This document shows positions 1-24,000 of a stretch of 24,000 nucleotides of DNA, in pieces; within the stretch, counting starts at the first letter, position 1, and every line of letters starts with the position of its first letter. A program made the position numbers and the translations under genes. The notes under the pieces are model-generated. The model was not told the DNA's origin. It ran no database searches and saw only the letters and a program-made list of their open reading frames with translations. The DNA is from an uncultured Gammaproteobacteria bacterium (lineage in GTDB: Bacteria > Pseudomonadota > Gammaproteobacteria > DSM-19610), in assembly GCA_963719135.1 (NCBI GenBank), contig CAVRAZ010000006.1, positions 116,686 to 140,685 on the forward strand. The letters run 5' to 3'.

Positions 1-1
1 G

Positions 2-421
2 AACGTCCGCCTTGACGGTATCGATCAGGTCCTGGATCTGCGACTCGCTGACCAGTGCCGGGTATTTCTGCGGCAGTTGCATCAACAGATCCTGGCCGAT
101 GCCGATGATGCGCGGCAGTTGCTGGACGAGCTGGCTGAACTGCCGCGACAGGCGCGGAAAGATCACCAGCAGTATGAAGATCAGGACGATCAGAAACAGG
201 ATGAAGACGATCGTCACGGCCAGGTTGCGCGGCACGCCCCGCGCATGCAGCGCGGTGATCAGTCCGTCCAGCAGGTACGCCACCACCAGGGCCGCCAGCA
301 GGGGCGCGATCATCTGCCCCAGGGTGAGCACCACAACGAAACCGAAGAGGAGCACGGCCGCCAGCGAAACCACCTGCGGGTCGGACAGATACCGCTTGAA
401 CCATTGGCGGATCCGGTCCAT
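2..421 (-). CDS. AI-2E family transporter (PerM/UPF0118-like), N-terminal 140 codons; the gene runs off the left edge
   Basis: Absent from the ORF track because it is truncated. Reverse translation from the ATG at 421-419 gives MDRIRQWFKRYLSDPQVVSLAAVLLFGFVVVLTLGQMIAPLLAALVVAYLLDGLITALHARGVPRNLAVTIVFILFLIVLIFILLVIFPRLSRQFSQLVQQLPRIIGIGQDLL... This shows two long hydrophobic helices around a basic loop, as in PerM-type permeases. The start lies 3 nt after the stop of the upstream gene. Confidence 0.65.
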   Translation of the reverse strand, partial: MDRIRQWFKRYLSDPQVVSLAAVLLFGFVVVLTLGQMIAPLLAALVVAYLLDGLITALHARGVPRNLAVTIVFILFLIVLIFILLVIFPRLSRQFSQLVQQLPRIIGIGQDLLMQLPQKYPALVSESQIQDLIDTVKADV

Positions 422-424
422 CGA

Positions 425-802
425 TCAGGCACCGCCCTGCTTCAGGTGCTCGTAGCTCTCCAGAAAGATCCGCTCGAGCTGATCGATGACCTCGGCCGCG
501 TCCTGGCCGTGCAGGATGTGCTGCATCACCAGCTCCGAGGTCGCGCCGAGCATGCTCTTTTTGTCCAGCATGAAATAGGTTTTCGACAGGCGGCGGATGG
601 CTTCGACCACTTTTTCCCGGTCCGGCCGGGCGATGACCGCCGGTTCGGGAACCTCCACCGGCACGGCCTCCGCCGCGTCGGGCGCAGCGGACAGGCCCGG
701 TTGCTGCGCGAGAAATTCGGCGAATCGGATCAATGCCGCCCGATCCGCTGCCTCGAGGCGTTCGAACAATGCCAGGAGCCGTTGAGCCTGGTTATCGACC
801 AT
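425..802 (-). CDS. hypothetical protein (125 aa), cotranscribed between the LysR regulator and the PerM-like permease
   Basis: ORF 425..802 has non-repetitive, protein-like composition (MVDNQAQRLLALFERLEAADRAALIRFAEFLA...YFMLDKKSMLGATSELVMQHILHGQDAAEVIDQLERIFLESYEHLKQGGA). Its ATG shares one base with the LysR stop (TGATG at 804-800). I recognise no family. Confidence 0.6.
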   Translation of the reverse strand: MVDNQAQRLLALFERLEAADRAALIRFAEFLAQQPGLSAAPDAAEAVPVEVPEPAVIARPDREKVVEAIRRLSKTYFMLDKKSMLGATSELVMQHILHGQDAAEVIDQLERIFLESYEHLKQGGA

Positions 803-1713
803 CAGGACGTGGCGTCGGGATGCACCTTGCAGTAGGCACGCGCGAAGGCCAGCAATTCGTCCATGGCGCGGTGACGGAACTTCTGCTTTTGATGCACGAA
901 CGAAAACGGGCGCTCCAGCGCGGGCGACAACTGCAGCGCTTTCAGCGTTTCCAGCTTCAGTTCCTTCTGCACGGTCGCCAGCGACACCACCGACACACCC
1001 ATGCCGGCCTCGACCGCGCCCTTGATCGACTCGGGGCTGCCGAGTTCCATGGATACGTTGATCTGCGCGATATTGATGCCCTGCTCGGCCATGTATTCGT
1101 TGATCACCTCGCGCGTGCCCGAGCCCTCTTCCCGGCAGATATAGGGAAACGCCAGCAGCTCCTCGAGCGACACCGAAATCCGGTCCGCCAGCGGATGACG
1201 CGGCGAGACGACACCGACCAGTTCGTCCATCCGGCAGACATCCACCACCAGGTTCTTGTTCAGCACCGGCGACTCGACCACGCCGAGATCGATGGTGTTG
1301 TTTTCGACCATTTGCACGATGCCCTCGGAATTGGACACCTTGAGCTGGACGTTGACGTCCGGATTCTGTTTCTTGAAATCGCCCAGCAGCGCCGGCAGCA
1401 TGTATTCGGCGATGGTGGTGCTCGCGCCGATGATCAGCATGCCGCTGATGTCGCCGGTCATCTCGCGCACGGCGCTTTCCATTTCGGCGTAGAGCTGAAA
1501 GAGGCGATCGGCGTATCCGTACACGCAGTGGCCGGCGTCGGTGAGGCTGATCCGGTTGTGGGTGCGGTCGAACAGGCGGGTGTTGAAATATTCCTCCAAC
1601 TGGCGAACCTGGAAGGTCACGGCGGGCTGGGTCATGTGCAGCGCCTCGGCCGCCTTGGTAAAGCTGAGCAGACGGGCCACCGTATGAAACACCTGAAGTC
1701 TGCGATCCGCCAT
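802..1713 (-). CDS. LysR-family transcriptional regulator
   Basis: 303 aa. N-terminal winged HTH (LQVFHTVARLLSFTKAAEALHMTQPAVTFQVRQLEEYFNTRLFDR) followed by a LysR substrate-binding-domain length and pattern. Confidence 0.9.
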   Translation of the reverse strand: MADRRLQVFHTVARLLSFTKAAEALHMTQPAVTFQVRQLEEYFNTRLFDRTHNRISLTDAGHCVYGYADRLFQLYAEMESAVREMTGDISGMLIIGASTTIAEYMLPALLGDFKKQNPDVNVQLKVSNSEGIVQMVENNTIDLGVVESPVLNKNLVVDVCRMDELVGVVSPRHPLADRISVSLEELLAFPYICREEGSGTREVINEYMAEQGINIAQINVSMELGSPESIKGAVEAGMGVSVVSLATVQKELKLETLKALQLSPALERPFSFVHQKQKFRHRAMDELLAFARAYCKVHPDATS

Positions 1714-1786
1714 GGTTCCAGCCTCTTGGACGACGCCCAGCCGCTGTATCGGGACGATTCAGCCTTTTTTGTGAGGATAAAATAAA

Positions 1787-1803
1787 TTAATCAGGCTGAT
1801 AAA
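1787..1803. promoter_or_regulatory. candidate operator dyad upstream of the LysR gene (TTAATCAG-G-CTGATAAA)
   Basis: 17-nt near-perfect palindrome in the A/T-rich stretch 75-90 nt upstream of the LysR start. LysR proteins commonly autoregulate through such dyads. Position and symmetry only. Confidence 0.3.
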
Positions 1804-1860
1804 GATACAGCAGATTCAAGACGTTTGCATGGATTTTTCCGTGCCGGCCAGGGCGGCGCA

Positions 1861-1887
1861 CAAGAAAGCCCCGGCCGTCGCCGGGGC
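1861..1887 (-). terminator. intrinsic terminator after the exported-protein gene
   Basis: The minus strand reads GCCCCGGC-GACG-GCCGGGGC followed by TTTCTTG, about 27 nt after the stop at 1914. Confidence 0.55.
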
Positions 1888-1913
1888 TCTGGAACATGCC
1901 GGAACGCAAGCGC

Positions 1914-2831
1914 TCAGTGGGGCGTCGAGGCCTCGGCCAAGGCCTTCTCGATCGCCTTCGGGCTCGCCATCAGCGTCATGAAACTGTGCTCGCCCATCAT
2001 CTTCAGATCGGGATACTGCACCGCCATGCGGAACCGCATGTGCAGCGCCACCACCTTGTTGCCGTCGACCATGATTTCGTCGGGCAGATAGGCCGTGCCT
2101 TTCAGGTCGCCGGCATCCACGGTGCTCATGATGAATCGGTCATCCATGTACTTGTCGTCGTCGCTGGCGGCCTTGCGCCCGACGCCGAAGACCGTGACGC
2201 CGTTGGGCAGGTCGAGGCGGTAGACCTTGGTGATGCCGGCCACGCCGTTGGCGAGGTTTTTCTCGATGGAGTCCACGGCCTCCTGATGGCTGGCATAGCT
2301 CGCCAGTTCATAGACGTTGTCGAAATACTCCATCCCGAGCGTGTAGTGGTACTTGCGCAGTTGCTTCGCCGTCAGTCCCTTTTCCGATCCGAACTGCTGG
2401 ATCGCGCCCAGCGCCTTGCCCAGCGCCTGCGACACGCCGGCCAGATCGGAATCCAGACGGTAGGCGTTGGCAAGGTAGGCGGGATTCGCGTAGGCGACCT
2501 GCACCTCGTCGCCCACCTTAGTCACGGCCACGCGCCAGGGCGCGGCGAAACCGCCGTACTTGGTCTTTTGCGCAACCGTCTGCAATTCGTCGTTGGTGAC
2601 GACAATCACCCGCGCGTTGTCGACGAACGTGTCCTTGTAGGGCGTGTACTCGCCCAGAATCCTGAAGCCGTTGGCGGTCAGCGCCTGGCGGGTTTCCTGC
2701 ACCTTGGCGTCGAAATCGGCCGCACCGCGGAAGCCCAGGATGAAGGGCTTCAACATATCGTCCGCCTGCGCGCCGGCTGTGCCAAATAGGGACAGTCCGA
2801 GCCACAACAGCATGCTCTTGATCATTTTCAT
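1914..2831 (-). CDS. exported protein of unknown function with an N-terminal DUF302-like region
   Basis: The ORF track gives 1914..2912. I place the start at the ATG at 2831 (MKMIKSMLLWLGLSLFGTAGAQA, a clear Sec signal peptide), preceded by GAGAGGAGAA. The segment FDAKVQETRQALTANGFRILGEY...ARVIVVTN...PWRVAVTKVGDEVQVAYANPAYLA resembles the DUF302 pattern as I remember it. The C-terminal ~150 aa are unassigned. Confidence 0.75.
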   Translation of the reverse strand: MKMIKSMLLWLGLSLFGTAGAQADDMLKPFILGFRGAADFDAKVQETRQALTANGFRILGEYTPYKDTFVDNARVIVVTNDELQTVAQKTKYGGFAAPWRVAVTKVGDEVQVAYANPAYLANAYRLDSDLAGVSQALGKALGAIQQFGSEKGLTAKQLRKYHYTLGMEYFDNVYELASYASHQEAVDSIEKNLANGVAGITKVYRLDLPNGVTVFGVGRKAASDDDKYMDDRFIMSTVDAGDLKGTAYLPDEIMVDGNKVVALHMRFRMAVQYPDLKMMGEHSFMTLMASPKAIEKALAEASTPH

Positions 2832-2870
2832 CGTTTGATTCTCCTCTCGATCGAGCCCGGAAACGGGCGG

Positions 2871-2908
2871 GTAAAACGACCGGGGGTGGGTCTCGAACCT
2901 ACCCCCGG
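2871..2908 (-). terminator. intrinsic terminator after the first FadL-family gene
   Basis: The minus strand reads CCGGGGGT-(13-nt loop)-ACCCCCGG followed by TCGTTTTAC, about 40 nt after the stop at 2949. Confidence 0.55.
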
Positions 2909-2948
2909 CCATTCAGGGTGCGGTCTTCGCCGCCTGCAGGCTCAGGGC

Positions 2949-4457
2949 CTAGAACTTCACCGCGTAGCTCGCCTCGATGGCGTTCTGCTGCATGGCGTTT
3001 CTGGCGGAGTAGCCGAAGCCGGTAAATGGACCACTGCCATTGTAGTCGGTTCCGACGTTGTTGCGCAGCGCGTGCATATAGGTCAGGGTGAACTCGCGGT
3101 CCTCGCTCGACGCATAGGTGAAGCCGACCGTCATATGCTTCTCGACCACCGCTGGCGCAAGCACGTTGAACAGCGCCTGATCGCCGTCATACGGCGCTTT
3201 CGCGTAGTTGAAGCCGGCGCGGAAGGTCCATTGGCTGTTATACGCGTAATCCACGCCCGCCTTGTAGACGGTCACGTCCTTCCAGCCGAAGCCCCAGCCG
3301 TTGTTGGTGCCCAGCGGCGCGGAAATCCCGGTGCCGGGCGCGGTGCCGTTGGACAGCGCGTAGGCAAAGGCGCTGAGGAACTCGTTCGCCGTCGGACCTT
3401 TGTTGGAGATGGACGCGACGTTGCCGTACAGAATGCGCGTGACGTCCACGCCGAAGTGCACTTTCGGCGTGACTTCGAGCAAAATCCCCGCGCCGTAGGT
3501 CGCGGGTATGTCGAAATCGCCGTGCTCCGCGAACAAGCCGGCGTACTTGTTGAACTTGCTCATGTAGATCTTGGAGGTCGCCGACGCGCCGATGGACACC
3601 GGCCCGAAGTGGCCCAGGTAGCCGATGCGCCCGCCGTAACCCCAGGCGTCATCGTCGCCGTTGTTGGTCAGATGGCCGGGGTTTGACGAGAAACCCGAGA
3701 ACAGCCCCAGACCGTACGCGCGGAACCGCTGGTAGCCGATGATCGGCGAGAACCCCAGGGAGTGGTGCTCGTTGAATTTGTAGGCGATGGTCGGCGTGAT
3801 CAGAATCTGCGCCAGGTTGACGCCCAGCGTCGAACTCAGGCCCGGCGCGCCGAACAGCCCGGCCATCGCCGCGTCGATTTGGGCCGGCGCCACGCCGAAC
3901 CCGGTTTCGAGCAGACCTGCAAACCCGCTGGGCCCCGGCGGCGACGGCGGCGCGGGAAACGTGTTGTTGGAACTCTGGCCGATGACCGGCGCGAACGCGT
4001 TGAAATAGAGATTGTCGTTATAGCGGGTGTTCATGCCGCCGTTGGCGACCATTGCGAGCCCCAGCGTCAAAGCGCCGTGGTTCCACGCGAACCCCAGGTT
4101 GGGGATGGCAAACAGCGTCGCGCCGCTGTTCGTGTTCGCATCCATACCGCTGAGCGCAACGCCCGCACCGAGGTCGGGAACCGACAGACCGGTGGCATCG
4201 ACGGTCGATTCACGCTGTGGGTTGAACAACTCGAGGCCGCCGTCGACGCGGTCGCCCATGCCGGCCAGCGTGGCGGGGTTGATTGCCGGCGCCAGCGAAT
4301 CCTGGCCGTAGGCCATGCCCATGCCGGCGAGGCCGCGGTTCTTGGACCCGTAGCCGATCTTGAAGTAGCCGTTGGTCGCCTCCGCCAGCGGTGCTGCCAA
4401 TGTCGCCGCCGCCACGGCGATCGCCATGATGGTCTGCCTGATGCCCGTTGTTTTCAT
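2949..4457 (-). CDS. FadL/OmpP1/TodX-family outer-membrane hydrophobic-compound channel
   Basis: 502 aa. Signal peptide (MKTTGIRQTIMAIAVAAATLAAPLAEA), an N-terminal hatch-like GYFKIGYGSKNRGLAGMGMAYGQDSLAPAINPATLA, beta-barrel-type alternating Gly/aromatic composition, and a C-terminal aromatic residue (...SYAVKF). Confidence 0.85.
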   Translation of the reverse strand: MKTTGIRQTIMAIAVAAATLAAPLAEATNGYFKIGYGSKNRGLAGMGMAYGQDSLAPAINPATLAGMGDRVDGGLELFNPQRESTVDATGLSVPDLGAGVALSGMDANTNSGATLFAIPNLGFAWNHGALTLGLAMVANGGMNTRYNDNLYFNAFAPVIGQSSNNTFPAPPSPPGPSGFAGLLETGFGVAPAQIDAAMAGLFGAPGLSSTLGVNLAQILITPTIAYKFNEHHSLGFSPIIGYQRFRAYGLGLFSGFSSNPGHLTNNGDDDAWGYGGRIGYLGHFGPVSIGASATSKIYMSKFNKYAGLFAEHGDFDIPATYGAGILLEVTPKVHFGVDVTRILYGNVASISNKGPTANEFLSAFAYALSNGTAPGTGISAPLGTNNGWGFGWKDVTVYKAGVDYAYNSQWTFRAGFNYAKAPYDGDQALFNVLAPAVVEKHMTVGFTYASSEDREFTLTYMHALRNNVGTDYNGSGPFTGFGYSARNAMQQNAIEASYAVKF

Positions 4458-4762
4458 GTGCCCGTTCCCTCGTCGTTTCGGTGGCCGCGCCGCGACACGT
4501 CATTCGTTCGAAGCGCCCTGTCTGTTGCGGTAGTGCAACGAATAATTGACGTGTCTGCTACAACATGGAGTAGCCTGATCCATATTGTCAAATTTCCAAA
4601 CGGACTGAAGCAATTTGCGTGCCTCGCCTAACACCCTGATTTTGCGGCTCAGTCCCGCCAATAATCCGACGAATTCGCGCGCACGCAGGTTGCCATTTGC
4701 GGCATTCCGGCGATATCCTGACTCGCCGTAGCAACGAGACAACAACAATGGAGGAGCCGATC

Positions 4763-6106
4763 ATGAGCCTGTCTTCCACCCGTGCCGGCCTCGCGCGCGG
4801 CGTTCTGACCGGCGCGCTTTGCGTGCTCGCCGCGGGCGCGCGGGCCGGCGGCTTCGCGCTGATCGAGCAGAGCGCCAGTCAGATGGGCGAGGCATTCGCC
4901 GGCGGCTCCGCCATCGCCGAGGATGCAACGACCATCTATTTCAATCCGGCCGGATTGACCCGCATCCCGCAGCAGTTCGTCGCCGGCGCCCACCTGGTCA
5001 ACACCCAGGCGAAATTCGACGGCACCGCCTACGCGCTCGACGGGATCACGCCGACCAGCGGCGGCAACGGCGGCGACGCCGGCGGCCCCGGCGGCGTGCC
5101 GAATCTCTACTACGCGCTGCCGGTGAACTCGACGACGTTCTTCGGACTCGGCATCAACGCGCCGTTCGGGCTGCAAACCGGGTATGACGACCATTGGAAA
5201 GGTCGCTACCTGGCGGTGGATTCCCACGTCGCAACCGTCAATGTCAACCCGTCGGTCGCGTTCAGGATCAACGACGACTTTTCGCTCGGCGCAGGCATCA
5301 ACGCGCAGTACATCGAGGCGAAGCTGACCCAGCAGGTCGACTACGGCAGCATCTGTTTCGGCGTGGCGCCGCCGGCGACCTGCGCCGGCCTCGGCCTGCT
5401 GCCGCAGCAGGCGGACGGACTGGCCAAGGTGCGCGGCGACGACTGGAGCATGGGCATCAACGCGGGCCTGCTGTTCCAGGCGACCGAACACACCCGCATC
5501 GGCTTCGCCTACCGCTCCAAGGTCCAGCACGAGTTGAAAGGCCGCGCCCGCTTCGACGACGCACCCGCCGCCATCGTCACGGCATCCGGCGGCCGGTTCA
5601 CGGCGTCCGACATCCGGGCTTCGCTGGAGCTGCCGCAGACGTTTTCGCTGAGCGTTTACCACGACGTCAGCGACGCGCTGGCGTTGATGGCGGACGCGAC
5701 GCTGACCGACTGGAGCAGCTTCCAGGAGCTGCGCATCAAGTACGACAATCCGGCGCAGCCCGATTCGACGGTGTACGAGAGCTGGAACGACACGCTGCGC
5801 TACTCGGTCGGCGCCAACTGGCGCACCAGCGGAAACCTCCTGTTGCGCGCCGGCGTGGCGTACGACGAAACGCCCATTCCGAACCGGGCGCACCGTACGC
5901 CGCGCATTCCCGGCGAAGACCGCCTGTGGACATCGCTGGGCTTCAACTACCGGTTCGGCCCACGGCTGTCGCTGGATGCCGGTTACTCGCATCTGTTCGT
6001 GCACGACCCGAAGACCAATCACACGGACGAAAACGGCCTGAGGATCACCGGCAGCTACGACGCCGCGGTGGACATCCTGAGCGCGCAGCTCAACTGGAAT
6101 ATCTGA
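4763..6106 (+). CDS. FadL-family outer-membrane long-chain fatty acid / hydrophobic-compound transporter
   Basis: The ORF track starts at 4697. I prefer the ATG at 4763, preceded by GGAGGAG (4749-4755). A signal peptide ending AAGARA is followed by GGFALIEQSASQMGEAFAGGSAIAEDATTIYFNPAGL, which matches the FadL N-terminal hatch motif. Confidence 0.85.
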   Translation: MSLSSTRAGLARGVLTGALCVLAAGARAGGFALIEQSASQMGEAFAGGSAIAEDATTIYFNPAGLTRIPQQFVAGAHLVNTQAKFDGTAYALDGITPTSGGNGGDAGGPGGVPNLYYALPVNSTTFFGLGINAPFGLQTGYDDHWKGRYLAVDSHVATVNVNPSVAFRINDDFSLGAGINAQYIEAKLTQQVDYGSICFGVAPPATCAGLGLLPQQADGLAKVRGDDWSMGINAGLLFQATEHTRIGFAYRSKVQHELKGRARFDDAPAAIVTASGGRFTASDIRASLELPQTFSLSVYHDVSDALALMADATLTDWSSFQELRIKYDNPAQPDSTVYESWNDTLRYSVGANWRTSGNLLLRAGVAYDETPIPNRAHRTPRIPGEDRLWTSLGFNYRFGPRLSLDAGYSHLFVHDPKTNHTDENGLRITGSYDAAVDILSAQLNWNI

Positions 6107-6163
6107 TGCGGGACAGCCCCTGTCCGCGGCCGACTGAAGCGCAGCCGGCGGCCCGGCCGCCTT

Positions 6164-8803
6164 TCAGGACTTGAACAGAATGCGGCGATAGCCGCCCGCC
6201 ACGAGCGCGGCGGTGTCGATCAGCAGCGCGGGCAGCGGCGTCAGCAACGGGTAGGCCAGGTAGGTCCCGCGCCATGCCGGATGGAATTTCTCCTTGAAGC
6301 TCCGCAATCCCTTGTAGTTGTAGAACCGGTTCCCGTATTCGTAGGCGATGCGCGCGACGCGCTCGCCAGCGCGCGCATAGCGTGTGGTTCCGACGCCCGC
6401 CAGCGGCGCCACGCCCAGGTTGAACGCGTGGTATCCCGCCTCGCGCGCGTATTCGAGGATGTTGGCGAACAGGAATTCCATGGTGCCGGGCGGTGTGTCG
6501 CGGACGTGCCGCATCAGATCGATGCTCAGTTCGTCGTGACGCGCATAGTCGGGCATCAGGTTGGCGAAGGCGACGATGCTATCGCCCTTCCTGACGACCG
6601 CCAGTTCGCTGCGCGCCAGGTAGTTTTCATCGAACCGGCCGAGCGAAAACCCTTTTTCCGCGCTGTGGCGCTCCGCCAGCCAGGCGTCCGATACCGCGCG
6701 CAGCGCGGGCCAGAGCGCCGGGTCAAAGGGCGGCCGCAGCATTTCGAACAGCACGCCGTCGCGTTTGGCGCGATTGACGCTGTGGCGGACGGCTTCGCCG
6801 CGTTTGCCGGCCAGCGTGAAGCCGGACAAGTCGATGACAGCCATTTCGCCCAGTTTGAACAGCGCAAAGCCGGCATCGTGGTAGTGGTGCAGATTTCTGT
6901 CCTCGACCTCGTAGAAACAGGGAATCAGATTATGCCGGTCGGCAAATTCGCGAAACCCGATGATCGCGTCCCTGAACGCGTCGGGATTGCCGCAGGGGTC
7001 GCCCAGCGCCACCAGGCGGTCGCGAATCTGGCCGAACTGAACGAACGCCTGGCGGTCGGCGGACCAGTGAAGATACTTGTCGCCGGAGAAGAACAGATGG
7101 GAGAAGCCGCTGCCGCCGAAGCGATCGAGCACACCCTTGACGTCCGCGACGTCGTTGCGGTCCGGCAGCCTGCAGACCGCCCGCGGCGCGCGATACAGCG
7201 ACCAGGCGATGACCCCGATGGTAAGGCCCAGCGCGATCAGCAGCCCGCGGACGAAACGCGATGCGGCCGGCGCCGCATCGAGGTGGAGCAACAGGTCGAG
7301 ATTCGTGAGAACCCGGCCGTGCACCCAGCCGCCCAGCCAGGCGAACCCCGCGATCGCGACCACCAGCGCGAGCAGCCAGTTCAGATTCTGCACGCTCAGC
7401 AACGGGTAGCTTTGCCGGTAGAATCTCGCTGCCTGCGTGCGCAGCAGGAATGCGACCAGCAACAGCGCGCCCGCCTCCTCGTAATCGATGCCCTTGACCA
7501 GGCTGAGCACCGCACCCGCCACCAGCAGCACCATCGCCATGCGGTAGGCGCCGCGAACCTGCTGGGCGATGCCGCGCGAAACCGCGATGAGCATGACGCC
7601 GGTGACCACCGACAGCGAGTGGGAAAACTCGATGGCGACGTTCGGCACGTAGCGGGTCAAAAGCATCAGTCGACCGGCCAGCGCCGGGAACGCGGCCGAT
7701 GCCAGCAGTATCGCGCCGGCGGCGAAGGTGAGATAGGCCAGCACCCGAACGCCGAGCGCCGCGAGCACGTTCAGCGGGATCCGCAGAAAAGACAGCGCGC
7801 CGCTGTCGCGCCACTGCCTGACCAGCGCCAGATGCTGCCAGGGCTTGTCCAGCGCCAGCCGGCCGGCACCCAGGAAGACGCCGATGACCCAGGGCACCAG
7901 AAAATAGCAGACGCGATAGATCAGTACGCCGGAGACCAGCGGTTCCGGGCTCGGTGTGAACGGCGACATCAGCGCCACCATCGACACCTCGAAGACACCG
8001 AGACCGCCGGGCACGAGGCTCAGAATTCCCAGCGCACAGGCGAGAATGAAGGCCGAGATGAACGCCAGCCAGTGAAACTGGACGCCGCTGGCCTGCAGCG
8101 CGACCGCCAGCACCAGCGCGGCGAGCAGCCAGTCCAGGGTCGATATCACCGTCATCGCCATCAACCCCGAAAGCCTGATACCCGCCGGCAGTGCGATGAT
8201 CGAGGGCAGGAGCCGGCGCCGCAGGATGAGAAAGTAGGCGGGCAGATAGGCGGCGAACCCGGCCAGGGCCAGGAAACCGAGCCAGGTCGGCAGCGGCAGC
8301 CGGTGAAGCCCCGCCCCTCCGGTCAGCAGCACCGGCCAGCACAGCACCGCGAGGCCGACCGGTATCGAGAACAGGATGAGTGTCGAAAACGCAACGGCCT
8401 GCCCGACGCCGACCGTTTCGCTGGTAAACAGCAGGCGGATTCCGGAGCCCGCAAGCCCGGAAAAACCGATCACATTGTTGAAGGTGTTCGCGATCCAGGC
8501 ATTGCGCAACAGCACCGCCGGCGCGAACCGCAGTTTCAGCATGCGCGATGCCTGCCAGTCATAGCAGGTCATGGCCAACACACCGATCAGCGCCAGCGTC
8601 TGCACGAGCAACAAGCGGGTGATGTCGACCGACCGGAAAACCGAGCGGATGGCATGGACATCCAGTTTGCCCAGCTCGCGCGCCGAAATGAGGAGCGCAA
8701 TGGTGAAGAAGACGAAAGGCGCGACCCGCCGTATCCGGCGCAGGGCCGGTGAAGGTGCGGGTCTGTCTTGCAGTGAATGGCTCGAAGCAGTTTTCAAGGA
8801 CAC
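6164..8803 (-). CDS. mprF: bifunctional aminoacyl-phosphatidylglycerol (lysyl-PG) synthase/flippase, MprF family
   Basis: 879 aa. About 550 aa of polytopic membrane domain are followed by a soluble C-terminal domain (..FSHLFFSGDKYLHWS...FVQFGQIRDRLVALGDP...FYEV...GFALFKLGEMAVIDL...KRGEAVRHSVNRAKRDG...FSLGRFDENYL...FYNYKGLRSFKEKFHPAW), typical of the LPG-synthase C domain. The start is a GTG with no obvious SD, so it is uncertain. Confidence 0.8.
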   Translation of the reverse strand: MSLKTASSHSLQDRPAPSPALRRIRRVAPFVFFTIALLISARELGKLDVHAIRSVFRSVDITRLLLVQTLALIGVLAMTCYDWQASRMLKLRFAPAVLLRNAWIANTFNNVIGFSGLAGSGIRLLFTSETVGVGQAVAFSTLILFSIPVGLAVLCWPVLLTGGAGLHRLPLPTWLGFLALAGFAAYLPAYFLILRRRLLPSIIALPAGIRLSGLMAMTVISTLDWLLAALVLAVALQASGVQFHWLAFISAFILACALGILSLVPGGLGVFEVSMVALMSPFTPSPEPLVSGVLIYRVCYFLVPWVIGVFLGAGRLALDKPWQHLALVRQWRDSGALSFLRIPLNVLAALGVRVLAYLTFAAGAILLASAAFPALAGRLMLLTRYVPNVAIEFSHSLSVVTGVMLIAVSRGIAQQVRGAYRMAMVLLVAGAVLSLVKGIDYEEAGALLLVAFLLRTQAARFYRQSYPLLSVQNLNWLLALVVAIAGFAWLGGWVHGRVLTNLDLLLHLDAAPAASRFVRGLLIALGLTIGVIAWSLYRAPRAVCRLPDRNDVADVKGVLDRFGGSGFSHLFFSGDKYLHWSADRQAFVQFGQIRDRLVALGDPCGNPDAFRDAIIGFREFADRHNLIPCFYEVEDRNLHHYHDAGFALFKLGEMAVIDLSGFTLAGKRGEAVRHSVNRAKRDGVLFEMLRPPFDPALWPALRAVSDAWLAERHSAEKGFSLGRFDENYLARSELAVVRKGDSIVAFANLMPDYARHDELSIDLMRHVRDTPPGTMEFLFANILEYAREAGYHAFNLGVAPLAGVGTTRYARAGERVARIAYEYGNRFYNYKGLRSFKEKFHPAWRGTYLAYPLLTPLPALLIDTAALVAGGYRRILFKS

Positions 8804-8920
8804 GTCCGACCGCGAACATCCGGCCGCCAGACGAAATCAAACCGGGACAGGGTCCGGAGTCCGAAGTCTGACAGATGCCGTGACCGCTTCCAAGCCCCGG
8901 CCAGGGTGCGAACAGCGCAA

Positions 8921-8944
8921 TAAAAAACCGGGCGCAGGCCCGGC
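8921..8944 (-). terminator. intrinsic terminator of tusA
   Basis: The minus strand reads CCGGGC-CUGC-GCCCGG followed by UUUUUUAUU, 36 nt after the tusA stop. Confidence 0.8.
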
Positions 8945-8979
8945 TTTAGCGAACAGGGGCGTTCGAGGAAACCGCGGGA

Positions 8980-9210
8980 TCAGGCTTTCCTGATCAGAAA
9001 CTCGTACTTTCCGCCCGCTTCCTTCGATTCCAGCAGTTCGTTGCCTGTCTGCTTCGCGAAGGCTTCGAAATCTTTGACCGAACCCGGATCGGTCGCGATA
9101 ATTCGCAGGACTTTTCCGCTTGCAATGTTGCCCAGGGCTTTCTTGGCGCGCAGAATCGGCAAGGGACAGTTCAAACCGGACGCATCCAGTTCTTCATCGT
9201 AGTTGGCCAT
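8980..9210 (-). CDS. tusA: TusA-family sulfurtransferase (SirA/YedF/YeeD-like)
   Basis: 76 aa with the diagnostic LDASGLNCPLPILRAKKAL (CPxP active-site Cys) motif. GAGGAG lies 8 nt upstream of the ATG. Confidence 0.85.
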   Translation of the reverse strand: MANYDEELDASGLNCPLPILRAKKALGNIASGKVLRIIATDPGSVKDFEAFAKQTGNELLESKEAGGKYEFLIRKA

Positions 9211-9272
9211 AAGTCAAACTCCTCAGGACATAATTTAGCTGGTACGGGTTTCTTATTTTCCGAGAGCGCCTC

Positions 9273-9301
9273 TTTATAAGTGAACATGCAACCAAACGCA
9301 A
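9273..9301 (-). promoter_or_regulatory. candidate sigma-70 promoter of tusA (TTGCGT-N17-TATAAA)
   Basis: On the minus strand the -35 is at 9301-9296 and the -10 at 9278-9273, with 17-nt spacing, in the A/T-rich tusA upstream region. Sequence match only. Confidence 0.35.
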
Positions 9302-9403
9302 GCTTGCCGAGCGCGCAGGAATGGGCATCATAGGACGGAAACTCCCGGTTCATTAGTCGAAAGTGCGCCGGGAAGGGTTTGAGAAATCAGAGACATCCTA
9401 TTG

Positions 9404-9450
9404 TATAAAATAAAATTATCCGGCCCGGCGGGGTCGGTCCCGCCAGGCCG
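9404..9450 (-). terminator. strong orphan intrinsic terminator with no annotated upstream gene on this strand
   Basis: The minus strand reads CGGCCUGGCGGG-ACCGAC-CCCGCCGGGCCG (12-bp stem with one G.U pair) followed by GAUAAUUUUAUUUUAUA. On the plus strand the stem is not followed by a U tract. Confidence 0.6.
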
Positions 9451-9680
9451 ATGCGGCTGCAACCAAAAGGCCGCTCCCCTGTCAAACAACGGGCCCGGTT
9501 TCAGGTGGAAGCGGGCCGCCGGGCGGCCGTGAGATCACCGCCGCCGGCACGGGCTTTTACAATCGGTACCGGTCTTTATCTATCCGCCCAATACCTTCAT
9601 GCATCAGCCCGGCGTACCATCGGGTCCGGACCTTCAGCTCACCACGGCCGACTGATGCCCCACCCGGAAACCTAAGCGCT

Positions 9681-11165
9681 ATGCGACGATCTTCTCCCCG
9701 ACCTCCCGAACACCGCCGGTGGCCCGGCTGGGGAATCCTCGTCCTCACCGCCGTCGTCTGCGGCGGCGCAGACCTGGCGCTGGCCGGCGTGTCCGTCACC
9801 GATCTGCCGGAAATCGGCGATTCGTCCGGCGCCTTCCTGAGCCCCATCGAAGAGGACAAGCTGGGCAAGGAATTTCTGCGCAGCGTGCGCCAGCAGGCGC
9901 GCCTGATCGAGGACCCGGACGTCAACGCCTATCTGGACAGCCTTGGCCAGCGCCTGGCCGCGGCCTCCGGCGATCCGTCGCGCACCTTCACCTTTTTTCT
10001 GGTGGATGACGCCGCCATCAACGCCTTCGCGGGACCGGGCGGCGTCATCGGCGTAAACACCGGCCTGATCGACGCCGCGGAAAACGAGAGCGAACTCGCC
10101 GCCGTACTGGCGCACGAAATCGCGCACGTCACGCAGCGCCATCTGATCCGCGCCTACGAGGCGCAGAACCGGCTGAGCCTGCCGACCACGGCGGCCATCA
10201 TCGCTGCGGTCCTGCTCGGCGTGGCGACCAACGCGGATGCCGGCATCGCCGCCGTGTCCGCGATCCAGGCCGGCAGCCTGCAATACCAGATCAATTTCAC
10301 GCGCGACAATGAAAAAGAGGCCGACCGCATCGGCATGCAGTCCATGCGTTCCGCCGGCATCGACCCGTTCGGCATGTCCAGCTTTTTCGAACGCCTGCAG
10401 CGCTCGACGCGCCTCTATGGCGAGGGTCTCCCGGAATTCCTGAGCACCCACCCGGTCACCACCGACCGTATCGCCGAAGCGGCCAGCCGCGCCCAGGAGA
10501 TCGGACACGGCGGCACCCGCGACAGCCGCGAATTTCAGCTTGCGCGCGCGCGTCTGGCGGTGCTCGAAAGCCGCGATCCGCAAACGACCCTGCGTTACTT
10601 CCAGAATCGCGTGAAGGAACAGCCGGATTCGGCCCATGACCGCTACGGCCTGGCGCTGGCGCTGGAACGGTCCGGTGACACCGACGCGGCGCGGAAAATC
10701 TTCGAGGCGCTGCGCAAGTCCGACCCCGACAGAATCCTCTACCGCACCGGACTGGCCGATCTCGACCTCGAACACGGGCAGCCGGACCAGGCATTGAAGC
10801 TGCTCGACGGAACGCTGGCGCTGTACCCGGGCGACGTGACCGTGTCGATTCACTACGCCGGGGCGCTGATGCGCACCGGTCACGCCGAGCAGGCGCGCAA
10901 GATGCTGCAGCATCTGCTGGAAAAACCGCGCGCCCAGACGCCCGAGATCTATGCACTCCTGGCGCGCGCGGCCGAAGCCGCCGGCCAGCGCTGGCAGGCG
11001 CGTCAGGCCACCGCGGAAATGTATTTTCTGAACGGCCAGACCAAGGCGGCCGTGCAACAGCTCGAGCAGGCGCTGGAAGCGCGCGACCTCGACTACTACA
11101 CGCGCTCGGCGCTCGAAGCGCGGCTGAAGGAGTTCAAGGATATTGCGCAAAGCGAAAAGCCGTGA
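9681..11165 (+). CDS. bepA: periplasmic M48-family metalloprotease with TPR domain (BepA/YfgC-like)
   Basis: 494 aa. Signal-like N-terminus, then LPEIGDSSGAFLSPIEEDKLGKEF, the zinc motif HEIAHVTQRH, a downstream EKEADRIG, and a TPR-like C-terminal half. Confidence 0.85.
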   Translation: MRRSSPRPPEHRRWPGWGILVLTAVVCGGADLALAGVSVTDLPEIGDSSGAFLSPIEEDKLGKEFLRSVRQQARLIEDPDVNAYLDSLGQRLAAASGDPSRTFTFFLVDDAAINAFAGPGGVIGVNTGLIDAAENESELAAVLAHEIAHVTQRHLIRAYEAQNRLSLPTTAAIIAAVLLGVATNADAGIAAVSAIQAGSLQYQINFTRDNEKEADRIGMQSMRSAGIDPFGMSSFFERLQRSTRLYGEGLPEFLSTHPVTTDRIAEAASRAQEIGHGGTRDSREFQLARARLAVLESRDPQTTLRYFQNRVKEQPDSAHDRYGLALALERSGDTDAARKIFEALRKSDPDRILYRTGLADLDLEHGQPDQALKLLDGTLALYPGDVTVSIHYAGALMRTGHAEQARKMLQHLLEKPRAQTPEIYALLARAAEAAGQRWQARQATAEMYFLNGQTKAAVQQLEQALEARDLDYYTRSALEARLKEFKDIAQSEKP

Positions 11166-11304
11166 CACCCCGCGGGCGGAATAATTTCACGAAACCCCGC
11201 GTCTTGACCACGAATCGATCTTGCCGGCGAGACCTAATCGGGGGCCGCTGATAAGGTTGCGCCCGACCGGCCCCGGCAAAGCGACTCGTTGCACGCCGTC
11301 GGTT

Positions 11305-11333
11305 TTGACTCGGTTTTACGCCCACGCTATAGT
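11305..11333 (+). promoter_or_regulatory. near-consensus sigma-70 promoter (TTGACT-N17-TATAGT), likely the sox operon promoter
   Basis: -35 at 11305-11310 and -10 at 11328-11333 with exactly 17-nt spacing, each 5/6 to consensus. The predicted start near 11340 gives a ~308-nt leader before soxX. Confidence 0.5.
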
Positions 11334-11425
11334 GAGTGAGCGTATGCCTATGAACTTCGGGTAACTTTTTGGCATTTTGCAAGGCCGGCATCCACCCGCG
11401 GGCGTGCCGCCGCCGTGAAAACGTT

Positions 11426-11605
11426 TAGCCCGCATTGCTCACCGGGTTTCGTCGCGAGGCGGTTCAGGTCGTGTGATGCCAGGCGTTCGTGACCGAGGCC
11501 GCGCAGGCGTAGCTGACACTACGTTGAGCAGCCCGACCGAGCGAACGCCTGGCAGCGCGCGGCATGACGCCGTCGCAGCAGGAACTCGGTGAGCAATGCG
11601 GGCTA
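11426..11605. repeat. 180-bp imperfect palindrome (MITE-like / long leader hairpin) with 19-bp perfect terminal inverted repeats
   Basis: TAGCCCGCATTGCTCACCG (11426-11444) is the exact reverse complement of 11587-11605. A second perfect 12-bp pair (GCCAGGCGTTCG 11478-11489 / CGAACGCCTGGC 11542-11553) and an apical 5-bp hairpin (11508-11523) share the same symmetry axis (paired positions sum to 23031). Confidence 0.6.
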
Positions 11606-11647
11606 GCACCTCGACTCACTGCAAGAGACCGCGTAAGGAGGATAACG

Positions 11648-12025
11648 ATGCGGAATACAACCGGTGTCCTTAGCACGGCCTGTTCAGCGCTGGCGCTCGC
11701 CGGCAGTCTGAGCCTGGCCGCCACGGCGTTCGCCGCCGAGCCCCAGGAGGCCAGCGTAGTGGACCAGGGCAAGGAAATCGCCTTCGACAGATCCAAGGGC
11801 AACTGCCTCGCCTGCCACATGATCGAGGGCGGCACGCTGCCGGGCAACATCGGACCGCCGCTGGTCGGCATGAAGGCGCGCTTCCCCGACAAAGCCAAAC
11901 TCAGGGCGCAGATCTGGGATTCCACCAAGGCCAAACCCAACTCGATCATGCCGCCGTTCGGACGCCACAAGATTCTGACCGAGAGCGAAATCGACAAAGT
12001 CGTCGAATTCATCTACACACTTTGA
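11648..12025 (+). CDS. soxX: SoxX, monohaem cytochrome c subunit of SoxAX
   Basis: The ATG at 11648 is preceded by AAGGAGGA. Signal peptide, single CLACH haem motif and a downstream MPPFG. The N-terminal extension in the ORF track (from 11564) lies inside the palindrome and is unlikely to be real. Confidence 0.85.
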   Translation: MRNTTGVLSTACSALALAGSLSLAATAFAAEPQEASVVDQGKEIAFDRSKGNCLACHMIEGGTLPGNIGPPLVGMKARFPDKAKLRAQIWDSTKAKPNSIMPPFGRHKILTESEIDKVVEFIYTL

Positions 12026-12058
12026 GACGCGCCGCTGGAGAACTTAGGAGACACGCTC

Positions 12059-12532
12059 GTGATTAGTATGAAACGCAGAATATTCCTTCAAGGCTCGCTT
12101 GCCGCCGGTGTCGTGGGCGCGGCCGCGACCGCCGGTTTGCTGGTGCCGACACGGGTTCTGGCGGCGTGGCCGGCCGCCGCGTTCGACGCCAAGAAAGTCG
12201 ACGAGGCACTCAACGCGCTGGTCGGCTCCGCCGCCAGCGAGGCTTCGGGCAAGATAACCATCAAGGCCCCCGACATCGCCGAGAACGGCTCAGTGGTACC
12301 GGTCACGGTAACGGCCGATCTTCCCGGCGTAACCTCGATCAGCATCGTTGCCGAGAACAATCCAAGCCCGCTGACCGCGTCGTTCGAATTGGGCAAGGGT
12401 ACCGAAGGCTACGTCGCCACCCGCATCAAGATGGGCAAGACCTCCAACGTCATCGCCGTGGTCAAGGCCGGCGGCAAGCTGTACAGCGCGAAGAAAGAGG
12501 TCAAGGTAACGATCGGCGGCTGCGGCGGTTGA
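12059..12532 (+). CDS. soxY: SoxY, sulfur carrier protein
   Basis: Tat-type signal (KRRIFLQG) and the diagnostic C-terminal GGCGG swinging-arm motif. The GTG start at 12059 lies 7 nt after AGGAGA; the ATG at 12068 is an alternative. Confidence 0.9.
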   Translation: MISMKRRIFLQGSLAAGVVGAAATAGLLVPTRVLAAWPAAAFDAKKVDEALNALVGSAASEASGKITIKAPDIAENGSVVPVTVTADLPGVTSISIVAENNPSPLTASFELGKGTEGYVATRIKMGKTSNVIAVVKAGGKLYSAKKEVKVTIGGCGG

Positions 12533-12583
12533 CCGCACCGCTTTCGGCAGCCACTGACTTAGGGTTTTTCAAGAGGACAGATC

Positions 12584-12901
12584 ATGTCATCAATCAAGAT
12601 TCGAGCGAATATCGAAGGCGACGCAACCGTCGTCAAGGCGCTGATCAGCCACCCGATGGAAACCGGCCAGCAGAAGGACAAGAAAACCGGCGAACTCATA
12701 CCAGCGCACTTCATTCAGGAAGTCACCTGCGAACACAATGGCACTACGGTGCTGACCGCACTGTGGGGGACGGCGATTTCCAAGAACCCGTACCTGTCTT
12801 TCAAGTTCAAGGGCGCGAAAGCCGGCGACACCGTCAAACTGAGCTGGGTGGACAACCAGGGCAACACGGACACCGACGAAACCAGCGTCGGCGTATCCTG
12901 A
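12584..12901 (+). CDS. soxZ: SoxZ, partner of SoxY
   Basis: 105 aa (MSSIKIRA...ALISHPMETGQ...IPAHFIQEV...NPYLSFKF) immediately after soxY. Confidence 0.9.
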   Translation: MSSIKIRANIEGDATVVKALISHPMETGQQKDKKTGELIPAHFIQEVTCEHNGTTVLTALWGTAISKNPYLSFKFKGAKAGDTVKLSWVDNQGNTDTDETSVGVS

Positions 12902-12954
12902 CCGAAGCGGAACCCAAGGACTCGAAACACCATCAATCCGGAGGTGTAATACCT

Positions 12955-13782
12955 ATGAAAGCTTTTCTGACCCTCGGTACGGTTCTCGCTCTCCTCACGG
13001 CAGGAGCGGTTTCCGCAGATCCCCAGGAAGACCTGAAATCCTTCCGCGACTACTACGCCAAGCGGTTTCCCAACGTGCCGTTCGAAGACTTCAACAACGG
13101 CGTCTACGCGATCGACAAGGCATCGCGCGAGCAGTGGGAAGCCATCGAGGAATTTCCGCCCTACGAACTGAACATCGAAAACGGCGAGAAACTCTTCAAC
13201 ACGCCGTTCGCCAACGGCAAGACGTACGCAAGCTGCTTCAAGAACGGCGGCAAGGGCATCCGGCAGGACTACCCCTACTTCGACAAGGCCAGCGGTCAGG
13301 TCGTCACGCTGGAACTCGCGATAAACCAGTGCCGCGAGGCGAACGGCGAAAAGGCGCTGCCCTGGAAGAAAGGCGACATCGCCGACATCTCGGCGTACAT
13401 GGCCCACACCTCGCGCGGCAACAAGTTCGACGTCAAAGTGGACGATCCGGGCGCGGTGAAAGCGTACGAAGACGGCAAGCGGAGTTTCTATATCAAGCGC
13501 GGCCAGTTGAACATGTCGTGCGCCGACTGCCACCAGTGGAACGCGGGCAACCGGATCCGCGCCGATATTCTGAGTCCGGCGATCGGGCACACCACGCACT
13601 TCCCCACCTATCGCTCGAAGTGGGGCGAGCTGGGCACGCTGCATCGGCGTTACGGCGGCTGCAACGAGCAGGTCCGTGCCAAGGCCTATCCGGCGCAGAG
13701 CCCGGAATACCGGGATCTGGAGTTCTTCGAGACTTACATGAGCAACGGCCTGGCGGTCAACGGCCCCGGCGCTCGCAAGTAA
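12955..13782 (+). CDS. soxA: SoxA, monohaem-type cytochrome c subunit of SoxAX
   Basis: The real start is the ATG at 12955 after GGAGGTG, followed by a signal peptide MKAFLTLGTVLALLTAGAVSA. There is one CADCH haem motif and the conserved GGCNEQV cysteine. The N-terminal haem site of dihaem SoxA is absent (ASCFKNGG). Confidence 0.9.
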   Translation: MKAFLTLGTVLALLTAGAVSADPQEDLKSFRDYYAKRFPNVPFEDFNNGVYAIDKASREQWEAIEEFPPYELNIENGEKLFNTPFANGKTYASCFKNGGKGIRQDYPYFDKASGQVVTLELAINQCREANGEKALPWKKGDIADISAYMAHTSRGNKFDVKVDDPGAVKAYEDGKRSFYIKRGQLNMSCADCHQWNAGNRIRADILSPAIGHTTHFPTYRSKWGELGTLHRRYGGCNEQVRAKAYPAQSPEYRDLEFFETYMSNGLAVNGPGARK

Positions 13783-13794
13783 GTCAGCCCAATA

Positions 13795-13817
13795 AGCCCG
13801 GTCCTCCGGGCTTTTTT
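13795..13817 (+). terminator. intrinsic terminator between soxA and soxB
   Basis: AGCCCGG-UCCU-CCGGGCU followed by UUUUU, 13 nt after the soxA stop. Confidence 0.8.
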
Positions 13818-13880
13818 AACCTGACAGCCGCCGCGGTCGCTTGCCGCGGCCTGCTGGAAACCCCAAGTCAGGACACTGCA

Positions 13881-15632
13881 ATGAACATTTCCCGCCGAGA
13901 ATTCATGCAAATGCTGGCGGTCGCCGGCGCCTCCGGCATCTCGCTGGTCGGGTGCGGCGTGCCCGACCGGAAATACATGCGCGCCGCCGAGGCGTCCGCC
14001 GCATCCGGTTCGCCCTACGAGTTTCCGGCGTTCGGCAACGTCTCGCTGATGCACTACACGGACTGTCACGCGCAGCTTCTGCCGGTCTGGTTCCGCGAAC
14101 CGAGCATCAACATCGGCGTCGGCGACATGCTGGGCAAGCCCCCTCACCTGGTCGGCGACCGGTTCCTCAGGTTCTACGGCATCGCGCCCGGCTCCGCCGA
14201 GGCGCATGCGTTCACCTGCCTGGACTACACCGAGGCGGCGCGGAAATTCGGCAAGGTCGGCGGCTTCGCGCACCTGCGTACGCTGGTGAAGAAGGTGCGC
14301 GAACAGCGCCCCGGCGCGCCGCTGCTGGACGGCGGCGACACCTGGCAGGGCTCCGGCACGTCGCTGTGGACCAAGGCACAGGACATGGTCGATGCCCAGA
14401 AACTGCTCGGCGTCGACATCATGACCCCGCACTGGGAAATGACCTACGGCGCGCAACGCGTCAAGGAAATCATCGACAAGGATTTCGCCGGCAGCATCGA
14501 CTTCGTCGCGCAGAACATCATCGACAACGAATGGGGTGAAGCGGTCTTCGAACCCTACGTCATCCGTGAAATCAACGGCATTCCCACCGCGGTCATCGGC
14601 CAGGCATTCCCCTATACGCCGATCGCCAATCCGCGCTACCTGATCCCGGACTGGAGCTTCGGCATCCGCGACGACCGCATGCAGCAGATGGTCGACGAGG
14701 CCCGTTCCAAAGGCGCGCAGGTCGTCATCGTGCTGTCGCACAACGGCATGGACGTCGATCTGAAAATGGCGTCGCGGGTCACCGGCGTCGACGCGATCAT
14801 GGGCGGTCACACGCACGACGCGGTGCCCAAGGCGGTCGAGATCGCCAACGCCGGCGGCAAGACGCTGGTGACCAACGCGGGGTCGAACGGCAAGTTCCTC
14901 AGCCTGCTCGATCTGGACGTCAGGAACGGCAAGATCCGCGACTACCGCTACCGGCTGATCCCGGTGTTCTCCAATCTGCTGGAAGCGGATGCGGACATGG
15001 CGTCCTATGTCGAGAAGGTGCGCGCGCCCTACCTCGACAAACTGAACGAGAAGCTGGCGGTCACCGACGACCTGCTCTACCGGCGCGGCAACTTCAACGG
15101 CACGTTCGACCAGCTTATCTGCGACGCGCTGATGGCCGTACAAGGGGCGCAGATCGCGTTCTCCCCCGGTTTCCGCTGGGGCGTCAGTGTTCTGCCGGGC
15201 GAAGCCATCACCTTCGAGCACGTCATGACGCAGACGGCGATCACCTATCCGACAGCGACGCTGACCAACATGAAAGGCACGATGATCAAGAACGTGCTGG
15301 AAGACGTGGCGGACAACCTGTTCAACAAGGACCCCTACTATCAGCAGGGCGGCGACATGGTGCGCGTCGGCGGTCTGAAGTACGCCATCGATCCCGGCGC
15401 CGACATGGGCTCCCGCATCACGGACATGGAACTGGGCGGCAAACCCATCGACCCCGACAAGGAATATTCCGTCGCCGGCTGGGCGGCGGTCGGCCAGCCG
15501 CTGGAAGGCCGTCCCGTGTGGGACGTGGTAGCGGAATACCTGCGCGGTCAGGATGTCGTGCGCATCGGCGATCTCAACGAGCCGGTGATCAAGGGCGCGG
15601 AAAGCAACGCCGGTTATGCGCGCGACTGTTGA
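13881..15632 (+). CDS. soxB: SoxB, thiosulfohydrolase (dimanganese 5'-nucleotidase/metallophosphatase family)
   Basis: The real start is the ATG at 13881 with a Tat signal (MNISRREFMQMLAVAGA). Metallophosphatase motifs are present (LMHYTDCHAQ, DGGDTWQGS, SHNG, GGHTHD), followed by a 5'-nucleotidase-type C-terminal domain. Confidence 0.9.
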   Translation: MNISRREFMQMLAVAGASGISLVGCGVPDRKYMRAAEASAASGSPYEFPAFGNVSLMHYTDCHAQLLPVWFREPSINIGVGDMLGKPPHLVGDRFLRFYGIAPGSAEAHAFTCLDYTEAARKFGKVGGFAHLRTLVKKVREQRPGAPLLDGGDTWQGSGTSLWTKAQDMVDAQKLLGVDIMTPHWEMTYGAQRVKEIIDKDFAGSIDFVAQNIIDNEWGEAVFEPYVIREINGIPTAVIGQAFPYTPIANPRYLIPDWSFGIRDDRMQQMVDEARSKGAQVVIVLSHNGMDVDLKMASRVTGVDAIMGGHTHDAVPKAVEIANAGGKTLVTNAGSNGKFLSLLDLDVRNGKIRDYRYRLIPVFSNLLEADADMASYVEKVRAPYLDKLNEKLAVTDDLLYRRGNFNGTFDQLICDALMAVQGAQIAFSPGFRWGVSVLPGEAITFEHVMTQTAITYPTATLTNMKGTMIKNVLEDVADNLFNKDPYYQQGGDMVRVGGLKYAIDPGADMGSRITDMELGGKPIDPDKEYSVAGWAAVGQPLEGRPVWDVVAEYLRGQDVVRIGDLNEPVIKGAESNAGYARDC

Positions 15633-15762
15633 TCGCCGCTGATCGGCGACGACAAGACGGCGCGGCAATGCTCCGCTTTCTCTTGCGCCGGACGCGGCGC
15701 GCGCCGGCAGCACAAGTGCTTCGGGCTCCCGAAGGAGCCCGACAGTCAATAGATATCAGGTG

Positions 15763-15835
15763 TGGGTCGTGTAGGATTCGAACCTACGACCAATTGGTTA
15801 AAAGCCAACTGCTCTACCGACTGAGCTAACGACCC
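15763..15835 (-). tRNA. tRNA-Lys (anticodon UUU); CCA not encoded
   Basis: The minus strand reads GGGTCGTTAGCTCAGTCGGTAGAGCAGTTGGCTTTTAACCAATTGGTCGTAGGTTCGAATCCTACACGACCCA. It folds as a full cloverleaf with anticodon loop CTTTTAA and is almost identical to E. coli tRNA-Lys as I remember it. Confidence 0.95.
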
Positions 15836-15839
15836 CGAA

Positions 15840-16420
15840 ACCGGAAACGAGGAATCATACCGCAGTTGGCTATCCCGGCAAAGGCCGCTCCCGTCAAACG
15901 GGGTTCCAGGCGCCTGAAGATGGTGGGCAGCCGCCGCAGGTCGACCAGCGCCGTGAACAGAGTCCGGTCGGTGCCGGGAAACGGATTGAGCATGAAACAG
16001 GCGATGGCCGCGATGACCGGCAGCACCATGACTGAATTCAGGTTGCCGCCGATGCGGATCAGCGTCTCGTTGCCGCAACCGCCGGCCTGCGTCGTGCCGG
16101 CGCCGAACAGCAGTCCGCCCGGCAGATTCTCGGCCCCGATGCGCTGGCGGCCCGATAGGGCGGGAACGCGGCGGCGGCGTTCACCCGGCCGGCGCGCTCC
16201 GGCAGCACGACGCCGATCAGCGCCACCCCGATGGTGAGCAGCCAAGCCCGGACGCGGCCCCAGTTGCCGATGCTGACCCCGTCGGATAGGGCGCCCAGGG
16301 TGCGGAAATCGGTCTTGTCGACCACCGCGCCGAGGACCGACGCGGTCAGGAATACCGTTCAGAGCAGCGCCGAGTGGGCGACCCCGAAATTGCCGAAACT
16401 CAGGGTGAAACCCCGTTATC
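15840..16420 (-). pseudogene. decayed YeeE/YedE-family (sulfur-compound transport, DUF395) gene
   Basis: Protein-like minus-strand segments lie in two frames. One reads ...FTLSFGNFGVAHSALL(TGA)TVFLTASVLGAVVDKTDFRTLGALSDGVSIGNWGRVRAWLLTIGVALIGVVLPERAG. After a frame change near 16131-16160 the other reads ENLPGGLLFGAGTTQAGGCGNETLIRIGGNLNSVMVLPVIAAIACFML. The GG-LFG-G-x3-AGGC...R-GxG-L-S pattern is the YeeE/YedE signature. There is no usable start codon, there is an in-frame TGA at 16361-16359, and the last frame runs into the tRNA. Confidence 0.55.
15854..15881 (-). promoter_or_regulatory. candidate sigma-70 promoter of tRNA-Lys (TTGCCG-N16-TATGAT)
   Basis: On the minus strand the -35 is at 15881-15876 and the -10 at 15859-15854. 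The predicted start is ~12 nt upstream of the mature tRNA 5' end. Sequence match only. Confidence 0.35.
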
Positions 16421-16449
16421 CCGTGATTTGAGGGCAACCGCCGATCCCG

Positions 16450-17133
16450 TCAGCGATACCGCGTGGGATCGGCGATGCCGGCGTCGGCGAAACCGCGCGC
16501 GCGCAACCGGCAGGCGTCGCAGCGTCCACAGGCGCGTCCGTCAGCGTCGGCGGCGTAGCAGGAAAGGGTCAGCGCGTAATCAACGCCCAGCGCCGTACCG
16601 GCCTGGATGATCTCCGCCTTGGTCATGCGGATGAGCGGCGCACGGATATGGAATTCCGCGCCCTCGACACCCGCCCGCGTCGCTAAACGACTGAGGCGCT
16701 CGAAAGCTTCGATGTATTCCGGCCGGCAGTCGGGGTAGCCGGAGTAGTCGACCGCGTTGACGCCGATGAAGATATCGCGGGCGCCGAGCACTTCCGCCCA
16801 GCCCAGCGCGAGCGACAGGAAGACCGTGTTGCGCGCCGGCACATAGGTGACCGGGATCCCGTCCGACGGGTGCTCGGGAACCGCGATGGCGGCGTCGGTC
16901 AGCGCCGAGCCGCCGAACGCGCTCAGATCCAGCGCGATCACCTTCTGTTCGGCCACGCCGAGCTGCGCGGCGACGCGGCGCGCGGCGCCCAGTTCCGCCG
17001 CGTGGCGCTGGCCGTAATCCATGCTGAGCGCGTAACAGGCATAGCCGTCGCGGCGCGCGATCGCCAGCGTCGTGGCCGAATCCAGGCCGCCCGACAGCAG
17101 CACCACGGCCCTGCGTTCAGCGGCCGCGCTCAT
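16450..17133 (-). CDS. queC: 7-cyano-7-deazaguanine synthase QueC
   Basis: 227 aa. [14 protein letters not shown]-loop and a C-terminal zinc cluster (CY...[10 protein letters not shown]). Confidence 0.9.
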
Positions 17134-17794
17134 CGCCCCAGAGATATTTGTGAAGCTGGATCTGGAAGCGCACCGGCAGGCGGTCGGCCAGGATCCACTC
17201 GGCCAGTTCGCGGGCGTCCTGCTGACCGTGGCTCGGCGAGAACAGCACCTCGCAGCGCTCGGCCAGCCGGTGCTCGTGCAATCTATCGCAGGCCCAGCGG
17301 TAATCTTCGCGATCGCAGATCACGAACTTCACCTGGTCACCGGCTTTCAACAGATCGAGGTTCTCGTAACGGTTGCGGTCGCATTCACCCGATCCGGGCG
17401 TCTTCAGGTCCATGACCTTGACCACGCGCGGGTCGACGCCGCCGACATCCAGCGCACCGCCGGTTTCCAGCGAAACCCGGTAGCCTGCGTCGCAGAGTTC
17501 GCGCAACAGATCGGCGCAGGCGCGCTGCGCCAGCGGTTCGCCGCCGGTCACGGTGACGTGCCGCACGCCGAAGGCGGCGACGCGCGCGACGATCCCGGCG
17601 AGCGGTTCGGTCTGGCCGCCGCTGAACGCGTAGGCGGTGTCGCAGTAGCGGCAGCGCAGCGGACAACCGGTCAGACGCACGAACACGGTCGGCATACCGA
17701 CCGTGTCCGCCTCGCCTTGCAGGGACAGAAAGATCTCGGTGATACGAAGGGTGCCGGGCCCGGGCCGCGGCTCGCTGGTCTGCGCGTGCGTCAT
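17117..17794 (-). CDS. queE: 7-carboxy-7-deazaguanine synthase QueE (radical SAM)
   Basis: 225 aa. [18 protein letters not shown] and the radical-SAM cluster [10 protein letters not shown]. Overlaps queC by 17 nt. No SD is visible before the ATG. Confidence 0.9.
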
Positions 17795-17955
17795 GCGGTG
17801 ATTTTACTACGAACCGGGCCGGGCCGGGGTGGCCCGGCGGAAACCCCGTCGTCGCGCTTCCCGGTCAAACCTTCACAGGGCGCCCGACTTTACCTGACCG
17901 TTGCACGAACAAACGGGCGGGCAACGGCCTTGCGTGCGGAATTCAACGCGCATGC

Positions 17956-17982
17956 GCAGGTTGGCGCTGAGCGCCAACCTGC
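17956..17982. repeat. perfect 12-bp stem hairpin (GCAGGTTGGCGC-TGA-GCGCCAACCTGC) between cpoB and queE
   Basis: Exact inverted repeat seen directly. It lies 73 nt downstream of the cpoB stop on the minus strand, with no U tract on that strand. It could be a Rho-independent-like pause, an RNA-stabilising hairpin or a REP-like element. Confidence 0.4.
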
Positions 17983-18054
17983 CTTTATGCATTGGGTTTA
18001 CCTTGCACGCCTTCGCGGTCAGCGAATTGGCCGCAGCCCGCAGTCGGGCAGGTT

Positions 18055-18849
18055 TCAATGCCCTTCCTGCTTCATGCGCGCGAGACGTTCATCGGCGAGC
18101 TGCGCTGCGCGCGTACCGGGAAAGTCTGCCACCACCCTGCCCAAGGTCGTGCGCGCCTCGCCCCACTGTTGCAGCTCGTAGTTGATGAACCCGATCTTCA
18201 GGCGGGCGTCCGGCACCTTGGCGCTGTTCGGATATTGCGTGACCACCTTCTGAAACTCGCTCAACGCCGGCTTGAACTCGCGGGTCACGTAGTGCGCTTC
18301 ACCGATCCAGTACTGCGCGTTGTCCGCGTAGCTGCTGTTGGGATGGTCCTTCAGAAAACCGGTGAACGCGCGGGACGCTTCCGTGTACCGCTTCTGCTTG
18401 AGCAGATTCAGCGCGCTGTCGTAGGCCTGGCGCGCTTCCGGCGAATCGGACGGCGCCGGTACGTCCACCGGCTCGTCGGCGGCGGCTCCCGCGCCGGTCC
18501 CGTACACGGCGCCACTCGCGCCGGGTTCGACGCCCGTTTCCGGCGCAACGCCGCCCGGCTGCCGCGCCTCGACCGCGCCGAGCCGCCGGTCCATATCGAG
18601 ATACAGATCGCGCTGCTTCTTGTCCAGTTGCTCGATCCTGTGCATCTGCACTTCCATGTCGCCGCGCAGTTGCTGCAGGTCCTGCCGCAACCGGTCCAAC
18701 TGGTCCTGCATGTCGATCAGTCCCTGACTGTCGAGCTTGCGTTCGAGCTGGTCCACCCGCTGCTCGAGGTCGGCGCGGCTGGCCGCCAGCAGCGGACTGC
18801 TGGCGGCCAGAAACGCAAGTATTACCGGCGCAATCCTAATGCGCACCAT
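18055..18849 (-). CDS. cpoB: Tol-Pal system protein CpoB/YbgF
   Basis: 264 aa. Signal peptide, N-terminal coiled coil (LEQRVDQLERKLDSQGLIDMQDQLDRLRQDLQQLRGDMEVQ), then a TPR-like C-terminal domain (YDSALNLLKQKRYTEASRAFTGFLKDHPNSSYADNAQYWIGEAHY). Its position after pal fits. Confidence 0.85.
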   Translation of the reverse strand: MVRIRIAPVILAFLAASSPLLAASRADLEQRVDQLERKLDSQGLIDMQDQLDRLRQDLQQLRGDMEVQMHRIEQLDKKQRDLYLDMDRRLGAVEARQPGGVAPETGVEPGASGAVYGTGAGAAADEPVDVPAPSDSPEARQAYDSALNLLKQKRYTEASRAFTGFLKDHPNSSYADNAQYWIGEAHYVTREFKPALSEFQKVVTQYPNSAKVPDARLKIGFINYELQQWGEARTTLGRVVADFPGTRAAQLADERLARMKQEGH

Positions 18850-19378
18850 AGACCAACTCCACGCGACGGTTCATCGCCCAGGCCGATTCGTCATGACCCT
18901 CGACCGCCGGCTTTTCCTCGCCGTAACTGACGGTGGTGATCTGGCTCGGCGACACACCCTCCAATTCCATCAGACGCTGCACCGAACGGGCACGGCGATC
19001 GCCCAGGCCGATGTTGTACTCGCGCGAACCGCGCTCGTCGGCATGGCCTTCGAGGTGCACACTCGCATCCGGATGTGCGATCAGATAACTGGCGTGGGCA
19101 TTCACCAGATCGCGATCCTCGGGCGCCACGTCGAAGCTGTCGAACGCAAAGTAGATCACGCGCTTCGACAACACGCCGGTCGGATCGTCGAGCGACATCA
19201 TGCCCGCGTCGCCGTAGGACGTCGCCCCGGTCGCCGAAGGCTCGCCCGACGTGTCGGTCGCGGCACCGCTCTGGTCTTCCACCGCGACTTCGCCGGCGTG
19301 CTTGCCGCCGGTCGAGGAACAACCCGCCACCGCCAACAGCACCACGACGGACATCAATACACCGAACCTGTTCATCAT
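18836..19378 (-). CDS. pal: peptidoglycan-associated lipoprotein Pal
   Basis: Start moved to the ATG at 19378, 6 nt after AGGAGA. Lipobox LLAVAGC and an OmpA-like domain (VIYFAFDSFDV...EGHADERGSREYNIGLGDRRA...RRVELVY). Confidence 0.9.
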   Translation of the reverse strand: MMNRFGVLMSVVVLLAVAGCSSTGGKHAGEVAVEDQSGAATDTSGEPSATGATSYGDAGMMSLDDPTGVLSKRVIYFAFDSFDVAPEDRDLVNAHASYLIAHPDASVHLEGHADERGSREYNIGLGDRRARSVQRLMELEGVSPSQITTVSYGEEKPAVEGHDESAWAMNRRVELVYGAH

Positions 19379-19458
19379 TACGTTTCTCCTGATTAAAACC
19401 GGCATCGCCGGAACTGTAGCCCAAAGGTAGTTCAATGCAACGCGCCGGGCGGCCTGTC

Positions 19459-20757
19459 CTAGCGCGTCTTGTCGAACGGCGACCAGACCGGTTCGCGCAC
19501 CCCGCCCTGGCTGATCGAGAGCCGCTCGCGGAAGCGGCCGTCGCTGGAAACCGCCGCCAGCACGCCGCGTCCGCCCGACTCCGACGCGTAGATGATCATG
19601 CTGCCGTTGGGCGCAAAGCTCGGCGACTCGTCAAGCGGGCCGTCGCTCAACACGCGCAACTGGTCGGACGCGATATCCAGAACGGCCACGCGATAGCTGG
19701 CGCCTTCGCCGTGCACCATGGCCAGTTGCTTGCCGTCCGGCGAGAAATCCGGACTGGCGTTGTAGCTGCCGTCGAACGTCATGCGCTGCGCCCTGCCGCC
19801 GCCGGCCGGCATCTGATAGATCTGCGGCGACCCGCCGCGGTCGGACGTGAACGCGATGCTGCGTCCGTCCGGCGACCAGGTCGGCTCGGTGTCGATCGCC
19901 GCCGTCTGGGTGAGACGCTTGAGGGCGCCGTTGGTCAGATCATACAAATAGATCTCCGGATTGCCGTCGCGCGACAGGGTCAGCGCAAGCGAGCGCCCGT
20001 CCGGCGACCAGGAGGGCGCGCCGTTGACGCCGTCGAACGAAGCGATCTTTCTGCGTTGCGCGGTCGACACGTTCTGCGCCCAGATCGACGCGCGGCGCTT
20101 TTCGAACGAGACATACGCGAGCTGCGCGCCGTCGGCGGACCAGGAGGGCGACATCAGCGGGTCGCGGGAACTCAGCACGGTTTGCGGATTGTGACCGTCG
20201 GAATCGGCGATCTCCAACCGGTACTCCTTCTCCGCACCGCGCTTGATCTCGGTGACATAGGCGATGCGCGTGGCGAACGCGCCGGGCGTGCCGGTCAGTT
20301 TTTCGTAAATCAGATCCGCCACGCGGTGCGCGTCGAAACGCATGCGCTTGTCGGTGGTCGGTATACTATAACCGATCAGTTTCGCGCCCCGGTAGACATC
20401 GAACAGAAAGAAGCGGATGTTGAACTGGCCGGGACCCGCGGGCAGCACTTCGCCGACGACCAGGCTTTCCACGCCGAGCGTCTTCCAGTCGGGAAACCGG
20501 ATATCTTCCGGGCGCACGGGCCGCGCGATCAGATTGCGCTCCGGAACGGGCGCGAAGCGCCCGCTGCGGCGCAGGTCGTCGGCGACGATCTGCGACACGT
20601 CCTCGGGCACGGCCGCGTCCTGACCGCCGAACGGCACGATGGCGATCGGCACGGCGCCTTCCATGCCCTGGGTGATCTCGATCGTCAGGTCGGCTGCGGC
20701 CGACAGCGGCCAGACGAAGATGATGCTCAACCAGAATGCGTTCAGTATGCTTTTCAT
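19459..20757 (-). CDS. tolB: Tol-Pal system beta-propeller protein TolB
   Basis: 432 aa. Signal peptide, an N-terminal alpha/beta domain (IAIVPF) and repeated SPxWSPDG propeller blades. Confidence 0.9.
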   Translation of the reverse strand: MKSILNAFWLSIIFVWPLSAAADLTIEITQGMEGAVPIAIVPFGGQDAAVPEDVSQIVADDLRRSGRFAPVPERNLIARPVRPEDIRFPDWKTLGVESLVVGEVLPAGPGQFNIRFFLFDVYRGAKLIGYSIPTTDKRMRFDAHRVADLIYEKLTGTPGAFATRIAYVTEIKRGAEKEYRLEIADSDGHNPQTVLSSRDPLMSPSWSADGAQLAYVSFEKRRASIWAQNVSTAQRRKIASFDGVNGAPSWSPDGRSLALTLSRDGNPEIYLYDLTNGALKRLTQTAAIDTEPTWSPDGRSIAFTSDRGGSPQIYQMPAGGGRAQRMTFDGSYNASPDFSPDGKQLAMVHGEGASYRVAVLDIASDQLRVLSDGPLDESPSFAPNGSMIIYASESGGRGVLAAVSSDGRFRERLSISQGGVREPVWSPFDKTR

Positions 20758-20760
20758 GCG

Positions 20761-21672
20761 TCAACTCGGTTTGAATTCGAAACGAAACGACCGGAACTGA
20801 TCCATCAGCGACGGGTCCTGGGGCACCGGCAACGGCGAGGCCTTGAACACCGCCGCCTCCACCGAACGATCGAATGCCGCGTCGCCGCTGCCGCGCACGA
20901 TGCTGACGTCGACCACTTCGCCGCTGGGTATCAGCCGCACGCTCACCAGGCAGTTCAGCTCCTCGCCGCTGCCCGGCGGACGGATCCAGCTGCGCTGCAC
21001 TTTCGCCTTGATCAGCGCCGCATGCTCGTTCACGGCGCGCTGATTGGCCGCCGCGCGCTCGGCGGACAGCCGCGATTCCTCTTCAGCCAGGCTCGCCGCA
21101 AGCGCTTCCTCGGCCTGGCGCTGCTTCTCGGCTTCAGCCTTCTTGCGCGCCTCTTCCTCGGCTTTGCGTTTCACTTCCGCCTCGGCTTTTTGTTTGGCTT
21201 CGGCCTCGGCTTGCTTGCGCGCCTCTTCGTCGGCTTTCCGCTTGGCCTCGGCCTCGGCCTGACGTTTGGCTTCCGCTTCCGCGTCGGCCTTGCGCTTGGC
21301 CTCCAGCGCCGCCTGTTTCTTCGCCTCCTCGACCTTGCGCTGTTCGGCTTCCTGCCGGGTCTTCAATTCAGTCACCCGGCGCTCCTCGTTCTCGCGCGCC
21401 GCTTTCGCCTCGGCGGCCTGACGTTCAAGCTCCTCGACCCGGCGCTGTTCGGCCGCCACCTTTTCCTGCTCGAGCTTCGCCTGGCGCTCGACCTCGGCGT
21501 CGAGCTTTGTCGAGTCGATGACCACCGCCTGCACCGGCGCGTCTTTACGATTGCCCTTCAGCGAAACCGTCGGCGTCCAGTCGAGGCTGAACACCAGAAT
21601 GCCCAGCAGCACCAGGTGCACAAACACCGCCGCCGCAAACGCCCGCGGGTTTTCCCTAAAAAACTCCAGCAT
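20761..21672 (-). CDS. tolA: Tol-Pal system protein TolA
   Basis: 303 aa. N-terminal TM anchor, a long Ala/Glu/Lys-rich helical domain II and a TonB/TolA-type C-terminal domain (VQRSWIRP...CLVSVRLIPSGEVVDVSIVRGSGDAAFDRSVEAAVFKASPLP). Confidence 0.85.
   Translation of the reverse strand: MLEFFRENPRAFAAAVFVHLVLLGILVFSLDWTPTVSLKGNRKDAPVQAVVIDSTKLDAEVERQAKLEQEKVAAEQRRVEELERQAAEAKAARENEERRVTELKTRQEAEQRKVEEAKKQAALEAKRKADAEAEAKRQAEAEAKRKADEEARKQAEAEAKQKAEAEVKRKAEEEARKKAEAEKQRQAEEALAASLAEEESRLSAERAAANQRAVNEHAALIKAKVQRSWIRPPGSGEELNCLVSVRLIPSGEVVDVSIVRGSGDAAFDRSVEAAVFKASPLPVPQDPSLMDQFRSFRFEFKPS
21057..21462 (-). repeat. degenerate tandem codon repeats encoding the A/E/K-rich TolA domain II
   Basis: The plus strand shows reiterated gcctcggc / cttgcgcgcctcttc units. 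The protein shows EAEAKRKADEEARKQAEAEAKQKAEAEVKRKAEEEARKKAEAE. Confidence 0.6.
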
Positions 21673-21680
21673 AAAGGCTG

Positions 21681-22112
21681 TCAGCCACCCGTCTGCTCAG
21701 GTTCCGTCACCAGCCCGATGCTGGGCGCACCGGCCTGCCGCAACAACGTCATGGCGGCGACGACCTTGCCGTAGTCGACGTGCGCGTCGCCACGCACCAT
21801 GACGGCAACCGTCGGACGCTGCCTGATCACGGCCGACGCGCGCAGCACGAGCGTATCGGCATCGACCGGCGCGTCCGGGTCACCGCCCACGTTCACAAAC
21901 ATCCGCCCCTCGCGGTCCACGGACACGACCAGCGGGTCCTGCTGATCGGGACTGAGCGGTTCGGCGGTCGCCTTCGGCAGATCCACGTCGACACCCTGAT
22001 TCAGCAAGGGCGCTGTGATCATGAAGATCACGAGCATCACCAGCATCACGTCGATGTAAGGCACGACGTTGATGTCGGACATGGGACGCTTGCGTATCCG
22101 CTGTCGGGCCAT
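21681..22112 (-). CDS. tolR: Tol-Pal system protein TolR (ExbD family)
   Basis: The real start is the ATG at 22112 (MARQRIRKRPMSDINVVPYIDVMLVMLVIFMITAPLL). The upstream part of ORF 21681..22352 overlaps tolQ and is not credible. Confidence 0.85.
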   Translation of the reverse strand: MARQRIRKRPMSDINVVPYIDVMLVMLVIFMITAPLLNQGVDVDLPKATAEPLSPDQQDPLVVSVDREGRMFVNVGGDPDAPVDADTLVLRASAVIRQRPTVAVMVRGDAHVDYGKVVAAMTLLRQAGAPSIGLVTEPEQTGG

Positions 22113-22117
22113 GCCGT

Positions 22118-22792
22118 CTATCCGTGCGCCTGCCGCTGCAGCAGACTGGAAAACTCTTCCAGGAAATTGTCGTAGCGGTTTTCCAGGCGCTCGACATCGT
22201 TCGAGTACCGGTTGTACGCGACCACGGCCGGGATCGCCGCGAACAATCCCATCGCCGTGGCGATCAGCGCTTCGGCAATGCCGGGCGCGACCATGGCCAG
22301 CGTCGCCTGGTGAACGTTGGCGAGGCCGCGAAATGCGTTCATGATGCCCCACACGGTGCCGAACAGGCCGACGTACGGACTGGTCGAACCGACCGTCGCC
22401 AGAAATGCCAGATGGGTCTCGAGGTTGTCGATTTCGCGCGACAACGCCACGCGCATGCTGCGCTGGGCGCCCTCGACAACGTCCATCGGGTCGGCGCCCG
22501 TCTGCCGGCGCAGGCGCGCGAACTCCTTGAAGCCGGCCACGAAGATGTGCGCCAGGCCGTGCGGGTCCCCTTCGCGGGGGGACACCTGCTGAAACAGTAC
22601 GTTCAGGTCGCCGCCCGACCAGAACCGCTGCTCGAAACGGTTGGCGTTCACCAGCGCCTGTTTGAGGCGCGACCGCTTGAGGAAGATCATGGTCCAGGAC
22701 ATCACCGAGACCACCAGCAGCAGCAGCATCACCAGCTTGACGACCACACTGGCGCCTGCGACCAGGTGGAAGAACGACAGATCAGCGGACAT
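22118..22792 (-). CDS. tolQ: Tol-Pal system protein TolQ (MotA/ExbB family)
   Basis: 224 aa with three TM segments and the conserved LATVGSTSPYVGLFGTVWGIMNAF and MVAPGIAEALIATAMGLFAAIPAV. Confidence 0.9.
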   Translation of the reverse strand: MSADLSFFHLVAGASVVVKLVMLLLLVVSVMSWTMIFLKRSRLKQALVNANRFEQRFWSGGDLNVLFQQVSPREGDPHGLAHIFVAGFKEFARLRRQTGADPMDVVEGAQRSMRVALSREIDNLETHLAFLATVGSTSPYVGLFGTVWGIMNAFRGLANVHQATLAMVAPGIAEALIATAMGLFAAIPAVVAYNRYSNDVERLENRYDNFLEEFSSLLQRQAHG

Positions 22793-23192
22793 TGTTCAGT
22801 TGCCCCAGCAACGGTTCGGGAATCGGGCGCGCGCGAAACCGCTCTGCATCGATACAGACGACGCGCACCCGCGCGGTGCACAGCGGACTGTCCTCACCCC
22901 GACGATATACATGCTGCAAAAAGTTCAGGCTTGCGCGACGGCAGGATTCCACATCGGCGGTTACGTCCAGGACGTCATTGAACACGGCCGGGCGAATGAA
23001 ATCAATCGTCATGGAATGCACGGCGAACAAAATGCCCAGCGCGCTTCTCAAACGGTCCTGTTCATAACCCAGTGCGCGCAACCGCTCGGTGCGCGCACGT
23101 TCCATAAACTTGAGATAGTTTGCGTGATAAACCACTTCGCCACTATCGGTGTCCTCGTAGTAAACACGCACCGACCAACGAAACAACGTCAA
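22782..23192 (-). CDS. ybgC: Tol-Pal-associated acyl-CoA thioesterase YbgC (4HBT hot-dog fold)
   Basis: (M)[35 protein letters not shown] aligns with the E. coli YbgC N-terminus [28 protein letters not shown] (from memory). The likely start is the TTG at 23192, 6 nt after AAGAGG; the TTG at 23186 is an alternative. The 177-aa form in the ORF track starts too far upstream. Confidence 0.8.
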   Translation of the reverse strand: [136 protein letters not shown]

Positions 23193-23336
23193 CCTCGACC
23201 TCTTCAGTGGACCACGATCAGTGACACAAATTCCCGCGCCCCCGATGCTCGCCCAATGTGCGACGGCGGCTTCGCGACGGGCGGTTAGCTTACCGATGTG
23301 AAAACGAGATTGCATCAGCTATCAACGCGACCGGAC

Positions 23337-23363
23337 AAAAAAAAGCGGCCGGGGGATGGCCGC
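23337..23363 (-). terminator. canonical intrinsic terminator upstream of ybgC
   Basis: The minus strand reads GCGGCC-AUCCCCC-GGCCGC followed by eight U. Confidence 0.8.
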
Positions 23364-23626
23364 TGTGAATCCCGAAACAGTCGGGAAGCAAGAGACCGGC
23401 AGGCATCGCCGGTGCTAGGAGGAGGAACAAATTCATCAACCGCGCGCGTCACTGTTGCCGTCGCGCGTTGCGGTGTCGGTCAGCCGCACCGAGCGCCGCC
23501 ACTTGAAAATCGGCCGCCCGGCTTCCGCACGGTTGCGGCGACCGGACAACCTCTCGACACCGGACCCGGTACCCGAGTTCTTACGGTGCCTCCAGCGTAC
23601 CAGGACGCAAATTGCCCGGCCTAACG
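23337..23626 (-). ncRNA. candidate sigma-54-dependent small RNA (~290 nt), family unknown
   Basis: Bounded by the RpoN promoter (predicted start ~23626) and the terminator at 23363-23337. It contains no SD-led ORF and is GC-hairpin rich. A UUCCUCCUCCU stretch (23427-23417) precedes two short hairpins and the terminator. Confidence 0.45.
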
Positions 23627-23636
23627 TCAATTGGAT

Positions 23637-23652
23637 GGCAATGTCCGTGCCA
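23637..23652 (-). promoter_or_regulatory. sigma-54 (RpoN) -24/-12 promoter TGGCACGGACATTGCC
   Basis: Matches TGGCAC-N5-TTGC with correct GG-N10-GC spacing. It lies immediately downstream of a sigma-54 activator gene. An ATCAATTGGTTA IHF-like core and an A/T-rich tract lie just upstream (23661-23695). Confidence 0.65.
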
Positions 23653-23702
23653 TTGGATGTAACCAATTGATCTTAATTAATTTACGAATTTTTGACACCT
23701 GC

Positions 23703-23725
23703 AAAACCCGCCCTGGGAGGGCTGG
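23703..23725 (-). terminator. possible intrinsic terminator of the activator gene
   Basis: The minus strand reads CCAGCCCU-CCC-AGGGCGGG (7 of 8 pairs) followed by UUUUG, about 110 nt after the stop at 23834. Confidence 0.4.
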
Positions 23726-23833
23726 GAACTGTCGCCGTAAAGCGTCAGACAAAGGGTTGCTTTAGATAAGCTGCTGTTCCGCATACGTTCCGGCCGTCTC
23801 TGATTTGAGACAGTCAGAAGCTGCGATGGCCGG

Positions 23834-24000
23834 TCAAAGACTCGCCGACTTGAACTGGGAAGGGTTAAGGTGATGCTTATGCAGCAATTTATAGAACTCG
23901 GTACGATTCCGCTTGGCGATGCGCGCGGCCTGGCTGACATTGCCGTTGGTGATCTGCAGCAACTGGGTCAGGTAATCGCGTTCGAAGCGGCTGCGGGCGT
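23834..24000 (-). CDS. sigma-54-dependent Fis-family transcriptional activator, C-terminal 54 codons only (GlrR/QseF-like)
   Basis: Absent from the ORF track because it is truncated. The minus strand gives ARSRFERDYLTQLLQITNGNVSQAARIAKRNRTEFYKLLHKHHLNPSQFKSASL with its stop at 23836-23834. This is the Fis-type HTH_8 tail of bacterial enhancer-binding proteins. The RNRTEFYKLL string matches my recollection of E. coli GlrR/YfhA. Confidence 0.8.
   Translation of the reverse strand, partial: ARSRFERDYLTQLLQITNGNVSQAARIAKRNRTEFYKLLHKHHLNPSQFKSASL

Follow-up and report, generated by a model that had tools for sequence, protein, structure and literature searches.

A GlrR-type activator gene is followed by a predicted sigma-54-driven unit with a conserved RNA tail, most likely a small RNA that began as an mRNA 3' end

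Introduction

What does a bacterial activator switch on when the promoter beside its gene leads into DNA that holds no gene? The question is raised by the window analysed here: the whole of a 24,000 nt stretch of DNA from an uncultured gammaproteobacterium. Near one end of the window lie, in order, the tail of a GlrR/QseF-type activator gene, a predicted sigma-54 promoter, an interval without an open reading frame (ORF), a terminator and the tol-pal operon. GlrK/GlrR (also QseE/QseF), together with its RNA output GlmY, is described in the literature as an enterobacterial system. Here, an orthologue of the regulator occurs in uncultured Gammaproteobacteria of marine sediment, and the enhancer consensus is the same.

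We compared the locus with about 45 related loci, each of which carries a sigma-54 promoter at the equivalent place behind the activator gene. The genomes that bear the locus are all uncultured metagenome-assembled genomes (MAGs) or metagenome contigs, and no cultured host carrying it was found; one related MAG carries the label Thiohalobacter, the sole hint at the sulfur oxidiser that was originally supposed. Four genomes (the window, L161, L163 and L165) make up the window clade. All features described below are on the minus strand.

A GlrR-type activator gene and a predicted sigma-54 promoter

The features at the upstream end of the interval are as follows.

23834–24000, minus strand: 3' end of a GlrR/QseF-type sigma-54 activator gene (last 54 codons, 23998–23837, and the stop codon); the gene runs out of the window
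23812–23795, minus strand: predicted upstream activating site 1, TGTCTCAAATCAGAGACG (TGTC-N10-GACg), 160 nt before the promoter
23747–23730, minus strand: predicted upstream activating site 2, TGACGCTTTACGGCGACA (TGaC-N10-GACA), 95 nt before the promoter and 65 nt from site 1
23671–23660, minus strand: IHF-like core ATCAATTGGTTA in an A/T-rich tract
23652–23638, minus strand: predicted sigma-54 promoter TGGCACGGACATTGC (−24 GG, −12 GC), an exact match to TGGCAC-N5-TTGC, with a predicted start near 23626
23626 to 23337, minus strand: predicted sigma-54-driven transcription unit of ~290 nt, next to the activator gene and running toward ybgC

The activator tail is 90–98% identical to the full-length activators of L001–L005. 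Compared from end to end (443 aa), helix-turn-helix included, the orthologue in L161 shares 59% identity with E. coli GlrR, and the best NCBIfam match of the L002 orthologue is the GlrR equivalog, with 606 bits against a curated cut-off of 763 bits (the next match, NtrC, scores 400 bits). The orthologues have the domain make-up of the GlrR type: a receiver, a sigma-54 AAA+ domain and a C-terminal helix-turn-helix. Full-length orthologues thus confirm that the activator, as originally predicted, is of the GlrR/QseF type. The window ends before the rest of the operon, which in relatives L002 and L161 runs in the order kinase, small lipobox protein, regulator. The L161 kinase shares 32% identity with E. 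coli GlrK from end to end (E = 1e-72). The protein between kinase and regulator (170–188 aa) has a signal peptide and a lipobox (LAGC in L002, AGGC in L161); comparison with E. coli QseG detected no similarity (E = 3.1), and no match was obtained in Pfam or NCBIfam. GlrR-type systems respond to envelope signals (PMC6075780). Judging by sequence, the interval is most likely the output promoter and transcript of a GlrK/lipoprotein/GlrR-type envelope-signalling system.

On its own, the promoter in the window says little, because about two sigma-54 sites per 24-kb window are expected by chance when one mismatch is allowed. The proposed RpoN −24/−12 element is nevertheless an exact consensus match, it recurs at the equivalent place in the related loci, and within the clade it is 1.00 (L161), 0.93 (L163) and 0.93 (L165) identical to that of the window. 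A similar caution applies to the upstream dyads. Ten N10 dyad motifs occur in the window against 7.5 expected—not more than chance would give—so the significance of the dyads rests on the conservation of their positions. This conservation is considerable: relatives have two TGTC-N10-GACA sites at a fixed −170/−104 or −160/−95, always 64–66 nt apart, and about 35 loci have TGTC-N10-GACA at the position equivalent to site 1. Site 2 is conserved in L161, which keeps both sites. The first dyad is as originally described, while the second had been read in the wrong register, as TGTC-N14-GACA at 23751–23730; as TGAC-N10-GACA at 23747–23730 it has the N10 spacing of GlrR, for which the E. coli site consensus is TGTCN10GACA (PMC3045617).

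The sequence thus presents GG and GC at −24 and −12 with appropriate spacing, an enhancer-binding activator and upstream sites, as expected of a sigma-54 unit; the exact −24/−12 element and the two predicted N10 activator sites point to a GlrR-type target promoter. E. coli GlrR has a matching DNA-binding helix and site consensus, and hence the promoter could probably be tested directly in E. coli. The remaining upstream element, the IHF core, is indeed present in the A/T-rich tract and fits the consensus WATCARNNNNTTR (PMC3045617) except at the first base. As an IHF site it is weak: it abuts the −24 element, and its position is kept only in the window, L161 and L165 (three of the four clade members) and in L002. 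We therefore rejected an IHF site as a general feature of the locus.

Conservation is concentrated in the last ~100 nt of the transcript

Downstream of the promoter, the predicted transcript contains the following features.

23626–23441, minus strand: 5' and middle part of the transcript, unconstrained, with no ORF and no detectable EF-hand relic
23433–23415, minus strand: CU-rich stretch AAUUUGUUCCUCCUCCUAG, predicted single-stranded; candidate seed, anti-Shine-Dalgarno-like
23413–23395, minus strand: hairpin A, ACCGGC-GAUGCCU-GCCGGU, called by hairpin detection
23386–23370, minus strand: hairpin B, UCCCGA-CUGUU-UCGGGA, with a conserved GCUUCCC...GGGA motif
23364–23337, minus strand: intrinsic terminator AGCGGCC-AUCCCCC-GGCCGCU followed by eight U (stem-loop 23364–23344, then U8)

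The original prediction was of a ~290-nt structured transcript, packed with GC hairpins. Over its whole length (291 nt) the transcript folds marginally better than shuffled sequence (z = −2.0), which is modest support for that description. Alignment within the clade divides the transcript in two. Positions 23611–23441 are 0.40 (L161), 0.41 (L163) and 0.26 (L165) identical, with many indels, and the 5' two-thirds evolve without constraint. The last ~104 nt are 0.87 (L161), 0.82 (L163) and 0.65 (L165) identical, with compensatory changes in the stems. For comparison, third-codon-position identity is 0.68–0.75 between the window and L161. Since conservation is seen in the promoter and in the last ~104 nt, but not in the ~170 nt between them, the selected unit, as read from these alignments, is the promoter plus a ~100-nt 3' RNA domain, and not a 290-nt structured RNA.

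The two short hairpins and the terminator that had been described at the 3' end are present and conserved, and the family alignment yields a three-hairpin consensus with compensatory pairs. The 7-bp, G+C-rich stem of the terminator is paired in 97.8% of alignment cells, with compensatory changes in five of the seven pairs, and the U run that follows ranges from U7 to U10 across the family. The expectation that promoter and terminator would be conserved in relatives is therefore confirmed. Hairpin A follows a different course. L161 and L163 keep the stem with an altered loop, L165 replaces a C-G pair with U-A, and in other clades this place is taken by a hairpin unrelated in sequence (mean fold z = −1.76, n = 28 sequences); according to these predicted folds, hairpin A is kept as a structure despite complete sequence turnover. 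Hairpin B is conserved in sequence: the base of its stem is invariant, its inner pairs change in L165, and there is almost no covariation. A YCCC-loop-GGGR hairpin directly before the terminator was found in 39 loci (all 39 pattern matches fall here, with none elsewhere in the 2.66 Mb scanned), and all 40 hits of a covariance model of the module are at this locus.

The CU-rich stretch includes the anti-Shine-Dalgarno-like UUCCUCCUCCU (23427–23417), which is present, as originally proposed, and conserved in the clade; UUGUUCCUCCU is invariant across the four clade members and predicted to be unpaired. Similar stretches occur in L001, L100, L101, L083, L128, L129 and L154, but not every clade has such a stretch before hairpin A. 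The minimum-free-energy fold of the window pairs the CU-rich stretch with a 5' GGAGG, a pairing that we discarded, since neither L161 nor L163 has this GGAGG. A seed of the anti-Shine-Dalgarno kind is generic: it singles out no particular target, and a duplex-energy target scan of the window returned nothing specific.

The transcription unit is ancestrally an mRNA

The interval was originally taken to be free of genes, and in the window clade it is: no reading frame is common to the four members, indels are not multiples of three, and the GC3 of the three frames (0.56–0.72) is below that of the adjoining genes (0.80–0.87). Elsewhere, the same promoter is predicted to drive a gene. In 33 related loci it precedes an ORF for a secreted EF-hand (calcium-binding) protein of 85–90 aa. 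Such an ORF is present in most of the roughly 45 relatives, and is followed by a conserved 3' tail of CU-rich stretch, two hairpins and terminator. The 3' UTR and intrinsic terminator are thus shared with a parent mRNA in the 33 relatives. By this comparison, the transcription unit is ancestrally an mRNA, and the ORF-less state of the window is derived. No link between EF-hand proteins and sigma-54 was found in the literature.

Deletion or disruption of the EF-hand gene has occurred independently in a number of lineages, sometimes with a relic left behind: L089 retains a C-terminal EF-hand relic (E = 3e-9), L095 an N-terminal one (E = 3e-8), the gene of L133 is frameshifted, and L001 is a 5' deletion derivative. 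Short versions of the locus that lack the ORF occur in L128, L129 and L154. Shine-Dalgarno-led ORFs follow the promoter in L002 and L005 (24 and 42 aa). The ORF-less loci each retain the promoter, which in L002 has a variant form; a dyad scan that took in the window and L161 from the window clade found one N10 dyad or more in every ORF-less locus covered, and mostly both. In the window itself, protein HMM, DNA HMM and tblastn searches for EF-hand traces all gave E > 1, and the clade of four is without trace. Two stretches of the window that by eye resembled decayed EF loops (NSGTGSGVERLS and TATRDGNSDARG) were rejected as such on these searches.

The ybgC-tol-pal side of the locus

Two further features lie beyond the terminator.

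23314–23287, minus strand: promoter-like block, TGCAAT-N16-TAAGCT within GGTAAGCT, a putative promoter of ybgC-tol-pal
23192–22782, minus strand: ybgC, first gene of ybgC-tolQRAB-pal, with a probable TTG start at 23192 (from the ORF list and context)

The ybgC homologues are annotated as 'tol-pal system-associated acyl-CoA thioesterase'. A strong terminator is followed, then, by a conserved promoter-like block of tol-pal's own: GGTAAGCT lies 34–54 nt (mostly 38–43 nt) past the U run in every locus with a U-tract terminator, and three loci keep it behind a different terminator or none. A sigma-70 scanner made no call on the block. The stretch from terminator to ybgC is about as conserved in the clade (identity 0.59–0.82) as the 3' domain, so that some of this conservation may serve DNA-level control of tol-pal.

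Alternative explanations

The conservation just described is also what a decaying remnant might leave: a promoter kept by inertia and a 3' part that acts as insulating terminator and upstream control DNA for ybgC, with no function as RNA. Recurrent ORF loss, existing relics, a freely drifting middle part and a hairpin B conserved in sequence without covariation all agree with this, as does the match in conservation between the 3' domain and the stretch beyond it. Inertia is hard to reconcile, however, with a promoter 93–100% identical in a clade whose middle part has diverged beyond recognition, or with the conservation of both upstream sites in L161, the clade member that was scored for them. 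Moreover, an insulator requires the terminator alone, and not the CU-rich stretch, a compensating hairpin A or hairpin B; and the distant ORF-less L128, L129 and L154 have a different terminator sequence in the same three-part layout. We consider a mere remnant rather unlikely, though it is the alternative to be taken most seriously. A cis-acting leader or attenuator of ybgC-tol-pal, whose conditional read-through would add GlrR control, is improbable. Its attraction is positional—ybgC is directly downstream, on the same strand, in all loci of the window's group—and physiological, in that envelope signals drive GlrR-type systems (PMC6075780) and Tol-Pal is an envelope system. Against it stand the 7-bp G+C-rich stem with eight U, the promoter-like block between terminator and ybgC, and the lack of any conserved alternative anti-terminator pairing. 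L126–L160 carry the same GlrR-promoter arrangement with no ybgC downstream, and no such element was found upstream of tol-pal in other relatives, including the cultured Thiohalobacter sp. IOR34, where ruvCAB, and not glrKR, precedes ybgC.

The remaining two possibilities fare worse. The transcript could encode an unrecognised small protein, such as a TTG/ATG frame MMNLFLLLAPAMPAGLLLP... at 23439–23290 or a small ORF like those of L002 and L005, and a hydrophobic 'FLLLAP..AGLLLP' is readable in all four clade members. This frame has no Shine-Dalgarno sequence, no conserved start codon and a low GC3, and it crosses the terminator; the clade frames diverge past LLLP because of 1–2-nt indels in hairpin B, and the shared peptide is accounted for by the conserved nucleotides of the RNA element. 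We accordingly discarded the hidden ORF 'MMNLFLLLAP...', which runs into the terminator and shifts frame between relatives, and hold a small protein of either kind to be very improbable. That the RNA is a distant GlmY/GlmZ homologue acting through RapZ and glmS is scarcely credible. The activator type, the enhancer consensus, the predicted sigma-54 dependence and a three-hairpin layout are as expected of one. Yet Rfam searches at gathering and permissive thresholds gave chance hits only in the window and 11 relatives; the GlmY_tke1 (RF00128) and GlmZ_SraJ (RF00083) models had no hit at E ≤ 10 in 23200–23900, or at E ≤ 1 in the 11 relatives. The RNA thus matches no Rfam family, GlmY and GlmZ included, in line with the original prediction of a new family or a distant analogue, and it could not be aligned to E. 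coli glmY. Its position also differs: E. coli glmY precedes glrK (glmY-glrK-qseG-glrR), while here the RNA follows glrR, and in L002 and L161 the kinase gene lies only 77–80 nt from a divergent FGGY kinase gene. In most relatives, finally, a protein-coding gene has the RNA as its 3' UTR. By search, alignment and position, homology to GlmY/GlmZ is refuted.

Proposed mechanism and history

With somewhat better than even confidence, we favour a GlrR-controlled output unit that has lost its EF-hand ORF and kept its promoter and 3' domain, the latter most likely as a trans-acting small RNA (sRNA). Phosphorylated GlrR would bind both N10 sites and activate sigma-54 RNA polymerase at 23652–23638, as orthology and the conserved sites suggest; transcription from near 23626 to the U8 terminator at 23337 would yield an RNA of about 290 nt. 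The ancestral unit was an mRNA in which a conserved 3' UTR followed the coding sequence of an 85–90-aa secreted EF-hand protein. In the window lineage the coding part has been lost and its place left to drift, with selection keeping the promoter and the last ~100 nt: the CU-rich single strand, hairpins A and B and the U8 terminator. This domain may act in trans, like a 3'-UTR-derived sRNA turned free-standing, and a cleavage at GAAUUU, immediately before it, could free it from the primary transcript. Two hairpins, a U-rich linker and a poly-U tail make it reminiscent of an Hfq-binding module, and its CU-rich stretch could lower the translation of target mRNAs by pairing with G-rich regions that resemble a Shine-Dalgarno sequence. 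The ~100-nt RNA is most likely a new sigma-54/GlrR-dependent sRNA that originated at an mRNA 3' end; that it regulates anything is what we infer from its sequence. In the recent deletions (L089, L095 and L001), promoter and tail may have been kept merely for shortage of time.

The GlrR-type regulator of these bacteria appears to control a different unit from that of enterobacteria: a small secreted EF-hand gene with a conserved RNA tail. Repeated loss of the ORF, with promoter and tail retained, offers a testable, stepwise case of an sRNA gene arising from an mRNA 3' UTR. The locus is a candidate for a new family of sigma-54-dependent RNAs, and it hints that GlrR-type systems may have a regulon related to calcium or the envelope. 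More tentatively, and at somewhat less than even confidence, an ancient, non-enterobacterial QseEGF/GlrKR-type envelope sensor may act through an RNA of its own that has no relation to GlmY; this RNA would have started out as the 3' UTR of an mRNA for a periplasmic EF-hand protein and repeatedly become a free-standing sRNA gene by loss of the coding part. If true, the intact genes, truncated relics and ORF-less loci form a natural series of sRNA birth, in which the RNA, and not the protein, has been under the more persistent selection.

Comparison with known systems

The nearest known system is GlmY/GlmZ with GlrK/QseG/GlrR. The two share an orthologous regulator (59%), an operon of kinase, putative lipoprotein and regulator, TGTC-N10-GACA enhancer sites before a sigma-54 promoter, and a putative non-coding RNA output adjoining the operon. 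They differ in that the window RNA has no sequence or covariance-model similarity to GlmY/GlmZ, follows glrR, whereas glmY precedes glrK, and is ancestrally the 3' UTR of an EF-hand mRNA; in addition, glmY has three enhancer sites where two are seen here, no overlapping sigma-70 promoter is present here, and the lipoprotein has no detectable similarity to QseG.

A sigma-54-dependent sRNA gene beside the gene of its own activator is a familiar arrangement: CrcZ follows cbrB and NrsZ follows ntrC in Pseudomonas, and the Qrr sRNAs accompany LuxO. The candidate RNA described here likewise adjoins the gene of its presumed enhancer-binding activator, but the activator family and the RNA are different, and CrcZ sequesters a protein via A-rich motifs, whereas this RNA is CU-rich. 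An origin in a lost coding gene is not known for any of these sRNAs.

In origin, the closest parallels are GlnZ (3' UTR of glnA, under NtrC and sigma-54) and CpxQ (3' UTR of cpxP): 3'-UTR RNAs made from a stress- or signal-activated promoter, with an end like the intrinsic terminator found here. GlnZ also shares the sigma-54 dependence predicted here, and CpxQ a parent gene that is controlled by an envelope two-component system and whose product is small and periplasmic (PMC9731577). There is no sequence relationship to either RNA, and the present locus departs from both in its history: here the parent ORF has been lost repeatedly, and the RNA is all that the promoter still serves in the window.

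Layout of the window locus

The elements of the locus lie on the minus strand and are listed here in their 5' to 3' order.

Features of the window locus (minus strand)
Ending at 23834: sigma-54 activator gene, last 54 codons (sequence reading)
23812-23795: dyad 1, TGTCTCAAATCAGAGACG, 3' of the activator gene
23747-23730: dyad 2, TGACGCTTTACGGCGACA, spacing N10
23671-23660: IHF-like core ATCAATTGGTTA in an A/T-rich tract, abutting the -24 element
23652-23638: sigma-54 element, exact TGGCAC-N5-TTGC (pattern scan)
Downstream of the sigma-54 element: ~290 nt with no credible ORF
23364-23337: terminator (terminator detection), 7-bp G+C-rich stem and eight U, after two short hairpins
23287-23314: block (A/G)TGCAA-N16/17-GGTAAGCT
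23192: probable TTG start of ybgC, followed by tolQ, tolR, tolA and tolB (ORF list)

The interval ends in a strong terminator, and a separate block, which every syntenic locus has in strongly conserved form at the equivalent position, precedes ybgC. This block is probably the ybgC-tol-pal promoter, with TAAGCT as its putative -10; a sigma-70 scanner made no call there.

Elsewhere in the window, also on the minus strand, lie a gene for an MprF-like lysyl-phosphatidylglycerol synthase (6164-8803), a tRNA gene (15763-15835) and, downstream of tol-pal, queC with a radical-SAM (queE-like) gene (16450-17794). No sulfur-oxidation-related genes were seen among the ten window ORFs scanned. A second sigma-54-like element, AGGCACGCAAATTGC (4610-4624, minus strand, one mismatch), precedes a gene for a FadL/TodX-type outer-membrane protein (2949-4457, minus strand) by ~150 nt; the dyad scan of the window found no TGTC-N10-GACA near it.

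A conserved sigma-54 promoter behind a GlrR-type regulator gene

Within the window alone, neither the sigma-54 pattern (one mismatch allowed) nor the dyad pattern is more frequent than expected by chance, and the argument therefore depends on comparing relatives. These came from two scans: TolQ against species-representative genomes, and the activator C-terminus against metagenomes. Across both, TGGCA[CT]-N5-TTGC occurs 150-270 nt past the activator stop codon in ~45 loci, ~35 of which carry TGTC-N10-GACA sites—the published GlrR site consensus (PMC3045617)—at fixed positions (-170/-104 or -160/-95), always 64-66 nt apart. The predicted promoter is hence conserved as a sigma-54 promoter, together with its GlrR-type sites. 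The second dyad, originally read as TGTC-N14-GACA, was in the wrong register; its spacing is N10. The proposed IHF-like core is present, but is retained only in the window clade (the window, its closest relative L161, L163 and L165) and in one further locus, L002, and abuts the -24 element, and is therefore treated as weak. The L002 promoter (5273-5287) has a deviating -24, TGGTGT-N5-TTGC.

The regulator is of the GlrR/QseF type, as first proposed from its tail. The window tail matches full-length proteins from five MAG loci with the same synteny at 90-98% identity; the regulator shares 59% identity with E. coli GlrR along the whole protein, DNA-binding helix included, and its top NCBIfam match is the GlrR equivalog (606 bits, under the cut-off of 763; next is NtrC, 400). 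In L002 and L161 the operon order is kinase, 170-188-aa lipobox protein, regulator, with the kinase 32% identical to E. coli GlrK end to end. The lipobox protein (L161:3433-3945, L002:3124-3690) occupies the place of QseG in E. coli and is conserved between the two loci, with ...IEQNIQDRTK at both C-termini; it has no detectable similarity to E. coli QseG and no match in a Pfam/NCBIfam search. The E. coli order is glmY-glrK-qseG-glrR: there glmY precedes glrK. In these loci the kinase gene has nothing upstream of it, and the sigma-54 promoter is found after the regulator gene.

An EF-hand gene behind the promoter, and its loss

In 33 loci the promoter is followed by a Shine-Dalgarno sequence and an 85-90-aa ORF whose product has a signal peptide and a pair of EF-hand loops (...IDSDHNGYVSRVEARSV...AFDSADANRDGLLD...EY...; Pfam EF-hand matches). 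Examples, with loops IDSDHNGYVSRVEARSV ... DSADANRDGLLD, are L003:5084-5353, L004:5090-5383 and L090:4579-4839, alongside ~30 other loci. Because this family is encoded directly behind a GlrR-linked sigma-54 promoter, it suggests that the two-component system has an output related to calcium or the envelope; no literature link of EF-hand proteins to sigma-54 or GlrR was found. The ORF is followed by a conserved tail: (i) hairpin A, of variable sequence, (ii) hairpin B, with an invariant UCCC...GGGA base and a CU-rich 5' side, (iii) a U-rich linker, and (iv) the terminator GCGGCC...GGCCGC with eight U; the GGTAAGCT block and ybgC come next.

Loss of the EF-hand ORF is recurrent. What remains is the C-terminal 24 codons in L089 (HMM E = 3e-9; DNA HMM E = 9e-19), the N-terminal 35 codons in L095 (E = 3e-8 and 2e-16, respectively) and frameshifted traces in L133, while L001/L103 derive from the L100/L101 type by 5' deletion. 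Short signal-peptide-like ORFs alone remain in L002 (24 aa, hydrophobic, Shine-Dalgarno-led, MKALAVPFALLLSMSIVVSILYAG) and, at the equivalent place, L005 (42 aa); they may be what truncation has left of signal peptides, or genuine small membrane proteins. L128, L129 and L154 have ORF-less predicted transcripts of 160-175 nt with a different terminator, and retain CCUCUCCU, hairpin A and UCCC-CCUCC-GGGA. All of these loci keep the sigma-54 promoter (in L002 the TGGTGT variant) and at least one dyad, most of them both.

The cargo behind the GlrR-type regulator varies by lineage. L155 encodes a divergent 102-aa EF-hand protein (4843-5151; DTDADGFVTLSEA ... DKNADGKLDASEF) behind a promoter of the same kind; its 3' UTR (to 5307) lacks hairpin B, and a C-rich stretch precedes the terminator. 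In more distant loci without ybgC (L140-L158, e.g., L145:2438-, L150:4839-, L144:1919-), the promoter lies 330-600 nt downstream of the GlrR-type gene, ahead of genes for either 150-550-aa lipoproteins whose linkers are rich in Gly/Ser/Thr or a second response regulator.

Conservation of the 3' domain in the window clade

A YbgC search gave L161 (89% YbgC identity, 709-kb contig), L163 (84%) and L165 (78%). The interval is ORF-less in all four clade members (267-319 nt), as predicted for the window: they share no reading frame, nor does any of them give an EF-hand relic signal (DNA HMM included).

Window identity to L161 / L163 / L165
Sigma-54 promoter: 1.00 / 0.93 / 0.93
Middle, 23611-23441 (34-61 gapped columns): 0.40 / 0.41 / 0.26
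3' domain, 23440-23337: 0.87 / 0.82 / 0.65
Terminator to ybgC: 0.80 / 0.82 / 0.59

As a yardstick, the window and L161 have identities of 0.745 (ybgC) and 0.68 (tolQ) at third codon positions. The promoter and last ~100 nt are under selection; the middle is not.

Within the clade, UUGUUCCUCCU does not vary and is predicted to be unpaired. The stem of hairpin A is preserved despite changes in the loop, with U-A replacing one C-G pair in L165; in hairpin B the inner GA/UC pairs give way to UUU/AAA, and one A-U terminator pair becomes C-G. The arrangement is specific: all 39 matches to YCCC-loop-GGGR within 12 nt of a G+C-rich terminator and T6 (2.66 Mb of loci, both strands), and all 40 to a covariance model of hairpin B plus terminator (592 kb), fall at this position. 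In the covariance-model alignment, pairing reaches 97.8% in the terminator helix, where 5/7 pairs have changed in a compensatory way, and 82% in hairpin B, whose sequence is mostly invariant. The 40 nt 5' of hairpin B are more stably folded than shuffled controls in most loci (mean z = -1.76, n = 28), and the hairpins they form are unrelated in sequence between clades. Of the ~290-nt structured transcript originally proposed, only the last ~100 nt are conserved; the middle is unconstrained, and the fold of the whole 291 nt is only marginally better than that of shuffles (z = -2.0).

Remnant, leader or regulatory RNA

The main alternative is a functionless remnant, its tail conserved merely as insulator and tol-pal upstream DNA. 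This accounts for the free-running middle and for the equal conservation of the downstream stretch, but not for the persistence of promoter, dyads (checked in L161), CU-rich stretch and both hairpins in a clade whose middle is unrecognisable, nor for the same layout in distant ORF-less versions despite their different terminator. A tol-pal leader or attenuator is unlikely, because a terminator intervenes, a conserved promoter-like block follows it, and the same GlrR-promoter arrangement occurs without ybgC. A small protein hidden in the interval is likewise unlikely.

All carriers of the locus are uncultured. In the cultured Thiohalobacter sp. IOR34 (L166, CP128988.1), glrK/glrR were not found upstream of ybgC, where ruvC-ruvA-ruvB lie directly; a GlrR unit adjoining tol-pal is therefore a feature of only a subset of the group.

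We favour a regulatory RNA: the GlrR-type regulator would activate the sigma-54 promoter, and the 3' domain—perhaps cut out near GAAUUU—would bind Hfq and act in trans, its CU-rich stretch serving as a putative seed against G-rich ribosome-binding regions.

Comparison with known systems

The RNA does not belong to the enterobacterial GlmY/GlmZ families, as anticipated, since an Rfam search of the window and relatives (GlmY/GlmZ models included) gave no match, alignment to E. coli glmY was not possible, and the gene position differs. What it shares with GlmY is the regulator type and site consensus. The sRNA genes crcZ and nrsZ sit right after their own activator genes, a precedent for this position. 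GlnZ and CpxQ are precedents for making an sRNA out of the 3' UTR of an mRNA induced by a signal; the parent mRNA of CpxQ codes for a small periplasmic protein (PMC9731577). The closest known logic is a combination of all three: GlmY, GlnZ/CpxQ and CrcZ/NrsZ.
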